Shown here: piece after piece, positions 1 through 64,000 of the stretch | Layout of the letters: the number at the start of each line of letters is the position of its first letter | Numbering within the stretch: position 1 is the stretch's first letter | Assembly: GCA_049591295.1 (NCBI GenBank) | Contig: JBAWEQ010000259.1 | Coordinates: 25,812 to 89,811, forward strand | Source: Acidobacteriota bacterium | GTDB lineage: Bacteria > Acidobacteriota > UBA4820 > DSQY01 | Reading direction: 5' to 3' | DNA length: 64,000 nucleotides | Notes under the pieces: model-generated | Database searches by the model: none | Told to the model about the DNA's origin: nothing | The model's input: the letters and a program-made list of their open reading frames with translations, nothing else | Position numbers and translations under genes: made by a program

Positions 1-1025
1 TTGGGCTTGAGGACCTTGCGAAGGATGACGGCCTCGGGCAGGCTCAGGCCGATGACGGCCATCATGAAGGCCAGCACCGTGCCCAGCGCCGCGCCCTTCT
101 CCATGAGGGCCTGGACGATGGGGATGATGCCGGCGGCGTTGGAGTACATGGGGACTCCGATGAGCACGGCCGCGGGCACGGCCCACCAGGCGCTCCTGCC
201 CATGAGGTGTGCCATGGCGTTGGTCGGAACGTAGCCGTGGATGCCCGCCCCCACGGCGATGCCCGCGAGGACGTAGGGCCAGACCCGGCCCACGATGTCG
301 CGCACCGCCTGCAGGCCAGCGCTGACGCGGTCGGCCCAGGTGATCTGCTCCTCCGTGTCCATCCCCGCCCCGGCCGACGTGGCATAGACCCACTCCTCCA
401 CCCATCCCTCCAGTTTCAACCTGCCGATGACGAAGCCCGCGAAGATGGCGATGATGAGGCCAGTCCCGGCATAGATGGCCGCCACCTTCCAGCCGAAGAG
501 GCCGAAGAGGAGGACGAGGGCCACCTCGTTCACCATGGGCGAGGCCACGAGGAAGGAGAGCGTCACGCCCAGGGGCACACCCGCCGTCACGAAACCGATG
601 AAGAGCGGCACTGCGGAGCAGGAGCAGAAGGGCGTGGGCACGCCCAGGAGAGCCGCGAGCACGTTCCCCGCCGACTCCCGCCTGCCCGCCAGGATGCGCC
701 GCGTGCGCTCCGGCGTGAAGAAGCTGCGGAGGATGCCCACGCCGAAGACCACGAGCAGCAGGAGCATGAGAACCTTGGGGGCCTCGAAAAGGAAGAACTG
801 CACCGCCATCCCGAAGCGCGAGATCTCGGCCAGGCCCGCCAGATCGAAGGCTACCCATTTGGAAAAAGGCTCCAGGACCCAGTAGAGGGCTATCCAGATG
901 GCCAGCGCTGGGATGCCGGCGAGAAGGTAGCGACCCGGGCCCCGGTTTAGCCGGGGAGAGGCCTCGCTGGGGCGTCCGGTTCCGGTTGCGCCCGAGGGTT
1001 CGGCGGGTATTTCTTGAGCTCTCAC
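1..1025 (-). CDS. arsP: ArsP-type permease (DUF318/COG0701), C-terminus runs off the left edge of the window; probable GTG start at 1025
   Basis: Reverse-strand translation gives a multi-TM protein with the TPFCSCSAVP motif that is diagnostic of ArsP organoarsenical efflux permeases. The gene was found by manual translation and is not in the ORF track because it has no ATG start. Hydrophobic helices continue throughout. Confidence 0.65.
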   Translation of the reverse strand, partial: MRAQEIPAEPSGATGTGRPSEASPRLNRGPGRYLLAGIPALAIWIALYWVLEPFSKWVAFDLAGLAEISRFGMAVQFFLFEAPKVLMLLLLVVFGVGILRSFFTPERTRRILAGRRESAGNVLAALLGVPTPFCSCSAVPLFIGFVTAGVPLGVTLSFLVASPMVNEVALVLLFGLFGWKVAAIYAGTGLIIAIFAGFVIGRLKLEGWVEEWVYATSAGAGMDTEEQITWADRVSAGLQAVRDIVGRVWPYVLAGIAVGAGIHGYVPTNAMAHLMGRSAWWAVPAAVLIGVPMYSNAAGIIPIVQALMEKGAALGTVLAFMMAVIGLSLPEAVILRKVLKP

Positions 1026-1038
1026 TTCCTGCCCTTTC

Positions 1039-1758
1039 TCAGCGTCCGTGGTCGCCACAGCGCGCCTTGGCCGCATCTGGCCGCTCTCCCGTCACGGGGT
1101 ACGGGAAGGCAGGCAGCACGGTCACCTCGTAGAGCGAAGCGGGCGGCGAGGCAAGCAACCGATGGATGAACGTCAGCTGAAGGCCCTGCACCCGGGCGAT
1201 GAGCGGCCCGTCGCACCCGGCAGCCCTCAATGTCTTCTCCATGGCCGGCAGGCCGGCCGGCTTGACGCCCGGCTTGAGGCGCACCGCTACGGCCTTGCCC
1301 GTGGAGCGGCGCACCAGAATCCATTCGTCGCCGAGGGTCTTGTCGATCACCAGGGTTCCGTAGAGGGTTCTGGCCCCGGTCAGGTAGGCCGCCACGTCAG
1401 AGTAACAGGGCGAGGCGTTCGTCGCGGCGGCCACGTCGGTGCGGTCCACGATCCCGCCCGGGAAGAGCGTCTTGAGCCCCAGGGTAATGCCCTGTGCCGC
1501 GGCGATCAGTCCGTCGCACGGATGCCCGTGGAACCGAACCAGATCCGCCAGCGTCACCTCCTGCGGCGTTTCCGACATGGGGCCAAGGCTCGACTCGGTG
1601 TCCAGCACACGAATCAGAACCCGCGAGGCCGCATGCGGCGTCAGCGGGGCATAGCCGGCTGTCCCTCCGGCGGACGCCACGACGCGGCTGGCCGTCACCG
1701 AGACGCCCAGGAGAACGGCCGCCAGTCCCAGGAAGGCCTGAATGGCTCGCCGGCTCAC
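1039..1758 (-). CDS. Secreted FmdE/FwdE-domain protein
   Basis: N-terminal signal-like hydrophobic segment and an FHGHPCDG motif typical of the formylmethanofuran dehydrogenase subunit E domain. Its 4-nt overlap with the upstream Trx gene indicates an operon. Confidence 0.55.
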   Translation of the reverse strand: MSRRAIQAFLGLAAVLLGVSVTASRVVASAGGTAGYAPLTPHAASRVLIRVLDTESSLGPMSETPQEVTLADLVRFHGHPCDGLIAAAQGITLGLKTLFPGGIVDRTDVAAATNASPCYSDVAAYLTGARTLYGTLVIDKTLGDEWILVRRSTGKAVAVRLKPGVKPAGLPAMEKTLRAAGCDGPLIARVQGLQLTFIHRLLASPPASLYEVTVLPAFPYPVTGERPDAAKARCGDHGR

Positions 1759-2006
1759 GACCGCATGGCCTCCAAGATCAACCCTTTCACGATCCCCACG
1801 CTGGGCAGCTTGCCCTGGAGGACGGCCTTGCCGTTGATGATGAGGCCGGGCGTGGTGAGGATTCCCAGGGCCGCGATGTCCTTGAAGTCGGTCACCTTCA
1901 CGACCGTGGCCTCCACCTGGAGATCTTCGAGCGCCTTGATCACCCGGGCTTCGAGTTCCTGGCAGTTCCGGCAGCCGGGGCCTGCCACGCGAATATCGAG
2001 GTTCAT
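1755..2006 (-). CDS. Small thioredoxin-fold redox-active disulfide protein (Trx_3 family)
   Basis: 83 aa with a CRNC CxxC motif and a GILTTPGLIINGK segment. Its 4-nt overlaps at both ends indicate an operon. Confidence 0.7.
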   Translation of the reverse strand: MNLDIRVAGPGCRNCQELEARVIKALEDLQVEATVVKVTDFKDIAALGILTTPGLIINGKAVLQGKLPSVGIVKGLILEAMRS

Positions 2007-2031
2007 GGATGGACTCCTTTCTTCGAAAAGT

Positions 2032-2739
2032 TCAGGCTCCCCCCATCAGGGGCGCCCCGATGACGTACAGGCCAAGACACAGGATCAGCGCCCCAGCTCC
2101 GCGGCGCAGCCAGAGATTGGCGCTGGCCCATCGGCGGCTTGACAGCAGCCCTCTCACGGCACCCATGGAAACGCCTGCCAGGAGCACGAGCATGCAGTGG
2201 CCGAGGGCGTAAGTCAGCAACAGGCCCCCTCCGTAAAGGACGCTTCCCTTGGCGGCGATGAAGGCCAGGAGCACGGCCAGGATGGGCACCGCGCAGGGCG
2301 TCGAGATGACGCCGAAGAGAATGCCCAGGAGGAAGGCGCCCAGGGCGCCCCGGCTACGAGGCCTGAGGGGCAGCGCCAGGCCCAGGCGCAGCGGGAGCCA
2401 TCCCAGCATGTGCAGCCCCATCACGAGGCAGACTCCCCCGATGAGGTAGGGCCAGAATCGCCCCTGGACGCCGAAGAGCCTGCCCAGCAGGGCCGCGGCT
2501 AGGCCCAGGACGGTGAAGGTCAGGGCCAGCCCCGCCACCATCGAGAGGGCGTAGAGCATGGATCGCCTGAGCGACGAGGCCTGCTCGCTGCCCCCGACAT
2601 AAGCCAGAACGAGCGGGATGCTCACGAGCACGCACGGGTTGCTCGCGGTCAGGAGCCCGCCCAGGAAGGCCGCCCCGAAGGCAAGCACGGGCGCCGTCTC
2701 GATGAGATTCCCGAACTGGCTCAAAAGCCCTTCCATCAA
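2032..2739 (-). CDS. ccdA: CcdA/DsbD-family transmembrane thiol-disulfide electron transporter
   Basis: Polytopic membrane protein with conserved Cys in the first TM segment (ASNPCVL) and in the core (STPCAVP), which is the DsbD_2 architecture. Confidence 0.75.
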   Translation of the reverse strand: MMEGLLSQFGNLIETAPVLAFGAAFLGGLLTASNPCVLVSIPLVLAYVGGSEQASSLRRSMLYALSMVAGLALTFTVLGLAAALLGRLFGVQGRFWPYLIGGVCLVMGLHMLGWLPLRLGLALPLRPRSRGALGAFLLGILFGVISTPCAVPILAVLLAFIAAKGSVLYGGGLLLTYALGHCMLVLLAGVSMGAVRGLLSSRRWASANLWLRRGAGALILCLGLYVIGAPLMGGA

Positions 2740-3158
2740 TGGCTCCGCTCGACACCCATCTTAGTGAAGATCTTCTCCACCTCCTCGAAGGGCAGGTAGC
2801 CCACGTGCCGTTCGAACTCTTTCCCGTCGGCAGTGAAAAAGATCTGCGTAGGGATCATCATGATCTTATACTCCCGGGCCGCCTCAGGCTTCTTGTCCAG
2901 GTCGATGAATTCGATGACCGCCTTGCCTTTGTAGCGGAGCTCGGCCTCCTGGAGAACCGCCACCATCTGCTTGCACGGGATGCACCACGTCTTGCCCAGA
3001 TCCACCATCCGGGGCAGGGCCCGGGGATCCGCCGGCCTCCCGGCGGCCGTCTTCTCCGGCGGAGGCGCCGCCTTCCCGCCCCGAACTCCAGCCATAACCC
3101 ACACCGACATCAGGATCAAAACCAGGAATACCGCACCCGCGACGACTCTCCTCATCAT
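2736..3158 (-). CDS. Membrane-anchored TlpA-like thioredoxin
   Basis: N-terminal TM anchor followed by a thioredoxin fold with a WCIPC active site. Its 4-nt overlap with ccdA indicates an operon. Confidence 0.7.
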   Translation of the reverse strand: MMRRVVAGAVFLVLILMSVWVMAGVRGGKAAPPPEKTAAGRPADPRALPRMVDLGKTWCIPCKQMVAVLQEAELRYKGKAVIEFIDLDKKPEAAREYKIMMIPTQIFFTADGKEFERHVGYLPFEEVEKIFTKMGVERSH

Positions 3159-3478
3159 TGGTCCCTCCTCTTGGTCATTCTCTTCGACGGGACGCCACCA
3201 CCGGCGCAGGGAAGTCCGGCGGCGCGAAGCACGGCCCGCGCGTTTTCATCCGTGATCCGATAGAAGACCATGGCCCCCTCGCGCTCATCCACGATGATGC
3301 CGTGATCCCTCAAGATGGTCAGGTGCCGGGCCAGGGTCGGCTGGGGAACCCGGAGCTCCGGCAGCATGCGGCACGAGCACTGCCGGCCCTCCCGCGCCAG
3401 AAGGCAGAGGATCCTCAGGCGCAACGGATGACCCAGGTCTCGAAATAATCTGGCTTGTGAAGCGAGCGATTCGGCCAC
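3155..3478 (-). CDS. ArsR/SmtB-family transcriptional repressor (GTG start)
   Basis: HTH_5 signature (LRLRILCLL...QPTLARHLTILRDHGII) and a GGAGGG RBS 5 nt upstream. It is the first gene of the operon. Confidence 0.75.
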   Translation of the reverse strand: MAESLASQARLFRDLGHPLRLRILCLLAREGRQCSCRMLPELRVPQPTLARHLTILRDHGIIVDEREGAMVFYRITDENARAVLRAAGLPCAGGGVPSKRMTKRRDQ

Positions 3479-3498
3479 TTTCCCTCCAAAAATCCAAT

Positions 3499-3516
3499 TA
3501 TTCGGATATCCGAATA
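3499..3516. promoter_or_regulatory. Perfect 18-bp palindrome TATTCGGATATCCGAATA, candidate ArsR operator
   Basis: Exact inverted repeat about 20 nt upstream of the arsR-like start codon, in a region that is otherwise non-palindromic. Confidence 0.6.
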
Positions 3517-3670
3517 TAAAGTCAAGGCCGGCGCTGATCCGCCGAGGGTGGGGGACTACAAGACCCCATCGGTTCGGTGCCGGCGGCTGGTGAACCGCCG
3601 CCTTTCTGGCGTAAGGTCACCAGCTCCGAAAGACCGATCTTCGAGCTTGCGCAGATTCTCGATCCGAGCC

Positions 3671-3703
3671 AAAAAAAGAAAGGGGGCCCCGAAGGGCCCC
3701 GGC
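3671..3703 (-). terminator. Rho-independent terminator downstream of the OMP gene
   Basis: On the minus strand the sequence reads GGGGCCC-TTCG-GGGCCCC followed by CTTCTTTTTTT, a GC stem with a UUCG tetraloop and a U tract. It lies about 47 nt after the OMP stop codon. Confidence 0.65.
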
Positions 3704-3749
3704 CAAGGGAAGGAAGGAAAGAAGAGAGGAAGGTGGGGAGGAGCGTCTG

Positions 3750-4322
3750 TCAGAAACGCACCACCAAGCCGATGCGTGCATCGCCGATGTCCGTCTTGTC
3801 GCTCACGTAACGGACGGAGTCAAAGCCCATATGCGTGTAGGTGAGCTGGAAAGACATGCCCACATTCGGCGTGAAAAAGCGCCGGTAGCCGAAGCCCACC
3901 TCCCCCGCCCACTTGGTCTGAGAAGGCTGATGGACGTACAGGGCACGGCCGCCGTCATGGATCCAGTAGTCCTTCGACTGCATCTCAGCAACGCCCGTGC
4001 CGACGAAGACGAAGAACTGGTCCTTGTCGGTCAGGTTGTAGTCGTACTCGGGGGCGATGGTGAAGGTCCAGATGTTGTTGGTCGTGCTGTTCAGACTGTC
4101 CTTGATCTTGCCGTCCCAGTAGGTGGCGTGGAAGGCGAGCTTCCAGTTGTCGGTGAAGTTGTAGGCGATGCCGGTGCTCGTGTTCCAGTCGCTGTTCATG
4201 AAGTTGCTGGAGGTGTAGTAGCCGCCCTGCAGCTCCCACGTCCAGGGGTTCTTCGGCGCTTGTGCCATGAGCGCCAGGCCGGTCGTCATAAGGGCCAATA
4301 CCGCGATCACGAGCTTTTTCAT
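3750..4322 (-). CDS. Outer-membrane beta-barrel protein (OmpW/OmpA-like porin family)
   Basis: Signal peptide MKKLVIAVLALMTTGLALMAQA, alternating aromatic/hydrophilic beta-strand pattern, C-terminal Phe, and a strong GGAGG RBS. Confidence 0.7.
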   Translation of the reverse strand: MKKLVIAVLALMTTGLALMAQAPKNPWTWELQGGYYTSSNFMNSDWNTSTGIAYNFTDNWKLAFHATYWDGKIKDSLNSTTNNIWTFTIAPEYDYNLTDKDQFFVFVGTGVAEMQSKDYWIHDGGRALYVHQPSQTKWAGEVGFGYRRFFTPNVGMSFQLTYTHMGFDSVRYVSDKTDIGDARIGLVVRF

Positions 4323-5964
4323 GGTCTACCTCCTTGCTTCGAGGCCCAGGGTCTGATCCCCCTTTCATCCGGCGGGACCCTCCTCGGCGGCCCCTGCCGT
4401 GCCTCTCTAAGTCCAAGGTTAGTTCCATCAGGATCTCGCGGCCTTGACGCCCATCAAGTGTGGAGTGAAGCCGGGCGCCCCCCCTAAGGGGCTCGCCCGC
4501 CGGAGCGGCCGGCTTGGCTGGCGCGGGGGCCACCCGGCAGGCCGCGGCTGCGGGGAGGGGCTTGTAGAGCAGGAAGTTGAGGAGGTTGTCCCAGAAGGTC
4601 CAGTTCTTGACGAGCTTCATGTGCTCTTCGCAGATGAAGCCCGAGAGGGCGTAGGGCAGGTCGGTGTGGGGCTCGCACAGGGCGCTTGCGGGCACCTCGG
4701 CCAGCAGGCTCGATTTGGTCACGTCGCCATCGCCTGGTCCGTAAAAGAGACTGCGAAGATCCACCCCCTGCACCGGATGCCGCACCTCCTCCGGCTTGCG
4801 GCGCACCACCCAGCGGCCGCCCTCCCATTCCACCACGAGGCCGCGCAGCGTCGGGGTGCAGTCTCCCCCCAGCAGGAGCGTCTGGATGGAGGCCGACACC
4901 GGTCCGGCCTCCAGGGCCAGGTGAAAAGCCTTCGCCTGGTGGAGAAGGACGCCGAAATGCGCCTGCAGTTCTCGCAGGTACGCGCGGGCCTGCTCCTCGC
5001 CCTCGCCGGGGTGGAGGTCGAGATAGCGCCGGAGGATGCCGGGGCGCTTTCGTGGATCGAAGATGCCCCAGCGCTCCCGCTCCCAGGTTTTCACGTCGTA
5101 GATGTCCAGGGGGGCGGGTTCGCCCGCCGCCGTGAAGAGCACCTGGTCCGAGGGCGAGGGCATCAGCTCGATCATGGAGGGCATGGTGGCGACGAGGTCG
5201 GGCGGGATGCGGGCCATTCCCACGCGGCTCCCGTCGATGAGCGCCAGGAGGCTGGAGACGGCGCCCATGTTGGGCGTCCCCAGCATGATGAGTTTGCGGA
5301 CGTGCGCCGCCCCGGCATCCGTGGGAATGGGCGTCTCCTCCCCCAGCACGTCCTTGCCGCCGTAGAGGATGTAGTAGCGGGCGATGAGGCCGCCCATGGA
5401 GTGGGCTACGATGTCCACCTTGATGGAAGGGTCGTGGCACCGCCCGGCGATGCTGCGGATGAAGGCCGCCAGCCTCCCGGCATTCTCCACGCAGCTCAGG
5501 CGCCAGTCGTAGGCGAAGGGGAAGAAAGGGGCCTCGGGCATGGCCCCAGGCCCCTTTACCATAGTGTAGCCACCGTCCTGGGTGAGCGTCTGCACAATGC
5601 CCGCGTAGACCTCCACCCCGCCGACCTTTTTGATGGAGCCCACGGCCACGAGGTTCGTCTCCTCACCCGGTCCGATGGGCAAGGCCAGACGCATGTCGGC
5701 GGTCGTCGAGAAGAGGTCGCGCACCTTGCCCCACAGGATTTTCCCCGTCTTTGGGTCCACGATCTCCGAGCCCATGAGGCCATGGATGCCCACGAGCGGT
5801 GGCCGGCCCTGCTTCTGTTGAGCCCAGTCGTGGTAGAGGAGCCCCAGGTCGGGCTCGCGGTGTGCGCAGCCCTCGGCGGCCAGGAACAGCAGACAGAGGC
5901 CGATGAACCATCGAACCCCTCTCGATGACCGGACCCGGATCGGGCTTGGCGCCTTGCTCCTCAT
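3985..5964 (-). CDS. Secreted alpha/beta-hydrolase lipase (LCAT/PGAP1-like). The ORF as written reads through into the OMP gene, so the true C-terminus is probably near 4480-4530
   Basis: N-terminal signal peptide, an AHSMGG nucleophile elbow and a GxSxG lipase fold. The final ~160 codons are low-complexity and overlap the intact OMP gene on the same strand by 337 nt. Confidence 0.5.
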   Translation of the reverse strand: MRSKAPSPIRVRSSRGVRWFIGLCLLFLAAEGCAHREPDLGLLYHDWAQQKQGRPPLVGIHGLMGSEIVDPKTGKILWGKVRDLFSTTADMRLALPIGPGEETNLVAVGSIKKVGGVEVYAGIVQTLTQDGGYTMVKGPGAMPEAPFFPFAYDWRLSCVENAGRLAAFIRSIAGRCHDPSIKVDIVAHSMGGLIARYYILYGGKDVLGEETPIPTDAGAAHVRKLIMLGTPNMGAVSSLLALIDGSRVGMARIPPDLVATMPSMIELMPSPSDQVLFTAAGEPAPLDIYDVKTWERERWGIFDPRKRPGILRRYLDLHPGEGEEQARAYLRELQAHFGVLLHQAKAFHLALEAGPVSASIQTLLLGGDCTPTLRGLVVEWEGGRWVVRRKPEEVRHPVQGVDLRSLFYGPGDGDVTKSSLLAEVPASALCEPHTDLPYALSGFICEEHMKLVKNWTFWDNLLNFLLYKPLPAAAACRVAPAPAKPAAPAGEPLRGGARLHSTLDGRQGREILMELTLDLERHGRGRRGGSRRMKGGSDPGPRSKEVDHEKARDRGIGPYDDRPGAHGTSAEEPLDVGAAGRLLHLQQLHEQRLEHEHRHRLQLHRQLEARLPRHLLGRQDQGQSEQHDQQHLDLHHRPRVRLQPDRQGPVLRLRRHGRC

Positions 5965-5997
5965 GGCGGCCCCTCCCTTAACCCCTGCCTCGCTCTC

Positions 5998-6477
5998 CTA
6001 CAGGGGTATCACCAGGGCCACACGAACCGACTCGGTGCCGGGGTTGTGGCGGGCCACACCGCCGTTCGAGTAGTGGAAGACCCCAATCCCCAGCCGGTAC
6101 CCCCTGCCGAGATGATAGAACAGCTCCAGTCCCGACCGGAACTCCAGGTGGCTCCCCAGGTCGTAGTGGTGATCCGAATAGCGGCCGGGGCCGGAGGTCA
6201 GAGACGCGCTCCAGCGGTCTGAAAAAACGTACTGAAGGGTCAGATTGAGCCCCTCGTAATTCTCTAGAGAACTGACGTCCAGCACGCCACCGGCGCCCCA
6301 AGAGAGCTTCCCCCAGGAATGAAAGAGGTGGCGCAGTTCCAGAGACCCGTAAAGGTGCCGGTTCTGGTTCTGGACGTTGCCCACGGCGGGACCCACCAGC
6401 ACGAAGGTCTCTCCCGCCAAGGCCGGCCAGCCTACGATGAACAGCGCGGCCATGAGAAGCCTCTTCATCCTCAGCAT
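5998..6477 (-). CDS. PagL-like outer-membrane lipid A 3-O-deacylase
   Basis: Signal peptide, a small beta-barrel, and a C-terminal FHYSNGG motif containing the His-Ser catalytic pair of PagL. Confidence 0.55.
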   Translation of the reverse strand: MLRMKRLLMAALFIVGWPALAGETFVLVGPAVGNVQNQNRHLYGSLELRHLFHSWGKLSWGAGGVLDVSSLENYEGLNLTLQYVFSDRWSASLTSGPGRYSDHHYDLGSHLEFRSGLELFYHLGRGYRLGIGVFHYSNGGVARHNPGTESVRVALVIPL

Positions 6478-6535
6478 GATCAGCCTCCTTTCTATCCGGC
6501 GCTGCTTTTGGCAAAAAGGCTGGCCGGCTGATGCC

Positions 6536-7813
6536 TTAGGCGAGCCACCCCGCGGCGCCCAGAAGCGCCCCCGCGGCCAGGGGGAAGACGGGATGCACCT
6601 TGAACTTCAGGAGCAACAGGAGGGCCAGGGCCATGAGCGCCCAACCGGGCAGGCCGTGGAGGGCCGAAGGGCCGAGGAGCACGGCCGCACCCACGATGAG
6701 CCCGGCTACGGCGGGCGAGACCCCCGCGAGGAAGTCCTCGAAGCGCGCGTTGCCCTTGAAGCGCACGTATCCCAGCGTGAGCACCGTCATGAGGGCCATG
6801 GCGGGGGCGAAGAGGGCCAGGGTGGCCGCGAGCGCCCCGCTCACGCCGTGCAGATGGTAGCCGGCGAAGGTGGCGAGGACGGCGATCGGGCCGGGCGTGA
6901 GGTTGCTGATGGCTACGCCATCCAAAAATTCGCGGTTGTTGAGCCAGTGGAGCTGGGTCACGAGTTTCTGGTGGAGGATGGGTATGAGGACGAAGCCGCC
7001 CCCGAAGAAGACGAGGCCCACCTTGAGGAAGGTCCAGACCAGGGCCGCCAGGGACGTGCCAGCCGCGGCCTGTGACGCGCCTGGGACGGTGAAGGCCTGA
7101 ATAGGGAGGACGGGAGAGCGGGAGGGTAACTCCTGGGGCATTCCCGGCTCTCCTCCTCCCCTCTCTTCCTCCTTGTGAACAGATCCTCCGCCCGTGCCGC
7201 CCGCCTTCGGGGGGCTTCCGCCGCCCAGCCGCCGATTGCCCGTCAGAAGCCCCAACGCGCCAGCCGTGGCCAGCACGTAGACGGCGTTGACCTTGAGCAG
7301 CGAAAGGGCCAAGGCCAGGAGGGCCACCACCACGGCGGGCCAGCTTCGGAGGGCCTTCCGCCCCAGGGACCAGGCGGCGGCCACGATGAGGGCGATGACC
7401 ACCGGCCCCACACCCTGCACCGCAGCCTGGAGCGAAGGGATGCTGTGGTAGGCGAAGTAGAGCCAGGACAGGAGGATCACGAGAAGCACTGAAGGCACCA
7501 TGAAGGCGCCCGCGCACAGGAGCCCCCCCAACGGCCCGAAGAGCCTGCACCCCACGAAAAAGGCCGTGTTGACCGCGAAGGGGCCAAGGAGCTGGCTGAA
7601 GCCCACGCCGTGCAGGAACTCCTCCGCCGGGAGAAGCCGGCGCTTCAGGACCAGATCCCTCTCCATCAGCGCGATCACCGCCATCCCACCGCCGAAACCA
7701 ATGGCACCGATGATCAGGAAACGGAGCATCAGCGAAGGGAGGGAAGCGCTGGACGCCGCTTGATCGCCCTCGTTCCCTGTCGGAGATTCTGGCTCGGCCT
7801 TCATCCTGCGCAC
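6536..7813 (-). CDS. chrA: Chromate transporter ChrA (duplicated CHR domains)
   Basis: Two homologous halves, each with FGGG motifs (IGFGGGMAVIAL and LVFFGGGFVLIPIL). A 425-aa polytopic membrane protein. Confidence 0.8.
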   Translation of the reverse strand: MRRMKAEPESPTGNEGDQAASSASLPSLMLRFLIIGAIGFGGGMAVIALMERDLVLKRRLLPAEEFLHGVGFSQLLGPFAVNTAFFVGCRLFGPLGGLLCAGAFMVPSVLLVILLSWLYFAYHSIPSLQAAVQGVGPVVIALIVAAAWSLGRKALRSWPAVVVALLALALSLLKVNAVYVLATAGALGLLTGNRRLGGGSPPKAGGTGGGSVHKEEERGGGEPGMPQELPSRSPVLPIQAFTVPGASQAAAGTSLAALVWTFLKVGLVFFGGGFVLIPILHQKLVTQLHWLNNREFLDGVAISNLTPGPIAVLATFAGYHLHGVSGALAATLALFAPAMALMTVLTLGYVRFKGNARFEDFLAGVSPAVAGLIVGAAVLLGPSALHGLPGWALMALALLLLLKFKVHPVFPLAAGALLGAAGWLA

Positions 7814-7817
7814 CCTC

Positions 7818-8912
7818 TCAGCGGCCCATCCGCAAGCTTGTCAGCAGCACGTACTGAATCTGAAAGCGCCACGTGTGGGTGTAGGCTTCGCTCCCACCGC
7901 GCGGCGAGAGGTAGTCGGCCACCAGGCGCAGCGGCACGCGGCGAAAGTCGTAGGTAACGCTGGAGTCCCATTGCCTCAGCGACGGGGCCGAGCCGGCGTG
8001 CAGGTCGGGCGTGAACCATTCGTAGCGCAGGGCGAGGATGATCTGCCGGATCGGCAGGTACGCCACCTGGCCGTAAGCGCCGTGGGCGATGATCTCTCCG
8101 CCCCGGTCGGGGGAGAGCCAGGCGCGGAAGTATTCGGCCTGGCTGCGCACCTTGCCCCAGCCCGCTTCCGCGAAGGCGTTGAGGCGGCTGTCGCGGCCGG
8201 CGAAGCGGCTCGTGAGCTTCTTGCTGAGCCCCGTCAGCTCGGAGGAAAGATTCATGTCCGCGTCGTGCCGGTCCGAGGCAGCCAGCCCCGTTCGCCAGAA
8301 CCACGGCGTGCCGCCGTCCAGCCCCTTCCCGCCGTAGCTGAGGCGCGCCACGCCAAGGGGGCCGTTGCCTTTACCATTCATGTTGGCGCCTTCGCCCTGG
8401 AAGAGGCCGGCGGAGAATTCCCAGCCGCCGTGGTTGAAGTCGCCCTCTACCCCCCGGTCGCGGGCAAAACTCTTGCCGAGGTTTCCGTTCACGACCATGC
8501 GGTTGGTCAGGTCGGTCCGGTCGATGAGGTCGAGGGCCGAATCGGGCTCAAAGCGTTCAAGGCCGAAGGGGGGCACGAACTGGCCCACCTTGAAGGCGAG
8601 GCCGCGGGATTCCGGCACCACGACGTAGGCGTCTTGAAGGTAGATCTGGTCGTCGGTGGAGCTTGAGAGGTTGGTCTTGTAGACGAATTGCACGTGGTAG
8701 TGGAGGCCGTCCTGGGGACCACCGTCCAGCATGGCCTTGAAGCGGCGGATCGCCCACGCATCATCCCCCTTGCTCGGATCGGTGTAGCGGAACTGGATGT
8801 AGGAGCTGAGCACGGGCAGGTAGGGCGGGGAGGCCGTCGCGCCGTCGGCGAACACCGCCGTTCCGCTGACGGTGAGGACAAGGAGAACGACCAGGCCGAT
8901 GCGCGATCTCAT
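7818..8912 (-). CDS. Phosphate/oxyanion-selective porin (OprO/OprP family)
   Basis: Internal start MRSRIGLVVLLVLTVSGTAVFA is a signal peptide, and the beta-barrel carries Porin_O_P-like motifs. The ATG overlaps the stop codon of the upstream CDF gene (ATGA). Confidence 0.65.
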   Translation of the reverse strand: MRSRIGLVVLLVLTVSGTAVFADGATASPPYLPVLSSYIQFRYTDPSKGDDAWAIRRFKAMLDGGPQDGLHYHVQFVYKTNLSSSTDDQIYLQDAYVVVPESRGLAFKVGQFVPPFGLERFEPDSALDLIDRTDLTNRMVVNGNLGKSFARDRGVEGDFNHGGWEFSAGLFQGEGANMNGKGNGPLGVARLSYGGKGLDGGTPWFWRTGLAASDRHDADMNLSSELTGLSKKLTSRFAGRDSRLNAFAEAGWGKVRSQAEYFRAWLSPDRGGEIIAHGAYGQVAYLPIRQIILALRYEWFTPDLHAGSAPSLRQWDSSVTYDFRRVPLRLVADYLSPRGGSEAYTHTWRFQIQYVLLTSLRMGR

Positions 8913-9832
8913 ACGTGATCCTCCCAATGGCCCAGCAGTTCTGTCTCCCCGTAGCCCGTCACTTCGGGCTCCAGCGTTGCGTGGGTGATGGCCCACTCCT
9001 CGTGCAGGTGCTCCCGGATCTCGTCGAAGAGCTTCTCGGCGGCGCTGGCCGCCATGTCTTGCTCCAAGGCCACGTGGGCCGTGAGCAGGCGCTGACCGGG
9101 GCCGTTCTGCCAGACGTGGAGGTGGTGGAGCCGCACCGTAGGGAAGGCCCTGCCCACGGCCTGGGCGATGGCCTCGGGGTCGGCGCCGGATGGCGCCCCC
9201 TCCATGAGCGTGGAGACGGTCTCCCATACGAGTGACAGGGCGCTGCGCAGGACGGCGAGGCCCACCAGGAGCGCCGCCGCCGGGTCCACGTAGGGCCCCA
9301 TGCGCGTGTGGGCCAGGAGAGCGGCGATGACCACCGCAAGAGAGGCCAGCGCGTCCTGGGCCATATGGAGAAAGGCGCTGCGCACGTTGACGTCGTCTTT
9401 GTCATGGTGTTTCAACAGGAAGACCGACCCCACGTTGGCGAAGAGCGCCACGAGCGCCACGGCAAGCATGAGCCCCTGCTGGACCGGCTCCGGGTGCGCA
9501 AAGCGCACGAAGGCCTCGCGGGCGATGAGAACGGTGATGGCGATGAGGACGACGGCGTTCGAGAGGGCCGCGAGCACCTCCGCCCGCTTGAAGCCGTAGG
9601 TGTGGCGCGCCGTCGGCGCGCGCCGCCCGAAGCGCCGGGCCCAGAGGGCCAGCACCACCGCCGCCACGTCGCTCAGGTTGTGAGCCGCGTCCGACAGAAG
9701 CGCCAGGCTGCCTGATAAGAGGCCGCCGAAGAATTCGGCCAGCGTGATGGCCCCGTTGAGGGCCGCGCTCGCCCAGAGTCTCCGGTCCATGAAGCCGTTT
9801 TCGGGGATCTCGTGGCTGTGGTTATGACTCAT
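8909..9832 (-). CDS. Cation diffusion facilitator family transporter (CzcD/ZitB-like)
   Basis: His-rich N-terminus (MSHNHSHE), six TM helices with an HNLSD motif, and a C-terminal cytoplasmic domain (HLHVWQ). Confidence 0.8.
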   Translation of the reverse strand: MSHNHSHEIPENGFMDRRLWASAALNGAITLAEFFGGLLSGSLALLSDAAHNLSDVAAVVLALWARRFGRRAPTARHTYGFKRAEVLAALSNAVVLIAITVLIAREAFVRFAHPEPVQQGLMLAVALVALFANVGSVFLLKHHDKDDVNVRSAFLHMAQDALASLAVVIAALLAHTRMGPYVDPAAALLVGLAVLRSALSLVWETVSTLMEGAPSGADPEAIAQAVGRAFPTVRLHHLHVWQNGPGQRLLTAHVALEQDMAASAAEKLFDEIREHLHEEWAITHATLEPEVTGYGETELLGHWEDHV

Positions 9833-9863
9833 GATCCGGCGCCCCTCCTGGAATCCCGTCTCC

Positions 9864-9882
9864 GATTTCTGCTTTTCGAATT
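9864..9882. promoter_or_regulatory. TTTTCGAATTCCGAATTTT motif upstream of the CDF gene, candidate ArsR/SmtB-type operator
   Basis: Shares a TCCGAAT half-site with the perfect palindrome at 3499-3516 and sits about 30 nt upstream of the CDF start codon. Confidence 0.3.
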
Positions 9883-9895
9883 CCGAATTTTCCGC

Positions 9896-10507
9896 CTACC
9901 CCTTGTACCCCGAGCACGGGATGCAGTACGGCTTGCCGTCCTTCGTGCGCACGTAGCGTTCGAAAACGAGTTCGCCGCAGCCCGTGCAGATGGCGCTGGC
10001 GAAGGAGCCCTTGGGCGGCTGGTAGTGGAAGTCGGGCCGCTCGGCCACGGAGTAGATCGTCTCACCGGGCAGGCTCAGGCCCCAGTCGATGACCTGCTGG
10101 GTGACGGCCTCCGGGATGCCCGAGGGCTCGATTCCCTTTTTCCGGTAAGTGAAGAATTCGAATCCGCCCATCTCCTTGAGAAACGCGGGTTTCAGGTTGT
10201 AGCGGACGGGGGTCTTGCCTGGATACCAGAAGGTCGCCGCGAGCTTGCCCCAGTAGGTTCTCTCGATGAGAGTCTTGCCGAAAGTGGCGCCCGTGGCGAT
10301 CTGGATGCCGTCCATCAGGCACGTCTGGGGATGCCCCTCGCCCAGCTCGCAGACGACGTGAAGGGCGTGATCCTTCTCCCGCTCGACGCCGAGCTTCTCG
10401 ATCGCCAGGATGCCCATGCGGTAGCCCAACGGCATAAAGGGGCACTTGTGGCCGTGGAACTGGAAAGCCCAGTCGGGTGGCACGAAGTGTTGGTTGGCTT
10501 GAGTCAT
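9896..10507 (-). CDS. FmdE/FwdE-domain protein with C-terminal zinc ribbon
   Basis: FHGHKCPFMPLG motif of the FwdE family, plus a C-terminal CTGCGE...CIPC double CxxC. Confidence 0.65.
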   Translation of the reverse strand: MTQANQHFVPPDWAFQFHGHKCPFMPLGYRMGILAIEKLGVEREKDHALHVVCELGEGHPQTCLMDGIQIATGATFGKTLIERTYWGKLAATFWYPGKTPVRYNLKPAFLKEMGGFEFFTYRKKGIEPSGIPEAVTQQVIDWGLSLPGETIYSVAERPDFHYQPPKGSFASAICTGCGELVFERYVRTKDGKPYCIPCSGYKG

Positions 10508-10540
10508 GATGTAGTCCTCCTTGCTTGATTCTTGGGACGA

Positions 10541-10561
10541 CCCGACGGCCCCTCACCGTGA
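10541..10561. repeat. Perfect 10-bp inverted repeat (GGCCCCTCAC c GTGAGGGGCC), an intercistronic stem-loop
   Basis: Exact palindrome between the AhpD-like gene stop and the FmdE gene RBS. No U tract follows it, so it is more likely an mRNA processing/stability element than a terminator. Confidence 0.5.
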
Positions 10562-10578
10562 GGGGCCTTCCCCCCGGG

Positions 10579-10953
10579 TCAGCGCGCCAAATCCTTGAGC
10601 AGTTCCTCGGCGAACCCGAAGGTCGCAGAGGCCATCAAGTGCCGGGTGATGCGCACGGCGTCGAGGATCTCCGCCTGCGTGGCCCCCGCCTCCCGGGCGA
10701 TGTGGGCCTGTGATCGCGCGCAGAGCGCATCTCCGCGGCCGAGAGCCGCCGCCGTCGCGATGAGGTGGCGGTACTTGGACGGAATGGTGCTGGCCTCCCG
10801 GTTCACGCTCTGGGCCGAATTCATGCCCGTCGCGACGAGCAGATCGGGCGCGAGCCGGTGCAGGAGATCCCCCCACGCCGGGGCGGTGGCTCCCATCTTC
10901 CCTTTCATCATGCCGAGAACCTGGTCGGCGGTCGGCGGCGTCTTCATCTCCAT
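10579..10953 (-). CDS. Carboxymuconolactone decarboxylase / AhpD-like family protein
   Basis: 124-aa all-alpha protein with CMD-family signature residues (ALCARSQAH). Confidence 0.55.
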   Translation of the reverse strand: MEMKTPPTADQVLGMMKGKMGATAPAWGDLLHRLAPDLLVATGMNSAQSVNREASTIPSKYRHLIATAAALGRGDALCARSQAHIAREAGATQAEILDAVRITRHLMASATFGFAEELLKDLAR

Positions 10954-11061
10954 CGTCGTTCTCCCTTTCGATCTTTAGCTTTTGACGGCAGGCCTCTTTA
11001 GGGGCAGGTTCGCCGTTCGTCCGCCACGGGTCGCGCTCTGGAGAGCGCCCCTGCAGCGTCA

Positions 11062-14000
11062 TCAGGAATCTGTCTTCCTCCCAAATCTCCCAGCCACCTT
11101 GGTTTGCAGCGTGTCGAACAGTTCGTAGAACACGGGAACGTAGATCAGCGTCAAGAAGGTGGAGACCGTGAGGCCGCCGATGGCCACCACCGCGAGAGGG
11201 CTGAGCCGCTCCAGGCCGATGGCCCACTGCAGGGCGATGGGAAGCATGCCCACGGCGGTGCCGACGGCGGTCATGAGGATGGGGCGGGTCCTGACTCTTA
11301 CCGAGCCCACCAGGGCGTCGTGGCGGCTCTCCCCGCGAGCCCGCGCCTCCAGGATGAAGTCGATGAGCAGGATGGAGTTCTTCACCACGATGCCCGCCAG
11401 CAGGATCATTCCCATGAAGGAGGGCATGCACGAGTGCTTGCCCGTCAGCAGCATGGCCCACGCGGCGCCGATGATGCCAAGAGGGATGGCCACCATGATG
11501 GTGAGCGGGTGCAGGAAGGACTTGAAGGCCGGCACGAGGGAGAAGTAGAGCAGGATCAGGCCCAGGAGCAGCGCCTTCATGAGGGCCGAAAAGGCTTCAT
11601 CCATGGTCTTGCGCTCGCCCTCGTCCTGAATGGTATACCCCGGCGGCAGCTTCAGCCCCTTGAGCGCGGCTGCCACGTTGTCGTTGATGTGGGTCACGGC
11701 CGCGGTGCTGCGGTAGCCGAGCACGTCCACCGTCTCCTGAAGGTTCTGCCGGGTGTGGAGCGTGGGGACGAAGTCCCGCTCCACGCGGCCCAGGGAGGAG
11801 AGCGGGATGGGGCCGCGCGGGGTGAGGATGGGCAGGGTCGTCAGGTCCTGCGGGTTCTGGCGCCGCTGGGCCCGGGCCTGCACCCAGACGGCGAAGGAGT
11901 CCTGGCCGGGCACCCGGAAGAGCGTGGCCGGAAAACCCTTCACCTGGGCGCTGACTTGGGCCGCGACCATGGCCGCGTCGGTGCCGTAGATGGCCATGCG
12001 GTCGGCGTCGGGGAAGAACCGGTATTCCAGGCGGTCCAGGGTCCACGTCGGGACCACGGCGGTGAGGCCTCCGACCGTCTTGACCCGCTTCGCCACCTCC
12101 TGCTGGAGCTGGGACAGCACCTTGGGATCGGGACCCGAGATCATGAGGTCCACGGTGGAACGGATGGTCGAGAGAGGGGTGGCGCCATAGTCGAACGCGG
12201 CCGGGAAGCGGATCCCGGGGATCTTGAGAAGCCGGTCCTCCACCGCCTTCTCGATCTGCCACATCGTCTCCTTGCGCTGGAAGCGGTTCACGAGGTGCAC
12301 GGTAATGAAGGCCTGCTGGGGGTTTCGGCCGGAGCCGAAGGAGAGGATGCCCGGTTCGGAGCCAAGGGTGGACGAGATCATGGTCACGCCAGGCTGCTTC
12401 TGGATCGCGCCCTCCACCTTCGAGAGCAGGGCCTCCGTCTCCTCCAGGGAGGTGTTGGGGTAGGCCTCGAAGGTGACGCGGAAAATGCCCGTGTCCATGG
12501 GCGGCATGAGGTCCCGCCCGATGAGGGGCATGAGCACCCGGCCCGTCAGCACGAGCAGCATCATGGCCGGAAGGATGAAGAAGATTTTGTGCCCTAGGGC
12601 GAAATCCACGGCCGAAACGAAGAACTCCTGGATGCCATGGAGGATCTTGCCCGTCACGATCTGGTCGAGCTTCAGCTCCCACTTCCATCGCTCCACGCGA
12701 CCGCCGAGCCTGAGGATGAAGGGGGCCAGGATGGGCAGGATGGTCACGGACACGATGTACGAGGCGACGAGTGCGATGGAGAGCGTGAGGCTCAATGGCC
12801 TCAAGACCGTCTGGACAAAGCCGCCGATGAAGATGATGGGGAGGAGTACCACCACGGTGGCGTAAGTGCCCGAGAGGATGGCGAGCATGACCTCCTGCGT
12901 GCCGCCGATGGTCGCCTCCCGGATGTCCTTGCCGAGCTTGTGGTAGTGCCGCTCGATGTTCTCCAGGACGACGATGGCGTCATCCAGGAGCATGCCTACG
13001 CCGAGGATGACCCCCGTCAGCGTCACCAGGTCGAACTCGAAGCCGAAGAGCCACATGAAGGCGAAGGTGATGAGGTAGGTGAAGGGGATGGAGATGCCCG
13101 CCAGCATCATGCCGCGCACGTCCGCGAGGAAGAGAAAGATGACGATGATCGTCATGAGGATGGCGTCGCGCAGGGCGTCCACCATGTTGGAGACGCTCGT
13201 GTGGATCAGTTCGCCCTGCGTGTCGGCGATGGCGAAGTGAATCCCGGGGTACTGCCGCTCAAGGGTGGGCAGTTGGGCCGTCACCGAGGCGATGGTGGGC
13301 AGGGCGTAACCCGACAGGGCCCGCTGGATGTTGATGCCGATGGCCGCCGCCCCGTTGCCGTGGAAGGCCGACAGCCGCTCCTGGATGCTTCTCTCCACCG
13401 TGGCCACGTCGCGGAGGTAGATGGGCGGTCCGGCCCCCGCGCTCACGACGACGTCGCTCACCTCCTCGGGCCGCTTGAACTCCCCCTCGTTCTTGAGGAG
13501 AATGTGGCTCTGGTCCGTGACGAGAAGGCCCTCGGGAGTATTGCGGTTCCAGGCGTTCAGCGCCTGCACGACCTGGCCTGGGCTCAGGTGGTAGGCCTGG
13601 AGCTTGTTCGGGTCCAGTGTGACGCGGATGACCGGCTGGTAAGCCCCGAATACCTCCACGTTGGCCACGTCGGGAAGGCGCAGCAGCGCCTCCTTGATGG
13701 GGTTGTCGGCGAGCTGGCGGATCATGGAGAGGTCCAGGTGGGAGCCTTCCTTGGGCGTCAGCGCGAGGGTGAGGACCGCCGGCGTGGCCGAGGAGACCTT
13801 GTAGACCTGGAAGGGGCGGATGTCCGGGGGCAGGAGGGGCCGGATCTTGTTGAGCGAGTTCGAGACGTCCGTGGCCGCAGAGTCGAGGCCCTTCCTGTAG
13901 CGGAACTCGGCCATGACCACCGAGACCTCGTCGTTGGAGGTGGAGGTCACGCGGCGCACGAGTTCGACGGTCTTCAGCTCCTTCTCGATGACCCGGCTGA

Positions 14001-14187
14001 CGTCCGAATCCACGTCGTCGGCCGAGGCGCCGGGCCAGACGGTGACCACGGCGATCTGGGGCCGCTCGCTGTCCGGGAAGAGGTTGACGGGGAGCTTGAA
14101 GAAGCCCACCACGCCCACCACCGCCAGCAGCAGGACGATGGAGAGGAGCAGGTGGGGCTTCTTGACGTAGCTTTCCACCAGGCGCAT
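11062..14187 (-). CDS. RND efflux transporter permease subunit (AcrB/CzcA superfamily)
   Basis: 1041 aa with 12 TM helices and two large periplasmic loops. The N-terminus reads MRLVESYVKKPHLLLSIVLLLAVVG...FPDSERPQI. Confidence 0.85.
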   Translation of the reverse strand: MRLVESYVKKPHLLLSIVLLLAVVGVVGFFKLPVNLFPDSERPQIAVVTVWPGASADDVDSDVSRVIEKELKTVELVRRVTSTSNDEVSVVMAEFRYRKGLDSAATDVSNSLNKIRPLLPPDIRPFQVYKVSSATPAVLTLALTPKEGSHLDLSMIRQLADNPIKEALLRLPDVANVEVFGAYQPVIRVTLDPNKLQAYHLSPGQVVQALNAWNRNTPEGLLVTDQSHILLKNEGEFKRPEEVSDVVVSAGAGPPIYLRDVATVERSIQERLSAFHGNGAAAIGINIQRALSGYALPTIASVTAQLPTLERQYPGIHFAIADTQGELIHTSVSNMVDALRDAILMTIIVIFLFLADVRGMMLAGISIPFTYLITFAFMWLFGFEFDLVTLTGVILGVGMLLDDAIVVLENIERHYHKLGKDIREATIGGTQEVMLAILSGTYATVVVLLPIIFIGGFVQTVLRPLSLTLSIALVASYIVSVTILPILAPFILRLGGRVERWKWELKLDQIVTGKILHGIQEFFVSAVDFALGHKIFFILPAMMLLVLTGRVLMPLIGRDLMPPMDTGIFRVTFEAYPNTSLEETEALLSKVEGAIQKQPGVTMISSTLGSEPGILSFGSGRNPQQAFITVHLVNRFQRKETMWQIEKAVEDRLLKIPGIRFPAAFDYGATPLSTIRSTVDLMISGPDPKVLSQLQQEVAKRVKTVGGLTAVVPTWTLDRLEYRFFPDADRMAIYGTDAAMVAAQVSAQVKGFPATLFRVPGQDSFAVWVQARAQRRQNPQDLTTLPILTPRGPIPLSSLGRVERDFVPTLHTRQNLQETVDVLGYRSTAAVTHINDNVAAALKGLKLPPGYTIQDEGERKTMDEAFSALMKALLLGLILLYFSLVPAFKSFLHPLTIMVAIPLGIIGAAWAMLLTGKHSCMPSFMGMILLAGIVVKNSILLIDFILEARARGESRHDALVGSVRVRTRPILMTAVGTAVGMLPIALQWAIGLERLSPLAVVAIGGLTVSTFLTLIYVPVFYELFDTLQTKVAGRFGRKTDS

Positions 14188-14189
14188 GG

Positions 14190-15278
14190 CTACCTCCCCC
14201 GGGGGGCCAGCGGCGTTCCGGCGGTCAGGGCCATGAGTTCGCTAGGCAGGCCCGTCACCAGGACGTCTCCCGGCTGAATGGCGCCGCTCACCGTGGCCTC
14301 GGAGCCGCTTTCGCCCGTCACCGCGACGGGCACGGGATCGCTTTTGCCATCCTTCAAGCGGATCACGAGGGTCTCGCCGAGCCCCTGGAGGAGAGCCGAG
14401 GAGGGCACCACGAGACCGCTCTTGGGGGTGGAGGCATAGTGCGCGGCGAGGGTGGCACCCGGCTGGAGTCCGAATGGAGCCTGGGGCAGATCGGTTTCCA
14501 CCGTCCCCAGGTGCGCCGCGTCGAGCGCGGGATAGATTCGTGAGGTTTGGGCGGTCAGGCTCTGGCCTGCGCCGGAAAAGGTCACGGCGTCACCCGCCCG
14601 GAGCGCCGCCAGGGTCTCCTGGGAGAGCTTGGAGATGAGCTTCACCGAACCGGGGACCTGAAGGGTATAGAGCGGTTTTCCGGGAGCGGCCAGATCGCCG
14701 GGCTCCACGAGCCGCGCCGTCACCACGCCCGAGTAAGGGGCGGGCACGTTGGCGTAGCCGCGGAAGGTCCTGACGCTCTGGAGGGCCTTCTCGGCGCCGA
14801 CCTCGGCGGCCTTAACGGCCGCGAGCTGCGCCCCGCTGACGTCGAAGGCCTGTTTGGCGACGGCCTGGTTGTCGAAGAGGATCTTGTCGCGGTCGTAGAT
14901 GGCTTGTTGTTTGGCCAGATCCTCCTTCGCTGCGGAGAGGCGGGCCTGGGCCGCCTGGACGGAGTCCTCCAGCACGCTGGGGTCGATGCGGGCCATGACC
15001 TCGCCCTTCTTGACCGCGTCGCCCTCGCGGAAGCGGACCTCCAGGAGCGCCCCAGACACCTGGGCCGAAACCGTGGCCGAGGTTTCCGAGACGACGAGGG
15101 CCACGGTGTCCACCGCGCTTCCCACGGAACCGTCCTTGACCACCGCCGTGTTCACCGGAATCGGGGGATTGGGCGGCGGCAGCAGATGCCTCAGGACGTA
15201 TCGCTTATGAACGATGACGGCCGCCCCGGCGGCTATGACCGCCACGACGATCAGGATGGCGAGCAGCTTCTTATTCAT
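14190..15278 (-). CDS. RND efflux periplasmic adaptor (membrane fusion protein, HlyD family)
   Basis: N-terminal TM anchor, coiled coil, lipoyl and beta-barrel domains. Lies 3 nt from the RND gene. Confidence 0.8.
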   Translation of the reverse strand: MNKKLLAILIVVAVIAAGAAVIVHKRYVLRHLLPPPNPPIPVNTAVVKDGSVGSAVDTVALVVSETSATVSAQVSGALLEVRFREGDAVKKGEVMARIDPSVLEDSVQAAQARLSAAKEDLAKQQAIYDRDKILFDNQAVAKQAFDVSGAQLAAVKAAEVGAEKALQSVRTFRGYANVPAPYSGVVTARLVEPGDLAAPGKPLYTLQVPGSVKLISKLSQETLAALRAGDAVTFSGAGQSLTAQTSRIYPALDAAHLGTVETDLPQAPFGLQPGATLAAHYASTPKSGLVVPSSALLQGLGETLVIRLKDGKSDPVPVAVTGESGSEATVSGAIQPGDVLVTGLPSELMALTAGTPLAPRGR

Positions 15279-16608
15279 GATCTCCTCCCCGTGCGGTCAC
15301 GAAGGCCAGGTAGTCGACGGCGCTCTGGTAGGCGTAGAGGCCCCGCCAGTAGGCCGTTTCCCCCGCCAGCTCCTCTCCCCTCGCGGCCAGGTAGTCCTCC
15401 ATCTTCCCCGTTCCCTGCTCCAGCTTTAGGTGCTCTACGCGGGCCACCTCCCGGCCCAGACCCCGCTGCGCCTTCCCCGCCTGGTAGAGCGCCTTGGCGG
15501 CTTCGAGGCGGCCCTGGGCGTCGGCCACCTGGGTGGTGATTTCCAGCTCCTTGGCGCGCTCCCGCTGCTTGGCTGCCAAGAGAGTGGCATCCGCCTCCTG
15601 GATGGCGTAGACGCGGCTCAGGCCGTTGAACAGTGGCACCTTCAGCATGAGGGTCCACTCCCTCGTGTCGAGGGGATCCCTGAGCGACGGCGCGTCGTTG
15701 CGGAGGTAGGTGGCCTGCAGGACGAGCTGCGGCGAGAAGGCCTCCAGCGCCAGGTGCTTTTTGTGTTCGAAGATGCGCGTGGCGTCCCGTGAGGCGAGCA
15801 GGTCGCCCCGTCCCGAAAGGGCTGCCCGGGTATTGGCATCCGGAGACGCGGCGGGCGCCGGTGGCTCTCCCTCGACCTCCTCCAGGTCGTAGCCTCCGGC
15901 GGGAGGCTCCCGGCCCATGAGAGCCGCGAGGGTGGCCTGGGCCGTTTCCGACTGGGCGGCGAACTCGGCCACCTGCGCCTCGGCCCCGCGCAGAGCGTAG
16001 GTGACCTTGGCCGCGTCCACGGGAGCCCACGCCCCGACCTTGACCTTGAGCTGCGCGTCGGACTCATCCTTCTCCAGCGCCGCCCGATAGGCCTGCGCCG
16101 CTTCCATGGCGTGCTGGACGATGAGCGCGTTACGGTAGGCCGCGCGGACGTTGTAGCGGATCTGGTCCCGCGTGAAGAGGGCCAGGTGCTCGGAGGCGTT
16201 TCGCGAGAGCCTCGCGATGCGGTCGCCCTCGTGGAGCCCCCCGGCCGCCAGGAGTGGGACCTGCCAGGTGAGGCCGTAGTGGACCTGGTTGCGGTCCCAC
16301 GGAAGCTGGCTCATGCCCAGGGCGGGAACCACGAAGAGCTCCTCGGCCATGGGCACGACGATGCGGTCTCGCTCGAAGTGGTTGTAGACGCCGACCACAT
16401 CCAGCTCGCCGAAGTGGCGCCCGAAGGTCTCCGCCGTTCGCTTTCCGGCCGCCACCGCATCCAGCTTCGCCGCCTGCAATGCGGGATTGGCTGAGAGCGC
16501 CGTGCTTTCGGCTTGCGCAAGGCTCAACGGCTCGGCCGCATGAACCGGCATACAAATCACCGCGGCCAGCAGGCACGCGCCCGCCGCCGCCCTCCAGACT
16601 CTGTTCAT
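15271..16608 (-). CDS. TolC-like outer-membrane efflux protein
   Basis: Signal peptide and the duplicated OEP repeat architecture. Overlaps the MFP gene. Confidence 0.8.
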   Translation of the reverse strand: MNRVWRAAAGACLLAAVICMPVHAAEPLSLAQAESTALSANPALQAAKLDAVAAGKRTAETFGRHFGELDVVGVYNHFERDRIVVPMAEELFVVPALGMSQLPWDRNQVHYGLTWQVPLLAAGGLHEGDRIARLSRNASEHLALFTRDQIRYNVRAAYRNALIVQHAMEAAQAYRAALEKDESDAQLKVKVGAWAPVDAAKVTYALRGAEAQVAEFAAQSETAQATLAALMGREPPAGGYDLEEVEGEPPAPAASPDANTRAALSGRGDLLASRDATRIFEHKKHLALEAFSPQLVLQATYLRNDAPSLRDPLDTREWTLMLKVPLFNGLSRVYAIQEADATLLAAKQRERAKELEITTQVADAQGRLEAAKALYQAGKAQRGLGREVARVEHLKLEQGTGKMEDYLAARGEELAGETAYWRGLYAYQSAVDYLAFVTARGGDHE

Positions 16609-16952
16609 GGCCCCTCCTGCTTCAGGCGTGTCCTGCCCTGATCCGGTCCTACTATTTTGCTGCAGTTTAGGATGGCCGACGCTCTCGGGTCAACGACCTG
16701 GTAGAAGACCTTCGCCCCCTCGCGGCGGTCCGCCACGACCCCGTGGTCCTTCAGGATTCGCAAGTGCCGCGAGAGCGTCGGCTGGTCCGCGCGGCAAGAG
16801 TGCGCCAGGCTGCAGACGCACTCCTTCTCCACCGACAGCAGCCGGATCACGATGGCCAGCCGCAGCGGATGCGACAGATCCCCGAAGAGACGCGCCAGGC
16901 TCTCCCGGCTCCCCGCCCCCTGAAGCTGTCGTGGCCATATATCCATAACCAT
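16605..16952 (-). CDS. ArsR/SmtB-family metalloregulator (alternative longer start at 17000)
   Basis: HTH_5 domain with an ECVCSLAHS metal-site motif like SmtB/CzrA/CadC. A GGAG RBS lies before the MVMDIW start. Its 4-nt overlap with tolC indicates an operon. Confidence 0.65.
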   Translation of the reverse strand: MVMDIWPRQLQGAGSRESLARLFGDLSHPLRLAIVIRLLSVEKECVCSLAHSCRADQPTLSRHLRILKDHGVVADRREGAKVFYQVVDPRASAILNCSKIVGPDQGRTRLKQEGP

Positions 16953-17045
16953 ATGTTCTCCGTCCTTGAAAAAGGCGCCCAAGCGCGCCTTCGGTCTCAA
17001 GGTGCGCCTCGGCGGCGCCGGGCGCCTTGACGCCCGTCAAGAAGG

Positions 17046-17090
17046 GAGAGGTGGGATTGGGGACTACGGATTTTCGATTTGGGAGTTGGG
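17046..17090. repeat. G-rich dispersed motif copy A (GAGAGGTGGGATTGGGGACTACGGATTTTCGATTTGGGAG)
   Basis: 15/16 identity to GAGGTTGGATTGGGGA at 59411. It shares the GGATTTT and GATTTGGG submotifs with that copy and GGTGGG..GGGGACTAC with 3545-3559. Confidence 0.55.
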
Positions 17091-17124
17091 CAGAAGAGGG
17101 TTCTTCGCCTCGCTCCTCCGCCCT

Positions 17125-20100
17125 CTACTCTCCACCCTCCATCGTCTTTCGCGTCCCCTGCTCGCTTCCACCCACCATCAGCGGAAGCACGACGGTGAAG
17201 GTGGAACCGGGCGGCGGATCGTTGTTGACGGCGTGGACGGTGCCGTGATGGGCCTGGACGATCTTTCGAACGATGGCGAGCCCCAGCCCAGTGCCCCCCT
17301 GGCGGCCCGTCTGGAAGGGCTGGAAGAGCCTGGGAAACAGCTCGCCTGCAATGCCCGGGCCCTCGTCGGCGACGGTGACGACGGCGTGCTCCTCCTCGCA
17401 CCGGGCGTGGACCATCACCCGCCCCCCGGGCGGCGTGAAGGAGACGGCATTTTCCATCAGGTTCAGAAATACCTGGACGAGCTTGTCGGAGGAGCCCATG
17501 ACCGCGAGCGGCCCGGAGGGCAGTTCCAGCGCGCACGGGCATTCCCCTGAGGCGCTCTTGAGCGCCAGCTCGAAGCACTGGCGCAGAACCTCTTCCAGGC
17601 GCACGGGCACGAAGGCCGCCTCTTCCACGGGTCTGCCGAGGGTGAGCAGGTCGTTCATGAGCGTGTTCAGGCGGCGGGTCTGGTCGAGGATGTGGCCGAC
17701 GTACTCGCCGAACTCTCGGTGGTCTTTGAGCTTGCGCTCCAGCGCCGTGACGATGGTCGTGATAGCGAAGAGGGGGTTGCGCACTTCGTGGGCCACGCCG
17801 CCGGCGATCATCCCCACCGTCTCCAGGTTCTTGGCGCGGGCCAGCGCCTCCTCCAGCTCCTTGCGCTCCGTGATATCGATGCAGGTCCCCTCGATGAGCG
17901 GAGGGCCTCCCGCCTCGTCCTCCACCAGGGCGGCGCTCTCCAGGAGCCAGAGAGGGCGGCCGTCCCTTCGCCGGTAGCGCATTTCGAGGTTGGTCACGGT
18001 CCGCTCGCGCAGCATCTTCTCCCGAAAGGCCGCGAGGTCAGCCGGAGCCGCGTAAAAGGACTCCGCCGGGAGGAGTACGGCCTCGTCGGGAGACTCGAAA
18101 CCGAACATCTTGGCGAAGGCCTGGTTGCACTCCGTGAGACCCCCACCCATCCTGCTGCGGTAGATTCCCGCGACGTTCCGTTCGAAGAAGTGGCGGTAGC
18201 GCCGCTCCGATTCCGCGAGCCGCTCCTCGGCCCGCTTGCGTTCGGTGATGTCGTAAGCGGTACAGAGAACGGCCTTCTCGCCGCGCAGGTCGCAGGCCGC
18301 GGCGGTGAAGTCGATCCAGCGAGCCTGTCCCCCCTTCGCCACCACGCGGAACTCGTAGCGCGGCGATGCGCTTCCTCCCCGCCCGCGGACCTGAAGGTTT
18401 GCCCGCACCATGGGCAGATCTTCGGGGTGGACGATGGAGAGCACGCTTCGGCCCAGCAGCTCCTCCGCTTCGTAGCCCGTGAGGCGGCAGACCTCGGGGT
18501 TGGCATAGACGAACTCTTCGCCGCGGTAGACGAAGATGGCGGCGTGGGCCGACTCGGCGAGCGTCTGGAAGGTGGCCCGGCTCTCCTCCAGCTCGGCCTC
18601 GGCCTTCGCCCGCTTCAGCCGGTCCTCCAGCGCCTCCTCGGCGAAGGCGAGGTCGGAGACGAGGCCCGAGAGCAGCTCCACGAGCTCGGGAAAGTAGGCC
18701 TCGCGCTCGCCCGAGTAGACGGCCAGCACCCCCTCCACCTCGCCGCGCACCACGATGGGGAAGCTCGCCACCGAGCGAAAGCCGTGGCGCTCCATGATGC
18801 TGCTCCACGGCGAGAAGCGCGCCTCGCTCAGAAGGTCCTGGTGGAGCGAGGGGCGCTCCGTCCTCGCGGCGGTCCCCATGGAGCCCTGGCCGAGGGGGCT
18901 CTCGTCCCAGCTGACCTCGATGGTCTGGATCTCCTCCAGCGTCATGCCGTAGGCAGCGGCCGGGGCCAGCCGAAAGGTGCCAGGCTGTTTGAGGCCGATC
19001 CAGGCCATCTTCAGCCCCGCCTCCTGCACGAGCAGGCGGCAGACGGTCTGACGCAGCACCTCGATGCTCCCGGCCCTCACCATGGCCTGCTGAGCCTGCA
19101 CCTGCGTGGCCAGCACGCGGGCCAGGAGGGCCTCGCGTGCCTGGGTCCGCTCGCGTTCGGCGAGGGTCCGGCCCAGCTCCAGGAGGCGCCTGTGCCGCAA
19201 GTAGGCGTATAGGAACGCGCCGCCGATGAGGAAGACGGCGAGAAGAAGGAAGGAGCCGACCGCCAGGGCGCGGCGATAGGGGGCCATGGCCTCCCAGCGC
19301 CCCACTTTGACGACGAGCCCCCAACCGGGCCCGGGAAGATATTTCGTGGCAGCCAGCACCTCCGTGCCATCCAGATCGTGGAACAGGCCGAAGGTCTCCG
19401 TGCCCGCAGCGGCCTTGGAGACCGCCAAGGAGGCGGCCGGCTCCGCCACGAGCCGTCCCGCTGCGCCCTCGCGCGAGGGGCTCAACAGGCGCACCCCCGC
19501 CCCCTCCCGCTTCACCAGCAGGCACTCGCCGCTCCCCGTGGGGAAGGGCTGCTTGGCCAAGAAGGGAAACAGCCAGTGCGCAGGGTCCGACAGAAGAAGC
19601 AGCGCCACTGGGCCGGCGGGCTCTCGCACCACCTGCACCGTTGCCACCAGAGGTCGTCCCGTCTCGTCCAGGAAACGCTGCCGGGGAGCGGTGTCACTCT
19701 CACCAGCCTCCCGTGCGAAGGCAAGCGCCTGCCGGGAGGGCCGCATCCCCGCCCACGTCACCGGGTCTCCGCCGCTTCCCACGAGCGCCGCTCCCACGTA
19801 GTGGTCGTGGCGGACCATGTCCGCGAGGATCTCCCGCAGATGAGCGGCTTCCGCTTCTTGCTCCGGTCCCGCGGAAGCGGTGGCCAGGTGGCGGACGATG
19901 GGAAAGAAGGAGAGCGTCACGGCGTCCTCTTGCCGCTCGTCGAGCCACCGAAGAACCGTAGCCTCGCGGTCCTGCGCCACGGCCGTGAGCCGCCCCTGCC
20001 AGAGGGCGAGAGTCTGAAGGCGTTGCCAGTGGGCGAAGAGAAGGAATAGCACCACCGCCAACGACGCGCCGCCCAAGAGCAGGGCCGCCCCTCTCGGTAC

Positions 20101-20148
20101 AGATTCTGGGGGCCGTTCCGTGGCGGGTTGTCCCGACCTTTCCCCCAT
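17125..20148 (-). CDS. Multi-sensor signal transduction histidine kinase (periplasmic sensor, GAF, PAS x2, HisKA, HATPase_c)
   Basis: 1007 aa with an N-terminal TM-flanked sensor, PAS/GAF blocks, an H-box, and N/G1/G2 boxes at the C-terminus (GGTGLGLAIVRKIV). No response regulator is adjacent. Confidence 0.8.
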   Translation of the reverse strand: MGERSGQPATERPPESVPRGAALLLGGASLAVVLFLLFAHWQRLQTLALWQGRLTAVAQDREATVLRWLDERQEDAVTLSFFPIVRHLATASAGPEQEAEAAHLREILADMVRHDHYVGAALVGSGGDPVTWAGMRPSRQALAFAREAGESDTAPRQRFLDETGRPLVATVQVVREPAGPVALLLLSDPAHWLFPFLAKQPFPTGSGECLLVKREGAGVRLLSPSREGAAGRLVAEPAASLAVSKAAAGTETFGLFHDLDGTEVLAATKYLPGPGWGLVVKVGRWEAMAPYRRALAVGSFLLLAVFLIGGAFLYAYLRHRRLLELGRTLAERERTQAREALLARVLATQVQAQQAMVRAGSIEVLRQTVCRLLVQEAGLKMAWIGLKQPGTFRLAPAAAYGMTLEEIQTIEVSWDESPLGQGSMGTAARTERPSLHQDLLSEARFSPWSSIMERHGFRSVASFPIVVRGEVEGVLAVYSGEREAYFPELVELLSGLVSDLAFAEEALEDRLKRAKAEAELEESRATFQTLAESAHAAIFVYRGEEFVYANPEVCRLTGYEAEELLGRSVLSIVHPEDLPMVRANLQVRGRGGSASPRYEFRVVAKGGQARWIDFTAAACDLRGEKAVLCTAYDITERKRAEERLAESERRYRHFFERNVAGIYRSRMGGGLTECNQAFAKMFGFESPDEAVLLPAESFYAAPADLAAFREKMLRERTVTNLEMRYRRRDGRPLWLLESAALVEDEAGGPPLIEGTCIDITERKELEEALARAKNLETVGMIAGGVAHEVRNPLFAITTIVTALERKLKDHREFGEYVGHILDQTRRLNTLMNDLLTLGRPVEEAAFVPVRLEEVLRQCFELALKSASGECPCALELPSGPLAVMGSSDKLVQVFLNLMENAVSFTPPGGRVMVHARCEEEHAVVTVADEGPGIAGELFPRLFQPFQTGRQGGTGLGLAIVRKIVQAHHGTVHAVNNDPPPGSTFTVVLPLMVGGSEQGTRKTMEGGE

Positions 20149-20416
20149 CGCCCCCTCGCCTGGAAAGTTTGCCCATCAGGGTCTATCGAGACTTTCTGCC
20201 GGCTCCCTGGGGTCCATCCGGTTGTGCGGCTATCGTAACACCAATGGCCTCTGCCCACTCAAGGCGGGGCCTTGGCCCCAAATCCCGCGATGCCATTTCG
20301 CCCGTGGGAGCGCCGCCCCGGCGCGACAGGCCGTTTACGAGGCGCCGGTCATGGTTCTGAGGGCGGCACGACTCTGCCTACTAGCCTTACTCCCCTTGTC
20401 CCCCGTCCCCTGTCCC

Positions 20417-21127
20417 CTATTCCCCCGCTATTCGCCTCAGCTCTTCCACGTCCAGCAGGCGGAAACAGCCCCTGCCTTCTCGTTCGATGAGGCCCTCCCG
20501 CCGAAGTCTGGCGAGGGCGCGGGAGAGGTTTTCCGGAGCCAGGTGGAGCGTGCGTGCGAACTCTTCCTGCGTGAAGGGGAGCCGGGCGTAGGCGACTCCG
20601 ATGCCGGAGGCCGTGCTTTCAACGAGGGCGAGCAGTCCCCGCGCCGTCCGATCGAGAGCTCCCTGTTGCCCCACGAGGCTGAGCTGGTCCAGACAGCCCC
20701 GCAGCCGGCCGGCGAGGTAGGCCATGAGGTGGGTGCAGAAGGTGGGGTTCTCGTGGATGAAGCCCAGGAAGGCCGCCCGGTCGAGTTCCTGAATCGCCGA
20801 TGGCTCGAGAGCCTCCACGGAGAGCGGCCTGGGGCCGCCATCCAAGAGCGGAAGGAAACCGAAGAACTCCCTGGGCTTGATCACGAAGACCGTGATCTCA
20901 CGGCCGTCGGGCAGGCGCCGGAAGGCCTTCAGGCGCCCGTCGGCCACGACGAAGAAGGAACCCCCGGTCTCTCCCTCCAGGAAGACGACGGCTCCTTTAT
21001 CCAGTCGCCTGGGCCTGAAGAGGGCAGCCAGGCTCCGCGACCCTTCCGGCCCTAGATGGGCGAAGGGCGTCTGTGCGATCAATTCCAACAACGGTACTTC
21101 GGGCGTCATCTCGCCTCTCTCCTCCAC
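20417..21127 (-). CDS. Crp/Fnr-family transcriptional regulator
   Basis: cNMP-binding beta-roll followed by a C-terminal HTH (EEFARTLHLAPENLSRALARLRREGLI). Confidence 0.8.
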   Translation of the reverse strand: MEERGEMTPEVPLLELIAQTPFAHLGPEGSRSLAALFRPRRLDKGAVVFLEGETGGSFFVVADGRLKAFRRLPDGREITVFVIKPREFFGFLPLLDGGPRPLSVEALEPSAIQELDRAAFLGFIHENPTFCTHLMAYLAGRLRGCLDQLSLVGQQGALDRTARGLLALVESTASGIGVAYARLPFTQEEFARTLHLAPENLSRALARLRREGLIEREGRGCFRLLDVEELRRIAGE

Positions 21128-21239
21128 CCGGCTCCTTTCCCTTTGGCATATCTCCCAATCCCGCGGCGCGTCGGGAGCCTCCTCCCGGCCCGCGCGCGAC
21201 CTCCCGCCTCGCTCCGGATTGGCAGGGAGCCGTCCGGCT

Positions 21240-22067
21240 TCACGTCCCCTTCACGGCCCTGACCTTCACGCTCACCACCGATTCGGCGGCCGTGGCCACG
21301 TCCTCGGCGGGCAGTCCCTCGGCCAGCGCGGCCAGCTCCGAGGTGTCGGGATTGCTGGAACCGATGGAGTAGGGAGCCTCGCCCACCAGCTCGACCTCGC
21401 TGAAGCCGGCCTCGGCCATGGCTCGGAGGTACTCCTCCTTGAGCATGGCTCCCGAAATGCAGCCGGCGTAGGCTTCGACGGATCCTCGGACGCTCTCGGG
21501 TAGTGGCCGCAAGAGCACGAGATCGGACACCATGAGCCGGCCGCCCGCCTTGAGGACCCGCAAGGCCTCGCGGAAGACTTGCGGCTTGTCGGTGGAGAGG
21601 TTGATGACGCAGTTGGAGATGATCATGTCGGCGGAGGCGTCCGCCACGGGCAGGTGCTCGATCTCGCCCAGGCGGAACTCCACGTTGGCAAGGCCGGCCT
21701 TCGAGGCGTTGGCTCGGGCCCGCTCGATCATCTCCGGAGTCATGTCCACTCCGATGACGCGCCCTGCCGTCCCCACGCGGTGCGCGGCGAGGAAGCAGTC
21801 GAAGCCCGCTCCAGAACCCAGGTCCACTACCGTTTCGCCCTCCCTGAGGTCCGACAGGGCCAGGGGGTTCCCGCAGCCCAGGCCCAGATTGGCGCCCTCC
21901 GGCACCGCACTCAGGTCTTCCCGGCTGTAGCCGATGGCCTCGCCCACTGCGCTGGCGGAACCGGGACCGCAACAGCCCGGCGCGGCTGGGCCGCAGCACG
22001 GCGAGCCACCCCTGGCCACATCAGCGTAGTGCTCTCGAACCGACCTCTTGATCGAATCATCGTTCAT
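21240..22067 (-). CDS. arsM: Arsenite S-adenosylmethionine methyltransferase
   Basis: The N-terminal MNDDSIKRSVREHYADVAR matches the ArsM family. It has paired Cys (CCGP...CCGP), SAM-binding motif I (VVDLGSGAGFD), and a conserved Cys near residue 170 (SNCVINL). Confidence 0.8.
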   Translation of the reverse strand: MNDDSIKRSVREHYADVARGGSPCCGPAAPGCCGPGSASAVGEAIGYSREDLSAVPEGANLGLGCGNPLALSDLREGETVVDLGSGAGFDCFLAAHRVGTAGRVIGVDMTPEMIERARANASKAGLANVEFRLGEIEHLPVADASADMIISNCVINLSTDKPQVFREALRVLKAGGRLMVSDLVLLRPLPESVRGSVEAYAGCISGAMLKEEYLRAMAEAGFSEVELVGEAPYSIGSSNPDTSELAALAEGLPAEDVATAAESVVSVKVRAVKGT

Positions 22068-22216
22068 GCCGGACTCCCTTCACGATCTCTCAGTGCACTC
22101 CAACCTGTTCAAGGAGGAGACGGAGAGAGGAGAAAATGGTTCTCCGCCGCCTCGCCCTTCCGCCGCTCCCTTGTTGCGATTCTCCTCCCTCATTCCCCAC
22201 GGTGCGGCCTCTTTCG

Positions 22217-22641
22217 TCACAGCGCCAGCTCGCGCCGCACGAGGGGCACGACCTTCTCGCGGATCAGGTCGCGCACGCGCCGGAATTCCGTGAGCGCCGC
22301 TTCTCCCTGGGTGCCGAAGGGAGCCGGATCGGGGATGGATGCGTGGACCTGCCGGGCCGCCCCCGGAAAGGCCGGGCACGCCTCATGGGCGGCATCGCAG
22401 ACGGTGGCCACCAGATCGAAGGACTGTTCCCAGTATTCCGAGACCGATTTGCTGCGGTGGCCGCAGAGGTCCACACCCGCCTCGGCCATGACCGCCACGG
22501 CGAGGGGGTGGACCGCGGTGGGTTTTGTGCCCGCGGAAAACACCTCGACGAAATCTCCCAGATCGTGGCGCACCCAACCTTCAGCCATTTGAGACCGGCA
22601 GGAGTTGCCGGTGCACAGGATCAACACGCGCCTTTTCCCGC

Positions 22642-22645
<4 letters not shown>
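22217..22645 (-). CDS. arsC: Arsenate reductase, LMW-PTP/thioredoxin-coupled type
   Basis: 142 aa with a CTGNSCRS P-loop and downstream Cys82/Cys89-type residues. It is the C-terminal portion of the 366-aa ORF in the track. Its ATG overlaps the acr3 stop (ATGA). Confidence 0.8.
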
Positions 22646-23702
<1,057 letters not shown>

Positions 23703-23706
<4 letters not shown>

Positions 23707-24113
23707 GGCCGGCCTCCAGCCGAGACGACGCCCGCCTTGCTCCGTGGACTGGATTCGTCGGAGCATCTTGCCGGCCGATCCTTCGCCTTCTCCCGCCCGG
23801 CCTGTTTGAGGTCCCGCCCGGCTTCCGGATCCTTGACCAGCGCCTTCTCGATGAGCCTCAGCAGCCGCCTCCGCGCGGGATCCTTCTTGATCCCCCTGGC
23901 GATCTCGTAGAAGACCCACTTGCCCCGCTTCTCGTCCTCGATGAGGCACGCGTTCTTGAGCACCGACAGGTGCTTGCTGATAGTGGGCTGGGTGAGATCT
24001 AGAACCGCCACGATCTGGCAGACGCATAGCGGGCCTTCGGCCAGCATATGGAGGATCCGAAGCCTGCTGCGATCCCCGGCCGCCTTTAGCGTGCTTTCCA
24101 GTTCCCTGTACAT
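23703..24113 (-). CDS. arsR: ArsR-family arsenic-responsive repressor
   Basis: HTH_5 domain with an LCVCQI metal(loid)-binding motif. Its 4-nt overlap with acr3 indicates an operon. Confidence 0.8.
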
Positions 24114-24285
24114 TGGTCCTCCTCATATCGTCATATTGGAATATAACGGTGCAAACGGAGGAAGGCAAGTGATGATTTTGCCAGAGGACCCGCTATGCGC
24201 TCCGGGCGAGGCCATCCCCCACTCGGGCACAGCCCGCATCACGGCCTGCGGGTCGTCGCGGAGGGGAAGACTCTGGAAATACCCC

Positions 24286-24987
24286 CTAGGTTCGCCAGCC
24301 GCAGCCGAAGGCGATGGGAAGCCGGACGCGTGATGGCCCGCCCATCTCCATGGCCTTCCGCAGAAGGGTCCCCTCCTCGCTGCCCAGCGTTCCCGTGGAG
24401 ACGAGGAACTCGATCTCCCAGTCGGTCTCCTGTGGATCCTCTGTGGATACCCACTCCCCTGGTGTTTCGCACAGGTCCGGCCTGAATGCCGCTTGCCAAA
24501 GCCAGCCAGCCAGCCGGCTTCCCGCGTCGGGGTGCCCCCCGGCTCTTCGGACGGCGGCCCTCAGGGCCGCGCCCAGTCCGGCGTCCGGCTCATCCTCGCG
24601 GCGAGTGAGATCGGGCTCGGAAAGGATCATCGCCACGCCGCCCGGCGCGAGCACGCGGTGGGCCTCCCTCAGGCAGGCGACTGGATCATTCAACCAGAGG
24701 AGCACGAAGTGGAAGGCCACCGCGTCGAAGGACCCGTCGGCGAAGGGCAGGGCCGCCGCCGTGCCCGCGACCGGGATGACTCCGGCCGCCCCGTGAATGG
24801 CCGGTTCCAGGTCCAGCGCCCATACCTTCCGGCCCATGCGGGAGGCCATCTCCGCCGCGACCTCTCCGCCTCCGGCTCCCACATCGAGGACTCGGCGCCG
24901 CAAGGAGAGCCGGGCCTTCCGGTAGACGGCCAGGCGAATGGGGCGGGTCCGAGCGAACTGATACGGCGACGGCCTGAGCGTATTCAA
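24286..24987 (-). CDS. Class I SAM-dependent methyltransferase (Methyltransf_11-like)
   Basis: Motif I VLDVGAGGG and the post-I acidic residue pattern; 233 aa. Confidence 0.65.
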   Translation of the reverse strand: MNTLRPSPYQFARTRPIRLAVYRKARLSLRRRVLDVGAGGGEVAAEMASRMGRKVWALDLEPAIHGAAGVIPVAGTAAALPFADGSFDAVAFHFVLLWLNDPVACLREAHRVLAPGGVAMILSEPDLTRREDEPDAGLGAALRAAVRRAGGHPDAGSRLAGWLWQAAFRPDLCETPGEWVSTEDPQETDWEIEFLVSTGTLGSEEGTLLRKAMEMGGPSRVRLPIAFGCGWRT

Positions 24988-25020
24988 CTTCCCTCCCCGG
25001 GCCGCTACCTGGCTCGCCCC

Positions 25021-25818
25021 CTATCGGAAGAAGTAGAGTCCGAAGGCCGCCGCCACGACGAAGCGGTAGTAGGCGAAGGGGGTGAGCTTCACCCGCACCA
25101 GGAGGCGCAGGAACCAGACCACGGCCAGCCACCCGACGACGAAGGAGACCAGGAAGCCCACCGCGAACATCCCGACGTCCGAGGAGGGCAGGCTCGAGGC
25201 GCTCTTGAAGAGGTCGAGGCCCGTGGCGGCCACCATGACGGGCACGGCAAGCATGAAGGAGAAGTCCGCCGCGGCGCGCAACCCGAGGCCGAGCAGGAGG
25301 GCCCCCGCGATGGTGGCGCCCGAGCGCGAGAAGCCCGGCCAGAGGGCGAGGCACTGGAAGCAGCCGATGCCGAGGGCCTGGAGGTAGGTGACGGAATCCG
25401 CCGTGGGGGCGGAGACCGGCCGCGGGAACCGTTCCACGAGAATCATCCAGATCCCCCCTCCCACGAGGCCTATGAGGACCGTGGTGGGTGTGAATAGGTA
25501 GGCCTTGATGGCGTGGAAGCCCAGCAACCCGACCACCGAGGCGGGAATCATGCCGAGGGCCATGTGCCAGACGTTGAGCCCCCCCTGGTCCCGCTTGAAG
25601 TGCCAGCGCCAAAGGATCTGCCAGAGGTGTCGCCGGTAGAGCCAGGCCACCGCCAGGATGGCGCCGAGCTGGATGAAGATCTCGAAACTCTTGGAGGCCT
25701 CGCCGGTGAAGCCCAGAAGGCTACCGGTGAGGATCAGGTGGCCAGTGGACGAGACGGGGATGAACTCCGTGAGTCCCTCCACGATGCCCTGGATGATCGC
25801 GATGAGATAGGGATTCAT
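25021..25818 (-). CDS. uppP: Undecaprenyl-diphosphate phosphatase
   Basis: BacA/UppP family with FIPVSSTGHL and SRSGATI motifs and eight TM helices. Confidence 0.85.
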   Translation of the reverse strand: MNPYLIAIIQGIVEGLTEFIPVSSTGHLILTGSLLGFTGEASKSFEIFIQLGAILAVAWLYRRHLWQILWRWHFKRDQGGLNVWHMALGMIPASVVGLLGFHAIKAYLFTPTTVLIGLVGGGIWMILVERFPRPVSAPTADSVTYLQALGIGCFQCLALWPGFSRSGATIAGALLLGLGLRAAADFSFMLAVPVMVAATGLDLFKSASSLPSSDVGMFAVGFLVSFVVGWLAVVWFLRLLVRVKLTPFAYYRFVVAAAFGLYFFR

Positions 25819-25947
25819 GGGACCTGCCTCCCTCCGTGCACCCCGCGCCGACGTCGGAGGCCAACTCGGCGCCCCTGGCCGGGAACAGGCTACTTTATCC
25901 CGCGGCCCCTGGCTTGAAAAGGTGGCGCCCCGCCGGCCATCTCGGCC

Positions 25948-27633
25948 TCAGGGCCTCGGTACGGCCTTGGCCATCCAACGCTTCACCGAGCGGTAGAGGC
26001 CGGGAGGGAAAGCCCCATTCATGAGCGGCGGCCAGCCTACCGCGCCGCCGGGCCCCATCACGACGGGCCCGCCCGCTTCGCCCAGCGGAAAGGGGGCGTA
26101 GATCAGATCCGCCGATCCCAAAGCGAACTCCGTGGTCATCAGGAGGCGCAGGACCATGGGGTTGAGCCGCACCTGCGCCTGGTTCGGCAGGAACTCCGCC
26201 AGCAGGCGAGGCGCCAGCGGAACCCAATCGGCGGGTTCGAGCGCCGGCGGAAGGACCCGGTCCGTCTTACCCAGCGCTATCTCCAGGACGAGCCGGGCCT
26301 CCTCCGCCTCCGCGGCCGGGGCGGCCAGGCCCGCAGCCGCCGAGAGCGACCAGCCGCCGTATCCCTGATACGCCAGCGTGTCGAAGGCGGGTACGCAGAA
26401 GGCGCCTGACAGGCCGGCAGGAGCCGCTCCCTCCCCGAGCACGGCATCCAGCAACTGGAAGGGCGTCGAGTACCGCTTGCCGTCCAGCGTGAAGGTGCCC
26501 TCGATCCGCCAGAAGGGGAGCCAGGCACGGCCCCCTTCGCCGGGCGCGTCGCCGAACCAGCCCTGTCCGACGGTGCGATAGGGAATCACCTGGAGCCCGC
26601 CGGGCGCCGCCCGCAGCATCCGCCCGCAGTTGCCGCATAGCTGATGCTCCGTACCTCCCTGCGGGCTTACGTCCCATCCGCACTCAGGGCAGCGGAAGGC
26701 CACCACGTGGATCGCGGGCGGCCGGACGTCATCGGGGCCCATCACCGGCCAGTCCTTCGCTGCAGCGCGCTCCACCTCCTCCGCTTTGGGGTAACCCGCC
26801 AGCGTGCGGAATTGACCGTCCAGGAGGAACCAGCCCAATCCCTCCGGCGTGCTCGCCTGCACGTAGTAGTAGGGCCGGTAGACCCACCATGCATGAGAAG
26901 CGAACACTTCGGAGTCAAAGAAGATGGGCGCAAGATCGGGTTCCAGGAGCCTGCCCTGCCGCAGCCAGCGTTTCGCGACGCGGCCGGGGTCCGCGTCGGC
27001 CGCCTGGGGCCGCATGAAGCGATGCTTCGCCAGGTCCTCGCCGGACAGGGGACGGAAGCGGAGGTGGGAGACCCACAGACCGGCATCCCTGAAATTCCAA
27101 TCGCTTCCGTAGGCGGGCAACAGATCATCGGCCACGTAAAAGAGGGATTGGAAGGCCTTCCGATCCGCCGGCGGCACGCGACCCAGAACGTGAAAGCCCA
27201 GGGACACCGACACCATGAGGTAGGGCGCGTAGATCCTGGTGTAGCCCCTGAGGGCGAACAGGCCCCGGCGCTTCGCCTTGATCTCGGCCAGGGCTGGAAG
27301 GTTTGCCTCCTGCATGTCCGTCAGGAGCGAGGGGGCATCGTTGCGCCGCGACTGTTGTTGGGCGATCCCAGCCAGGCGCGCCTGCTCCCGGACGGCGTCG
27401 TAGGTCTGGAGCACGTCGAGCAAGTCGTCCCGGGATCGGATGCGGTCCTCGGCCAGAAGGAAGCGCCTCTCTCCCTCCGGTTCCGGCCAGAGGAGGCGCG
27501 AGTCGCAGTAGGAGCAGACGTTCAGCCGCTGCAGAAGCCCCCAGCGGTTCTCTCCCCCGCAGTTGGGACAGGCCGCCCAGACCTCGTGATCGAGCGCCCC
27601 TGATCCCTCTCCCCGTCCCGCCTCCTCCGCCAT
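25948..27633 (-). CDS. Hypothetical protein with two zinc-ribbon modules (start at MAEEAGRG with a strong GGAGGGA RBS; ORF maximum extends to 27831)
   Basis: CPNCGG...CSYC near the N-terminus and CPECGW...CGNCG mid-protein. No recognisable catalytic motifs. Codon bias is consistent with a coding sequence. Confidence 0.5.
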   Translation of the reverse strand: MAEEAGRGEGSGALDHEVWAACPNCGGENRWGLLQRLNVCSYCDSRLLWPEPEGERRFLLAEDRIRSRDDLLDVLQTYDAVREQARLAGIAQQQSRRNDAPSLLTDMQEANLPALAEIKAKRRGLFALRGYTRIYAPYLMVSVSLGFHVLGRVPPADRKAFQSLFYVADDLLPAYGSDWNFRDAGLWVSHLRFRPLSGEDLAKHRFMRPQAADADPGRVAKRWLRQGRLLEPDLAPIFFDSEVFASHAWWVYRPYYYVQASTPEGLGWFLLDGQFRTLAGYPKAEEVERAAAKDWPVMGPDDVRPPAIHVVAFRCPECGWDVSPQGGTEHQLCGNCGRMLRAAPGGLQVIPYRTVGQGWFGDAPGEGGRAWLPFWRIEGTFTLDGKRYSTPFQLLDAVLGEGAAPAGLSGAFCVPAFDTLAYQGYGGWSLSAAAGLAAPAAEAEEARLVLEIALGKTDRVLPPALEPADWVPLAPRLLAEFLPNQAQVRLNPMVLRLLMTTEFALGSADLIYAPFPLGEAGGPVVMGPGGAVGWPPLMNGAFPPGLYRSVKRWMAKAVPRP

Positions 27634-28028
27634 GCTCCCTCCGCCGGATCCCATCGGGGTCCGGGCCTTGAGGTTAGCACAGTCGGTGTCATCAGCGATG
27701 GCCGCCGATCCTGCCGAGGGCCTCCTGGAAATGGGGAGAGCCCCTGTTCTCCACGTGGGTTCCGCCATCCAGGGCAGCCCTCCCTTCGTCCGTTCCGACC
27801 CATCCTCGATGGGTGTGCCGCTTCGGCACATCCGGGCCCCGATGCCCCGGCCGCTTTGGCACGGTTCATCCCTTCACATTTCACAATGAGCTGAAAAAAC
27901 GTCATTTCCCCTCCTCGGGGGAACTGGCATGCGTGATGCATTCAAGAAAACCTTCGGTGCCGAGGACAACGTCCCAGGCGCCGAGAGGTTCGGCCCCTCC
28001 GAACCCAATCCCTCCCTCCCCTTCCACA

Positions 28029-28050
28029 GGCCCGCCCGCAAGGGCGGGCC
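28029..28050 (+). other. GC-rich stem-loop GCCCGCCC-GCAA-GGGCGGGC (GNRA-like loop) within a long intergenic region
   Basis: 8-bp perfect stem with a GCAA tetraloop followed by CGCCCCATTTCT. No upstream gene on either strand for it to terminate. Confidence 0.35.
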
Positions 28051-28135
28051 GCCCCATTTCTAGGGGCGTGCCCCGTGCTTGAGGAAGAGACTCGGCCCCG
28101 CTTTCGATCACCAGCCGCGCGCTGGGCCCGTGCTA

Positions 28136-28335
28136 GTGCGCTGTCTCTAAAATGGGTTGACCATTGAAGCATGTGAGAGACAGCACACGGAGGGGTGCTG
28201 GGAGGAAGCCTCCCCGCTCCTTCGGGGTAACAGCCCCCGCGGGCGGACGCCCTAGGGGCGGAGCCCCTTGGGAAGTGTTGTGTCCCAGGAAAAAGCCATG
28301 GTAAACACAATCCAGGGACACAACACTAGCATGGA
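28136..28335 (+). ncRNA. Candidate structured RNA / 5' leader upstream of 28353 (series of stable hairpins, two mutually exclusive)
   Basis: Hairpin 28140-28184 (GCTGTCTCT...AGAGACAGC), GGGAGG-aagc-CCTCCC at 28198-28214 competing with CCCCG-ctcctt-CGGGG at 28212-28227, and a 15-bp stem GTGTTGTGTCCCAGG/CCAGGGACACAACAC at 28275-28326 ending 9 nt before the RBS. None of the ORFs in this region look like genes. Confidence 0.35.
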
Positions 28336-28352
28336 AGGCCGAGGAGCGAAGC

Positions 28353-28715
28353 ATGGATGATCTGCACGTGAGGGCCGTCACGGCCGATGAACAGGAACGG
28401 TTGGTCAGCTGCCTGCTCTGCGGAGAACTCTTCGAGGCCGGCTCCGAGGCCGCCGTGCTCTACGATGGCGATGAGCCGATGGGTGAACTCTGCCCCGCCT
28501 GCCTCCGGTCAGGCCCGAGAGAGGCGGCCCTGCGCGCACGCGAGTATGCCGCACAGCTCCACGCCATGGCCGAAGGCTACCTCGGATTGGCGGAGCAGGT
28601 GGAGTCTTTGGACGGATGGATGAACCGCCGTGGCGAAGCCCCTGGCCGGCTCTCGTCCGTTGAGACCGAGAAACATCCCCCTCCCAACGATCCCCGACGT
28701 TACAAACCGGTCTAG
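28353..28715 (+). CDS. Hypothetical small protein with CxxC...CxxC
   Basis: 120 aa, GAGGAG RBS, GC3-rich codons, and a zinc-ribbon-like CLLCGE...CPAC pattern. Confidence 0.4.
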   Translation: MDDLHVRAVTADEQERLVSCLLCGELFEAGSEAAVLYDGDEPMGELCPACLRSGPREAALRAREYAAQLHAMAEGYLGLAEQVESLDGWMNRRGEAPGRLSSVETEKHPPPNDPRRYKPV

Positions 28716-28782
28716 GAGGGCCTGGCCGGGTGACGGGTCCCTCTTCCTGGCCCCCTTCTCCCCGCCTTACTCCCCGCCACGT

Positions 28783-28876
28783 CTTGCGGCGGCTCCGCTA
28801 TCTCCCTCACCCCCCGCTGGCCACCTCCCGGCAGATCAGCTTCTGGTGCGCCGCCTCCAGCGGACACCCGCCGCCG
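28783..28876 (-). repeat. Direct repeat duplicating the 3' end of the radical SAM/SPASM gene (copy of 29020-29112)
   Basis: The minus strand encodes GGGCPLEAAHQKLICREVASGG-stop, versus CGGGCPLEAAHQKLYCREVASGG-stop at the genuine C-terminus. About 90% nt identity over ~90 nt, and the similarity continues into the 3' flank (GAGCCGCCGCA). Confidence 0.7.
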
Positions 28877-29042
28877 CGTCGCGCAAGCGCTCCCCAAGGA
28901 GGGCCTCGGCCGGCCCTCCTCGGCGCTCCCCCGGCCTTCGCCGGGCTCGCTGCTCCTCTCTGCTCTTGCGCGGGTTGCCCTCTGCGCGGGGGAACCTCTC
29001 CGTTCCCCCGCTCCCCCTCGCCCTGCGGCGGCTCCCTTCCCC

Positions 29043-30389
29043 TCACCCCCCGCTGGCCACTTCCCGGCAATAGAGCTTCTGATGGGCCGCCTCCAGCGGA
29101 CACCCGCCGCCGCAGAGGCTGAGGTGCTCACAGGCCTCGCACTCGGGCAGGGGCTTCTGGGGCTGACGGAGCTTGAGGCAGAGGGGGTGGTTCCAGATGG
29201 ACTCCCACGAATCGGTCAGAAGGTTGCCTACGCCTTCGTAATAGGATTGGCAGGGGATGACCGTTCCGTCCGGCTCCACCGCCATGCTCAGCCTCGCCGC
29301 CGTGCACTGCTTGACGCCGAGCGCCATCTCCACGGGGTTCAACTCGCAGTACCGCGTCGGGGTGTACCAGACGAAGCGGAGCCGCTTTTCGCGGGCCTGA
29401 CGGGCCAGCGTTTCCAGAACGGGTGCGACCTCCCGCGAGGTGAGGTCGATGCCCGAGCTCTTGCCCTTGCCCGAGTAGATCATCCCGTTGACGGCAAAGG
29501 TGCCGAGACCTTCGGCGGCCACCAGATCCACGAGGTTCTCGATGCCGGGCAGGTTGACCCGCGTGAGCGTGGTGTTGGTCAGGGTGAAGAGGCCCGAAGC
29601 CTTGGACTGGCGGAGCCCGGCCAGGGTCTCCTCGAAGGAGTCGGATCGGGTCAGGGCGTTGTGGAGGCTCGGATCGGCCGACTCCAGGGTGATCTGGACG
29701 TGATCCAGACCGGCCTCCCGAAGCGCCCCCGTGTAGGCGGCGTCCCGCAGGCGCCGCCCGTTGGTGTTGAGGCCCGTGACCAGCCCAAGCTCTCCGGCGT
29801 AGGCCACCAGCGCGGGCAGGTCGTCGCGGAGCGTGGGCTCGCCTCCCGTGAAGACCACGTGCGGTATGCCCGCCGACTCGCAGGCGTCCAGCACCCGCCT
29901 CCAACCAGCCGTGTCTAGCTCGGAGACCTGCCTGGATTCCTGGTTGTAGCAGTGGCTGCACCGGTTCTGGCAACGGTAGGTGAGGGCCAGGTCCATGCGC
30001 AGCGGGGCGCTCATGGCGGTTGAGAAGGGCTCGATGAGCTCGATCCCCAGGTCCGACAGGGGACAGACCTGGTCCGTGGCGGAGAGCCTACGCACCGCCT
30101 GGAGGATGCGCGAGAGGTCCGGTTCCAGCACCGCGCGCTTTACGCGATAGCGCCGGGCCATGAGATCCACCGTCTCGGCCTCGCTCAATCCGTCCACCAG
30201 GTGCTTCACCATCTCCGCCGCGGTGGGGTTCAGGTGGAGGATGCGGCTGGCGTCGAGGGTAAGGACTCCGGCTCCCGAGGGCTCGACCCGGAGGTGGATC
30301 CGGTGGGTGGTCCCCTCCACGATGAGGGTCCCCGGGTAGAGTCCCACCTTGACCCGCTCGGGTCTCCTGAAGAGGTCTCTCAGCCCCAT
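29043..30389 (-). CDS. Radical SAM/SPASM-domain peptide-modifying enzyme with N-terminal PqqD-like RRE domain
   Basis: CQNRCSHC (CxxxCxxC) radical SAM cluster motif. The N-terminal ~110 aa resemble a PqqD/RiPP-recognition element (LHLNPTAAEMVKHLVDG...). The C-terminal SPASM Cys array is CEACEHLSLCGGGCP. Confidence 0.8.
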   Translation of the reverse strand: MGLRDLFRRPERVKVGLYPGTLIVEGTTHRIHLRVEPSGAGVLTLDASRILHLNPTAAEMVKHLVDGLSEAETVDLMARRYRVKRAVLEPDLSRILQAVRRLSATDQVCPLSDLGIELIEPFSTAMSAPLRMDLALTYRCQNRCSHCYNQESRQVSELDTAGWRRVLDACESAGIPHVVFTGGEPTLRDDLPALVAYAGELGLVTGLNTNGRRLRDAAYTGALREAGLDHVQITLESADPSLHNALTRSDSFEETLAGLRQSKASGLFTLTNTTLTRVNLPGIENLVDLVAAEGLGTFAVNGMIYSGKGKSSGIDLTSREVAPVLETLARQAREKRLRFVWYTPTRYCELNPVEMALGVKQCTAARLSMAVEPDGTVIPCQSYYEGVGNLLTDSWESIWNHPLCLKLRQPQKPLPECEACEHLSLCGGGCPLEAAHQKLYCREVASGG

Positions 30390-30450
30390 GGCATCCTCCC
30401 TTTGCCCTCACTCCTGCGCACCAGGTCGAGCCTATTTCCCTTCGGGCCGT

Positions 30451-31989
30451 TCATCTTCCGCCTCCCGCGCAGGCGCAGGCGCAGCCAGCGCAAGCGCAAG
30501 CACAGGCGCAGCCTCCTCCCGAGGCGTGGCCCGAAGACTGCGGCACGGGATTCGTCTGCTGGGTGACCTTGGTGGCGAGGCCGGGGACGCTGTTCACCAG
30601 GTCGTGGGCGAACCCCTCCAGCCCCGTCACGACGGTGTTGGCCGCCGCCACGGGGCTCGGAGCGGGCACTCCTCCCCCCGCCGTTCCGGCCGTATGGCCG
30701 GTGTATAAGGGCACCCACCAGACGGGGAGCGGCATGGGGTTGTTCCCGAAACGCTGCGCGGCCTGCTGGCCGAACTCCTTGTCCAGGAGCATCCATTCGA
30801 AGGCCTGGGCGTAGTCCTGGCTCCCCACCTGCTCCCACGCCTTCCTCATGATCTCGCGGTAGTAGAGGACGCTCTTCTTCCGGCTGAAGCCCTTCATCTT
30901 CTCCTGGACCCGCTTGATGAGGTCCGTCAGGACCGCCACCGCCTCCTTCTCGCTGATTCGGCCGTCGTCCTGAACGGCCTTGGCGAAGGCCTGCTCGTAG
31001 TCCGCGGCCGGGGCCTCCCCCGGTACCAGCTCCAGCTTCAGCGGCGCTCGTCCCACCACCTTCAGGAGGTTCTTCCGTATCATGCCGAAGAGGAGGAGGG
31101 CCATCACCTTGTCCACGGGCTCCTCCATGAGGACGGCTACCTCGGGCACCGTCAGCCCCCTCCGCACCTCCACTCCCTCCATCCCGATGCTGGGCGGCAG
31201 GTATTTGAGGCGCCGACGCCGCGACTGGACGATCACCAGGATGAAGAGGCCGAAGAAACCAGCCATGAAGACGCAGGGCAAGGCACCGAGGATGAGCTGC
31301 CCCAGGGCTGCCGCCATCCTGGCGGCCGGCCCCGGCCCCTTCGGAACGGCAGCCAGCCGCTCCATGACCTTGGCCGGGAACGACGCCCCGAAGGTGACCT
31401 GGCGGGAGGGAGAGGCGTTCGGCATGTCCCACGTGTAGATGACCCGGCCTTGCTCCACCCGGGCCGAAGTGAAAGGCGTACCGTGGTAGCGGGGGTCGTC
31501 GGGCCCCACGCCCTCGGGGAAAACGAAGCTGCAGACCAGGAGAGTGGTCCCCGAGGTGTACTGGGAGCCGTACCAGGTGGGACTGAATTCCAGGCTGGCG
31601 TAGGAGGAGTCCTTGCTGTCGGGGAACACCCTGTTCCTGGCCACGGCCGAGAGGTGCAGCGTTCCCTCGGAGCCTGCGGGAATGGCCCTCTCGCCCAGAT
31701 GGACCTCCACCCCATACTGGAGGTAGGAAGAGGGCCGGATATCCGTCAGGGCCGCCCCATCCAGGTCGGCCTTCACCCCCTTCAGATCGTACTGGCCGTC
31801 GGGGAGGCCCACGTCGATGACGTCGATCGGCTGTCCCTGGTTCCGGAAGGTGATGGCGTACCGAATGGTGATGGAGGCGTCGCGATTCACCTCGACGACG
31901 CTGCGGTTCTGCGGTACCTCGAACCGGTAATCGGCCAGGACAGCGAGGCCCACCGCCAGGGCCACCAGGGCAACGAACAGTCTCTTCAT
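30451..31989 (-). CDS. DUF2207-like membrane protein with C-terminal (Cys-Ala)n tail (start at MKRLFVAL after a GGAGGGGG RBS; ORF maximum extends to 32028)
   Basis: Signal peptide, an extracytoplasmic N-domain (YRFEVPQNRSVVEVNRDASITIRYAITF), TM helices, a cytoplasmic domain, and the terminal GGGCACACACAGCACACAGGGR. Confidence 0.6.
   Translation of the reverse strand: MKRLFVALVALAVGLAVLADYRFEVPQNRSVVEVNRDASITIRYAITFRNQGQPIDVIDVGLPDGQYDLKGVKADLDGAALTDIRPSSYLQYGVEVHLGERAIPAGSEGTLHLSAVARNRVFPDSKDSSYASLEFSPTWYGSQYTSGTTLLVCSFVFPEGVGPDDPRYHGTPFTSARVEQGRVIYTWDMPNASPSRQVTFGASFPAKVMERLAAVPKGPGPAARMAAALGQLILGALPCVFMAGFFGLFILVIVQSRRRRLKYLPPSIGMEGVEVRRGLTVPEVAVLMEEPVDKVMALLLFGMIRKNLLKVVGRAPLKLELVPGEAPAADYEQAFAKAVQDDGRISEKEAVAVLTDLIKRVQEKMKGFSRKKSVLYYREIMRKAWEQVGSQDYAQAFEWMLLDKEFGQQAAQRFGNNPMPLPVWWVPLYTGHTAGTAGGGVPAPSPVAAANTVVTGLEGFAHDLVNSVPGLATKVTQQTNPVPQSSGHASGGGCACACACAGCACACAGGGR
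30456..30516. repeat. Simple sequence repeat (GCAGGC/GCAAGC hexamer units) encoding the Cys-Ala tail
   Basis: Minus-strand sequence tgc gcc tgt gct tgc gct tgc gct ggc tgc gcc tgc gcc tgc, imperfect 6-nt tandem units. Confidence 0.6.
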
Positions 31990-32226
31990 GACCTTTTCCC
32001 CCTCCGAAGCGGTCGGCCTTCGCCGCACCTTCCCGGTACCCTCAGCGGCGGGGCGCCGCTTTGCGAGTCATCCCCGTCGCTCTCCCTCCAAGAGAAGCCC
32101 TTCCGACGGGTCGCGGGTTCTATGTACTCCGCGCTACCGCCCATACTGCCCAACCGGCACCACCCGATCGCTCCGGGGACCGCCTTCGAGGAAACCCTCG
32201 AGATGGTGATGTCGGCTTCGCCGCGA

Positions 32227-32676
32227 TCACCACTTGGGCTCCTCTTGGATCAGGAAGGAGCCTTTGCAGTAGGGACAGGTGAGGGTGAGCGTCCCCTCGG
32301 GATTCAGGCGCGCCGTGGAGGCATCCACCTGGCCGCCGCAGTGCGGGCAGTTGAGCGCCTTGAGATTGATCTCTCCCGGCGGCTCCTGCCCCCGGGCCAC
32401 GCCGCCGGAGAGATCCCCCGGCTGGCCGGTGCTCCGCGAGGCGTTGCGGGCGAGGACCACGGCCAGGGCCGCCAGCAGCAGGCCTCCCAGCAGGAGGATC
32501 CCGCCGATCGCCGCCCTGGGAAGGCTCTTGCCCTGCGCCACCGCGTCGGGGTGAAAGGCCGAGAGGACGAAGATCGTCCCCAGGAAGAGCAGGGGCAGGC
32601 ACAGCACCACCGCCAACAGGACCAGCAGCCAGATCAGGGCGGGGAATGTCGTCGAACCTCGGCTCATGTGCCTCAT
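32227..32676 (-). CDS. Membrane protein with C-terminal zinc ribbon
   Basis: Two TM helices followed by CPHCGG...CPYCKG. Its 4-nt overlap with the upstream phosphatase gene indicates an operon. Confidence 0.5.
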   Translation of the reverse strand: MRHMSRGSTTFPALIWLLVLLAVVLCLPLLFLGTIFVLSAFHPDAVAQGKSLPRAAIGGILLLGGLLLAALAVVLARNASRSTGQPGDLSGGVARGQEPPGEINLKALNCPHCGGQVDASTARLNPEGTLTLTCPYCKGSFLIQEEPKW

Positions 32677-33350
32677 TGTAGGCTTCCGGGGCCCGGTTGG
32701 GGGAGTTGGGGTCCGGCAGGAATCATCGGATCGGGCATTTCCCGCACCTCCCCGCGCAGCCTGGCCCTATCCAGCCCCGCTACGTAACGCCTGAGGTTCA
32801 AAAAGACCGGGTGGAAGCCGAAGTTCGGCAACTCCGCTTCCGCCAGTGCCGGATCCCAATCCTGAACCACCACGCGGTAGGCCGCGACCATGACGCCGGT
32901 GCGGTCGGAACCGTGCTGGCAGTGCACGAAGACCGGCTGGCAGGCCGCGTCGGTGGCCAGCTTCAGGAAGAGGACCACGGGGGCATCATTTATGCGCCAG
33001 GCGTCGCAGGGAATCTCCACGTACCGAATGCCTAGGTCCGCCAGAAGCGGGGCATCGCTGTGGTGGTCCCGAAGGTTGATGACCGTTCGCACACCCATGG
33101 CTTTCAGGCTTTCGAACCCTTCCCGCGTGGGCTGGGCGCCCCGATAGAGGCCGTCGGACACCCGGGCGAAGTTGGGTAGGCCGGAGAGATCTCCTCGCGG
33201 CACGGCCAGGCCGCCGAGGTAGGAGGGGGTCGCTTTCAGCGAACGGGCTCCTGCTGCGGCGAGCAACAGGCAGAGCACCGCCGCACCCGCCGCCAGGACG
33301 GGAAGCGAGGTTCCTGGCCCGTTCCCCTTTGCGCGTGGGTCTTCCCTCAT
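32673..33350 (-). CDS. Protein-tyrosine/dual-specificity phosphatase (CX5R)
   Basis: HCQHGSDRTG active-site loop, with an N-terminal signal/anchor. Confidence 0.7.
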   Translation of the reverse strand: MREDPRAKGNGPGTSLPVLAAGAAVLCLLLAAAGARSLKATPSYLGGLAVPRGDLSGLPNFARVSDGLYRGAQPTREGFESLKAMGVRTVINLRDHHSDAPLLADLGIRYVEIPCDAWRINDAPVVLFLKLATDAACQPVFVHCQHGSDRTGVMVAAYRVVVQDWDPALAEAELPNFGFHPVFLNLRRYVAGLDRARLRGEVREMPDPMIPAGPQLPQPGPGSLQ

Positions 33351-33363
33351 GGCAGCGCCTCCC

Positions 33364-34935
33364 TCAGAGCTTGGACCAGAAGCGCCCGAACACCACGGTG
33401 GTCAGGATGAAGCCCAGCGGCACGTTGACGAGCACGCCGATGGTGAAGGCCCAGAACGGCTTGAGGCCGAAGGTCGCCAGGTCTCGGAAGCGCGTAGAGA
33501 GGCCGATGCAGAGGAAGCACAGCACGAAGGCCCAGGAGCGCAACTTCTTGATGGGGGCGATCACCTTGGGCGTGAGAACGCTCTCGAACCAGTTGCTCGA
33601 ACGGGCCAGCGCGGCGATGGCCCAGCGCTGGTCCTGGGTTGTGGCCGCCTCCTCCAGAAGCCGCTGCTCTTCGCGGGTCATGGTCCCCGAAAAGCCAAGC
33701 TCCCCCTTCACGGCGTCAATCGTGAACTTGCCGGCCAGCGAGGGCGGCACTGCGAAGGAGGAGAAGTCCGCCTGGTGGGCCGCGCCCTGAAATCGCCCCT
33801 CCATCCTCGCCGCCCCTCCATGGCCGGTCGGAGGACGGCCCGCGACCAGGCTCATGACCACCGACGCCAGGAGAAATCCGATCACGAACTTCGGGAAGCG
33901 TTCCCAAACGATGCCTGCTCCCACCCGCCCCTTGGCCCCACCGCCGTCCTCCCAGAAAACCACCGACACCACGGAGAGGATGAGGCACCAGATCCCGATC
34001 CAGATGTCCCGGCCGATGACCTTCATCAGCGTGAAAGCGTTGATGGGGGCATCACCGAAGCGGGTGGCCAGCTCGGCCACTACCGCGAATCCGGCGGCGT
34101 CGGCGAACTCCGAGTTGCCCACCCAGGCCCCCGCCTCCCCCGGCGAGATGGGGTTGGGAACGGTGTGCTTCAGGATGATGGTGAGGGCGAAGATCATGAC
34201 GATGGCCCAGACGGTCACCACGGCGATGGCGATGGAGATGTGGTCCTTCTTGGCCTTCACGGCCCCGCCTACGGCGATGGAGGCGGAGACACCGCAGACG
34301 GCCCCTGCTGCTCCCAGCACGGCTCCGAATTTGGGCTCCAGTTTGAAGAGCCGGGTCGCGGCCAGGTAGATCGTCAGCCACGTTGTAACGGAGACGATGG
34401 TGGCCTGCAGGAAGGCCACGGGACCCGCCGAGAAGACGAGGGTAAGGGGAAGGGTTGCGCCGAGAAGCACGATGCCCGTCTTGATGTAGTACTCGGTGCA
34501 GAGGCACTCCTTGCACCACTCGGGAATGCCCAGCGTATTGGAGATGACCAGCCCCGCGATGAGGGCGAGGAGAGGGGCCTCCACGTTGAACTCCTCCATC
34601 ACCTTCCAGCCCGCCGCGTAGAAGATCACCAGGGAGCCGACGAAGAGAAGGGCGAAACCCGGGACGAACCTCCTGGGGGAGTGGCCCATGATGGCCATGG
34701 ATAGGGAGAAGACCACTCCGAAGAGCAGGAAGATGGCCAGGTAACCGGCGGCGTGTTGCGCCAGATCCTGGGGGACGGCCGAAAGGTGTGTCCACTTGGG
34801 AGGCGTCACCGCCCACCCTTGGATGGACCCCCCGGACCAGAAGGCGGCGAGGGCGAAGAGAACCAGCCCCATGCCAAACCATACGGACCACCAGTCCTCG
34901 GTCTTCCACAGTTTCTCGATCCCGCCGGGCGCCAT
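33364..34935 (-). CDS. Polytopic membrane transporter, UPF0324/YeiH-like (putative sulfate exporter family)
   Basis: 523 aa, 10+ TM helices, and duplicated Gly-rich helices typical of YeiH/PSE-like proteins. Confidence 0.5.
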   Translation of the reverse strand: MAPGGIEKLWKTEDWWSVWFGMGLVLFALAAFWSGGSIQGWAVTPPKWTHLSAVPQDLAQHAAGYLAIFLLFGVVFSLSMAIMGHSPRRFVPGFALLFVGSLVIFYAAGWKVMEEFNVEAPLLALIAGLVISNTLGIPEWCKECLCTEYYIKTGIVLLGATLPLTLVFSAGPVAFLQATIVSVTTWLTIYLAATRLFKLEPKFGAVLGAAGAVCGVSASIAVGGAVKAKKDHISIAIAVVTVWAIVMIFALTIILKHTVPNPISPGEAGAWVGNSEFADAAGFAVVAELATRFGDAPINAFTLMKVIGRDIWIGIWCLILSVVSVVFWEDGGGAKGRVGAGIVWERFPKFVIGFLLASVVMSLVAGRPPTGHGGAARMEGRFQGAAHQADFSSFAVPPSLAGKFTIDAVKGELGFSGTMTREEQRLLEEAATTQDQRWAIAALARSSNWFESVLTPKVIAPIKKLRSWAFVLCFLCIGLSTRFRDLATFGLKPFWAFTIGVLVNVPLGFILTTVVFGRFWSKL

Positions 34936-35208
34936 GATCCCCTCCCCTCAGCCGGCGGTCCCGCTCCGCGGAGCTGTTCGGCCCTCGCTCCCGCGGCCCC
35001 CGGACAACGCGCCGGTCCTGTCATCGAAGATCCCACCGAAGTGTAGCACGGAGGTGACCTCTCCCCACACCGGACGGCCCATCGAGCCTCGCACCGGCCA
35101 ATACCCCATGAAGAGACGATCGGCCAACCTTCGCTCCAGTGTGGACCGCTCTTCGTAAGCCGGGAATATACTTCAAGTCGAAACGATTTAATGTGATCTT
35201 ACGACGAG

Positions 35209-35697
35209 GTGATCATGCCAACCCGCTACCGGGGCACGGAAGAGGAAGAGAGAGCGCTGAACGCCTTCATCACGCTCATGCGGGCCGGGGAGTCGCTCTC
35301 CGCCCGTCTGACCCGCGATCTGGCGGGCAAGGGTCTGACCATGACTCAGTTCGGGGCTCTTGAGGCCCTGCTCCATCTGGGCCCGCTCTGCCAGCGTGAT
35401 CTGGGGAGCAAGCTGCTCAGGAGCGGCGGCAACATCACCCTCGTCGTGGACAACCTGGAGAAGCAGGGCTTGGTCCGCCGCGATCGGGACGGATCGGACC
35501 GCCGCTACGTCACGGTGAGCCTCACGTTCGAGGGCCGGCGCCTCATCGAGCGCGTCTTCAGGGAGCACCTGACACTCATCGTAGGCGAGATGGCCGTTCT
35601 CTCACCGCGAGAACAGGAGAATCTGCGCAGGCTCTGTCGTTCCCTCGGCCTGGGCGTGAAACAGCACAAGGGGGGCACCGAGCCCCCAAAGGAGTGA
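35209..35697 (+). CDS. MarR-family transcriptional regulator
   Basis: Winged HTH (TMTQFGALEALLHLGPLCQRDLGSKLL...DRRYVTVSLT). Confidence 0.8.
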   Translation: MIMPTRYRGTEEEERALNAFITLMRAGESLSARLTRDLAGKGLTMTQFGALEALLHLGPLCQRDLGSKLLRSGGNITLVVDNLEKQGLVRRDRDGSDRRYVTVSLTFEGRRLIERVFREHLTLIVGEMAVLSPREQENLRRLCRSLGLGVKQHKGGTEPPKE

Positions 35698-35700
35698 AAC

Positions 35701-36114
35701 ATGGATCGGTCATTGGAACGCTACGCCCCTCTGATCGGAAGGATCTTGCTCTCCGTCATCTTCTTGTTCTCGGCCTTTGGCAAGGTCACCCACTTCTCGG
35801 GTATGGAGCAGTTCATGGCCTCCAAGGGCATGCCGGCGGTGCCGGTGCTGCTCGTGCTGGCCCTGCTCACGGAGGCGCTGGGAGGGCTCTCTCTCCTGTT
35901 GGGATTCAAGGCCAGGTGGGGAGCGCTTCTGCTCTTCTTGTTCCTCATTCCGACCACGCTGATCTTCCATGACTTCTGGGCCCTCACGGGAGCCATGCGG
36001 CAGGACATGCAGATCCACTTCCTCAAGAACCTTGCCATCATGGGCGGCCTCTTGATGGTCGCCGCCAACGGCCCCGGGGCCTTCAGCCTGGACAAGCCGG
36101 CCAAGGGTCGCTGA
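35701..36114 (+). CDS. DoxX-family membrane protein
   Basis: 137 aa with four TM helices and a DoxX pattern. Confidence 0.7.
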   Translation: MDRSLERYAPLIGRILLSVIFLFSAFGKVTHFSGMEQFMASKGMPAVPVLLVLALLTEALGGLSLLLGFKARWGALLLFLFLIPTTLIFHDFWALTGAMRQDMQIHFLKNLAIMGGLLMVAANGPGAFSLDKPAKGR

Positions 36115-36210
36115 GCACCCCATGAACTTCTGGGCAGGCGTGATGAACAGGGCCCTCTCGCCTGCCTTATTCGCTGTTCCCCTGGCCCTATCCAGAAAAG
36201 GAGTCATTCC

Positions 36211-36825
36211 ATGAAGGTCTACGTCGTTTTCTACAGCATGTACGGCCACATTTACCGCATGGCGGAAGCCGTGGCCGAAGGGGCACGGCAGGTTCCCGGA
36301 GCCGAAGTGAAGCTCTTCCAGGTCCCCGAGCTCGTCCCCCCGGAAGTCCTGGAGAAGAGCGGTGCGACGGCGGCCCGCAAGACCTTCGCCCACGTCCCCG
36401 TCATCGCCCCCGATCAGCTCGCGGAGGCCGACGCCATCCTCTTCGGCGCTCCCACGCGGTTCGGGAACATGTGCGCCCAGATGCGCAACTTCCTCGACCA
36501 GACCGGCGGCCTCTGGGCCGCGGGCGCCCTCATCGGCAAGGTGGGCAGCGTCTTCACGGCCACGGCCACCCAGCACGGCGGCCAGGAGAGCACGATCCTG
36601 AGCTTCCACACCACGCTGCTGCATCACGGGATGATGGTGGTGGGCGTCCCCTACTCCGAGGCCCGGCAGATGACGCTCGACGAGATCACCGGAGGATCTC
36701 CCTACGGCGCCTCCACGATCACGGGCGGCCAGGGCCAGCGCCAGCCCAGCGAGAACGAGCTGGCTATCGCCCGCTTCCAGGGCAAACACGTGGCCGAGAT
36801 CGCCGCTAGGCTGTGCGCCAAGTGA
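36211..36825 (+). CDS. wrbA: NAD(P)H:quinone oxidoreductase, type IV (WrbA)
   Basis: Flavodoxin-like fold: [13 protein letters not shown]...[10 protein letters not shown]...[24 protein letters not shown]. Confidence 0.85.
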
Positions 36826-36854
36826 TCTGGAGCGAGAAAGGGGCGAGGTGAAGC

Positions 36855-37295
36855 ATGCGCGTCAAGCGGCTCGGCCACGTGGTCCTGAGGGTCCGGGAAC
36901 TGGAGCGCTCGGTCCGCTTCTACGGGGAGGTGCTCGGCCTCAGAGAGGTGGCGCGCTATGGGGGCCGGATGGCCTTCTTCTCTCTGGGCGAGAACCATCA
37001 TGATCTGGCCCTGCAGGAAGTGGGGGCGGGGGCTCCTTCGCCCCACCCCCGCTCCGTGGGCCTATACCACGTGGCCTTCAAGGTGGGCGACAGCATCGAG
37101 GAACTGCGCGCCTGGCGGGATCGCCTCGAAAGCCACGGCGTCCCGATCCTGGGCGCGAGCGACCACCGGGTGAGCCAGGCGCTCTACGTGACCGATCCCG
37201 ACGGCATCGAGATCGAACTCTACGTGGACGCGGACCCCGCCGTGTGGCGGAATGACCCCTCGGCCGTGGCCACCATCGAACCCATCGATCTTTAG
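36855..37295 (+). CDS. VOC-family (glyoxalase/bleomycin-resistance/dioxygenase) protein
   Basis: GHVVLRV...LGL N-terminal motif and paired beta-alpha-beta-beta-beta modules. Confidence 0.75.
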   Translation: MRVKRLGHVVLRVRELERSVRFYGEVLGLREVARYGGRMAFFSLGENHHDLALQEVGAGAPSPHPRSVGLYHVAFKVGDSIEELRAWRDRLESHGVPILGASDHRVSQALYVTDPDGIEIELYVDADPAVWRNDPSAVATIEPIDL

Positions 37296-37425
37296 GCGGA
37301 ACGCAGGCGGCACGGAAGGCAGCAGAGGGAGACTTCCGGCATCATCCTCGACTTTCGCTCCGGCAGCCGGCCGGGCCGCCAGGTTACGGCGGCCCAGACC
37401 TTCGCGGCTGTCGGATCACCGCAAT

Positions 37426-38136
37426 ATGGAGGCGGACATGATCACCACACGCAAAGCAAGCGACCGAGGCCACTTCGACCACGGCTGGCTCGATACCTAT
37501 CACAGTTTCTCTTTCGCCGGTTATTTCGATCCCAGCCACATGGGCTTTCGAGTCCTGCGGGTCATCAACGAGGACCGGGTGGCGCCGGGAGAAGGGTTCG
37601 ACACCCACCCGCACAACGACATGGAGATCATCACCCTCGTCCTGGAGGGCGCCCTGCGCCACCAGGACAGCATGGGCAACGGCTCGGTCATCCGGCCCGG
37701 CGAGGTGCAGCGGATGAGCGCCGGCACCGGCGTGACCCACAGCGAATTCAACGCCTCCGAGACGGAGCCCGTTCACCTCTACCAGATCTGGATCCTTCCG
37801 GAACGGAAGGGGTTGCCGCCGAGCTACGAGCAGAAGGCCTTTCCCCCCGACCCGACGGCTGGGGGCCTGCAACTCGTGGCCTCGCGCGACGGCCGCGAAG
37901 GCTCCGTCACCATCCACCAGGACGCCAGCCTCTACCTGGCGAAGTTGGAGAAGGGGGAGAGCGTGAAGCACCCCCTTGCGCCCGGCCGCCACGCCTGGGT
38001 TCAGGTGGCCACGGGCGCGGTGGAGGTGAACGGCCTCGACCTGCGATCGGGCGACGGGCTGGCGGTGAGCGGCGAGGAGTCCCTCCACCTCTCCGCCTCG
38101 CCTGCTGGGGAGCTTCTCCTCTTCGATCTGCCCTGA
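37426..38136 (+). CDS. Pirin-family protein
   Basis: The cupin HPHNDMEIIT...E metal site matches pirin. The true start is internal to the 294-aa ORF. Confidence 0.8.
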   Translation: MEADMITTRKASDRGHFDHGWLDTYHSFSFAGYFDPSHMGFRVLRVINEDRVAPGEGFDTHPHNDMEIITLVLEGALRHQDSMGNGSVIRPGEVQRMSAGTGVTHSEFNASETEPVHLYQIWILPERKGLPPSYEQKAFPPDPTAGGLQLVASRDGREGSVTIHQDASLYLAKLEKGESVKHPLAPGRHAWVQVATGAVEVNGLDLRSGDGLAVSGEESLHLSASPAGELLLFDLP

Positions 38137-38172
38137 GGGCCGCCGGTACGCCCGCCTGACAGAAGCCCAGAA

Positions 38173-38202
38173 ACGAACAGGGGGCCTCGCGGCCCCCCAT
38201 CG
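38173..38202. terminator. Bidirectional rho-independent terminator between the convergent pirin and pepF genes
   Basis: GGGGGCC-tcgc-GGCCCCC stem flanked by T/U-rich runs on both strands (CGTTTCCGTTTGG on plus, TGTTCGTTTCTGG on minus). Confidence 0.6.
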
Positions 38203-38221
38203 CGTTTCCGTTTGGCTTGCG

Positions 38222-40132
38222 CTATTTGCCGGCCGGAGCGGCCTTTTTCTTGGCGTCCATCTTGTTGAGAATGGCTTCCATCTGGTCCATCGCCCTGTTC
38301 ATGGCCTTCATGGTGATGTCGAAGGGGGCATCGGTGGTCATATCGACGCCGGCCACCTTGAGCTCCTCCACCGGGGGCAGGGAGCTTCCGAGGGTGAGGA
38401 ACTTCCGGTAGTCCTTCACGGCGTCCGGCTTGCCCTCCATGATCATCTGCGAGATGGCCGTGGACGCCGTGATGGAAGTGGCGTAGCTATAGACGTAGAA
38501 ATTGTAGTAGAAGTGCGGGATGAAGGCCCACTCGGAGTAGCAGACCGGGTTGATCTCGGTGATCCCCTTGTCCACCCCGTAGTAATCGTTGATGATGCCG
38601 GCGTAGGCCTTGTTGAGGTTCTCGCCCGTGAGCGGCTGGCCGCTCTCCACCATCTGGTGGATCTTCAGCTCGAACTCGGCGAACTGCGCCTGCCGGAAGA
38701 GCGTCTGGCGGATGTTGTCCACGTAGCTGCCCAGCAGGAAGAGCTTCATGGCGTCGCTGTCGGTGTGCTTGAGCATGTAGTCCATGAGAAGGTTCTCGTT
38801 GCACGTGCTCGCCACCTCGGCCACGAAGATGGTGTAGTCGCTCGTGGGGAACGGCTGGGTCTTGTTGGAGTAATAGCTGTGCATGGTGTGGCCCGATTCG
38901 TGGGCCAGGGTCGAGACGTCCTCGTAGCTGCCGTTGAAATTGAGAAGCATGAAGGGGTGGACGTCGTAGGCCGCGCCGTTGCTGTAGGCGCCGCTGTGCT
39001 TGCCCGGCGAGGGGTAGAAGTCAACCCAGCGATGCGCGTACCCGTTCTTCAGCACGTCCACGTAGTCCTGGCCCAGAGGCGCCACGGCCTTCAGGACCAG
39101 GTCCTTGGCCTGGTCCGCCGTGTACTTCTCGTCCACCTCTTTGATGATGGGCGCGTAGAGGTCCGAGTAGCGGAGCTGGTCCAGCCCCATGATCCGCTGG
39201 CGCAGCTTGAGGTAGCGCCAGAGGGTGGGCAGGTTCTTGTGGACGTTCTTGAGGAGGTTGGTGTAGACCACCGTCGGGATGTTGGGCCCGTCGAGGGCCG
39301 AGCTGAGGCAGTCTTTGTAGTTGCGGGCCTTGGCGAAGAAGAGGTCCTTGTCCACCTCGCCGTTCAGGAGGGTGCCGTAGGTGCCCTTGAACTGGTCCAG
39401 GTTGCCGAAGAAGGCCTGGAAGACGGACTCGCGGTCCCACCGGTTGGGCACGGCCCGGTATTTGGTGTAGGCCGATGCGTCCAGCTTGACCGTCTCGCCG
39501 TTGCTGAGGGTCACCGTGGCCCTCGGGTTGTCGGCGTCCGAGAAGACGCTGAAGATGGAATCCGGCGTTCCCGACACCAGCGAGGCATCGGCCATGATCT
39601 TCTCCTCGGCCGGCGAGAGCGTGTGCGGCTTGAGGCGGATGATGTCCTCGATGACCGGCTTGTAGATCGCGAGACCGGGCTCCTCCTTCAGGAAGGCCTC
39701 GATCTTGGCGCTCGGGATCTCCAGGATCTCCGGATCCACCCACGCCGTCTTGGCTCCGAACTCCGCGCCCAGGGGATCCAGGGACTGTCTCATCTCCATG
39801 GCGTGGGCGTCCCGGACGTCGAGGTCCGATTTCTGGGAGGCGTAGGTGGCCAGGCGAGTGAACTCCTTCTTCAGATCGAAGAGGAGGTTCATGCAGCCTA
39901 GCAGTTCCTTCGGGGAACTACCTAGCTTGCCCTTGTACTGGGCCACCTCGGGGAGCCGCTTCTCGAGGTCCTTCTTGGCCGATTCCCACGCGGCGTCCGT
40001 CGGATAGACATCCGAAAGGTCCCACTTGTCCTGGTCGGGTATCTTGGAACGGTCCATAGCCTGGACGGACGCCCCCGCCAAGAAGAGGGACGCCACCGCG
40101 GCGGCCATCAGAGACGTTACGGTGCATTTCAT
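38222..40132 (-). CDS. pepF: Secreted M3-family oligoendopeptidase F
   Basis: Signal peptide, an HESGH zinc-binding motif, and M3B length and layout. Confidence 0.8.
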   Translation of the reverse strand: MKCTVTSLMAAAVASLFLAGASVQAMDRSKIPDQDKWDLSDVYPTDAAWESAKKDLEKRLPEVAQYKGKLGSSPKELLGCMNLLFDLKKEFTRLATYASQKSDLDVRDAHAMEMRQSLDPLGAEFGAKTAWVDPEILEIPSAKIEAFLKEEPGLAIYKPVIEDIIRLKPHTLSPAEEKIMADASLVSGTPDSIFSVFSDADNPRATVTLSNGETVKLDASAYTKYRAVPNRWDRESVFQAFFGNLDQFKGTYGTLLNGEVDKDLFFAKARNYKDCLSSALDGPNIPTVVYTNLLKNVHKNLPTLWRYLKLRQRIMGLDQLRYSDLYAPIIKEVDEKYTADQAKDLVLKAVAPLGQDYVDVLKNGYAHRWVDFYPSPGKHSGAYSNGAAYDVHPFMLLNFNGSYEDVSTLAHESGHTMHSYYSNKTQPFPTSDYTIFVAEVASTCNENLLMDYMLKHTDSDAMKLFLLGSYVDNIRQTLFRQAQFAEFELKIHQMVESGQPLTGENLNKAYAGIINDYYGVDKGITEINPVCYSEWAFIPHFYYNFYVYSYATSITASTAISQMIMEGKPDAVKDYRKFLTLGSSLPPVEELKVAGVDMTTDAPFDITMKAMNRAMDQMEAILNKMDAKKKAAPAGK

Positions 40133-40257
40133 GCGCTACCTCCCTTTCACAAACTGCCTGTGTTCCCGCTTTCCGAGCCCCAGGCCGAGACGCACCCAGG
40201 CCCGCCGGGTGCATTTCGGCCACTTGGTAGTATACGCCCGCCATACGGGCAAGGGTT

Positions 40258-41052
40258 TCAGAGAGAGCGGACCGGCGCCGCCTCCCTGGCCAGGTGGGCC
40301 GCGCCCAGGGCGCCGGTGAGCTGGGGGCGTTCGGGGATCCGGAAGGAGACGCCGAGGAACTCCTCCAGGCACCGGACCAGATCTACGTTGAGCGCCCCCC
40401 CTCCCGTGAAGACGGCCGGTTCCCCCACGCCCGCCTGGCGGACCAGCCCGGCGAGCCGCTTGGCCATGGCGCGGTGGACGGCGTGGGCGATGTCGGGCAC
40501 CGCCTCGCCCCGGGCGATGAGCGAGATGACCTCGCTCTCGGCGAAGACCGTGCAGGTGGAGGACATGGCCAGCTCGCGCGTGCTGTTGTTCCCCGCGGGG
40601 CCGAGCCCCTCGATGCCCGTGCGGAGCGTCGCGGCCATGGCGTTGAGGAACCGGCCCGTGCCCGCGGCGCACTTGTCGTTCATGGCGAAGGCGAGCACCC
40701 GGCCCGAGGCCTCCAGCCTGATGGCCTTGCTGTCCTGTCCCCCCACGTCCACCACGAGGGCGGCGCCCGGAAAGAGGGCGCAGGCCCCCCGGGCGTGACA
40801 GGTGATCTCCGTCACCCGCTTCTGGACGAAAGGAAGGGCCTCGCGCCCGTAGCCCGTGCCCACCACGAACGCCAGATCTTCGCTCCGTGCCCCCGCCGCG
40901 GAGACGGCCCCATCGAGCGCATCCCTCCCGCAGACGGCGAGCTGGGGCGTGGTCTCGGCCATCCCCCAGCCCAGCAGCCGCCCCTCCGCGTCCAGGACCA
41001 CCGCCTTGGCCGTCATGGAGCCCACGTCCAGTCCGCCGTAGAGGGAGGCCAT
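40258..41052 (-). CDS. BadF/BadG/BcrA/BcrD-type ATPase (HgdC-like activase of 2-hydroxyacyl-CoA dehydratase)
   Basis: The true start MASLYGGLDVGSMTAKAVVLD is an actin-like ATPase phosphate-1 motif. Conserved Cys for the bridging [4Fe-4S]. Internal to the 408-aa ORF. The start codon abuts the upstream dehydratase stop. Confidence 0.75.
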   Translation of the reverse strand: MASLYGGLDVGSMTAKAVVLDAEGRLLGWGMAETTPQLAVCGRDALDGAVSAAGARSEDLAFVVGTGYGREALPFVQKRVTEITCHARGACALFPGAALVVDVGGQDSKAIRLEASGRVLAFAMNDKCAAGTGRFLNAMAATLRTGIEGLGPAGNNSTRELAMSSTCTVFAESEVISLIARGEAVPDIAHAVHRAMAKRLAGLVRQAGVGEPAVFTGGGALNVDLVRCLEEFLGVSFRIPERPQLTGALGAAHLAREAAPVRSL

Positions 41053-42365
41053 CACGCCGCCTCCAGGGATTCGATGAAGGCCATCAGCCGGGTCCGCGCC
41101 GCCGCCTCGGCCCAGCTCCTGAAGTCCGTCATGTCCGCCTCCAGAACTACGCTCCTGACGCCCAGCCGCTCCTCCAAGGCGCGCTGAATGCCGTATTGCC
41201 CGAGGGAGTATGGTTTGCACGAACGGGCCGAGTGGAGCACGAGCCCGTCCACGGAGAAATCCTTTGCGATCTGCTCCATGAGATTCAGCCTGTTCTCCAG
41301 GTCCCGGTTGAGAAAGATGAGCCCGTAGGCCCGGGCCAGCGAGCCCCATGGCTCCTTCTCGTCGATGCGCACAGCGGGCTCGGCCCAGGCGTGCGTGTAG
41401 GTGCCCGCCACCAGGGCGCAGCCGTTCTCGGCGAAGAGGCGGGAGAGCGGCTGGAGAGCGAACCACACGGCGATGTTGTCCCACAGGAGCCGGTGGCGCT
41501 CTCCCGGCACCGCCGCCACACCCCTCTCCACCCGCTCCTTCAGCTCCTTGAGGAGCCCCTCGTAGTAGCGCTCGCAGACGGGGAGACCGCGCAGGGCCAC
41601 CACCGGCGCGAGGTGGACGAAGGCGTCGAAGAGGGTCATGGGGGTTGGCCTCGCCTGGAGCGTGGAAAGCACCTCACCCCACAGCGCGGCGCTCCTGCGG
41701 GAGGAGAGGAGAACCTCCCGGAAGCGCTCCTCCCTGAAATCGGTGCCGGTGATACGCTCCAGCTCGGGCACAAGGGCCCGGAGCTGGTCGCCCACGTATC
41801 GCAGGGCGGCCTCATCCGGCTCGCCGTGGACGTAGGGCGTGTCCACGAGGAGGAACGGGATGCGGTAATGGTGAGCCAGGGCCTTGAACCAGTAGAGGAC
41901 GGTCTGGCAGATATTGTTGGTGCAGAAGAGCAGATCGGGCGCCGGAAGCTTCCCCACCGGGGTTCTGCCCGAGAGGGCGTGGCCGAGGTCAACCTTGGCG
42001 TAGGAGCAGAGGTCCAGGGAGTATCCGGCCTCCTCGGCCACCTCGCAGAGCTCGGGGCCCATGCGGCGGGCGCCGCAGACCGCCGAGTGGTTCTCCGGAT
42101 ACAGGGTGTAGCAGCCGAAGGCCCTGAGCAGCTCCACCGGCGCCCCGCTCGTGACCCACGCCACGGGCCGCACCCCCTTGACGTACCGGGCCAGCCCGTA
42201 GTGCCGGGTCATGATCCGGCGCAGCTCGTGCCGGCTCTCTAGCGGAGGCCCGAAGAAGGGCTCCCGGGACGCCGGCGGACGGCGGGGCCCCGACGAGAGG
42301 CGCGTCATCCAGTCCAGCCCGGCCCCCCTCATGAAGGCGAAGCGCAGATCCGACCAGGGTTTCAT
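41052..42365 (-). CDS. 2-hydroxyacyl-CoA dehydratase family subunit (HgdA/BcrC-like)
   Basis: 437 aa with HGD-D family conserved Cys and DTPYV-like motifs. Its 4-nt overlap with the next gene indicates an operon. Confidence 0.7.
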   Translation of the reverse strand: MKPWSDLRFAFMRGAGLDWMTRLSSGPRRPPASREPFFGPPLESRHELRRIMTRHYGLARYVKGVRPVAWVTSGAPVELLRAFGCYTLYPENHSAVCGARRMGPELCEVAEEAGYSLDLCSYAKVDLGHALSGRTPVGKLPAPDLLFCTNNICQTVLYWFKALAHHYRIPFLLVDTPYVHGEPDEAALRYVGDQLRALVPELERITGTDFREERFREVLLSSRRSAALWGEVLSTLQARPTPMTLFDAFVHLAPVVALRGLPVCERYYEGLLKELKERVERGVAAVPGERHRLLWDNIAVWFALQPLSRLFAENGCALVAGTYTHAWAEPAVRIDEKEPWGSLARAYGLIFLNRDLENRLNLMEQIAKDFSVDGLVLHSARSCKPYSLGQYGIQRALEERLGVRSVVLEADMTDFRSWAEAAARTRLMAFIESLEAA

Positions 42366-43516
42366 GGAATTGACTCCAGGAAGGCCTGGATCCGCGTCAC
42401 GAGCGAAGCGGGCGGTTCAGGCTCCAGCTCGCTCTCGGCCTGGAGGAGGGGCACCCCCTCCGCGCGCAAGGCTTCGACTAGGGCCGGCCGCTCGAAGCCC
42501 TCGGGTTCGCAGAATTTCATGGCCAGAAAGATCACGCCCCGGGCGTCCGAGCGCTCCACCAGGCGGCGCAGGAACGCGATGCGCTCCGGAAGGGGCGAGC
42601 CGGCGGTGGAGCAGGGGGGCCAGGCGAGCTGGCGCCGGGCCAGGGCCGCCCACGGATCTGTTGGCAACTCCGGGGGCTCGCGAAGGACCCTTCGCCCGCA
42701 CGCGATCAGGTCGTCCTCGGCGATCCGTATCCCTTCCCCGTCCAGCCACCGAAGAAGCGAAGCCGGGGCGGGCAGCACCCCGGAGAGGAGGATGGGCACC
42801 CCCTCCTTCAGGGGCTGCTCAGCGCGGCGCTCGCGCAGAAAGGCCTCCAGCCGGGCCAGCGCCTCCTCCGGCCAGAGGTACTCGCAGGAGCGGACCGCCT
42901 CGTAGAACTCGGTGGCGCTGGCGCGGAGCCTTGCCTCCGCTCGCAAGCGGTAAAGGTCCCGCAAGAGGCCGTCCCGGCGCGCTCCCCACGCCACGGCCTC
43001 CTCCAGCGCCCCATCCCGCATGGGCCCCGTCACTCGGTCGAGCGCCTGGGAGAGGCTCGCCAGCTGGCTCTCGGCGTAGGCCAGTGCCTGCGGTCCCGAG
43101 CCCCTCGGCGGATACCAGGCGAGGCAGGGCTTTTCTTCGCGAAGCAGATCCTTCACCAGCGATGAGAGGTTCTGCAGGCTGTCGCAGGTGTGGGGAAATA
43201 CAAAGAGGTCCACGGGGGCGAGCGTTCCGGAGAGATAGAGGCCCAGCCCCCTCTTGACCACGGGGCAGACGAAGCTCTGGAGGTGGGCTAAGGTCAGCTC
43301 CACATCCCCGGGCGGATCCCACACCTCGCCGGCGCAGAGTCCGTGGGCCCACAGCAGCTCCGCCGGATAGCGCGCCGGCCACACCGCGGCCAGGCCCCGC
43401 CCGTTAATCCTCTTTTGCTCCGTGAGGTACGCCCTCCGGCCCATCATCGGCTCCGGGGGTGTCCGGTGCACCGACCGGCCGGTGGCGGCAGCGGCCGGTT
43501 CAGGCTGAAGCCCCAT
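42362..43516 (-). CDS. 2-hydroxyacyl-CoA dehydratase family subunit (HgdB-like); alternative start at 43447 (MMGRRAYL)
   Basis: 384 aa, homologous to the partner subunit, with conserved Cys residues (C...C...C). Confidence 0.65.
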   Translation of the reverse strand: MGLQPEPAAAATGRSVHRTPPEPMMGRRAYLTEQKRINGRGLAAVWPARYPAELLWAHGLCAGEVWDPPGDVELTLAHLQSFVCPVVKRGLGLYLSGTLAPVDLFVFPHTCDSLQNLSSLVKDLLREEKPCLAWYPPRGSGPQALAYAESQLASLSQALDRVTGPMRDGALEEAVAWGARRDGLLRDLYRLRAEARLRASATEFYEAVRSCEYLWPEEALARLEAFLRERRAEQPLKEGVPILLSGVLPAPASLLRWLDGEGIRIAEDDLIACGRRVLREPPELPTDPWAALARRQLAWPPCSTAGSPLPERIAFLRRLVERSDARGVIFLAMKFCEPEGFERPALVEALRAEGVPLLQAESELEPEPPASLVTRIQAFLESIP

Positions 43517-43550
43517 GCTAGACTGGGCTTCCGTGAAGAAGGAGGTGGGG

Positions 43551-45422
43551 ATGCGTTGGTCATGGTTGGTTATGTTGATCTCCCTCTGCCTGCCGCTGCT
43601 GGCCTCGGCCGGGGACGCGTTCGATCCCCTGCCCGGCGACCAGCGCCGGCTCTACCGGTTCGACCTCGCCAGGAACTTCTACGCCGACCGGGCGGCCTGG
43701 CAGGCCGACGTGGACCGGGCCAAGGCCCTGATCGGCCGCGTCGAATCCTATAGGGGCAAGCTTCTGGACGGCCCAGAGTCCCTTCTCGCCGTCATGGAAC
43801 TCCAGCGCGACCTGGAGGACCTGACCACGAAATTATACGCCTACGGCGAATTCCGCGCCGCCGTGAACACCTCCGACCGGGAGGCTTACGAGGCTTACCA
43901 GAGGCTGATGGCCGATCTGGAGGCCAGGACCAGCTTCATCCGCGTGGAGCTGCTCGGCCTCACGGAGTCCCGGCTGAAGGCCTTGGAGGGAGCGGAGCCG
44001 CGGCTTTCTTCCTATCGCTACCTGCTCGAGGAGACGGTGCGGATGGGACCGCACACGCTCTCCGAGCGCGAGGAATCCCTCCTCGCCTCGCTGGGCCCAG
44101 ACCTCACCGCCTGGCAGCCCGTGCTTTTCCAGAAGGCCTTCGACCGATACCCCTTCCCCTCCATCCGCGTGGGAGAGAAGTCCCTTAATGTCCACTCGGA
44201 CTTCGAGACCCTCATCAGGAACCCCGACCGCTCCATCCGCGAGCGGGCCTTCCGTCAGTACTACGACGCCCTCCGCCAGAGCAGCGACTTGGCCGGCTTC
44301 GGCCTCCTGCGCGAAATGAAGGCCTACAACGAAGTCGCTCGGCTCAGGGGCTTCCCGACCTACTACGACGAGACCCTCTTCGAGCGCTTTCTCACCCGGC
44401 CCCAGATCCTCAACCTCTTCGGCCAGATCGAGAAACGCCTGGCTCTCTACAGGGCTTACCAGGAGTGGCGCATGAAGGAGGTGGAGGCCCAGACGGGGGT
44501 GGCCCGCGCGGAGATCTGGGACATGGAGCTCCCGCCGGACGATCTTCCCCAGCCGCGCACCACCGCGGATCAGGCGGTGGGGCTCGTGGAGGAGAGCCTC
44601 GCCGTCCTGGGGCCGGAGTACTCCGCCGACCTGCGCCGCTTGCTCGATCCCCGCCACGGCTCCATCGACATCGCCGGCGGGCCGGGCCGGGGCCAGGGCG
44701 CCTTCACCGAGGGCAACCTCGGCTTCTTCATGGACAACTTCCAGGGCTACCTCGGCGACGCCTCCACTATCGCCCACGAGTCCGGCCACGCCGTCCACTA
44801 CCAGCTCGTGAAGGACCACCGGGGCTCCCTCCTCTTCGCCCGCGGCCCCTCCTACATGACCGAGTCCTTCGCCATGTTCAACGAGTGGCTGCTGCGCGAC
44901 CACCTCCTCAAGACCGCCAAGGACCCCGCCCTCCGCGAGATGGTCCGCAGGGACTCGCTCAACGAGATGATGTATCTCTGGGAGCTGGCGCGGCGCGCGA
45001 AGTTCGAGATGGTGGCCTACGACCGGGTCGCCGCGGGGGAGATCACGGACGAGAGGGGTTTCGACAAGGCCTGCGAGGACACGGGCCGCCTCTACGATTC
45101 CTGGTTCCAGCGGTATCCGGAGCTGGAGGTGCACTGGATGCGCAAGCACCACTACTGGACCGTGCCCACCTACTACGTGAACTACGTCCTGGCCCACCTG
45201 CTGGCCCTCAAGTACTACCAGCTCTACCTGGAGGACCCCGCGGGCTTTGCCCCGCGCTACGTCGCCATGGTGGAGAACGGGTTCCCCGAACCCGCGGCGG
45301 AGATCCTGAAGAAGAGCCTGGGGATCCACCTCGGAGACCCGGACCTCCTCGCCGGCACCTTCGCGCTGATCCAGAAGCGCTTCGACGAAGAGAGGGCGCG
45401 GGGCGCCTCACCGGCCGGGTGA
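43551..45422 (+). CDS. Secreted M3-family oligoendopeptidase F paralog
   Basis: AAGGAGGTG RBS, signal peptide MRWSWLVMLISLCLPLLASA, and an HESGH motif. Confidence 0.8.
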   Translation: MRWSWLVMLISLCLPLLASAGDAFDPLPGDQRRLYRFDLARNFYADRAAWQADVDRAKALIGRVESYRGKLLDGPESLLAVMELQRDLEDLTTKLYAYGEFRAAVNTSDREAYEAYQRLMADLEARTSFIRVELLGLTESRLKALEGAEPRLSSYRYLLEETVRMGPHTLSEREESLLASLGPDLTAWQPVLFQKAFDRYPFPSIRVGEKSLNVHSDFETLIRNPDRSIRERAFRQYYDALRQSSDLAGFGLLREMKAYNEVARLRGFPTYYDETLFERFLTRPQILNLFGQIEKRLALYRAYQEWRMKEVEAQTGVARAEIWDMELPPDDLPQPRTTADQAVGLVEESLAVLGPEYSADLRRLLDPRHGSIDIAGGPGRGQGAFTEGNLGFFMDNFQGYLGDASTIAHESGHAVHYQLVKDHRGSLLFARGPSYMTESFAMFNEWLLRDHLLKTAKDPALREMVRRDSLNEMMYLWELARRAKFEMVAYDRVAAGEITDERGFDKACEDTGRLYDSWFQRYPELEVHWMRKHHYWTVPTYYVNYVLAHLLALKYYQLYLEDPAGFAPRYVAMVENGFPEPAAEILKKSLGIHLGDPDLLAGTFALIQKRFDEERARGASPAG

Positions 45423-45489
45423 GCCCGGTCCCCAGCCGGCCGCGAAGACCGGCGACCGCTGCCGCCGCACAAGGGGCCGGTCCCTCCCC

Positions 45490-45534
45490 TTGACAAGTTC
45501 TTCTCCCCTCGTTAAATTACCAAACAGTTGGTTT
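45490..45534 (+). promoter_or_regulatory. Sigma70-type promoter (TTGACA-17-TAAATT) with an overlapping ACCAA-N4-TTGGT inverted repeat, candidate TetR operator
   Basis: TTGACA at 45490-45495 and TAAATT at 45513-45518. The palindromic ACCAAacagTTGGT at 45519-45532 lies immediately upstream of the tetR-like gene. Confidence 0.55.
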
Positions 45535-45578
45535 AACCTTTTAGTTGAACCGGCCAGTTATCGATAGGAAGGAGAAGC

Positions 45579-46304
45579 ATGGCCGCCGCCGAAGAGTCGC
45601 AGCAGCAGGGAACCAGGACGGCCATCCTCGATGCCGCCGCCCGCGAATTCGCCGAGTCGGGCTTCGCAGGCGGTCGGGTAGACGAAATCGCCCGGCGCGC
45701 CGGCGTCAACAAGGCCATGCTCTACTACCACGTGGGCAACAAGTCGGCGCTCTACGAGGCCGTCCTGCTGCGGTGGATGGATCAGCTCTTCGAGGAACTC
45801 GACCGGCGAATCTCACCGGAGATGGAGGCAGAGGAGCAACTGGCCGCCCTGGCCGGAACCTTCGAAGCGCTCGTCGGGCGCAACCCTCAATACCCCCAGA
45901 TCCTGGTGCGGGAGTTCTCCACCGGCGGGCAGAACCTCTCCCCCCGCGTGATGACCAAGCTGCTGGAACTCTTCCGGAGGGAGGGCCGGATCCTGTCGGA
46001 GGGCAGACGGGCCGGAACGCTCAGGAAGGCCGGTCCCATCACGGTGCACATCCTCCTGGTCGTGGGCACCGTGATGCACCTCATGGGCCGCCAGATCCGC
46101 GAGCGGATCCTGGCCCTCAACCTGGGCGACATCCCGGAGATTCCCGCTTCTCCCTCGCAGATCGTCGTGGACCTGCTGCTCAATGGCCTCAAGGTGCGGC
46201 CACCTTGCGAAAAAGGCGCGGCGCGCCCCGGCGCGCCCCCATCGAAGGAGCGTCCTATCCGTCCCGCGGCCCATCCCCGCCGGCACAAGGAGAACTCACG
46301 ATGA
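45579..46304 (+). CDS. TetR/AcrR-family transcriptional regulator
   Basis: N-terminal HTH (TRTAILDAAAREFAESGFAGGRVDEIARRAGVNKAMLYYHV). Confidence 0.8.
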   Translation: MAAAEESQQQGTRTAILDAAAREFAESGFAGGRVDEIARRAGVNKAMLYYHVGNKSALYEAVLLRWMDQLFEELDRRISPEMEAEEQLAALAGTFEALVGRNPQYPQILVREFSTGGQNLSPRVMTKLLELFRREGRILSEGRRAGTLRKAGPITVHILLVVGTVMHLMGRQIRERILALNLGDIPEIPASPSQIVVDLLLNGLKVRPPCEKGAARPGAPPSKERPIRPAAHPRRHKENSR

Positions 46305-47290
46305 ACCGACGAACCACTCTCACGGCCTCCGGAGCCGCTCTGGCAGCGGTAGTGGCGCTGATCTCCTGCGGGCGCGGCGACGCGGGAGGAGCCATCAGGG
46401 TGTCCGGCAACATCGAAACCGACGAGACGCAGATCTCCTTCCGGGTCCCCGGGCGCATGGCCGTGCGTCTCGTGGACGAGGGCGACACGGTGAAGGCGGG
46501 CCAGGTGGTAGCACGCCTCGACGCCACCGACCTCAACCAGCAGGTGGCCCTCAGGCAGGCCGACGCAGACGCCGCGGCGGCCGCCCTCAAGGAGCTGCAG
46601 GACGGCTACCGCAAGGAGGACGTGGCTCAGGCCAAGGCGCGCCTCGACGCCGCCGAGGCCGAGGAGAACCGGCTCAAAGCCGACGACGCCCGCCAGCAGG
46701 ACCTGTTCAAGCGGGAGGTCATCTCGGCGCGCGAGTACGACGCCTCCCACGCCGCCCTTCTGACGGCCCAGGCGCAGAAGCGCGCCGCGGCCGAACAGTA
46801 CGCCCTCATGAAGAGCGGCTACCGGAGGGAGCAGATCGACCAGGCCAAAGCCAGGCTCGATGCCGCAAATCAGGCCCTGGATCTGGCGAAGACCCAGCTC
46901 GGATACGCGACGGCCGTCTCTCCGCTCTCGGGAGTGGTCCTCTCCAAAAACGCCGAGCCAGGCGAGGTCCTCGCCGCGGGGGCTCCCGTGGTGACGGTGG
47001 GCGACATCAGGGACGTCTACCTCCGGGCCTACATCGACGAGGCCGACCTGGGGCGAGTCAAGCTCGGGCAGGAGGTGAAGGTCACCACCGACAGCTACCC
47101 GGGCAAAGCCTACAAGGGGCGCATCGTCTTCATCTCGCCGGAGGCCGAATTCACGCCGAAGATGGTCCAGACCCAGCGGGAGCGCGTCAAGCTCGTCTAC
47201 CGGATCAAGATCGACATCTCCAATCCCGACCAGGAACTCAAGCCCGGCATGCCGGCGGATGGGGAGATTGAGGTGGGGCGTCCGTCGTGA
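46301..47290 (+). CDS. HlyD-family membrane fusion protein (YbhG-like)
   Basis: The ATG overlaps the tetR stop (ATGA). Lipoprotein-like N-terminus, long coiled coil, and beta-barrel. Confidence 0.8.
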   Translation: MNRRTTLTASGAALAAVVALISCGRGDAGGAIRVSGNIETDETQISFRVPGRMAVRLVDEGDTVKAGQVVARLDATDLNQQVALRQADADAAAAALKELQDGYRKEDVAQAKARLDAAEAEENRLKADDARQQDLFKREVISAREYDASHAALLTAQAQKRAAAEQYALMKSGYRREQIDQAKARLDAANQALDLAKTQLGYATAVSPLSGVVLSKNAEPGEVLAAGAPVVTVGDIRDVYLRAYIDEADLGRVKLGQEVKVTTDSYPGKAYKGRIVFISPEAEFTPKMVQTQRERVKLVYRIKIDISNPDQELKPGMPADGEIEVGRPS

Positions 47291-47318
47291 AGCCCCGAAC
47301 GGAGAGCCGGAGCCGCCC

Positions 47319-48257
47319 ATGAGCCAGAGCGAATCAGCGCCCGCCATCCAGACCGTCGGCCTGACCCGCGCCTTCGGGGAGCTCGTCGCGGTGAACGGGC
47401 TCACCCTCTCCGTAGCCGAGGGCGAAATCTTCGGGCTCGTGGGGCCGGACGGGGCAGGCAAGACGACCACCATGCGGATGCTCACGGGCATTCTGGATCC
47501 GACCGAGGGCGAAGTGTTCGTCACCGGTCTCGACGTCCGCCAGGAGCCCGAGGCCGTCAAGGAACGCATCGGCTACATGAGCCAGCGCTTCGGCCTCTAC
47601 CCCGACCTCACGGTGATGGAAAACATCGACTTCTACGCGGAGCTCTACGGCGTCCCGAAGAAGGGGCGCGGGGCGCAGGTGGAGCGCCTGCTCGCCTTCA
47701 GCAACCTGACACCCTTCAAGCGCCGGAGGGCAGGCAACCTCTCCGGCGGCATGAAACAGAAGCTCGGACTGGCCTGCGCCCTGGTGCACACCCCGAGGGT
47801 CCTCTTCCTGGACGAGCCAACCAACGGCGTGGACCCCGTCTCCCGCCGGGACTTCTGGCGCATCCTCTACCAGCTGCTCAAGGAGCGCGTCACGATCTTC
47901 GTCTCCACGGCCTATCTGGACGAGGCCGAGCGCTGCAACCGAATCGGCCTCATGCACAAGGGGAGCCTACTGGCGTACGACACGCCCGACGGCGTCAAGG
48001 GTCTCCTCAAGGGAAGCCTGCTCGAGATCCGCTGCGGGGAGTGCAGGCAGTCCTCCAAGGTGCTTCGCGCGGCCCGTATCGGCTCGGTGGCGGTCTTCGG
48101 AGACAAGGTGCACCTGCTGGTCCAGGACGCGGAGAGGGGCCGATCGGCCGCGGAGGCGGCCCTCCGCGCGGCCGGCGCCTCCCTCTTCGAAATCCGGGTG
48201 GCCGAGCCGTCCCTGGAGGACGTCTTCATTGCCACCGTCAGCGGAGGAGCGGCATGA
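47319..48257 (+). CDS. ABC transporter ATP-binding protein
   Basis: Walker A GPDGAGKTT, signature LSGGMKQKL, and Walker B LFLDEP. Confidence 0.85.
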   Translation: MSQSESAPAIQTVGLTRAFGELVAVNGLTLSVAEGEIFGLVGPDGAGKTTTMRMLTGILDPTEGEVFVTGLDVRQEPEAVKERIGYMSQRFGLYPDLTVMENIDFYAELYGVPKKGRGAQVERLLAFSNLTPFKRRRAGNLSGGMKQKLGLACALVHTPRVLFLDEPTNGVDPVSRRDFWRILYQLLKERVTIFVSTAYLDEAERCNRIGLMHKGSLLAYDTPDGVKGLLKGSLLEIRCGECRQSSKVLRAARIGSVAVFGDKVHLLVQDAERGRSAAEAALRAAGASLFEIRVAEPSLEDVFIATVSGGAA

Positions 48258-49237
48258 ACGGCGACCTGCCCGGAAAGCTCGCACTCGCCGTGACGCTCAA
48301 GGAACTGAGCCGAAGATTTGGCGATTTCGTGGCGGTGGACCGCGTCAGCCTGGAGGTGGCGAGAGGGGAGATCTTCGGCTTCCTGGGCCCCAACGGTGCC
48401 GGAAAGTCCACCACCATCCGCATGCTCTGCGGCCTGCTCGAACCGACCTCGGGCACCGGGACGGTGGCGGGCTTCGACATCACGACCCAGCCGGAGGCGA
48501 TCAAGCAGAATATCGGCTACATGAGCCAGAAGTTCTCCCTCTACGAAGATCTGACGGTGGAGGAGAACATCGACTTCTACAGCGGCATCTACCGCATCCC
48601 CCGCGAGAAGAAAGCCGCCCGCAAGGCCTGGGTGCTGGAGATGGCGGGCCTCGAGCCGCACCGCCGGATGCGGACGGGTCTCCTTCCCGGCGGCTGGAAG
48701 CAGCGGCTCTCCCTCGGCTGCGCGCTGCTCCATGAGCCCCCGGTGCTCTTCCTGGACGAGCCCACCTCCGGCGTGGACCCCATCAGCCGCCGGAGCTTCT
48801 GGGACCTCATCTACGAGCTGGCGGCGGGGGGGGTAACCATCTTCGTGACCACCCACTACATGGAGGAGGCCGAGTACTGCGACCGGCTGGGGCTGATCTA
48901 CCGCGGCCAGCTCATCGCGCTGGGCACGCCGGGTGCGCTCAAGGGCCGCTTCATGCAGGAACAGGTCCTCCAGGTGAGCTGCAGCGCGCCTCAGGACGCC
49001 CTGGAGTTGGTGGAGCGGGTGGCCGGAGTCAAAGAGGCGGCCATCTTCGGGAAGGATCTCCACGTCATCGCCAGCGACGCCGCGGCCATCTCCCAGCCGC
49101 TCAGGGCCGCCCTTGAATCGGCGGGCCATTCGGTCATGCGCATCGAGCGCATCGTTCCGAGCCTGGAGGACGTCTTCGTCTCCCTCATCGAACAGCGGGA
49201 CCGCGAAGAGGGCAGCCAGAAGGAGTTCGCGCGATGA
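48254..49237 (+). CDS. ABC transporter ATP-binding protein (second ATPase)
   Basis: Walker A GPNGAGKST and Walker B LFLDEP. The start codon overlaps the previous gene's stop. Confidence 0.85.
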   Translation: MNGDLPGKLALAVTLKELSRRFGDFVAVDRVSLEVARGEIFGFLGPNGAGKSTTIRMLCGLLEPTSGTGTVAGFDITTQPEAIKQNIGYMSQKFSLYEDLTVEENIDFYSGIYRIPREKKAARKAWVLEMAGLEPHRRMRTGLLPGGWKQRLSLGCALLHEPPVLFLDEPTSGVDPISRRSFWDLIYELAAGGVTIFVTTHYMEEAEYCDRLGLIYRGQLIALGTPGALKGRFMQEQVLQVSCSAPQDALELVERVAGVKEAAIFGKDLHVIASDAAAISQPLRAALESAGHSVMRIERIVPSLEDVFVSLIEQRDREEGSQKEFAR

Positions 49238-50367
49238 ACCTCCGCCGAACCCTGGCCGTGGCCCGGAAGGAGACCCTGCACGTCCTCAGGGATCCACGAG
49301 CGCTGGGCATTGCCATCGCCCTGCCGCTCTTCCTCCTCCTGCTCTTCGGCTACGCCCTCACCCTGGACGTGGACCACGTGCCGCTCGTGGTGTGGGACCA
49401 GAGCAACACGCCGCAGAGCCGGGAACTCGTCAGCCGCTTCTCGGGCTCCCGCTATTTCGACGTCAAGGCCCACGTGGAGGGATACGGCGCCATCGAGGAC
49501 GCCATCCTCAATGGGCGCACCCTGATGGCCCTCGTCATACCGCCCGACTACGCTCGCTGGCTGGATTCGGGGCGGTCGGCGGAGGTCCAGCTCATCACCG
49601 ACGGCAGCGATGCCAACACGGCCGCGATCGCCATGGGCTACGCGGAGACGGTGGTCCAGGGTTACTCGCAGCAGCTCCGGGTGGCCCTCGCGCGCCGGAC
49701 CCTGGGGCGGGCCCTCAAACCGCCTCTGGATGTGCGTGCGCGGGTCTGGTTCAACACCGAGATGGAGTCGAAGAACTTCATCGTGCCCGGCCTCATCGCC
49801 GTGATCATGATGCTCATCGCGGCACTCCTGACCTCCCTCACGGTGTCCCGCGAGTGGGAGACCGGGACCATGGAGCAGCTCATCTCCACGCCCCTCAGGG
49901 GATCGGAACTGGTGATCGGCAAGCTGGTCCCCTACTTCGGGGTGGGGATGCTCGACATGGTCCTGTCGGTGATGGCGGGCAGGTTCCTCTTCAGCGTTCC
50001 ACTGCGGGGCAGCGTGCTCCTGGTCTTCGCCATGGCGGCCATCTACCTGCTCGGCTCTCTCTCCATGGGCATGCTCATCAGCATCGTGGCCAAGAACCAG
50101 CTTCTCGCCAACCAGATGGCCTTCATGACCACCTTCCTGCCCGCCTTCCTCCTCTCGGGATTCATGTTCGACATCTCCAACATGCCCAAGGTGCTCCAGC
50201 TCGTGACCTACCTCGTGCCGGCGCGCTACTGCATCTTCCTGCTCAGAAGTCTGTACCTCAAGGGCGTGGGGCCCTCCATGCTCTGGAGCGAGGGTGTTTT
50301 CCTGCTCGCCTTCGCGGCTCTGATGCTGGGCCTCTCGCTGATCATATTCAAGAAGAAGCTGGAGTGA
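49234..50367 (+). CDS. ABC-2 family transporter permease (YbhS-like)
   Basis: N-terminal cytoplasmic segment, a large periplasmic loop, then six TM helices. The start overlaps the ATPase gene's stop. Confidence 0.8.
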   Translation: MNLRRTLAVARKETLHVLRDPRALGIAIALPLFLLLLFGYALTLDVDHVPLVVWDQSNTPQSRELVSRFSGSRYFDVKAHVEGYGAIEDAILNGRTLMALVIPPDYARWLDSGRSAEVQLITDGSDANTAAIAMGYAETVVQGYSQQLRVALARRTLGRALKPPLDVRARVWFNTEMESKNFIVPGLIAVIMMLIAALLTSLTVSREWETGTMEQLISTPLRGSELVIGKLVPYFGVGMLDMVLSVMAGRFLFSVPLRGSVLLVFAMAAIYLLGSLSMGMLISIVAKNQLLANQMAFMTTFLPAFLLSGFMFDISNMPKVLQLVTYLVPARYCIFLLRSLYLKGVGPSMLWSEGVFLLAFAALMLGLSLIIFKKKLE

Positions 50368-50374
50368 GGCGGCC

Positions 50375-51505
50375 ATGCTCGAGCGTTTGAGGCACATGCT
50401 CAGGAAGGAGTTCATCCAGGTCCTCAGGGACCCGCGGATGCGCGCGGTGATCATCGTGGTGCCCATCTTCCAGGTCCTCATCTTCGGCTACGCCGTGACC
50501 ACGGACGTGCGCGACATACGCACGGCCGTCTACGACCTGGACAACACGCCGCAGAGCCGCGACCTTCTCGATCGCTTCGTCGCCTCGGGGTACTTCGACG
50601 TGGTGGCCCGCCTTCACGATGAGGCCCAGGTGCGGGACGTCCTGGACCGCGGAACCGCCAAGGCCGTCCTGCGTGTGGACCGGGGCTTCGGAGGGGCCAT
50701 CGCAGCCGGGCGGCAGGCCTCCCTCCAGATCCTCCTCGACGGCACCGACTCGAACACCGCGAGCCTCGTCCTCAAATATGCCGGTCAGATCACCGCCGGC
50801 TATAACGAGAGGGCCCTCACCAAGGAGGTCCTCCGCATGACGGGCCAGCCGCCGCCGCCCCCTCCCGTGGTCCTGTCCGAACGGGCTTGGTTCAATCCCA
50901 ATCTCGAGAGCCGCGACTACTTCGTGCCGGGCGTCATCGCGCTGCTCGTGATGGTCATCTCCATCCTCCTCTCCAGCATGGCCATCGTGCGCGAGAAGGA
51001 GATCGGGACCATCGAGCAGATCATGGTCACGCCCATCGGCCGGCTCGAATTCATCCTCGGCAAGACCATCCCCTTCGCCCTCATCGGCTTTCTGGACGTC
51101 ATCCTCATCAGCCTCGTGGCGGTCTTCTGGTTCGACGTGCCCATCGAGGGTGATCCTCTCCTGCTCTTCTTCTCCACCGGCCTGTACCTCATGAGCACCC
51201 TCGGGGTGGGCCTGTTCATCTCGACGGTGAGCCGCACGCAGCAGCAGGCCATGATGACGGCCTTCTTCTTCATGCAGCCGGCCATCCTGCTGTCGGGGTT
51301 CATCTACCCCATCGCCAACATGCCGGTGGTCGTGCAGTGGTTCACTTACCTGAATCCCCTCCGCTATTTCCTGGTGATCATCCGCGGCGTGTTCCTCAAG
51401 GGGGTCGGGCTTTCCGTGCTCTGGCCCCAGATGGCCGCCCTGGCGGTCCTCGGAACGGTCCTGCTTCTTCTGGCGTCGACCCGGTTCCGGAAGACCCTGG
51501 CCTAA
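50375..51505 (+). CDS. ABC-2 family transporter permease (YbhR-like)
   Basis: Paralog of the previous gene with the same topology. Confidence 0.8.
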   Translation: MLERLRHMLRKEFIQVLRDPRMRAVIIVVPIFQVLIFGYAVTTDVRDIRTAVYDLDNTPQSRDLLDRFVASGYFDVVARLHDEAQVRDVLDRGTAKAVLRVDRGFGGAIAAGRQASLQILLDGTDSNTASLVLKYAGQITAGYNERALTKEVLRMTGQPPPPPPVVLSERAWFNPNLESRDYFVPGVIALLVMVISILLSSMAIVREKEIGTIEQIMVTPIGRLEFILGKTIPFALIGFLDVILISLVAVFWFDVPIEGDPLLLFFSTGLYLMSTLGVGLFISTVSRTQQQAMMTAFFFMQPAILLSGFIYPIANMPVVVQWFTYLNPLRYFLVIIRGVFLKGVGLSVLWPQMAALAVLGTVLLLLASTRFRKTLA

Positions 51506-51517
51506 GGAGAGAGTTCC

Positions 51518-52882
51518 ATGCCCAAGCCCCTCGCCATCCCCATGCTGACCGCCGCCATGGTGGCCCTGGCCACCGCCGTCTTGGCCGCGACTCCCTCCGC
51601 CGGCGCCGCGCCGAACCCCTCGCCCGCCCTCTCTCTGGACTCGTGCATCCGCACGGCCCTGTCCAACAATCCGTCCCTCAAGGCCTCTCGGGCCGGCCTG
51701 ACGGCCGCCCTGGAGTCGGAGGGCAGGACGCGGTCCGCTTACTACCCCCAGCTCAGCCTCCAGGCCGGCTACAGCCGGTGGGAGAGCCACGCCTTCCTGC
51801 CCAACTCGATCCAGAACCTGCCGTTCGGTACCATCTCCCCGGTCATCGGCCCCACGAACCAATACAGCCTGGGCCTCCAGGGCAGCTACACCCTGTTCGA
51901 CAGCGGGCTGAGAAAGGCGGATGTGGCCGGCGCCAAGGCCACGCGCGAGGCCACTTCGGAGGTCAGCGCGCAGGACACGCAGGACCTCGTGCTCAACGTC
52001 ACCTCGTCCTACTACGGCCTGCTGGCGGCCGAGGCCAACCTCTCGGTGGAGAAGCAGAGCCTGAAGCGGAGCGAGGACCACCTCCGGCTGGCCCAGGACA
52101 GGAAGGCGGTGGGCGCTGTCCCTCTGGCGGACGTCCTCAGGGCCCGGGTGGAGGTGGCCAACGCTCGTCTCGCACAGGTGCATGCCGCCAGCGGCGTGGA
52201 GGTGGCCCGCGGAGCCCTCGCCGCCTCCATGGGACTCTCGCCCGATACGCCCCTGGCCATCCAGGACGCCGGGGAGGAAGTTCAACCTCCCACCCGCCTC
52301 GACGCTGGCCAGGCCCTCGATGAGGCCCAGGCCAATCGCCCCGAGGTCAAGGCCGCCGAACGGCGGGTGGAGGCGGGGCAGGCCAGCGTGAGGGCCGCCC
52401 GGAGTGCCTATGGGCCTACCGTCGAGCTCGACGCCTCCTACGGGCGCCTCGACAGCACCTATTTTCCCCAGGACAAGAACTGGTCCGCCGGGATCGTGCT
52501 CCGGCTTCCCGTCTTCACCGGTTTTGCCCGGAGCCACGCGCTCGCGCAGGCCCGGGCCGAGCTGGGCCGCTCCGAAGACCAGCGCGACCAGGCCGCCCTG
52601 GCCGTCCGCCAGGAGGTCTGGAACGCCCAGGCGAGGTTGCGGGAGGCTTACAACGCGGTCCTGGCCGTTAGGGCGCTCACCGCCGACGCGCAGGAGAGCC
52701 TGCGCATGGCCGACGAGCGGTACAAGGTGGGAGCCGGCACCATCACCGACCTGCTCGACGCCGAGACCAACCTGGCGCAGGCCCAGGCCCAGCAGGTGGA
52801 CGCCGATTTTCAGTACCATATCGCCGGGGCGAATCTCAAGCGGGCCCTCGGCGAGCTGGGGGCCCCGGAGGAGGGCCGGTAG
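51518..52882 (+). CDS. TolC-like outer-membrane efflux protein
   Basis: Signal peptide and duplicated OEP repeats. Confidence 0.8.
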   Translation: MPKPLAIPMLTAAMVALATAVLAATPSAGAAPNPSPALSLDSCIRTALSNNPSLKASRAGLTAALESEGRTRSAYYPQLSLQAGYSRWESHAFLPNSIQNLPFGTISPVIGPTNQYSLGLQGSYTLFDSGLRKADVAGAKATREATSEVSAQDTQDLVLNVTSSYYGLLAAEANLSVEKQSLKRSEDHLRLAQDRKAVGAVPLADVLRARVEVANARLAQVHAASGVEVARGALAASMGLSPDTPLAIQDAGEEVQPPTRLDAGQALDEAQANRPEVKAAERRVEAGQASVRAARSAYGPTVELDASYGRLDSTYFPQDKNWSAGIVLRLPVFTGFARSHALAQARAELGRSEDQRDQAALAVRQEVWNAQARLREAYNAVLAVRALTADAQESLRMADERYKVGAGTITDLLDAETNLAQAQAQQVDADFQYHIAGANLKRALGELGAPEEGR

Positions 52883-52929
52883 TGCAACGGGCCCGCACGC
52901 GCTACCATAGCGCGTGAGGAGGAGCAGTC

Positions 52930-53868
52930 GTGTCGCTCAACGGCCACTACTGGACCATCGCCCCGCGCCTGCGCCACGCCCTTCGTCCCTCGCCGGCCCC
53001 GCCGGCCAAACCTTGGAAAACCAGGGTTCCCGATTCCGATTTCGGCTCCGTCGAAATCACGGGCCTCTTGCGGGAGAAGCCCGAAGCGGACTCGGTGCTC
53101 ATCGTCATCCACGGGCTGGGCGGCTCCAGCGAGAGCAACTACGCGCTCCGGGCCGCCAGAGCCGCCGATGCGGCGGGGCTTTCGTGCCTGAGGATGAACC
53201 TCCGCGGCGCGGACGGAAGCGGGGAGGACCTCTACCACGCCGGCCTCACCGACGATCTGCGGGCGGCCATTTTAAGCCCGGAGATCCGAAAGTACCGGCG
53301 GGTCCTCGTCCTGGGCTATTCGCTCGGGGGCCACGTGGCCCTGCGCTATGCCGCCGAATACCCTGGTGACGGCGTCGCCGCCGTGGCGGCCGTCTCCTCG
53401 CCGCTCAACCTGGAGGTCTGCCAGGCCAACCTCGATTCCCCCGCGTTGTGGCTGTATCGAACCTACCTGCTCTCCGCCCTGAAGATCACCTACCGCGCCG
53501 TGGCGGCCAGGCGGCCACTCCCCAATCCCCCCGAGGCCATTCAGGCCATTTCCCGGCTTCGGGAGTTCGACGAGCTGGCCGTCGCCCCGCGGCACCACTT
53601 CGCCGGAGCGGACGATTACTACGCCAGGGCCAGCGTCTGGCCCCTGCTGCCCAGGCTGGAGGTGCCCGCCCTTCTCGTCGCGTCGAGAAACGACCCGATG
53701 GTCCCGCTGGAGGCGGTGGAACCCTGGGTGGGCCTGGCATCGCCAGCCCTCTCGGTGCGATGGGAAGACGGTGGAGGCCACGTGGGCTTTCCGCCCGACC
53801 TCGACCTCGGCGAGCCCTCGCCCAGGGGCCTCGAACCCCAGGTCCTGCACTGGCTGGCGACCCGCTGA
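52930..53868 (+). CDS. Alpha/beta hydrolase (YheT/abhydrolase-1-like)
   Basis: GYSLGG nucleophile elbow and an HGLGGS oxyanion region. Confidence 0.7.
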   Translation: MSLNGHYWTIAPRLRHALRPSPAPPAKPWKTRVPDSDFGSVEITGLLREKPEADSVLIVIHGLGGSSESNYALRAARAADAAGLSCLRMNLRGADGSGEDLYHAGLTDDLRAAILSPEIRKYRRVLVLGYSLGGHVALRYAAEYPGDGVAAVAAVSSPLNLEVCQANLDSPALWLYRTYLLSALKITYRAVAARRPLPNPPEAIQAISRLREFDELAVAPRHHFAGADDYYARASVWPLLPRLEVPALLVASRNDPMVPLEAVEPWVGLASPALSVRWEDGGGHVGFPPDLDLGEPSPRGLEPQVLHWLATR

Positions 53869-54358
53869 CTCCCCATGCGATTGGATCCCTCTCTCGATCT
53901 GCCCGTGGCTGTTATGGCAAATCCACAAAGAGCTCATGCAGCGCATCAGGTTTTCTGTGAATAGCGAGGATGCGGCGGCGCTGCCTCGTTCGGCAGAGAA
54001 CTCATCCAGAAGGACTTCTCAGGAAGCTGTTCCTTCCCAACCGCCTGAAGAGGCCTGTGGAATTCCCTGTGGAAAGTGGGGTTCAGCCCGGTTCCTAGAG
54101 GCCCCTCCGCTGACCGGTGCCCGCCCATCCAGGCCGGAATTATGCCATTATTTATCAACTCGTTGCGGCCACTGGCCTTGGAAGGACGGCGCGACCAGTC
54201 CTCTGCCGGCGCGGCGCTTCATCCATCTTCGGGCTGTGCAAAAGCCGTGGATCATCAGCCGGGCGGTGGTTTCGTAACGAGGAGGAGCCGGATCTCTCTT
54301 CCGTTTGAGGCCCCATTCGCCTTGACACGAGAGAAGCCGACCGGCCAGACTGCCTTGC

Positions 54359-55537
54359 ATGGAAAGAACCCTGAATCCCGCCGTAGCGCACATGGACGAA
54401 TCCCTGATCCGGGAGATGACGCGCGTGGCCGAGGAGTGCGGCGCGGTCAATCTGGCTCAGGGATTCCCCGACTACCCCACTCCCTTAGCCGTCCTCGATG
54501 CCGCCAGCACGGCTCTCCGGGAGGGCAGGAACGGCTACACCCGGACATGGGGCGACCCTGCCCTCCGTTCGGCCTTGGCCCGCCATCTCCGGGAATTCTG
54601 GGGACTCGCCTACGATGCCGAGGAGGAGTGCGTCATCACCTGCGGCGCCTCCGAGGCGATCATGGCGACGCTCCTCTCCCTTCTGGCCCCCGGAGAGACC
54701 ATCGTCGTTCCCGAGCCCATCTACGAGAATTATCTCCCCGCCTCCCGCCTGGCGCGGGCCGAAGTCAGGCTCCTCGAATTGGACCCCTTCACGGGTCGCT
54801 GGGACCCGACCGCCCTGGACGAGGCGCTCACCGGGGCCAAGGTGCTGGTGCTCAACACCCCAGCCAACCCAACGGGCAAGGTCTGGCGCCTCGAAGAACT
54901 GGAAACCCTGGCCGAGCTGCTCCGCCGCCACCACTGCCTTCTCGTGACCGATGAGACTTACGCCTTCATCACCCGGCCCGGCCTGCGCCACGTGCCGCCC
55001 GCCACGGTGGGCGACCTGAGGGGAAGGACCGTGACCATCGGCTCCTTCTCCAAGACCTACGCCGTGACGGGCTGGCGGGTGGGTTTCGCCTGCGCGCCGA
55101 GGCCGCTCATGGAGGGCATCCGCAGGGCCCACGACTTCTTCACCATCTGCGCGCCGGCCCCCTTTCAGGCGGCTTTGGTGGAGGCGCTGAAGCTTCCCGA
55201 GAGCTACTACACCGTTATGGCCGCCTCCTACCGGCGCCGGTGCGACCTGCTGCGCGCCGGTCTGGCCGAGACCGGCTTTATCCCCAGCGATCCCGACGGC
55301 AGCTACTTCCTCTTGGTCGACGTAAGCTCTCTGGGCATCGAGGATGACCGCTCCTGGGCCTCGGCCTTCGCGAGGGACCGGGGTGTGGCCGGCGTCGCGG
55401 GCTCCGCCTTCCTACTGAGGGGCATGCCGCGGGAGGACGGGCGCGCGCCGGACCGGCGCGGCACCTTCCTTCGGCTGAGTTTCGGCTCCTCCGAGGCGCG
55501 CATCGCCGAGGCCATCCGCAGGTTGAGGGGAGCCTGA
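54359..55537 (+). CDS. Pyridoxal-phosphate-dependent aminotransferase (class I/II)
   Basis: The SFSKTYAVTGWRVG motif contains the PLP-binding Lys, and the protein shows a fold-type I pattern. Confidence 0.8.
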   Translation: MERTLNPAVAHMDESLIREMTRVAEECGAVNLAQGFPDYPTPLAVLDAASTALREGRNGYTRTWGDPALRSALARHLREFWGLAYDAEEECVITCGASEAIMATLLSLLAPGETIVVPEPIYENYLPASRLARAEVRLLELDPFTGRWDPTALDEALTGAKVLVLNTPANPTGKVWRLEELETLAELLRRHHCLLVTDETYAFITRPGLRHVPPATVGDLRGRTVTIGSFSKTYAVTGWRVGFACAPRPLMEGIRRAHDFFTICAPAPFQAALVEALKLPESYYTVMAASYRRRCDLLRAGLAETGFIPSDPDGSYFLLVDVSSLGIEDDRSWASAFARDRGVAGVAGSAFLLRGMPREDGRAPDRRGTFLRLSFGSSEARIAEAIRRLRGA

Positions 55538-55604
55538 CCATCGTCAGCCCCCCGCGGGACATTTCCCGATGGGGCGGCTCCGCTCCGATTCCGGCGGGAG
55601 GGAG

Positions 55605-56288
55605 TCAGGAAATGGGCTGGCCGGACCGGCGGGCCTCGTTCACCGCCTCGTGGGCCTTTCGGATGGGCTCGGGGAGGCGGTAGCGGGGGGAGCAGGCGAG
55701 CACGAGCGAGACGGCGGTGGGCAGATCCGAGAGGTGGCCGGGTGAGACGTAGACCGGGCGCACCCGCTGGCGGGTCCTCAGGGCCGCGCCGACGGCGGTG
55801 CCGTCCAGCAGGATCGGCGACCACCCGCCCCTTTGCGGCGGCGGTTCGTCGTGACTCCCGCAGAGCAGGCTCTTGGCACTGCCCACCGTGGGCACCCCGA
55901 GCACGACGCCCAGGTGGGCCGCCGAGCCGAACATCCTGGGGTGCGCCGTTCCGTGCGCATCGACCAGGATCGCCTCCGGCTTGAGAGTGAGGGCTTCGAA
56001 GGCACGCGCCAGGACCGGGACTTCCCGGAAGCCCAGCAGCCCAGGGATGTAGGGGAAATCCACCTCCATCCTCACGATGGCCCGCTCCACGACCTGAAAC
56101 CCTTCCTGAGCGTCGCAAACCACCATTCCCCCCCAGAAGGTGGTGCCGTACAGGTGAAAGGAGACATCCGCCCCGCCGATCCAGCGGAGGGGCGAGGGCA
56201 GAGGGGATTCCCGCCGCTCCCTCCTGAGCCTCATCTGCTCCTCGATGGCCTCCTGGTAGCGTGGGTTTCGGTAGACGGGTTGCTTCAC
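55605..56288 (-). CDS. nfi: Endonuclease V (deoxyinosine 3' endonuclease); probable GTG start at 56288
   Basis: GADVSF, YIPGLLGFRE and VDAHGTAHPR motifs match Nfi. A GGGAG RBS precedes the GTG. The ATG-only ORF extends to 56423. Confidence 0.7.
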   Translation of the reverse strand: MKQPVYRNPRYQEAIEEQMRLRRERRESPLPSPLRWIGGADVSFHLYGTTFWGGMVVCDAQEGFQVVERAIVRMEVDFPYIPGLLGFREVPVLARAFEALTLKPEAILVDAHGTAHPRMFGSAAHLGVVLGVPTVGSAKSLLCGSHDEPPPQRGGWSPILLDGTAVGAALRTRQRVRPVYVSPGHLSDLPTAVSLVLACSPRYRLPEPIRKAHEAVNEARRSGQPIS

Positions 56289-56406
56289 GGCGGCTCCCGC
56301 GTGCTCGGTTGCAAGGCGAGGGTACCCCCGCTTCACTGGCGCCGCAAGTCGATCCGTGGCATAAAGTGAAGCGAATCGAGATTGTGAAAACGAGGAGGCG
56401 ATCGCA

Positions 56407-56613
56407 ATGGTCAGCGTCAACATTCATCCTATTGAGCGCGTGGTCCGGGGAGTTGTGGGGCTCTTCTTGATCAGCCTGATCTTCTGGGGGCCCAAGAGCC
56501 TCTGGGGGCTCGTCGGCCTCATCCCCCTGCTGACGGCCCTGTTCGGCTGGTGCCCGCCCTACAGCCTTCTGGGCATCAACACCTGCAACCTCGGGAAGAG
56601 GAAGGCCGCCTAG
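56407..56613 (+). CDS. DUF2892 (YgaP-like) small inner-membrane protein
   Basis: 68 aa with two TM helices and a conserved GWCP motif. Confidence 0.55.
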   Translation: MVSVNIHPIERVVRGVVGLFLISLIFWGPKSLWGLVGLIPLLTALFGWCPPYSLLGINTCNLGKRKAA

Positions 56614-57081
56614 CGCACCTTGCTTGGCTCGTCCCCTTCTTCATCCCGGCCAGGGGCTCGCCTTCCCATGGGGAGCCCCTGTTCCTGGCTGTTCAGCTAC
56701 TTCCAGCCCCCCTCTGGCGACCTGCCTTCCGGAGCGAGGCGGCGGCAGGCGCGGCCGAGGCCCAGCCGGGGTTCGGATCCGACAAGCCCCCCGCTGTGGA
56801 CGGGCATGCCTCTATACAGAGCTGCATCAGTGAATGCGCATAAGGTGGTGGGGCTTGGGGGTATGCCACTCTGTATTCGCGGGGAAGGCCCCATCCCTTG
56901 CGAGTGCGGCCCTGCGGGCCGCGCAAGGGCTGAGCCCTCCCCGCGGGCCCTACCGGGAGAGGCGCGGCGGCGCCTCCCCAGGACCCCCACCCGCAGACAG
57001 CGCGCCGGACTTCCGCCGCGCTGATAACCCTTGAATTTTCAGCTCATCGGGATGTATGCTTGGAGGCAAAGGAGAGTGAAC

Positions 57082-57921
57082 GTGCAAATTACTCCCACGG
57101 ACCAAACCCCCCGCATCGCCCTGTTCATCGACTTCGACAACGGGCAGCTGGACATCACGCGTGTCCTGAACGCGCTCAGGGAGCGGGGCATCATCATCCT
57201 GAAGAAGGCTTACGGGGACTGGGCCAAGTTCCCCCAGTTCCGCAAGACCCTGGCCGAAAACGGCGTGGACCTGGTGGAGCGGCCCACCATCTTCGCCGGA
57301 GGCGACAAGAACGGCGCCGACATCCAGCTCGCCGTGGATGCGCTGGAGGCCTGCCTGACGAACCACCACATCGACGTCTTCGCCGTGGTCAGCGGGGACA
57401 GCGACTTCCTGCCCCTCATCTCCCGCCTCCAGGCCTACAACAAGAAGGTAGTGATCATCGGGATGCGCCAGACCACCTCCTCGGTGGTCATGAAGAACTG
57501 CAACGAGTACCTCGCCTACGAGAACATCGTGGATCCTCTTCAGGCCACGGAGGCCATGGTCGGCGAGACCAAGGAGACCGACCCGAAGGACCTTCCCAAG
57601 GCCTTCGCCATCCTCAAGCGCGCCATCGCCCTGCTGGAGGACGAGGATCGTTCGGTGGACTCCTCCAACCTCAAGCAGAAGATGCTCCAGCTCAGCCCCA
57701 CCTTCGACGAGAAGAGCTTCGGCTTCAGCCAGTTCAAGGCCTTCCTCGCCGAGGCCCAGCGGCGCAAGATCATCCACATCGGCAAGAAGGTCGATGGCGC
57801 CTATCCCATCGTGCTGGGGCGGATGGGCCGGCTTCTGGAGGACGGAGAAGAGGAGGGCGAGGCCGAGGTGCAGGCCACGCCCGCCAAGAAGCCCAAGAAG
57901 CGCCGCAGCGGCAACCGCTGA
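57082..57921 (+). CDS. NYN-domain (LabA-like PIN nuclease fold) protein with C-terminal OST-HTH/LOTUS domain; GTG start after an AAGGAG RBS
   Basis: N-terminal IALFIDFDN...VVSGDSDF NYN signature, a central linker, and a C-terminal OST-HTH-like segment (KDLPKAFAILKRAIALL). Confidence 0.7.
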   Translation: MQITPTDQTPRIALFIDFDNGQLDITRVLNALRERGIIILKKAYGDWAKFPQFRKTLAENGVDLVERPTIFAGGDKNGADIQLAVDALEACLTNHHIDVFAVVSGDSDFLPLISRLQAYNKKVVIIGMRQTTSSVVMKNCNEYLAYENIVDPLQATEAMVGETKETDPKDLPKAFAILKRAIALLEDEDRSVDSSNLKQKMLQLSPTFDEKSFGFSQFKAFLAEAQRRKIIHIGKKVDGAYPIVLGRMGRLLEDGEEEGEAEVQATPAKKPKKRRSGNR

Positions 57922-57933
57922 AATACCGGGCGT

Positions 57934-59406
57934 TCACCGCGCGCTGGGTTTCGAGCCCTCGGAACCGCCCCAGGACACCTGGTCCACCGTGACGAAGCGG
58001 TAATTCTGTCTCTTGAGGGATTCGATCAGGGTGGGCAGGATCACGTCCGCCCGCATGTCGCCCTGCCGTTCGGTGCCTAGGTGCATGAGCACGATGCCTC
58101 CGTCCACTCCGTCGGGGGCCGTTGCGGCCCTCTTGAGAAGCCCGGCGAGGATCTGCTGCGGGGTGTGAAAGAGCGGGTTGGCCGGTGAGGCGACCCAATC
58201 CAAGGTATCCAGGTGGGGGGTCCAGTACACCGCGCTGAATCCCGCGTCATGGGCCCAGCCCAAGATCTCCGAGTTGAATTCGCCGAAGGGTGCCCGCCAG
58301 TAGGGTGCCATGGTCTTCCCCGTGATGAGCTTGTAGAGATCGGCGGCCTTCAGGAGCTGGTCGCGCACGAAGTCCTCCGTCACTCCCGGGAGCGTGGCCT
58401 GCCGGTGATCGAAGGAGTAGGTCGTCAGGTGGGGATGGCTGAAGGTGTGGTTGCCCACCACGTACCCCGCGTCCGCGATCCGCCGGACCAAATCGGGATA
58501 GTGCCGCATGTACATGCCGGTGAGGAAGAAGGTGGCGCGGACGTGCTCCTTCTGGAGATCGTCCAGGATGGCCTCGGTGGCGCTGTCGTTGGAGCCGCCG
58601 TCGAAGGTCAGGAGCACCTCGTGCTGTCCCACGGGCGCCCGGATCAGGTTGTAGCTGCCGCCCAGCGCTTCGTTGACAGCTTCCGTGGGCGCCTCCAGCC
58701 TGGCGGGCGCCGCCCGCAGATCGACCCGCACGGCGGGGCCGTAGGAGGAGTTGCCCCGGTTGTCGAAATACCTGGCCTGGAGGATGTTTCGGGGCTGGGT
58801 GAGCGGCACGGCCGCGAAGCTCCACTGTCCCTGCTTGCAGAGCTGGACGCTCACCCTCTGGCCGTTCATGTAGAGGCCCACCATGGCTTCGGGCGGCGCG
58901 TGCCCCCGGACCTCGATGGTATTCGTCGTCACCTCGGCGCCGTTCACCGGCTCGTCGATGACGATGGACCCGGGCGACTCCCAGTCCACTTTCTCTTGGT
59001 CGAGTTCACGCTCGTGCACCGTCCCGAACTTGGGAAGTACCGCCTCCGGCGCGGGCATGAAGCGGTCCGCGTTCATGGAGAACCACACCGCCAGACCGCC
59101 CCCCGCCAGCAGGCAGCCGAACAGGACGATCCGGAACCAGATTCCACCCAGGGCCGTCCGGTTCCACGCCTTCAGACGGTTCAGCCGCTCCTTCCTCCCG
59201 GTCAGCCTGGCGCACCGCCGCGAGCAGAAGATGTGGCCGGCGGTCCGGATCTGGCAGCTCGGGCAGATGGGTCTCCTGCACTCGTAGCATCTGCGGCGGG
59301 CCGTCTTGGTTGGGTGGCGGAAGCACGGCGCCCCCGCTGGACGCTCCTCGGTCATCCAGTTAGGATAGCGCGATTCCCGGAAGGCTTCTCTCCCTTCTTC
59401 CTGCAA
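57934..59406 (-). CDS. Polysaccharide deacetylase (NodB homology, CE4) with N-terminal Cys-rich zinc-ribbon/B-box segment and a TM helix
   Basis: TFDGGSND and HTFSHP CE4 motifs. The N-terminal segment reads CFRHP...CYECRRPICPSCQ...CSRRC. Confidence 0.7.
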   Translation of the reverse strand: MQEEGREAFRESRYPNWMTEERPAGAPCFRHPTKTARRRCYECRRPICPSCQIRTAGHIFCSRRCARLTGRKERLNRLKAWNRTALGGIWFRIVLFGCLLAGGGLAVWFSMNADRFMPAPEAVLPKFGTVHERELDQEKVDWESPGSIVIDEPVNGAEVTTNTIEVRGHAPPEAMVGLYMNGQRVSVQLCKQGQWSFAAVPLTQPRNILQARYFDNRGNSSYGPAVRVDLRAAPARLEAPTEAVNEALGGSYNLIRAPVGQHEVLLTFDGGSNDSATEAILDDLQKEHVRATFFLTGMYMRHYPDLVRRIADAGYVVGNHTFSHPHLTTYSFDHRQATLPGVTEDFVRDQLLKAADLYKLITGKTMAPYWRAPFGEFNSEILGWAHDAGFSAVYWTPHLDTLDWVASPANPLFHTPQQILAGLLKRAATAPDGVDGGIVLMHLGTERQGDMRADVILPTLIESLKRQNYRFVTVDQVSWGGSEGSKPSAR

Positions 59407-59407
59407 A

Positions 59408-59457
59408 GGGGAGGTTGGATTGGGGATTGGGGATTTTGGGGCATGGGATTTGGGGGG
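59408..59457. repeat. G-rich dispersed motif copy B (GGGGAGGTTGGATTGGGGATTGGGGATTTTGGGGCATGGGATTTGGGGGG); G-quadruplex-capable
   Basis: Six or more runs of G3-6 on the plus strand in a divergent intergenic region. It is related to the 17046 and 3545 copies. Confidence 0.6.
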
Positions 59458-59595
59458 TGCTGGCCATCACCCGCTGAGCGCCTTTAGGGCCTCCCGCTCC
59501 CTCGCCTCCCGCCTCCGGTTCTCGTACTCCCAAGCGGCGGCCACCCTGGTTGTACCTCCCGGCGACTCACCGTATAGTGCCCGCAGGAGGGATCC

Positions 59596-60003
59596 TTGGA
59601 GCTCAAGAAGATCATCCTCCACTACCTGGACGGGCGGATTGAGCGGGCCTACGCCCCCCTCTTCGAGGAGGGATGCGATCCGGTCCCCACGGTGGATCTC
59701 CAGGGGAGGCCCGAGATGGTCCCGCTGGAACACCTGAAGGCGGCCTTCTTTGTGAGGAGCTTCACCGGCAACCCGGCCTACGACCGGCCCTCCTCTCCCG
59801 AGGAGTGGGAGGTCGACACCGGCGGGAATCTCGTGGGCGTGCTGTTTCACGACGGCGAGACCATCTTCGGAGAGCTTCGGCCCGGAGCCGACGTGGCCAG
59901 GGGCTTCTACCTCACCGTCCTGGACGAACAGGACAACAATCTCCTCATCTACGTCAATCCGGCGAGCCTCCTGGCACCGCCTCGCGAGCCGGAGGCATGC
60001 TGA
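59596..60003 (+). CDS. Hypothetical protein
   Basis: 135 aa with coding-like composition and no recognisable motif. Confidence 0.45.
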   Translation: MELKKIILHYLDGRIERAYAPLFEEGCDPVPTVDLQGRPEMVPLEHLKAAFFVRSFTGNPAYDRPSSPEEWEVDTGGNLVGVLFHDGETIFGELRPGADVARGFYLTVLDEQDNNLLIYVNPASLLAPPREPEAC

Positions 60004-60028
60004 GAATCGGCTCCACCGGCCGTTTCTC

Positions 60029-60973
60029 ATGCAGAGGCGGGAGGGAATCCGCGTGAGCCGTTACGCCCTGGCACGCATCCTCCTGTTCTTTCCGACGCTG
60101 TGGGGCCTCCTGACCCTGGTCTTCTTCCTGAATCGCGCCATGCCCGGGGATCCGGTGGAGATCATGCTGGGAGAGAATGCCGTGCCGGCGCGCAGGATCC
60201 AGATGCGCCACGCCCTCGGGCTGGACCGGCCGCTGGCCGTCCAGTACGGCGATTACCTCGCGGGGCTGGCCACCGGCCGCCTCGGCCGCTCCCTGCGTAC
60301 CGGGCGCCCCGTCTCGGCCGAACTCGCCGACGCCTTTCCCAGAACCCTCGAGCTGGGGTGCTGCGCCATGCTCCTGGCCTTCCTCATCGCGGTGCCCCTG
60401 GGGACCGCGGCGGCCCGCAGACCGGGCGGTGCATGGGACGCCGCGGCCCGGTTCATCTCGAGCGCCGGTTTCTCGCTACCCTCCTTCTTTCTGGGTCCGC
60501 TGCTCATCCTCGCCTTCGCCGTGAAATACCCCTGGTTGCCGGTCTCCGGCGCGGACGCACCCGGCAGCATCGTGCTGCCCTCGCTGGCCCTGGGCCTCCC
60601 TCTCGCCGCCCTCCTCGTCAGGATCGTGCGGACTTCCGTGGGCGAGGAGGCCCATCGGGAGTACGTTCGGGCGGCCCTGGCGAGGGGCCTTCGGGAAGGA
60701 ACCGCCTTCCGACGCCACGCCCTGCGCAACGCCCTTCTCCCCGTGGTCACGGTGGCGGGCCTCCAGTTCGGCGCTGTCTTGACCGGGGCCATCATCACGG
60801 AGAAAATTTTCCGGTGGCCCGGCCTCGGAACGCTGGTCCTGACGGCCATCACGGGCCGTGATTACCCGGTGGTCCAGGGAGCGGTGCTCCTGTTTGCCGT
60901 GACGGTGCTGACCGTCAACCTCGGGACGGATCTCCTGTACGCCCGGATCGATCCGAGGGTGCGCTATGCCTAG
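60029..60973 (+). CDS. ABC transporter permease, OppB/DppB family
   Basis: BPD_transp_1 EAA-like loop (ALARGLREGTAFRRHALRNALLP) and six TM helices. Confidence 0.75.
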   Translation: MQRREGIRVSRYALARILLFFPTLWGLLTLVFFLNRAMPGDPVEIMLGENAVPARRIQMRHALGLDRPLAVQYGDYLAGLATGRLGRSLRTGRPVSAELADAFPRTLELGCCAMLLAFLIAVPLGTAAARRPGGAWDAAARFISSAGFSLPSFFLGPLLILAFAVKYPWLPVSGADAPGSIVLPSLALGLPLAALLVRIVRTSVGEEAHREYVRAALARGLREGTAFRRHALRNALLPVVTVAGLQFGAVLTGAIITEKIFRWPGLGTLVLTAITGRDYPVVQGAVLLFAVTVLTVNLGTDLLYARIDPRVRYA

Positions 60974-61781
60974 GAGGATGCTCGTGCTCATCATCCTGGG
61001 GCTCTGGCTCTTGAGCTCCCTCGCCGCGCCTCTCTTCATCGCGCGCTCCTACGCGAGCCTCGACCTTTCCGCCCGTCTTCAGGGCCCTTCCCTTCAACAC
61101 CCGTTGGGCACCGACGACCTGGGGAGGGATGTCCTGGCCCGCCTCTGCTACGGCGGACGCGTGTCTCTCGGCGTGGTGACCGCGAGCCTCTTCCTGGCTC
61201 TCTGCCTGGGCTCCCTCGTGGGCCTGGCGTCGGGCTATCTAGGAGGGTGGTGCGACCGTGGGACCGTCTTTCTCACCGACGTGCTCCTGGCCCTGCCGGG
61301 CATCCTGCTGGCGATTACCATCCTGGCCTACGTGGGACGCGGAGTAGTGCCGCTCATCTTGGCCCTCTCCTGCACGGCCTGGGTCGGTTACGCCCGCCTG
61401 GCCCGCTCCATGGCGCTCTCCCTCCGGCAGAGGGAGTACACCCAGGCGAGCCTGGCTTCGGGAGCGGGGCTCCCCCGCGTGCTCTTCCGCCACCTCCTGC
61501 CCAACTGCGCAGGCCTCCTCGCGGTCCAGGCCGCCGCGGGGGCCGCCAGCGTCCTGTTGGCGGAGGCCGGCCTCTCCTTCCTCGGTCTGGGCATTCAGCC
61601 GCCCATGCCTTCGTGGGGCGAGATGCTCTCCACCGGCTGCGACTATCTGCTGGAGGCGCCCCACCTCGCGCTCATCCCCGGGGCGGCCATCTTCCTCGTG
61701 ATCTGGGCACTGAATACGCTGGGCGAGGAGATGGCCGCATCCTTCGACCCGAAGGGGAAAGCGATTGCGCTGGCTTTATAG
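60966..61781 (+). CDS. ABC transporter permease, OppC/DppC family
   Basis: BPD_transp_1 signature (QASLASGAGLPRVLFRHLLPN). Overlaps the previous gene. Confidence 0.75.
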   Translation: MPRRMLVLIILGLWLLSSLAAPLFIARSYASLDLSARLQGPSLQHPLGTDDLGRDVLARLCYGGRVSLGVVTASLFLALCLGSLVGLASGYLGGWCDRGTVFLTDVLLALPGILLAITILAYVGRGVVPLILALSCTAWVGYARLARSMALSLRQREYTQASLASGAGLPRVLFRHLLPNCAGLLAVQAAAGAASVLLAEAGLSFLGLGIQPPMPSWGEMLSTGCDYLLEAPHLALIPGAAIFLVIWALNTLGEEMAASFDPKGKAIALAL

Positions 61782-63000
61782 GCTCCTCTCCGTACTCGCG
61801 GCGCCCCTGTGGCTCGCCTACCTCGCCCTGCGCCAGCGGGGAGCTCTCCGCCTCGCGGAGCGGCTCGGCTGCCTTCGACATCGAGAGGACGGCCCCGTGT
61901 GGATTCAGGCCGTTTCCGTCGGAGAGGTCCGAATCGCGCTTCGCTTTGCCCAGGCGCTGAAGGAGCGAGGCCTGCCGTCGGCCCTCACGGTCACGACCGC
62001 AGCCGGGCTCGCCCTGGCTCGTCGCGAGGGCCCTCCGGAGATGGACCCGCAGGCATTTCCCCTCGATCTCCGTTCCTGCGTACAAAGAGCCCTTCGCCGC
62101 CTCAGGCCCCGTGCTCTCGTGCTCGTGGAGACGGAGATCTGGCCCGAACTGTTTAGGGAGGCCACACGCTCCGGCATCCCCGTCCTCATCGTGAACGGCC
62201 GCCTTTCGGACCGCGCGCTGCGCCGGACCGTACGCTTGAGGGCCCTCTACAGCGGCGCGCTGAAGGACGTCCACGTGGCGGCCCAGAGCGAGGAGCACGC
62301 GGCGCGGTTCCGGACGCTGGGCGCCCATCCCGACCGCGTCAGGGTCTACGGAAATCTCAAGTACGACCTGACCCTCCCCCCCACCTTCGAGCAGGTCCGG
62401 ACCGAGCTGGCCGCCCTCGCCGGGCCGGGGCCCTGCTGGGTGGCCGGATCGGTGCGCGAAGGCGAGGAGCGGCTCGTCCTGGAGGCCCACGCGGCCGTGC
62501 GGGAGACCTGCCCTCAGGCCCGGCTCATCCTCGCCCCCCGGCACCTGGATCGGGTGCACGAGTGTCTCGAAGCCGCCGCCTCCCTCGGATTGGGGGCGGC
62601 GCGCCGCACGACCGGGCCCGCCCCAGGATGGGATGTCCTGATCCTGGATACGGTCGGAGAGCTCTGGCCGGCCTATGCCCTGGGGATCCTCGCCTTCGTG
62701 GGCGGCAGCCTTGTCCCCCTGGGCGGTCAGAACGTGCTGGAACCAGCCTTCGTGGGCCGCCCGGTGCTGTTCGGGCCACACACCGAGAACTTCCGGGAGG
62801 AGGCAGAACGGCTGCTGGCCTCGGGCGGCGCCTTCCGGACGGAGGACCCAAGGGAGCTGGCCTGGAGGGTCTCGGCGCTGCTCTCCGATCCGGCCCTGGC
62901 TCGGGCCTGCGGCGAGAAGGCCCTCCAAGCGGCGGAGCAGCACAAGGGGGCTGTCTCTCGCGCCTCCCAGTGGCTCGCCGACCTCCTGCCCGGCCTCTAG
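61765..63000 (+). CDS. waaA: 3-deoxy-D-manno-octulosonic acid (Kdo) transferase
   Basis: Glycos_transf_N motif VWIQAVSVGEV and C-terminal LILDTVGEL...FVGGSL. Confidence 0.8.
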   Translation: MRWLYRLLSVLAAPLWLAYLALRQRGALRLAERLGCLRHREDGPVWIQAVSVGEVRIALRFAQALKERGLPSALTVTTAAGLALARREGPPEMDPQAFPLDLRSCVQRALRRLRPRALVLVETEIWPELFREATRSGIPVLIVNGRLSDRALRRTVRLRALYSGALKDVHVAAQSEEHAARFRTLGAHPDRVRVYGNLKYDLTLPPTFEQVRTELAALAGPGPCWVAGSVREGEERLVLEAHAAVRETCPQARLILAPRHLDRVHECLEAAASLGLGAARRTTGPAPGWDVLILDTVGELWPAYALGILAFVGGSLVPLGGQNVLEPAFVGRPVLFGPHTENFREEAERLLASGGAFRTEDPRELAWRVSALLSDPALARACGEKALQAAEQHKGAVSRASQWLADLLPGL

Positions 63001-63077
63001 CCCGCGGCGCACGGCTGGAACAAATTCCCCTCCCGAGTGTTGGCACTCCTAGCGCCCAGTCTGGGCAGGAGGCCGCC

Positions 63078-64000
63078 GTGAAGGGGTTCAAGGTCTTCGT
63101 CCTCGTCGCCGCCGCATCCCTGGTGGGCCTGCTCCTCTGGAGCGGACGGCCTGCACAGGTGGGCAAGTCTGCACCCGACTTCCCCAAGGCCCAGTGGCTC
63201 AACAGCCCCCCGCTGACCCTTCGCGAGCTTCGCGGAAAGGTGGTCCTGGTGGACTTCTGGGAGTACACCTGCATCAACTGCATCCGCACCCTCCCGTACC
63301 TCAAGGAGTGGTACAAGCGCTACGCCCCCTACGGGCTGGTCATCGTGGGAGTCCACACGCCGGAGTTCCGCGCCTCTTCCATCCCCTCCAACGTGGAAGC
63401 CGCCGTGAAGCGGTTCGGGATCACCTATCCCGTCCTGCTGGACGACCGATACAAGGCCTGGAACGCCTACGGCAATTCCTATTGGCCCCGCGACTACCTC
63501 ATCGACCGGAAGGGTGTCATCCGGTTCGATCACGTGGGGGAGGGGGGCTACGGACGGACGGAGGAGGAGATCCAAGCGCTCCTGCGGGAGGGCGGCACCT
63601 GCCCCAACCTGCCCATCATGGCCCCTGTCCGAGCGACCGACCAGCCCGGCGCCGTCTGCTACCTCACCACGCCGGAGATCTACGTGGGCTCGAACCGCGG
63701 CCACCTCTCCAACCAAGGAGGTTACGCCGGGATCTTCGGCGGACCCGGGGGGGAGGCGGCCGGTGCACCCCAAGAGTCGCAGGGGAGCCCGAGCGGTGCT
63801 CCCTCCTCGATGCTCTCGCCGATGGTGTCCTCCGCCTCCGACCGCCCCTTTTCCGCTCCTCCCCCCGACCGAATCGCGGACGGGCTCCCGGCCCTCGATG
63901 GGCTGTGGGAACCCAGAGGGCAGTATTGCCAGTCGGGCGGGGCCTTCTCCAAGCTTCTCCTGAGGTATCACGCGGCGGGATGCTACGTGGTGGCCGACGC
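63078..64000 (+). CDS. Thiol-disulfide oxidoreductase (redoxin/TlpA-like), GTG start, 3' end beyond the window
   Basis: Found by manual translation: VKGFKVFVLVAAASLVG...GKVVLVDFWEYTCINCIRTLPYL has a CxxC active site in a thioredoxin fold. Not in the ORF track because it has no ATG start. Confidence 0.6.
   Translation, partial: MKGFKVFVLVAAASLVGLLLWSGRPAQVGKSAPDFPKAQWLNSPPLTLRELRGKVVLVDFWEYTCINCIRTLPYLKEWYKRYAPYGLVIVGVHTPEFRASSIPSNVEAAVKRFGITYPVLLDDRYKAWNAYGNSYWPRDYLIDRKGVIRFDHVGEGGYGRTEEEIQALLREGGTCPNLPIMAPVRATDQPGAVCYLTTPEIYVGSNRGHLSNQGGYAGIFGGPGGEAAGAPQESQGSPSGAPSSMLSPMVSSASDRPFSAPPPDRIADGLPALDGLWEPRGQYCQSGGAFSKLLLRYHAAGCYVVAD

What the first reader, a model, noticed from the sequence alone, without database searches (positions are those of the whole stretch)
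27634..28352. 720-bp divergent intergenic region packed with stable and mutually exclusive hairpins: candidate riboswitch or sRNA locus
No convincing ORF on either strand; all candidates are GC-frame artefacts. The region contains a GCCCGCCC-GCAA-GGGCGGGC stem-loop at 28029-28050 and a 9-bp stem at 28140-28184 with a nested ATGG...CCAT hairpin. It also contains two overlapping alternative helices sharing a CCCC run (GGGAGG-aagc-CCTCCC versus CCCCG-ctcctt-CGGGG, 28198-28227). A 15-bp stem with a 23-nt loop (28275-28326) ends 9 nt before the RBS of the small Cys protein gene at 28353. Competing helices directly upstream of an RBS are the hallmark of a cis-regulatory leader. I could not match the sequence to SRP, RNase P, tmRNA, 6S or common riboswitch consensus motifs from memory.
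Basis: seen in the sequence. Interest (0 to 1): 0.5.

Follow-up and report, generated by a model that had tools for sequence, protein, structure and literature searches.

The report
Conserved small RNA gene in Acidobacteria

Summary
All four hairpins are at the stated coordinates, the region folds far better than shuffles (z -7.7), no ORF has a coding signature, and Rfam has no match.

The gap has three parts:
- 27634-27811: conserved only in very close relatives.
- 27812-28062: a module present in nine other metagenomic or MAG loci (one of them a cut contig), whatever genes flank it.
- 28063-28773: present only in this genome. It holds three of the four flagged hairpin sets and the orphan 120-aa gene.

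The module holds two copies of GCCGCTTYGGCA 33 bp apart, then CTGGCATG-N4-ATGCAT, a sigma-54 -24/-12 pattern with invariant blocks and a variable spacer. A roughly 110-nt RNA (27951-28062, + strand) follows.

Seventy bases are identical in all full-length copies except one position, while 40% of third codon positions vary in neighbouring bacA. The 44-aa ORF over it shows no codon-position bias and no conserved stop.

Best reading: a new trans-acting small RNA whose C-rich stretch pairs with G-rich ribosome-binding sites. The promoter type and the targets are inferred. The riboswitch or leader reading is not supported.

The parts
27814..27830 (+). Conserved motif copy 1, TGTGCCGCTTCGGCACA (core GCCGCTTCGGCA at 27817-27828). 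Putative activator (enhancer) site about 130 nt upstream of the predicted start.
   Evidence: The core CTTCGGCAC is invariant in 8 aligned sequences while sequence to its left is unrelated. The 12-mer occurs only here in 64 kb. The function is inferred.
27849..27862 (+). Conserved motif copy 2, CGGCCGCTTTGGCA, 33 bp from copy 1. Putative second activator site about 95 nt upstream of the predicted start.
   Evidence: Invariant in all 8 aligned sequences. Direct repeat D1 with copy 1. An alternative reading, in which the two copies pair as an RNA hairpin, has weak covariation support.
27863..27923 (+). Variable spacer between the upstream motifs and the promoter.
   Evidence: Poorly conserved. 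It carries an 11-nt insertion, about one helical turn, in L082/L135.
27924..27941 (+). Sigma-54-type promoter candidate CTGGCATG-CGTG-ATGCAT, with GG at 27926-27927 (-25/-24) and GC at 27938-27939 (-13/-12).
   Evidence: It matches 10 of 12 specified positions of TGGCACG-N4-TTGCW. Both blocks are invariant in all sequences that contain this stretch, while 3 of 4 spacer bases and the 9 bases after it vary. This match quality alone is expected about 5 times per 128 kb by chance. No conserved -35/-10 pair was found (and reading).
27951..28062 (+). Predicted small RNA, about 110 nt. The 5' end is inferred from the promoter geometry and the 3' end from where conservation stops.
   Evidence: The covariance model built on this stretch finds exactly one copy per locus, at 133-143 bits in each of 10 full-length matches (window plus 9), with one further match cut at a contig end. 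The + strand folds at z -4.4 to -6.4 in four genomes, the - strand at z -1.2. Conservation ends within a few bases after CCCCA(A/T)TT.
27953..27985 (+). Stem-loop 1: 9 bp, an internal loop, then 3-4 bp.
   Evidence: All 12 pairs are kept in all sequences. Two pairs show G-C to A-U double changes and two show one-sided U.G to U-A changes. Of 9 unpaired columns 8 vary, against 6 of 24 paired columns (Fisher p 0.0015).
27987..28005 (+). Stem-loop 2: GGUUCGG-CCCCU-CCGAACC.
   Evidence: Invariant in all copies, so the pairs cannot be tested. Present in every single-sequence MFE fold.
28006..28028 (+). Unpaired C/U-rich stretch CCCAAUCCCUCCCUCCCCUUCCACA. Proposed seed for pairing with G-rich ribosome-binding sites.
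   Evidence: Unpaired in MFE and centroid folds of all four genomes tested. Invariant except one A/T column. Its complement GGAGGGAG(G) is the conserved Shine-Dalgarno sequence of bacA and of the 561-aa gene. The targeting is inferred.
28029..28050 (+). Terminator-like 3' stem followed by GCCCCAUUU.
   Evidence: A 9-bp G+C stem with a GNRA loop, invariant. No canonical U tract, so the terminator scan did not call it. Weak Rfam hits here match only generic terminator stems.
28063..28352 (.). Possibly the 5' untranslated region of the 120-aa ORF. Not part of the conserved RNA module.
   Evidence: Absent from L001, L009, L082 and L133-L138. Synteny resumes at 28774 (L001) or 28802 (L009). No similar DNA in the window, the loci, plasmids or phages. 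Folds at z -4.8 (+) and -5.4 (-), so no strand preference.
28353..28715 (+). 120-aa CxxC...CxxC orphan ORF.
   Evidence: GC by codon position is 0.74/0.48/0.74, which is coding-like. GAGGAG lies 5 nt before the ATG. The only database match is itself, an NCBI hypothetical protein from an Acidobacteriota MAG.

Best explanation
Window 27812-28062 is a self-contained gene for a roughly 110-nt non-coding RNA on the + strand.

Shown:
- The module is kept as a unit in related Acidobacteriota while the genes on both sides change.
- It is under nucleotide-level selection rather than codon-level selection.
- It folds on the + strand into three stem-loops, with a 23-nt unpaired C/U-rich stretch before the last one.
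- The variable first stem keeps its pairs through compensatory changes.

Inferred:
- Transcription starts near 27951 from a sigma-54-type promoter (CTGGCATG-N4-ATGCAT).
- That promoter is switched on by an unidentified enhancer-binding activator. It would bind the two GCCGCTTYGGCA copies about 95 and 130 bp upstream.
- Transcription ends after the GCAA hairpin.
- The free stretch CCCUCCCUCCCC, perhaps together with the CCCCU loop, pairs with G-rich Shine-Dalgarno regions (GGAGGGAG) of target mRNAs and blocks translation. This is how the C-rich small RNAs 6C, RoxS/RsaE and IsrR work.

The remaining hairpins of the finding (28140-28327) belong to a genome-specific insertion in front of an orphan ORF. 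Their role cannot be established.
For: Conservation independent of neighbours. The module is found in L001, L009, L011 (cut at a contig end), L082 and L133-L138.
- Upstream gene: the 561-aa gene, bacA (L082, L135) or uvrC (L133).
- Downstream gene: the 120-aa orphan (window only), a radical SAM gene, or a marR operon (L082).

Selection at nucleotide level.
- 27987-28056 is identical in all full-length copies except one column, while 40% of bacA third positions vary among the same genomes. P(at most 1 variable site of 70) is about 1e-14.
- In the 44-aa ORF frame the variable columns are 10/8/11 for codon positions 1/2/3, against 24/9/107 in bacA.
- The stop is not conserved: the open frame from the shared ATG runs 44 aa in the window but has no stop within the sequence compared in L082, L136, L134 and L138, and database ORFs over the element are 205-347 aa.

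Structure.
- The same three-hairpin fold is the MFE in four genomes, z -4.4 to -6.4 on the + strand against -1.2 on the - strand.
- All 28 pairs are kept in all sequences, with 2 compensatory and 2 one-sided changes, all in stem-loop 1.
- In stem-loop 1 variation concentrates in unpaired columns (p 0.0015).
- U.G pairs fit only the + strand.

Promoter.
- The -24 and -12 blocks are invariant, while the spacer and the -11 to +1 region vary.
- The predicted +1 falls 2 nt before stem-loop 1.
- The only length change between the upstream motifs and the promoter is 11 nt.
- No conserved sigma-70-type hexamers were found.

Precedents.
- Pxr is 108 nt with three stem-loops and a predicted sigma-54 promoter (PMC5568312).
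Against: - There are no expression data: the transcript, its ends and its strand are all predicted.
- Only 5-6 distinct sequences exist, and two of the three stems never vary. Covariation rests on stem-loop 1 alone. In the shuffle control, 30 of 500 shuffles reach the observed values.
- The sigma-54 match (10/12) is no better than about 5 chance sites per 128 kb.
- No rpoN or enhancer-binding protein gene was found among the window genes scanned. A GAFTGA-type activator was seen only in a distant relative, L006.
- The conserved GGCAU...AUGC blocks could equally form a 4-bp RNA hairpin.
- The upstream motifs can be drawn as one long hairpin with some covariation (4 pairs; 5 of 500 shuffles reach this). 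That would put the start upstream of 27809.
- The 3' stem lacks a U tract.
- Target pairing is unspecific: GGAGGGAG occurs 18 times in the window outside the RNA.
Confidence: 0.55

Rival explanations
1. The RNA is longer. It would start upstream of 27809 and include the two GCCGCTTYGGCA copies as a long imperfect hairpin and the GGCAU...AUGC blocks as a small hairpin. On this reading the conserved 250 nt is one structured RNA, or a 5' leader read through into whatever lies downstream, and there is no sigma-54 promoter.
For: RNAalifold draws cols 4-66 of alignment A6 (27809-27870) as one hairpin with 95.5% of cells paired. Four pairs change on both sides, which 5 of 500 shuffles reach. The + strand of 27634-27947 folds at z -4.1 against -1.3 for the - strand. 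The sigma-54 match is not significant on its own.
Against: - The outer stem is broken in the closest relatives, L009 and L011.
- The inner 'stems' follow automatically from two copies of a palindromic motif.
- About 55 nt between the hairpin and the promoter blocks are almost unconserved and carry an 11-nt indel. That fits spacer DNA better than RNA.
- The downstream genes differ in every lineage, and in most loci the next gene is convergent. A shared leader function is therefore unlikely.
Confidence: 0.17
2. The conserved stretch encodes a small protein, the 44-aa ORF 27929-28063 (MRDAFKKTFGAEDNVPGAERFGPSEPNPSLPFHRPARKGGPPHF). It might, for example, be a peptide linked to the nearby radical SAM maturase.
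For: The ATG and the reading frame are kept in all copies, with no frameshift. A purine-rich stretch (GGGGGA, or GGAGGA in L001) lies 7 nt upstream. GC by codon position is 0.62/0.53/0.80, which is coding-like. A radical SAM/SPASM/PqqD gene lies about 1 kb away.
Against: - There is no third-position excess: 10/8/11 against 24/9/107 in bacA.
- All 23 third positions of the invariant stretch are unchanged (P about 7e-6).
- Residues 5-16 change radically.
- The stop codon is not conserved and the frame runs on for 200-300 codons in other lineages.
- L082 keeps the element but lacks the radical SAM gene.
- The ATG lies inside the -24 block, so it would be untranscribed if the promoter is real.
- No Pfam or NCBIfam family was tested for it.
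Confidence: 0.06
3. The hairpin-rich stretch would be a cis-regulatory 5' leader (riboswitch, thermosensor or attenuator) controlling the 120-aa CxxC protein, perhaps fed by read-through from the RNA promoter.
For: Strong folding at z -4.8. A 17-bp stem ends 14 nt before GAGGAG. Overlapping alternative helices lie at 28200-28227. No promoter-like site was found inside the stretch, so read-through from 27951 is possible.
Against: - There is no homologue of the stretch or of the gene anywhere searched, so no covariation test is possible.
- Folding is equally strong on the - strand (z -5.4), as expected for plain DNA inverted repeats.
- No Rfam match beyond microRNA noise.
- Alternative helices are common in 65% G+C sequence.
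Confidence: 0.12
4. The conserved module acts at the DNA level only, as a cluster of protein-binding or recombination sites at a rearrangement hot spot, without a functional RNA product.
For: Flanking gene content differs on both sides in different lineages, and breakpoints lie right at the module's edges. The module contains palindromes.
Against: - The strand asymmetry of folding (z -5.4 against -1.2) and the U.G pairs point to RNA.
- So do the compensatory changes that keep a stem.
- Seventy invariant bases are far more than known binding sites need.
- The module is single-copy and syntenic, not mobile.
Confidence: 0.06

Closest known systems
Pxr small RNA of Myxococcus xanthus and other myxobacteria
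   Same: [quoted passage not shown] The size, layout and promoter type are the same as proposed here.
   Different: A different phylum with no detectable sequence similarity. No Rfam family of any kind matched the region, even at E up to 10. Pxr lies next to its sigma-54-dependent regulator nla19, whereas no such regulator gene is next to this module. Pxr has experimental support and this RNA has none.
GlmY/GlmZ of Enterobacteriaceae (sigma-54 promoter plus GlrR sites plus IHF)
   Same: Small RNA genes driven by sigma-54 promoters that need an activator bound at conserved repeated sites upstream of the promoter (PMC3045617). Here two conserved repeats lie about 95 and 130 bp upstream.
   Different: The GlrR site consensus is TGTC-N10-GACA, while here the motif is GCCGCTTYGGCA. 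GlmY acts by protein sequestration and GlmZ by pairing with glmS. There is no sequence or structure similarity and no Rfam hit.
C-rich-motif small RNAs: 6C (Actinobacteria), RoxS/RsaE and IsrR (Firmicutes)
   Same: Short RNAs whose unpaired C-rich stretches pair with G-rich ribosome-binding regions of several mRNAs (6C: PMC6486639; RoxS: PMC5419742; IsrR: PMC9410917; all listed). This RNA has an invariant unpaired CCCUCCCUCCCC stretch and a CCCCU loop.
   Different: In 6C the C-rich motifs sit in loops, while here the main one is a linear single-stranded stretch before the terminator. None of those families matched at Rfam thresholds. Their promoters are not sigma-54-type. No target is known here.
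Rfam families with weak sub-threshold hits: CC0196 (Caulobacter) and scr4677 (Streptomyces)
   Same: CC0196 aligns to CUUCCAC plus the terminal GC hairpin (21.5 bits). scr4677 aligns to the C-rich stretch plus the hairpin (19.8 bits).
   Different: Both are far below their gathering scores (35 and 41 bits). They cover only a generic terminator or low-complexity C-rich sequence, which is not evidence of homology.

Membership tests
Any Rfam 15 RNA family (riboswitches, 6S, SRP, RNase P, tmRNA, 6C, known small RNAs) | Covariance-model score at or above the family's gathering threshold | tested here: not met
   No hits in the whole window at gathering thresholds. In 27500-28500 at E up to 10 the best hits are 21.5 bits (cut-off 35) and 19.8 bits (cut-off 41).
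Trans-acting bacterial small RNA (generic class) | Independent intergenic unit conserved irrespective of the flanking genes | tested here: met
   The same 250-nt module has three different upstream and three different downstream neighbours.
Trans-acting bacterial small RNA (generic class) | Non-coding: no codon-periodic substitution pattern and no conserved ORF boundaries | tested here: met
   Variable columns are 10/8/11 by codon position, against 24/9/107 in bacA. The stop codon is not conserved.
Trans-acting bacterial small RNA (generic class) | Conserved secondary structure supported by covariation | tested here: inconclusive
   All pairs are kept and 2 are compensatory, but only in one of three stems and with 6 sequences. 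30 of 500 shuffles reach the observed values.
Trans-acting bacterial small RNA (generic class) | A discrete transcript with defined 5' and 3' ends | not testable with these tools
   No expression data are available. The ends are inferred from promoter geometry and from the edge of conservation.
Trans-acting bacterial small RNA (generic class) | Rho-independent terminator (GC stem followed by a U tract) | tested here: inconclusive
   A 9-bp GC stem is present, but the tail is GCCCCAUUU. The terminator scan did not call it. Conservation stops just after it.
Sigma-54-dependent promoter | GG and GC doublets exactly 10 bp apart within TGGCACG-N4-TTGCW | tested here: met
   CTGGCATG-CGTG-ATGCAT matches 10 of 12 positions with both doublets present. 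The chance expectation is about 5 such sites per 128 kb.
Sigma-54-dependent promoter | Conservation confined to the -24 and -12 blocks, with a free spacer | tested here: met
   Both blocks are invariant in the 8 aligned sequences (and in all 10). The spacer varies at 3 of 4 positions and the -11 to +1 region varies.
Sigma-54-dependent promoter | rpoN and a cognate enhancer-binding ATPase present in the genome | tested here: inconclusive
   None was found among about 35 window proteins scanned. An ESELFGH...GSFTGA protein was seen only in a distant relative, L006. The rest of the genome is not available.
Sigma-54-dependent promoter | Upstream activator sites about 80-150 bp from the start | tested here: inconclusive
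   Two invariant GCCGCTTYGGCA copies lie at about -95 and -130. No binding protein is known, and a hairpin reading is also possible.
   28063-28352 and the 120-aa gene have no counterpart in any relative. The conserved module precedes different genes, mostly convergent ones, in each lineage.

The most novel reading that the evidence does not exclude
The RNA would be the first sigma-54-controlled riboregulator described for the phylum Acidobacteriota. Its invariant 70 nt would be a multi-partner interaction surface: an anti-Shine-Dalgarno-like CCCUCCCUCCCC stretch that damps translation of a set of envelope genes. One candidate is the almost always adjacent bacA, whose CGGAGGGAG ribosome-binding site is conserved in every locus. 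An unknown two-component signal would control it.
Probability: 0.15. Interest if true: 0.55.

Novelty: new member of a known kind. Interest (0 to 1): 0.35.

Why it matters
Searches of the paper library turned up no study of an Acidobacteriota small RNA, and Rfam has no model for this one. A single-copy RNA gene kept base-for-base identical over 70 nt, while its neighbours are reshuffled, is a strong candidate regulator in a poorly known, uncultured lineage. It comes with a testable promoter model and a testable seed. The hairpins just upstream of the ribosome-binding site are the least supported part of the region. Raw hairpin density in 65-70% G+C DNA is a poor guide without comparison to related genomes.

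Tried and rejected
- Rfam at gathering thresholds on the whole window and at E up to 10 on 27500-28500 gave nothing usable.
- The sigma-70 promoter and intrinsic terminator scan found no sites.
- Exact look-up of the 120-aa protein found it is not on record. A homology search returned only the protein itself.
- A metagenome scan with the 18-nt seed CCCTCCCTCCCCTTCCAC gave 120 stretches, of which only one (L082) was a true homologue.
- The same pattern in viral contigs gave one chance hit.
- A search with a concatenated six-frame translation of the element against the protein database recovered spurious ORFs that overlap the element, and through them six more loci. P0021 added only an identical copy.
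- A search for further copies or paralogues of the element in the window and in distant relatives (L002-L008, L012) found none.
- A duplex scan of the seed against 50 translation-start regions in the window gave no outstanding target. The energies are dominated by generic G-rich sites.
- Plasmid and phage collections had no match to 27800-28780.
- Scans for a sigma-54 activator or rpoN in the window found none.
- MITE, mobile-element and attC readings of the insertion were rejected, because there are no other copies and no matching terminal repeats.

Full report
**What is in the sequence.**
The finding covers the gap between two genes. On the left is a 561-aa zinc-ribbon protein gene on the - strand. 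Its true start is 27633, because homologues are 561-562 aa. On the right is a 120-aa CxxC...CxxC ORF at 28353-28715.

The 719-nt region folds much better than dinucleotide shuffles, at z -7.7 on the + strand and -5.9 on the - strand. ORFs inside the gap lack the GC-by-codon-position signature of real genes in this 68% G+C genome. Rfam has nothing at gathering thresholds. At E up to 10 it gives only generic terminator, C-rich or microRNA noise.

**Comparison with relatives splits the gap into three parts.**
The upstream protein led to related Acidobacteriota MAG contigs. Alignment showed that similarity to the gap is confined to about 27810-28062.
- 27634-27811 is conserved only in the closest relatives, L009 and L011.
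- 28063-28773 is absent from every relative. It contains three of the four flagged hairpin sets and the whole 120-aa ORF. Synteny resumes at 28774 in L001 and at 28802 in L009.
- That insert has no similar DNA in the window, the loci, plasmids or phages.
- The ORF's only database match is itself.

**More copies of the conserved part.**
A metagenome scan with an 18-nt core gave one true homologue, L082, among many chance hits, and the scan was truncated. Searching a concatenated six-frame translation of the element against the protein database recovered spurious ORFs laid over it. Through those ORFs it recovered loci L133-L138.

A covariance model (R1) finds exactly one copy per locus, at 133-143 bits in each of ten full-length matches (the window plus nine loci). 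An eleventh match is cut by the end of contig L011. The model finds none in more distant relatives.

The neighbours differ between lineages:
- Upstream: the 561-aa gene, bacA (L082, L135) or uvrC (L133).
- Downstream: the orphan ORF (window only), a convergent radical SAM gene, or a marR-doxX-wrbA operon (L082).

The module therefore behaves as an independent, single-copy gene.

**Anatomy of the module.**
- Two copies of GCCGCTTYGGCA at 27817-27828 and 27850-27861, 33 bp apart. These are the only exact matches in 64 kb.
- A poorly conserved spacer whose only length change is 11 nt.
- CTGGCATG-CGTG-ATGCAT at 27924-27941. Both blocks are invariant, while 3 of 4 spacer bases and the following 9 bases vary.
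- From 27953, stem-loop 1 (27953-27985), stem-loop 2 (27987-28005) and the unpaired stretch CCCAAUCCCUCCCUCCCCUUCCACA (28006-28028).
Conservation stops just after this.

**RNA, not protein.**
The same three-hairpin fold is the MFE in four genomes, at z -4.4 to -6.4. The reverse strand gives z -1.2.

All 28 pairs are kept in every sequence. Stem-loop 1 has two G-C to A-U double changes and two U.G to U-A changes. In that stem-loop 8 of 9 unpaired columns vary, against 6 of 24 paired columns (p 0.0015).

A 44-aa ORF (27929-28063) is open in all copies, but three results argue against it:
- Its variable columns are 10/8/11 by codon position, against 24/9/107 in bacA from the same genomes.
- All 23 third positions of the invariant 70-nt stretch are unchanged (P about 7e-6).
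- Its stop is not conserved. The frame has no stop within the sequence compared in four other lineages, and database ORFs over the element reach 205-347 aa.

The limits of the structure evidence are real. There are only 5-6 distinct sequences, two stems never vary, and 30 of 500 shuffles reach the observed covariation.

**How it is probably made and how it probably works (inferred).**
The two conserved blocks match the sigma-54 consensus TGGCACG-N4-TTGCW at 10 of 12 positions, with the GG and GC doublets correctly spaced. This places +1 at about 27951, 2 nt before stem-loop 1. No conserved -35/-10 pair exists (and reading). The two upstream repeats at about -95 and -130, and the one-helical-turn indel, fit an enhancer-dependent promoter.

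This is the layout reported for Pxr (PMC5568312) and for GlmY/GlmZ (PMC3045617).

Three caveats apply:
- Such a match is expected about 5 times per 128 kb by chance.
- No rpoN or activator gene lies in the window.
- The upstream repeats can also be drawn as a long hairpin with some covariation, which keeps a longer-RNA rival alive.

The invariant unpaired C/U-rich stretch resembles the seeds of C-rich small RNAs that block G-rich ribosome-binding sites (6C, RoxS/RsaE and IsrR). Its complement GGAGGGAG(G) is the conserved ribosome-binding site of bacA and of the 561-aa gene. It is also common elsewhere in the window, so no target can be named.

**The rest of the finding.**
The stretch 28063-28352 folds well on both strands, at z -4.8 and -5.4. 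That is what plain inverted repeats in DNA give. It may be the 5' untranslated region of the orphan ORF, possibly reached by read-through from the RNA promoter. With no homologue, neither covariation nor conservation can be tested, and the riboswitch or leader interpretation is unsupported.

**Verdict.**
The region holds a real and previously undescribed candidate small RNA gene of narrow distribution. It is a new member of a known kind.

Noticed in passing
window 29043-30389 (-) and 30451-32028 (-): A radical SAM/SPASM/PqqD-domain maturase with no NCBIfam equivalog (best hits far below their cut-offs). Next to it lies a 525-aa protein with no family hit whose C-terminus is GGGCACACACAGCACACAGGGR. 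That Cys-Ala repeat tail could be the maturase's substrate. A maturase gene followed by a gene for a 512-525-aa protein is present in L001 and L133-L138.
   Followed up: partly
window 28767-28877 and 29003-29113: A 111-nt direct repeat (78% identity). It is a partial duplicate of the 3' end of the radical SAM gene lying just downstream of that gene. L001 carries three copies of the ...GGCPLEAEHQKLVCREVASGG tail.
   Followed up: partly
window 25948-27633 (-): The 561-aa protein with zinc-ribbon-like CxxC pairs belongs to a very rare family: only 17 clusters among 5.8 billion proteins, with no Pfam or NCBIfam domain above cut-off. It is partly deleted in L009 and absent in L082.
   Followed up: partly
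window 28353-28715 (+): The 120-aa CxxC-N24-CxxC ORF is an orphan whose only database match is itself. It sits inside a roughly 710-nt genome-specific insertion, and its codon-position G+C pattern is coding-like.
   Followed up: yes
window 25827-25835 (-), upstream of bacA (25021-25818): The bacA ribosome-binding site CGGAGGGAG is identical in all seven loci examined and is complementary to the RNA's C-rich stretch. The 9-mer GGAGGGAGG occurs only three times in the window outside the RNA gene. It is a speculative target.
   Followed up: partly
L082 / L139 / L140 compared with window 25948-35100: One lineage lacks the 561-aa gene and the roughly 7-kb block from the orphan ORF to the Cons_hypoth698 gene. 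It keeps the RNA module between bacA and marR-doxX-wrbA, so both sides of the module are rearrangement points.
   Followed up: partly
L011 (contig end at the equivalent of window 27996): The contig carrying the closest relative of the 561-aa gene ends in the middle of the conserved RNA. No second copy of the RNA was found that would explain an assembly break.
   Followed up: partly
L006 about 2016-2060 (+): A sigma-54 enhancer-binding protein signature (ESELFGH...GSFTGA) lies about 4 kb from the homologue of the 561-aa gene in a distant relative. That locus has no copy of the RNA.
   Followed up: no

Follow-up and report, generated by a model that had tools for sequence, protein, structure and literature searches.

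The window, that is the whole stretch of 64 kb of DNA analyzed here, carries on its minus strand a gene for a PqqD-radical SAM-SPASM maturase (rSAM gene), followed by a series of features that is summarized in Table 1. The assignment of the encoded protein is supported by Pfam matches to PF04055 (86 bits against a cut-off of 29.5), PF13186 (38 against 21.5), and PF05402 (30.9 against 23.4), and the protein stayed under every NCBIfam equivalog cut-off. An exact-protein look-up with the window rSAM protein gave no record; orthologs share 96%, 93%, and ~75% identity with it. Read away from the gene, the locus consists of two tandem units, the first made up of copy A of the gene end, a linker and an element called S, the second of copy B, a linker and a decayed copy of S, and then reaches a convergent gene. 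Homologs of the latter are found directly downstream of the rSAM gene in two related loci, L010 and L011 (43-44% identity, E ~1e-25, tblastn), and it is missing from L001, L006, and L004, which have deletions in that stretch. The convergent gene is the native flank of the locus and lies outside the element.

Table 1. Features of the rSAM gene end and its downstream region (positions in the window).
Feature	Position	Strand	Evidence
PqqD-radical SAM-SPASM maturase gene, 448 aa, host/target	29043-30389	-	ORF list, Pfam, orthologs
Target copy 1 (copy A), functional gene 3' end including TGA stop, encodes GGGCPLEAAHQKLYCREVASGG and stop	29043-29113	-	
Post-stop filler	29033-29042	-	sequence
10-nt linker GCCGCCGCAG, inverted copy of the duplicated target's left edge (CTGCGGCGGC)	29023-29032	-	
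Element S copy 1 (S1), 145 nt	28878-29022	-	covariance model R1, covariation, fold z-score
Target copy 2 (copy B), repeats the final 71 nt of the gene with its TGA, non-functional	28807-28877	-	64/71 vs copy A
Second post-stop filler and second linker copy GCCGCCGCAA (28784-28793)	28784-28806	-	alignment, sequence
Second S copy (S2), degenerate, with internal deletion	28716-28783	-	global alignment to linker+S1
Convergent 120-aa gene with Cys-x2-Cys motifs, distal boundary of the rearranged region	28353-28715	+	tblastn homologs

An earlier note on this DNA had reported that the 3' end of the rSAM gene is repeated downstream at about 90% identity, and this was borne out at essentially the coordinates it had given. 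A gapped local alignment (29113..29011 against 28877..28770, minus strand) places the repeat of 29011-29113 at 28770-28877 with a period of 236, an ungapped repeat finder yielded 28767-28877 and 29003-29113 at the same spacing, and blastn gave 86.5% identity over 104 nt (E 9e-28). The repeat was also the sole significant self-match when 28640-29200 was searched by blastn against the 64-kb window. The figure of about 90% holds for the coding part, the 71 nt that end with the stop codon, in which 64 positions agree (90.1%). The C-terminal translations are those given in the note as well, namely GGGCPLEAAHQKLYCREVASGG for copy A and GGGCPLEAAHQKLICREVASGG for copy B, each followed by a stop. From copy A to copy B, four codon changes are synonymous (GCC>GCG, CAT>CAC, CTC>CTG, and GAA>GAG) and one, TAT>ATC, replaces Tyr by Ile; the seven mismatched sites read G, C, G, A, T, C, and G in copy B and C, T, C, T, A, T, and A in copy A. 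With a period of 236 (3x78+2), copy B lies in a frame different from that of the gene. The two copies are separated by the 145-nt element and 20 nt of post-stop sequence and linker, and the 98-aa open reading frame across this spacer yielded no Pfam match.

The spacer itself is a conserved structured element, S, whose hairpins are backed by covariation. S1 has the left end GGCGAGGGGG and the right end GCGCGAC, and folds into the hairpins H1 (GGGGGAAC/GTTCCCCC), H2, a variable H3, H4 (GAGGAGGGCC/GGCCCTCCTT), and H5. It matches the covariance model R1 with 111 bits (E 2e-19) and its fold z-score is -4.1. Thirteen copies of S, between 115 and 146 nt long, align with conserved ends and hairpins; in their helices 92.7% of the cells pair as compared to 42-57% in slid controls, eight pairs are altered on both sides, and none of 500 shuffles matched the covariation score. 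For these counts the helices were supplied by hand, since RNAalifold on the MAFFT alignment missed H3-H5 through length variation. The sequence of H3 changes freely while the hairpin is kept. Searches against the curated models of Rfam 15, which cover retron RNAs, group II introns, known ribozymes, and sRNAs, gave no relevant match, at E<=1 for positions 27500-30500 of the window or at E<=5 for the S loci L090, L092, and L094. In the degenerate second copy in the window, the start of S and the H4 3' arm (ccggccaggccctc) can still be made out, 28714-28730 matches 28897-28913 of S1 (repeat family D3), and the remnant abuts the stop codon of the convergent gene. The earlier note had considered a functional 3' RNA element carried by the repeated gene end; a conserved structure with covariation does exist, but it sits in what the note called the G-rich spacer and not in the repeat.

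S is a family and not a local spacer. About nine independent loci are known, all from one exact-pattern scan and therefore biased toward close variants. Behind the rSAM gene, S is present in three sub-clades of Acidobacteriota orthologs (L088, L094, L012, L096, and the window clade), each with sister loci whose site is empty; no S was found in L009, L095, L097, L007, L008, L010, L013, and L014, and its distribution on the rSAM tree is patchy. In addition, S is located behind tRNA-Gly(GCC) (L086 and L093), a tRNA-like 3' end (L092), an FtsX permease gene (L090), a CCG-domain (CCG/4Fe-4S) gene (L085), and the terminator that follows a xerC/D-like gene (L091). It lies immediately 3' of these genes and always in sense orientation (at least six independent targets, two-sided p about 0.03), and its hosts are related uncultured bacteria. 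L087 and L089, in which only the H1 hairpin was found, within coding sequence and at 18 bits, were left out of the set.

Model R1 detected no further copy of S in 919 kb, comprising the 64-kb window and about 855 kb of related loci, and the H1 pattern with two mismatches allowed yielded no further copies either. Together with the blastn comparison of 28640-29200 with the window, these searches led to the rejection of a high-copy REP or MITE family as candidate. A weak R1 match at 28186-28291 on the plus strand (21 bits, E 0.12) falls in intergenic DNA native to the locus, whose hairpins are unrelated to S, and was left out of the count. IMG/VR viral contigs contained no S match and phage records none, plasmids gave one marginal match of 59 nt in a 2.8-Mb Methylobacterium replicon (E 8e-4), and a literature search that included the literal S core string retrieved nothing relevant. 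Among the neighbors examined, which are housekeeping genes, no integrase, reverse transcriptase or transposase was found near S. S is therefore regarded as non-autonomous and low in copy number, and it matches no mobile element or RNA family found in these searches.

Direct repeats of 35 to ~117 nt, taken from the end of the gene at the site, enclose S in seven of about nine contexts: 117 nt at 94% identity in L086, 93 nt at 97.8% in L094, 71 nt at 95.8% in L088, 41 nt in L090, 35-38 nt in L091, and at least 24 nt in L092, where the contig ends; L012 contains 2.3 units of 224 nt. The typical layout of such a unit is a first target copy that completes the gene, 0-45 nt of filler with the linker, S, 0-8 nt, a second target copy and the original flank. 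The repeated gene end is whatever local sequence S landed in. Within the rSAM group, all lineages that carry the copy have it beginning at one and the same nucleotide (GCGGCGGC...). In L094, L088, and L012 the distal copy bears a flank unlike the proximal one, and in L088 and L094 the distal copy and its flank are colinear with the S-less locus L009, which identifies that flank as the ancestral one. The duplication in L094 ends inside the loop of an ancestral terminator-like hairpin. No second target copy is present in L004, L093, and L085, and the array of the window clade ends in a decayed S instead of a target copy. Since these exceptions exist, the form target-S-target is not universal and secondary deletions are needed to account for them.

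A further recurrent feature is the linker, an inverted copy of 8-19 nt of the left edge of the target that is located just left of S (in L094 the linker is 21 nt long). The target edges themselves differ, with GCGGCGGC... for the rSAM gene, GGTTCGAATCC... for tRNA-Gly, and GCCTCCATC... for FtsX. In the window, the complementarity between linker and target scores 10 as compared to a null of 4.8+-1.1 (p=0.0016). Across targets, cross-locus and random-window nulls gave p=0.0002-0.014 per target and a combined Fisher value of 3.6e-10 over five targets, the signal of L091 being in part that of a palindromic terminator. Linkers score 8-10 against their own or the same target and 4-6.5 against unrelated loci. 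In six of seven folds, linker and target edge close S in a stem of 8-16 bp, and in the minimum free energy fold of the window the linker is paired to the beginning of copy B, with 14 flank-to-flank pairs. In L090 there is no complementarity to the right flank of S, and the signal is found only at the edge of copy 1. L088 has a segment of 67 nt between copy 1 and S. Its interpretation as a full inverted target copy is weak (p about 0.025) and was set aside because the cleaner relative L094 has the 21-nt linker; as a degenerate direct copy of the flank it was not significant (p 0.36 and 0.86).

The S copies of the window clade are 85-86% identical to the S of L091, behind a different gene, and 66-71% identical to other rSAM-linked S, and the S of L012 is 80% identical to that of L090. 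Because the S copies of different targets interleave on a tree, S must have moved; its mobility is inferred from this distribution, as no mobilizing enzyme was found among the neighbors examined. The number of units is one in L004, two in the window, L001, L006, L088, and L094, and three in L012. Those of the window, L001, L006, and L012 form head-to-tail arrays with a period of 224-239. Within each of L001, L006, and L012, copy A shows no difference from copy B although the S copies differ by 4-7%, and decayed S copies occur in the arrays as S2 of the window and as the second copies of L001 and L006. The copy number of one to three probably varies by unequal recombination. The presence of S behind the rSAM gene in three sub-clades could also go back to one ancient insertion followed by repeated precise loss, and not to repeated insertion.

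All these observations make it likely that the second rSAM gene end is the footprint of a small, non-autonomous and structured insertion element and not the remnant of a gene. S would have entered the rSAM gene at its 3' end with duplication of the target segment, and this duplication would have kept the gene intact. Recombination between the direct repeats, by unequal crossing-over or gene conversion, would then expand, homogenize and erode the array. The recombination scar proposed as one option in the earlier note thus survives in spirit, with copy B being a by-product of insertion and duplication and of the unequal recombination that left one to three copies in the relatives.

How the primary insertion took place can be outlined tentatively from the anatomy of the loci. 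One possible scheme, which falls short of being the probable one, is that S was copied into a staggered break with snap-back of the new strand. Two nicks 35 to ~117 nt apart would be introduced, one inside the gene at its 3' end, the other close to the terminator or past it, and the nicked target strand would prime the copying of S, which would give the tight right junction. The new 3' end would snap back on the target edge and thereby generate the inverted linker and the closing stem, imprecise rejoining would leave the variable filler, and fill-in would produce the duplicated target. The copied template might be RNA, with a reverse transcriptase acting in trans, or DNA. With its tight right junction, its filler on the left and its variable duplication, the anatomy of S is compatible with target-primed (retro)transposition, although target-primed reverse transcription is not known for such elements in bacteria. 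Still further reaching, and in our estimation rather unlikely, is the idea that S represents the non-coding half of an unrecognized class of prokaryotic mobile elements, mobilized in trans, that would rewrite its guide-like linker for every target and duplicate 35-117 nt to spare the gene. The enzyme of such a self-retargeting, gene-sparing element may be a reverse transcriptase, an HUH nuclease or a recombinase.

Alternatively, S together with one target copy might integrate in a Campbell-like manner as a small circle or folded single strand, with a host or helper recombinase of the integrase or Xer type acting in the target-homologous segment and the stem of linker and target edge mimicking a duplex target. 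Genomic islands bring along a 3' end that replaces that of the tRNA or gene in which they integrate, and the folded single strand of CTX-phi, a 7-kb phage that targets dif, provides a forked hairpin attP that is used by XerCD. As in integrative elements and their integrase-less derivatives, the cis-mobilizable elements (CIMEs), S is found at the 3' ends of tRNA and protein genes, flanked by att-type direct repeats, with a replacement copy that keeps the gene intact and with tandem accretion; and as in CTX-phi and IMEX, two inverted target-like segments about 90-150 nt apart form a hairpin stem, the integrated form has a direct target-like repeat, and tandem arrays are common. It would fit as well that in L012 and the window the proximal copy differs from the distal one mostly at synonymous sites, as if one of them were a foreign functional allele, and that S is located just downstream of the xerC/D-like gene in L091. 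However, S is only 115-146 nt long and non-coding, and at least five unrelated targets that have no core in common are joined to the same S, whereas CTX-phi has a fixed attP and a single site, dif; the stem of S changes with each target and contains no dif-like core. The repeats of 35 to 117 nt have arbitrary endpoints, such as the hairpin loop in L094, no integrase recurs beside S in the loci examined, the additional inverted target edge is foreign to integrative elements, and S would have to pick up a fresh target copy as well as a fresh inverted linker before every move. Integration of this kind is accordingly considered unlikely, though it deserves some weight.

S could also be a beneficial cis-acting RNA, for example a 3' UTR stabilizer, a processing signal, a terminator or a 3'-derived small RNA, that spread by gene transfer and illegitimate recombination, with the duplications as incidental products of repair. 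The constant sense orientation, the covarying structure, and the placement of S exactly where 3' UTR elements act are in line with this. Yet neither the systematic duplication of the target nor the target-derived inverted linker is explained, the counts of G:T and A:C in the S pairs (9 vs 7) show no asymmetry that would point to RNA or to an acting strand, and S copies decay fast in arrays. As the origin of the arrangement this appears quite improbable, while a function of this type is compatible with S being a mobile element and does not exclude it.

A purely local event, in which S is a native 3' UTR and slippage or unequal crossing-over doubled the 236-nt unit, is suggested by the head-to-tail arrays, by the single unit in L004, and by copy numbers that differ among close relatives as unequal recombination predicts. 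Nevertheless, most orthologs, closer relatives of L012 included, lack S. The unit contains S, and S is also present after tRNAs and unrelated genes, where it is enclosed by repeats of the sequence found at that site. The S copies of different targets are intermingled, and in L088 and L094 the distal copy runs straight into the ancestral flank with no second S. Very little weight can thus be given to local duplication as the whole account, and it is accepted only as a secondary process that changes the copy number.

The remaining explanations fare worse. A largely deleted second SPASM maturase paralog, which the earlier note had suggested, would fit the intact frame of copy B (22 codons and a stop) and its mostly synonymous differences from copy A, but this bias is expected anyway because copy A keeps evolving under purifying selection. 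No second maturase gene is present at any ortholog locus examined, the copy has the same first nucleotide in all lineages, the DNA preceding it is S and not decayed coding sequence, and the same partial duplication is found at tRNA and other genes, all of which renders the paralog extremely improbable. Hardly any credence can be given to a diversity-generating retroelement that would act on the C-terminus of the gene through a template/variable repeat pair: the locus shares with such systems the direct repeat of ~100 nt with the gene 3' end and the structured spacer, but the seven mismatches show no specificity for adenines, the repeat extends through the stop codon into non-coding flank, tRNAs are targeted too, and no reverse transcriptase domain was found in the Pfam annotation of the syntenic L001 or among the locus neighbors and 20 further window genes, a scan of all but ~30 genes of the window. 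A mis-assembled or collapsed repeat, which might be considered as the sequences derive from metagenome-assembled genomes, is dismissed with practical certainty because copies A and B are 13.5% diverged and the architecture recurs in different species and in independent assemblies that differ in project and in the style of their contig names (NCBI JAJYLT01, JBMFSH01, DYKJ01, and CAVYWK01; ENA k141; JGI contigs); the ortholog comparison that the note had intended for this purpose, in which L004 and the empty sites lack the second copy and other orthologs have it, does not decide the question.

The insertion element proposed here shares single traits with several other known systems. Like non-LTR retrotransposons and SINEs, S is small, structured and non-autonomous, and shows a target-site duplication of variable length as left by staggered nicks, a tight 3' junction, an untidy 5' junction with filler, and short inverted segments of the template-switch type; unlike these elements, S comes with far longer duplications, carries neither poly-A nor any other 3' tail, and yielded no partner reverse transcriptase. 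Retron non-coding RNAs are similar in size (about 150 nt), in their multiple hairpins, and in the closing stem (a1/a2) of inverted repeats around msr-msd that vary between families, whereas S has no adjacent reverse transcriptase gene and no Rfam match, takes its closing stem from the host target, and is associated with duplication of that target. MITEs and REP/BIME sequences are likewise small, non-coding, hairpin-rich, intergenic, and non-autonomous. In contrast to MITEs, S has no conserved terminal inverted repeats of its own (its ends are GGCGAGGGG... and ...GCGCGAC), the inverted repeat that flanks it is particular to each locus, and the duplications comprise 35-117 nt and not 2-10 bp; REP/BIME sequences are present in many intergenic copies per genome, which S is not in the DNA searched, and S differs from both in being strictly sense and tied to 3' ends.

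On the interpretation proposed here, the idea of a lost second maturase falls away for this locus. If the proposed origin is correct, S would add a new route by which small DNA moves in bacteria: it would land within the final few dozen bases of genes for tRNAs and proteins, rebuild their ends by a long duplication, and leave behind a stem that is derived from the target and closes the structure of S. Such a route would also explain orphan gene-tail and partial-tRNA fragments that are annotated as pseudogenes or paralog remnants. The covariance model of S provides a concrete structure for seeking the missing enzyme in genomes, which, if the interpretation holds, could point to a programmable, gene-sparing insertion chemistry.

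The 3′ end of the PqqD-radical SAM-SPASM maturase gene (rSAM gene), which reads ...CGGGCPLEAAHQKLYCREVASGG-TGA on the minus strand, is repeated downstream, and the 145-nt spacer between the two copies, here called S, is the object of interest as a small and apparently undescribed element. A repeat finder set 28767-28877 against 29003-29113 at a spacing of 236, a gapped minus-strand alignment paired 29113..29011 with 28877..28770, and blastn (86.5% over 104 nt, E 9e-28) returned the repeat as the sole significant self-match of the region within the 64-kb window. Over 71 nt through the stop codon, the functional end (copy A) and its duplicate (copy B, translated as GGGCPLEAAHQKLICREVASGG-TGA) share 64 nt, and synonymous changes account for four of the five altered codons. 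The description of a duplicated gene end in the earlier note was accurate; its suggestion that copy B is the remnant of a second maturase is excluded. An assembly artefact is excluded as well.

Features of the window around the rSAM gene end
Feature	Position	Strand	Remark
Gene for ~520-aa protein	30451-32028	-	directly upstream of rSAM gene
rSAM gene	29043-30389	-	domains assigned by Pfam
Copy A / gene end	29043-29113	-	
Filler	29033-29042	-	
Linker	29023-29032	-	GCCGCCGCAG
S1	28878-29022	-	
Copy B	28807-28877	-	
Filler and second linker	28784-28806	-	GCCGCCGCAA
Decayed S2	28716-28783	-	start and 3′ arm of hairpin H4 retained
Convergent 120-aa gene	28353-28715	+	two Cys-x2-Cys motifs
Inverted repeat	28274-28327		17 nt, 94% complementarity
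Weak S-model match	28186-28291	+	21 bits, E 0.12
Inverted repeat	28136-28188		19 nt, 84% complementarity
Hairpin ggggcggcccgcccttgcgggcgggcc	28011-28062		L001 ~9835-9870; L004 7504-7555; L006 ~6670-6700

The window thus carries two tandem units, the second S of which is eroding, and the stop codon of the convergent 120-aa gene lies at or within the edge of this remnant. Since this gene is a conserved rSAM neighbor in two other loci (L010 and L011; 43-44% identity, E ~1e-25), the ~715 nt of the window that are missing, this gene included, from the closest relatives L001, L006, and L004 are native flank lost from them and not a further insertion. Colinearity resumes at a GC-rich hairpin preceded by an A-run, which is common to all four window-clade loci and on the opposite strand is terminator-like, followed by T's. 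Two near-perfect intergenic inverted repeats upstream of the 120-aa gene are overlapped by a weak match to the S model; this probably reflects unrelated structure.

The window clade and the 74% rSAM relative L012 share a conserved S whose hairpins carry compensatory changes, and it folded better than 200 out of 200 shuffles (z -4.1). Thirteen copies could be aligned, sharing the ends GGCGAGGGG... and ...GCGCGAC and the hairpins H1, H2, H4, and H5, while H3, the middle hairpin, keeps its form under freely varying sequence. In-register helices pair in 92.7% of cells vs. 42-57% with partners slid, eight pairs are changed on both sides, and the covariation score was reached by none of 500 shuffles. 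Rfam, viral contigs, and phage records contained no match to S, and its core string was absent from the literature searched. Among plasmid records there was one marginal, partial match (blastn, 78% over 59 nt of the H4-H5 part of the consensus, E 8e-4) in an unannotated stretch of the 2.8-Mb Methylobacterium bullatum replicon NZ_LR743510.1 (928325-928386), which may reflect either coincidence in GC-rich sequence or a distant relative of S outside Acidobacteriota.

A search pattern built from the two most conserved blocks of S matched nine JGI metagenome contigs, only one of which (L088) carries the rSAM gene; L087 and L089 were dropped, as only one hairpin matched. S always lies in sense orientation relative to the upstream gene. 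Direct repeats of local sequence bracket it at seven of some nine independent loci. In L086 and L093, which come from different organisms, S sits at one shared tRNA-Gly(GCC) site next to one and the same linker complementary to the T-arm; L093 is without a second tRNA-end copy, either lost or never present.

Sites occupied by S, with bracketing repeats and linkers
Locus	Upstream of S	Direct repeat	Identity	Linker / target edge
Window clade, L012	rSAM gene	arrays (seventh bracketed case)		window GCCGCCGCAG / CTGCGGCGGC
L088	rSAM gene	71 nt	95.8%	
L094	rSAM gene	93 nt	97.8%	
L086	tRNA-Gly(GCC), 291-366 (S 445-559)	117 nt (last 25 nt of tRNA-Gly and trailer)	94%	GGGATTCGAAACGCGACC / T-arm GGTCGCGGGTTCGAATCCC
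L093	tRNA-Gly(GCC), 3044-3119 (S 2834-2963, -)			
L092	tRNA-like 3′ end	at least 24 nt (cut by contig end)	100% over 24 nt	ACCGACGC / GCGTCGGT
L090	FtsX permease gene	41 nt	92.7%	GCGCGGCGC / GCGCCGCGC
L085	CCG/4Fe-4S gene			
L091	terminator downstream of xerC/D-like gene	35-38 nt	97-100%	

Directly left of S lie 8-19 nt, the linker, whose sequence is the left edge of the duplicated target in reverse complement. With random windows from the contig itself as the null, this complementarity had p values of 0.0002-0.014 for single targets, and combining the five target classes gave 3.6e-10; a cross-locus matrix yielded 8-10 for own or same-target linkers vs. 4-6.5 for unrelated loci. When S was folded with 24 nt of flank, a linker/target-edge stem of 8-16 bp closed the element in six of seven contexts. 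As the linker varies with the target, either the target served as its source during insertion or selection has favored a match.

Among rSAM relatives, the second gene-end copy is also found in orthologs of 96% protein identity (L001-L003/L005, L006), L088 and L094 have two copies each, and the 93% ortholog L004 has a single copy followed by the same spacer. Eight loci (L007-L010, L013, L014, L095, L097) show unrelated sequence past the stop codon, and in the protein tree occupied loci fall into three sub-clades, every one of which has sisters with an empty site. The distal copy is the original: together with its flank, it is colinear in L088 and L094 with the S-less L009. The L094 duplication ends in the loop of the ancestral terminator-like hairpin; only past the distal copy is this hairpin whole. 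The array of L012 (6283-6791; period 224, 2.3 units, 96% matches) comprises three gene-end copies and two full S copies. Its two proximal copies end ...ASGS-TGA and the distal one, in which the conserved last cysteine is changed (Cys>Tyr), ...ASGG-TAG; therefore, insertion changed the functional C-terminus. Target copies are identical within L001, L006, and L012 and S copies 4-7% different, a pattern that points to gene conversion or a recent unequal exchange. Copies A and B of the window have diverged, the L001/L006 alleles resembling copy B more closely than copy A, and the second S of L001 and L006 is truncated at points other than in the window.

The maturase scored below every NCBIfam equivalog cut-off (best PqqE, 120 bits vs. 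a cut-off of 381). Its family, apparently widespread and without a name, counts at least 7972 homologs at E<=1e-20 among 8000 candidates scored, from Acidobacteriota, Chloroflexota, Planctomycetota, and Bathyarchaeia. The ~520-aa protein encoded next to it, which matched nothing in Pfam or NCBIfam, ends in the invariant sequence ...SGGGCACACACAGCACACAGGGR* in all orthologs examined (L001 6401-7939, L004 4412-5956, L088, L095-L097; upstream of rSAM in L007, L008, L010, L012-L014). It is a likely maturase substrate, a large one with a C-terminal Cys-Ala repeat and not a small peptide.

Relationships among S copies cut across targets: those of the window clade share 85-86% identity with the L091 copy, which is terminator-associated, and only 66-71% with the rSAM-associated L012, L088, and L094 copies, and the nearest copy to that of L012 is the FtsX-associated one. 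The sequences themselves show the architecture, the empty sites, and the distribution and structure of S; it is inferred that S enters gene 3′ ends, duplicating the target, and that recombination between the repeats later reshapes the arrays. Counts of G:T and A:C pairs (9 vs. 7) favored neither strand as the acting one. A possible, tentatively favored primary event is the copying of S into a staggered break, which would explain the varying duplication length, the arbitrary right boundary, and a right junction that is tight (0-8 nt to the second target copy) next to an untidy left one (0-45 nt of filler); the short inverted target-edge copy would arise by snap-back priming. The main rival, in which a small circle or folded single strand integrates in a Campbell-type or Xer-like manner, is consistent with tRNA and gene 3′ targets and with tandem arrays, but leaves unexplained how one element serves five unrelated targets. 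S is low-copy, as its covariance model R1 found no more copies in 919 kb, the remainder of the window included. Given its housekeeping neighbors, and with no reverse transcriptase, integrase, or transposase among 20 window genes scanned, S seems to be non-autonomous. Conservatively, it is classed as a non-autonomous insertion element with target duplication, and the chance of its being a new class is substantial.

Follow-up and report, generated by a model that had tools for sequence, protein, structure and literature searches.

In the mining for small peptide natural products, radical SAM/SPASM enzymes that carry a peptide-recognition domain serve as markers, and the locus described here raises the question of what such an enzyme modifies where its neighborhood offers a large membrane protein and no small precursor gene. 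Within the window, i.e. the whole 64,000-nucleotide stretch of an Acidobacteriota contig (JBAWEQ010000259.1) that was analyzed, a gene of this kind directly follows one whose product ends in seven cysteines alternating with alanines. We lean towards the reading that a RiPP-type radical SAM (rSAM) enzyme acts post-translationally on the C-terminal tail of the full-length membrane protein, within a conserved, membrane-associated gene cassette. We found no description of this system in the literature searched.

A cysteine-alanine tail on a membrane protein

The tail protein gene (30451..31989, minus strand) starts at an ATG at position 31989 preceded by GGAGG and encodes 512 aa, or 525 aa from an alternative GTG start at 32028. 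The encoded protein terminates in ...SGHASGGGCACACACAGCACACAGGGR-stop, the last 19 residues of which (residues 494–512, nt 30454-30510, minus strand) constitute the tail proper and the proposed modification site, CACACACAGCACACAGGGR-COOH. This tail follows the pattern (CA)4-G-(CA)3-GGGR, and a six-frame scan located the Cys/Ala motif only once in the window. Upstream of it, a signal peptide or N-terminal anchor precedes an extracytoplasmic beta-sandwich (residues ~20–210), a transmembrane (TM) helix (31207..31329, minus strand; AlphaFold2 helix, residues 221–261), and a cytoplasmic winged-helix and helical domain (residues 266–480), while the tail is disordered in the AlphaFold2 model and strictly C-terminal. 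Since the TM helix is followed by QSRRRRLKY, the positive-inside rule would put the tail, along with the rest of the C-terminal half, on the cytoplasmic side. About 10–20 variable Gly/Ser residues ahead of the tail lies a conserved segment (residues 448–483; 30541..30648, minus strand) with two helices, (F)ANxIVxGxExFxxxLVxN, then VTxxTNPxP. A450, T476, T479, and P481 of this segment are invariant across 84 sequences, N480 and P483 nearly so, and the helical part is also kept in the archaeal subfamily; we regard it as a candidate recognition sequence for the peptide-binding domain (RRE) of the enzyme.

The tail family, hosted by anaerobic bacteria and archaea, comprises roughly 400–1100 clusters at 50% identity, and every full-length member seen ends in (Cys-Ala)n-GGGR with 2–10 cysteines. 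Cultured hosts include Anaerolinea thermophila, Bellilinea caldifistulae, and a Leptolinea sp. Among the 120 closest homologues of the window protein, 118 carry a near-unchanged tail, and an unbiased HMMER search recovered the tail, or a form of it with five or more cysteines, in 135 of the best 150 representatives, two more having 2–3 cysteines and the remainder being fragments or one chimeric contig end. The same tail is encoded by 81 different DNA sequences across 83 loci, in genomes of 36–70% GC and with every synonymous codon and all three stop codons in use, which indicates selection for the peptide itself. In Bathyarchaeia, a ten-cysteine tail is borne by a protein body that is only 27% identical, with 15 of 17 tail core positions common to the bacterial and archaeal subfamilies, making the tail the most conserved part of the protein in this comparison. 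Each cysteine is nearly always followed by Ala, with Val instead in some variants from archaea and bacteria, and the number of Cys-Ala units ranges from 2 to 10 with the pattern kept, as expected of a repeated, iteratively worked site. Overall, the tail looks like the substrate core of a peptide-modifying enzyme.

An earlier reading made from the sequence alone (hereafter, the sequence-only reading) had described this seven-cysteine tail, and the open reading frame, its homologues, and the 81 DNA spellings establish it as real. The assignment of the protein to DUF2207 (PF09972/PF20990) in the same reading fared less well. DUF2207 proteins share a signal sequence, an extracytoplasmic beta-sandwich, TM segment(s), a cytoplasmic region, and a Gly-rich C-terminal end; the AlphaFold2 model of the tail protein appears to have a similar architecture, and some homologues are named DUF2207 by NCBI. 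However, neither Pfam model matches the window protein, even at E <= 1, and of 24 relatives, PF09972 picks out one (E 0.0086) and PF20990 two (E 0.0015). To our knowledge, a Cys-Ala tail and linkage to an rSAM gene are not features of DUF2207.

The radical SAM enzyme and its gene neighborhood

The enzyme gene (29043..30389, minus strand; 448 aa) lies 61 nt downstream of the tail gene, and Pfam matches counted above the gathering score (PqqD, Radical_SAM, SPASM) bear out the RRE-rSAM-SPASM architecture initially proposed. The RRE (nt 30078-30344, minus strand) matches PqqD over residues 45–100 with 30.9 bits (cut-off 23.4) and is predicted to form four strands and three helices (residues 16–104). 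Downstream in the chain, the CX3CX2C motif (residues 140–147; nt 29949-29972, minus strand; Radical_SAM, 86 bits) has C140, C144, and C147 invariant in 56 orthologues. The SPASM domain (nt 29100-29348, minus strand; 38 bits vs. a cut-off of 21.5) presents the seven-cysteine pattern for two auxiliary clusters, with C362, C380, C417, C420, C426, and C430 invariant and C348 nearly so; the last cysteine (C441) is missing in many Anaerolineae. Alignments with the RRE-bearing SkfB and SuiB span most of each chain. On the strength of its PqqD/RRE domain, which exceeds the Pfam gathering score, we class the enzyme among those that bind peptides.

A conventional precursor was sought both in the window and at related loci. 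On the minus strand, region 28716-29042 contains no ATG (four GTG and two TTG are present), and its only notable ORF is a degenerate copy of the 3' end of the rSAM gene. Related loci yielded no conserved cluster of small ORFs, and the spacing between tail and rSAM genes is mostly 0–140 nt, leaving no room for a precursor gene. The lack of a small precursor ORF pointed out in the sequence-only reading thus extends to the related loci, and the end of the 512-aa protein is the only Cys-rich candidate substrate in the cassette.

The linkage between enzyme and tail was recovered from both sides. Of 73 assessable tail loci, drawn from Acidobacteriota, Chloroflexota, Zixibacteria, Cloacimonadota, Dehalococcoidales, and “delta proteobacteria”, 66 have an rSAM orthologue (43–75% identity) beside the tail gene, and the tail protein is found at 65 of about 68 assessable rSAM loci. 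For the 80 closest rSAM relatives in metagenomes, a canonical tail ORF sits directly upstream in 55, the archaeal ten-cysteine variant is found in 10 more, and 3 are clearly without a tail protein. Enzyme and tail are accordingly neighbors at ~90–95% of assessable loci in either search direction, with the proviso that Anaerolineae dominate these loci and the counts are not phylogenetically independent. The association persists over many bacterial phyla, Bathyarchaeia, and differing gene orders, including zinc-ribbon, rSAM, pseudo-rSAM, tail, and methyltransferase genes in this order (locus L171) or two tandem tail proteins followed by rSAM (L172), and in Edwardsbacteria MAG059 the tail protein is on one contig and the rSAM and methyltransferase genes on another, i.e. 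both are present though unlinked. As a rule, rSAM homologues are paired with the tail protein and not with a small precursor, and we observed neither a conventional precursor elsewhere nor orthologous proteins lacking the tail beside the same enzyme, the two comparative findings that would have spoken against the sequence-only reading. Counting against the tail as rSAM substrate, ~10% of tail genes have no rSAM gene within 5–10 kb, and one locus (L168) encodes three tandem tail proteins and a methyltransferase with no rSAM within 6.5 kb.

The cassette includes further conserved genes. Just upstream of the tail gene, a two-TM protein (32227..32676, minus strand) carries a cytoplasmic CxxC...CxxC zinc ribbon (nt 32266-32349, minus strand) and ends in QEEPKW (EEPKW at nt 32230-32244, minus strand). 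In 75 of 83 loci its gene comes immediately before the tail gene, often overlapping it or separated by a few nucleotides; the ribbon is found in 74 of 74 ORFs of the corresponding cluster, nearly all of which terminate in (T/V)EEPKW, with EEPTW, EEPLW, or EKPIW in archaea. The fourth cassette gene encodes a class I SAM-dependent methyltransferase (24286..24987, minus strand; 233 aa; Pfam Methyltransf_11, 69.5 bits; best NCBIfam match to the DVU_1556 family, 70.9 bits vs. a cut-off of 155), which in the window lies ~4 kb downstream of the rSAM gene, displaced by inserted genes. Orthologues of this methyltransferase occur in 51 loci, usually right behind the rSAM or pseudo-rSAM gene, and the window copy is 52% identical to the one directly after rSAM in the nearest relative (L089). 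Its co-occurrence with tail proteins without a nearby rSAM (L020 and L168) argues for modification of the tail. Anaerolineae cassettes add a cysteine-less pseudo-rSAM paralogue in which the RRE is kept. The sequence-only reading had listed the zinc-ribbon membrane protein, which proves to be a conserved partner, but missed its strict EEPKW end along with the methyltransferase and the pseudo-rSAM paralogue. Conversely, the CX5R phosphatase and YeiH-like transporter it included have no counterpart in any of the 83 related loci and fall outside the system, and the 4-nt overlaps it described hold for the zinc-ribbon/phosphatase pair and for no other.

Comparison with known maturation systems

The enzyme scores below the curated NCBIfam cut-off, and far below it in each case, for all 25 listed maturase families (among which PqqE, MftC, SkfB, AlbA, StsB, ScmE, ACGX, GeoRSP, GDL, WgkB, HxsC, and SbtM). 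SCIFF/CteB and the ranthipeptides (PapB, NxxcB) likewise combine an RRE-rSAM-SPASM enzyme with a Cys-rich C-terminal sequence unusually conserved between species, and with repeated sites and (putatively, in the present case) iterative action. There, however, the substrate is a ~45-aa peptide with Thr, Asp, or Asn acceptors, whereas here it would be the end of a 512-aa integral membrane protein, with Ala, Val, or Gly as proposed acceptors and with a zinc-ribbon partner, methyltransferase, and pseudo-rSAM accompanying the enzyme; related maturase models also score far below their cut-offs (e.g. ACGX, 75 vs. 400 bits). The sactipeptide maturases SkfB/AlbA share the domain order (RRE, rSAM, C-terminal auxiliary-cluster domain) and a PDB sequence match of 61.7 bits, but the SkfB, AlbA, and StsB family models reach only 53–75 bits (cut-offs 300–850), no small precursor, protease, or ABC exporter is found here, and the “core” is invariant instead of variable.

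The best family matches are to PqqE (120.6 bits) and MftC (99.4 bits), far below the cut-offs of 381 and 265 bits, respectively; the PDB match, 6c8v, scores 80 bits. As in the PqqE/PqqD/PqqA and MftC/MftB/MftA systems, the putative modified sequence is invariant and C-terminal; unlike in these systems, RRE and enzyme form a single chain, no Glu/Tyr or Val/Tyr pair occurs in the putative substrate, and no further PQQ or mycofactocin genes are present. A further parallel is offered by QhpD-QhpC and the anaerobic sulfatase-maturing enzyme (anSME), in which a SPASM rSAM enzyme modifies cysteine in a protein that keeps the modification for its function, as proposed here, with no natural product released. 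Still, anSME has no RRE, and its C/S-x-P/A-x-R site is not found in the tail, where the Arg stands five residues past the last Cys and cannot be brought into a Pro/Ala-x-Arg register. QhpC, for its part, is a soluble subunit of small size in which Asp/Glu act as acceptors, and in neither system is the target a repeat at the C-terminus of a membrane protein. Finally, metallothionein-type CxC binders show the same dense CxC spacing with small residues between cysteines, but differ from this 19–27-residue tail in that it is carried by a membrane protein, has its intervening residues fixed as Ala, and is genetically tied to a radical enzyme.

Proposed tail modification and alternatives

From these data we infer the following substrate relation and chemistry. 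After insertion of the tail protein, topology suggests that the beta-sandwich would lie outside the cell and the C-terminal half inside, leaving the last 19 residues, (Cys-Ala)4-Gly-(Cys-Ala)3-Gly3-Arg, disordered in the cytoplasm with the zinc-ribbon partner alongside. The soluble rSAM enzyme would dock through its N-terminal PqqD-like RRE on the helical/TNPxP segment before the tail, and could then use its radical SAM cluster, together with the two auxiliary clusters of the SPASM domain, to abstract hydrogen from the residue beside each Cys (Ala, or in archaea either Ala or Val) and join the Cys sulfur to carbon, probably creating thioether links of the sactionine or ranthionine type. By analogy with SkfB, CteB, PapB, and QhpD, the enzyme would act iteratively along the Cys-Ala units. 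In most bacteria, the class I methyltransferase would add a further step, with the remaining thiols, the terminal Arg, or the carboxylate as possible targets, and in Anaerolineae the RRE-keeping, cysteine-less paralogue is probably a non-catalytic helper. The product would stay protein-bound as a rigid, sulfur-rich, and possibly metal-binding or redox-active end-piece, no natural product being released. The tail had been put forward as enzyme substrate in the sequence-only reading; comparative genomics now adds linkage in both directions and the lack of a precursor, while the modification itself is still a proposal. Counting against it, Ala, Val, or Gly acceptors would be rare among known thioether-forming enzymes.

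More tentatively, and as a possibility we do not ourselves rate as probable, the RRE-rSAM-SPASM enzyme, helped by the methyltransferase and the dead paralogue, might install thioether or other radical crosslinks in the (Cys-Ala)n end. The outcome would be a sulfur-rich cofactor or metal site that stays bound to the protein and is conserved in Bathyarchaeia as well as in Acidobacteriota and Chloroflexota. The tail protein would then be the first full-length membrane protein “precursor” to retain its product, and new chemistry on alanine acceptors may be involved, e.g. radical lanthionine-like or sactionine rings between neighboring Cys and Ala. The cassette reaches hundreds of anaerobic species in both prokaryotic domains, and hardly any RiPP core matches the strict conservation of its tail. 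Its existence suggests that machinery associated with small natural products also performs housekeeping reactions at the end of a large membrane protein. If confirmed, tail modification would widen the range of substrates for RRE-rSAM-SPASM enzymes, account for a class of “orphan” rSAM maturases without a precursor gene, and give a first functional handle on the DUF2207-like family; it may also reveal a new protein-bound sulfur or metal center and thioether chemistry on alanine. The idea can be tested with two or three genes and a 70-residue fragment.

A rather unlikely alternative is that the tail is an unmodified metal- or iron-sulfur-binding module, with the rSAM enzyme acting on a membrane lipid or small molecule or receiving electrons or clusters from it. 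Metallothionein-like thiolate cluster binders typically show the CxCxCxCxxCxCxC pattern, and the resemblance counts against modification in that such a tail could work unmodified; a cysteine count of 2–10 among subfamilies suits a scaling of capacity, and part of the tail genes lack a neighboring rSAM. Yet the enzyme has a PqqD/RRE peptide-binding domain, where the lipid enzyme Gms instead has a six-helix N-terminal domain, the cassette holds no other conserved candidate substrate gene, and metal-binding tails accept many residues between cysteines, whereas the near-fixed Ala or Val after each Cys points to enzyme recognition or reaction at this position.

The strictly conserved C-terminus of the zinc-ribbon partner offers an alternative or additional target: we consider it improbable that the enzyme acts on this protein and not on the tail alone, either by modifying EEPKW (e.g. 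a Lys-Trp link, as in StrB/SuiB) or by crosslinking its Trp to a tail Cys. The zinc-ribbon protein is the most constant neighbor (75/83 loci), its end is shared by nearly all copies, and a TPR protein adjoins rSAM in loci where the rSAM and tail genes are unlinked, TPR being among the domains known to recognize acidic C-termini. However, the Lys is not kept in archaea, some cassettes (e.g. L009) combine tail protein, rSAM, and methyltransferase with no zinc-ribbon gene detected nearby, the zinc-ribbon protein next to rSAM in Edwardsbacteria belongs to another type and lacks EEPKW, and the Cys-rich tail better fits the usual donors of SPASM maturases.

It is very improbable that the tail protein serves as a true RiPP precursor, its body acting as a giant leader and its last ~20 residues being cleaved off after modification to give a small, sulfur-rich product or cofactor, comparable to PQQ or mycofactocin. 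Cofactor-type RiPPs (e.g. PqqA and MftA) typically have invariant cores, PqqE is the best NCBIfam and PDB sequence match of the enzyme, and a variable Gly/Ser linker precedes the tail; but the cassette has no conserved protease, peptidase, or exporter, and a 500-aa two-domain membrane protein with a conserved ectodomain, whose body is itself under selection at many invariant positions, would be a costly single-use leader. Lastly, a tail arising by accident from low complexity, or from a feature of the nucleic acid (repeat or hairpin), and standing next to rSAM by coincidence, as its GC-rich, hexanucleotide-like coding repeat might suggest, has next to no likelihood given conservation across two domains of life and the lack of any Rfam match within 24000-36000, and is refuted by the free synonymous variation of 81 DNA spellings in 83 loci.

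Cys-Ala tail in bacterial and archaeal homologues

The 512-aa membrane protein encoded at 30451-31989 (minus strand; NCBI protein WBS54_16585, 100% identity) ends in GGGCACACACAGCACACAGGGR, which matches exactly the tail reported in the earlier sequence-only reading. In a word-seeded search, which favours sequences sharing words with the query, the 120 best homologues (down to 34% identity) came from Acidobacteriota, Cloacimonadota, Chloroflexota, Edwardsbacteria, and Deltaproteobacteria, and 118 carried the same or nearly the same 19 terminal residues, the other two being fragments. An unbiased search without a word index, in which a HMMER profile of 84 members was compared to 1.84 billion cluster representatives, yielded 1112 matching representatives at E ≤ 1e-3, 837 at ≤ 1e-10, and 426 at ≤ 1e-30. 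Among the best 150 of these, 76 had the canonical tail, 6 an archaeal tail with 10 Cys, and 53 other Cys-rich variants, such as (CA)3-G-(CA)4-GGGR, a single block (CA)5-6-GGGR, or CACACACVSCACACAGGGR. Two more had short tails (HCACACAGGGR and SCACAGGGR), and the remaining 13 were fragments, save one protein on a contig with a chimeric end. The sole apparently tail-less member of the best 150, P0504, lies on a 1.8-kb contig (L173:1500-1825), and terminates in the widespread junk sequence ...STRLNSSH.../...HTSELQSP...; the tail is thus probably missing through faulty assembly, and so short a contig ending in junk or chimeric sequence is uninformative on the context of tail-less members. Across the best 150, the constant piece is ...CACAGGGR at the extreme C-terminus, and the tails carry from 2 to 10 Cys-Ala units.

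A Bathyarchaeia subfamily extends this pattern to archaea, with all 120 listed homologues ending in C[VI]CAC-xx-CACACAC-V[SG]-CACACA-[GH]GG[AG]R or a close variant. The body of the archaeal protein is 27% identical to that of the window protein, and 15 of 17 core tail positions are the same. At the DNA level, 81 different spellings of the tail were found among 83 loci, with Cys codons about evenly split, all four Ala and Gly codons, all six Arg codons, and all three stop codons in use, in genomes of 36 to 70% GC. This variety shows that it is the peptide and its terminal position that are under selection, and with so much synonymous variation a repeat maintained at the DNA level is ruled out. 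The tail protein also occurs in tandem, with three copies in one locus (L168, 1-4166) and two in another (L172, 273-3571), and within a locus the copies differ in their number of Cys-Ala units, L168 having tails with 2 and 6 Cys and L172 tails with 6 and 5.

Linkage to a radical SAM enzyme and other cassette partners

The pairing of the tail protein with the 448-aa radical SAM enzyme (rSAM; 29043-30389, minus strand) was surveyed from both sides. The tail-side scan covered one genome per GTDB species with patterns derived from the tail, and returned at least 309 related loci, the best 80 of which were kept. An rSAM orthologue (>200 bits, 43-75% identity) adjoined the tail gene in 66 of these best 80, usually 0-140 nt downstream; 7 loci ended too soon to judge, 6 had no rSAM within 1.4-10 kb, and L071 had a weaker match (197 bits) directly downstream. 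A separate lineage, P0103, was also without a neighboring rSAM. On the enzyme side, 55 of the 80 metagenomic proteins most similar to rSAM (410-711 bits) were preceded directly by the end of a canonical tail ORF and 10 by the archaeal tail variant, with 7 lacking upstream sequence, 5 having <0.7 kb of it, and the tail protein clearly absent in 3. Against the earlier reading would have counted rSAM homologs consistently paired with a small precursor peptide and never with DUF2207, or orthologous proteins beside the same rSAM that lack the Cys-Ala tail; in these two sets, both dominated by Anaerolineae and each limited to the best 80 from a longer series of matches, the survey instead found the tail pairing in 66 tail-side and 65 enzyme-side loci.

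About one in ten tail genes has no rSAM nearby. Edwardsbacteria MAG059 is the one such genome that was searched for an rSAM elsewhere: contig 22 carries the tail protein, and contig 119 an rSAM orthologue (470 bits) together with a TPR protein, a methyltransferase, and a further zinc-ribbon protein. Gene order also varies among linked copies: L171 reads zinc-ribbon, rSAM, pseudo-rSAM, tail protein, methyltransferase, and L172 holds the zinc-ribbon gene, two tail proteins, and rSAM, with the methyltransferase on the other strand. These three arrangements speak against inherited synteny as the whole explanation. An rSAM not beside a tail protein adjoins a TPR-repeat protein in an Edwardsbacteria MAG (L084:2726-3934) and in a metagenome contig (L095:3751-5265). 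The ORFs following the unlinked MAG059 tail gene (L007:11639-12677) resemble, by eye, cysteine synthase (CysK) and serine acetyltransferase (CysE), which may be a coincidence or may reflect cysteine supply.

No conserved small ORF was found to accompany rSAM across loci. In the window, the 1.2-kb stretch after the rSAM gene (27832-29042) has no credible gene on the minus strand and no RNA matching Rfam, and the ORFs there that might encode a precursor proved either spurious or part of a degenerate duplicate of the rSAM 3' end, in agreement with the earlier view that a small precursor ORF is absent beside rSAM.

Three further partners recur. The gene for a two-TM zinc-ribbon protein (32227-32676, minus strand, in the window) immediately precedes the tail gene in 75 of 83 loci, with a few bases of overlap between the two frames in archaeal loci. 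The CxxC...CxxC motif is present in each of the 74 ORFs clustered with it, nearly all of which end in (T/V)EEPKW, the archaeal proteins ending in EEPTW, EEPLW, or EKPIW. A class I methyltransferase of ~250 aa, found in 51 loci and usually located after rSAM or pseudo-rSAM, matches Methyltransf_11, its best NCBIfam match being the DVU_1556 family, below cut-off; in two loci (L020 and L168) it adjoins tail proteins that have no rSAM nearby, and it is absent from archaeal cassettes. The terminal Arg of the tail is nearly invariant in bacteria (P0001-P0120), where the methyltransferase is usually present, and archaeal tails (P0241-P0360, P0478-P0501), with no adjacent methyltransferase, are looser, ending in GGAR, GGAH, GGVG, or GGAG. 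From these tail ends, the Arg or the C-terminus could be a methylation site. Finally, a pseudo-rSAM of ~385 aa follows rSAM in 41 of 65 loci, mainly in Anaerolineae, and is absent from the window. This paralogue (e.g., L035:13062-14222, L083:7266-8447, L052:13014-14279, and L171:4712-6004) is 33% identical to rSAM and keeps an RRE-like N-terminus, but its CX3CX2C motif is gone, as are most or all of the SPASM cysteines.

Enzyme type and proposed tail modification

Matches to Pfam PqqD, Radical_SAM, and SPASM, all above gathering score, uphold the initial assignment of the enzyme as an RRE-radical SAM-SPASM protein, and the enzyme has the CX3CX2C motif along with the complete array of SPASM cysteines. 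The AlphaFold2 model (pLDDT 84.9, pTM 0.87) has a partial TIM barrel and a SPASM domain besides an RRE, built of strands and three helices, at 16-104. Comparison values were highest for the sactionine synthase SkfB (28.9, 335 residues aligned) and the Lys-Trp crosslinker SuiB (28.0, 361 residues aligned), followed by anSME (25.4), ChlB (24.7), PqqE (24.2), and the SCIFF maturase CteB (24.0). On predicted fold, rSAM thus counts as a typical SPASM peptide maturase with an RRE. A role as the lipid-crosslinking enzyme Gms was rejected on domain architecture. No NCBIfam family came near its own cut-off (the best, PqqE, at 120.6 vs 381 bits), and by these cut-offs rSAM is in no named family. The protein passes as an RRE-rSAM-SPASM maturase on domain tests, and fails on the presence of a small precursor gene and on the cut-off of every named family.

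The tail protein model (pLDDT 85.9) starts with an N-terminal hydrophobic segment and a beta-sandwich domain (residues ~20-210), followed by one long TM helix (221-261) and the sequence RRRR, a cytoplasmic winged-helix-like and helical domain, two conserved helices (450-479), and a disordered end (485-512, pLDDT < 50). Pfam DUF2207 models failed on this carrier protein and barely matched a few relatives, so the DUF2207 assignment first proposed is not retained, "DUF2207-like" denoting at best a remote likeness in architecture. The positive-inside rule would place the tail in the cytoplasm and hence in the same compartment as rSAM and the methyltransferase, neither of which has a signal sequence.

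Taken with the conserved pairing, these features make it fairly likely that rSAM modifies the Cys-Ala tail. The RRE would bind the conserved pre-tail segment (residues 448-483), and the enzyme would work along the repeated Cys-Ala units, forming Cys-S-to-carbon links, a step modelled on its closest structural and functional relatives; that these are specifically thioether links is a more tentative proposal by analogy. A tail binding a metal or cluster in unmodified form is an unlikely alternative. Spacer residues in simple metal-binding sequences are free to vary, but every Cys in the tail is followed by Ala, or by Val in some archaeal and bacterial variants, and unit number alone varies; a fixed Cys-Ala unit in variable number thus fits a repeated reaction site better. 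Less likely again, the EEPKW terminus of the zinc-ribbon partner (32230-32244, minus strand), the second strictly conserved protein end in the cassette, might be the rSAM target or a crosslink partner. For the favored tail modification, the methyltransferase would add a finishing step in bacteria, and the modified product would remain on the protein, because the tail is invariant and the cassette includes no protease or exporter; release of a cofactor from the tail is the least probable of these three alternatives. Retention would bring the logic closer to that of QhpD-QhpC and sulfatase maturation, in each of which the product is kept on the protein, than to that of antibiotic RiPPs.

The enzyme type is known and the chemistry probably so, and we rate the substrate class and the cassette as new and their distribution as unusually wide. 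Literature on the motif, on DUF2207, and on rSAM/SPASM enzymes with Cys-rich tails or full-length protein substrates yielded no description, in a search that most subscription journals lay outside, so that an earlier description is possible.

Gene neighborhood in the window

The sequence-only reading had also grouped with the system a CX5R dual-specificity phosphatase (32673-33350) and a YeiH-like membrane protein (33364-34935), both on the minus strand; tblastn against 83 related loci found no counterpart of either, and both were dropped from the cassette. Also without counterpart in related loci, and likewise rejected, are a 627-aa minus-strand protein (25948-27831) with several zinc-ribbon motifs and no family match, and a 120-aa plus-strand ORF with CxxC...CxxC (28353-28715) between rSAM and the methyltransferase. 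The window methyltransferase (24286-24987, minus strand) is 52% identical to the one directly after rSAM in the nearest relative, and in the window genome, an Acidobacteriota MAG, the 627-aa gene, uppP (25021-25818, minus strand), and the gap seem to be insertions that came between rSAM and its methyltransferase. A 111-nt direct repeat (28767-28877 vs 29003-29113; 78% identity, 236 nt apart) copies ~70 nt from the end of the rSAM gene and the 40 nt that follow, its downstream copy yielding a spurious ORF ending in ...GGGCPLEAAHQKLICREVASGG, and is probably a scar left when the insertion split these two genes. Directly downstream of the methyltransferase, on the same strand, lies an arsenic-resistance cluster (21240-24168) in which ACR3 scores 460 bits, ArsM scores 344 bits, and an ArsC-like arsenate reductase falls short of its curated cut-off; the ORF with the ACR3 match is long and begins well upstream of that match.
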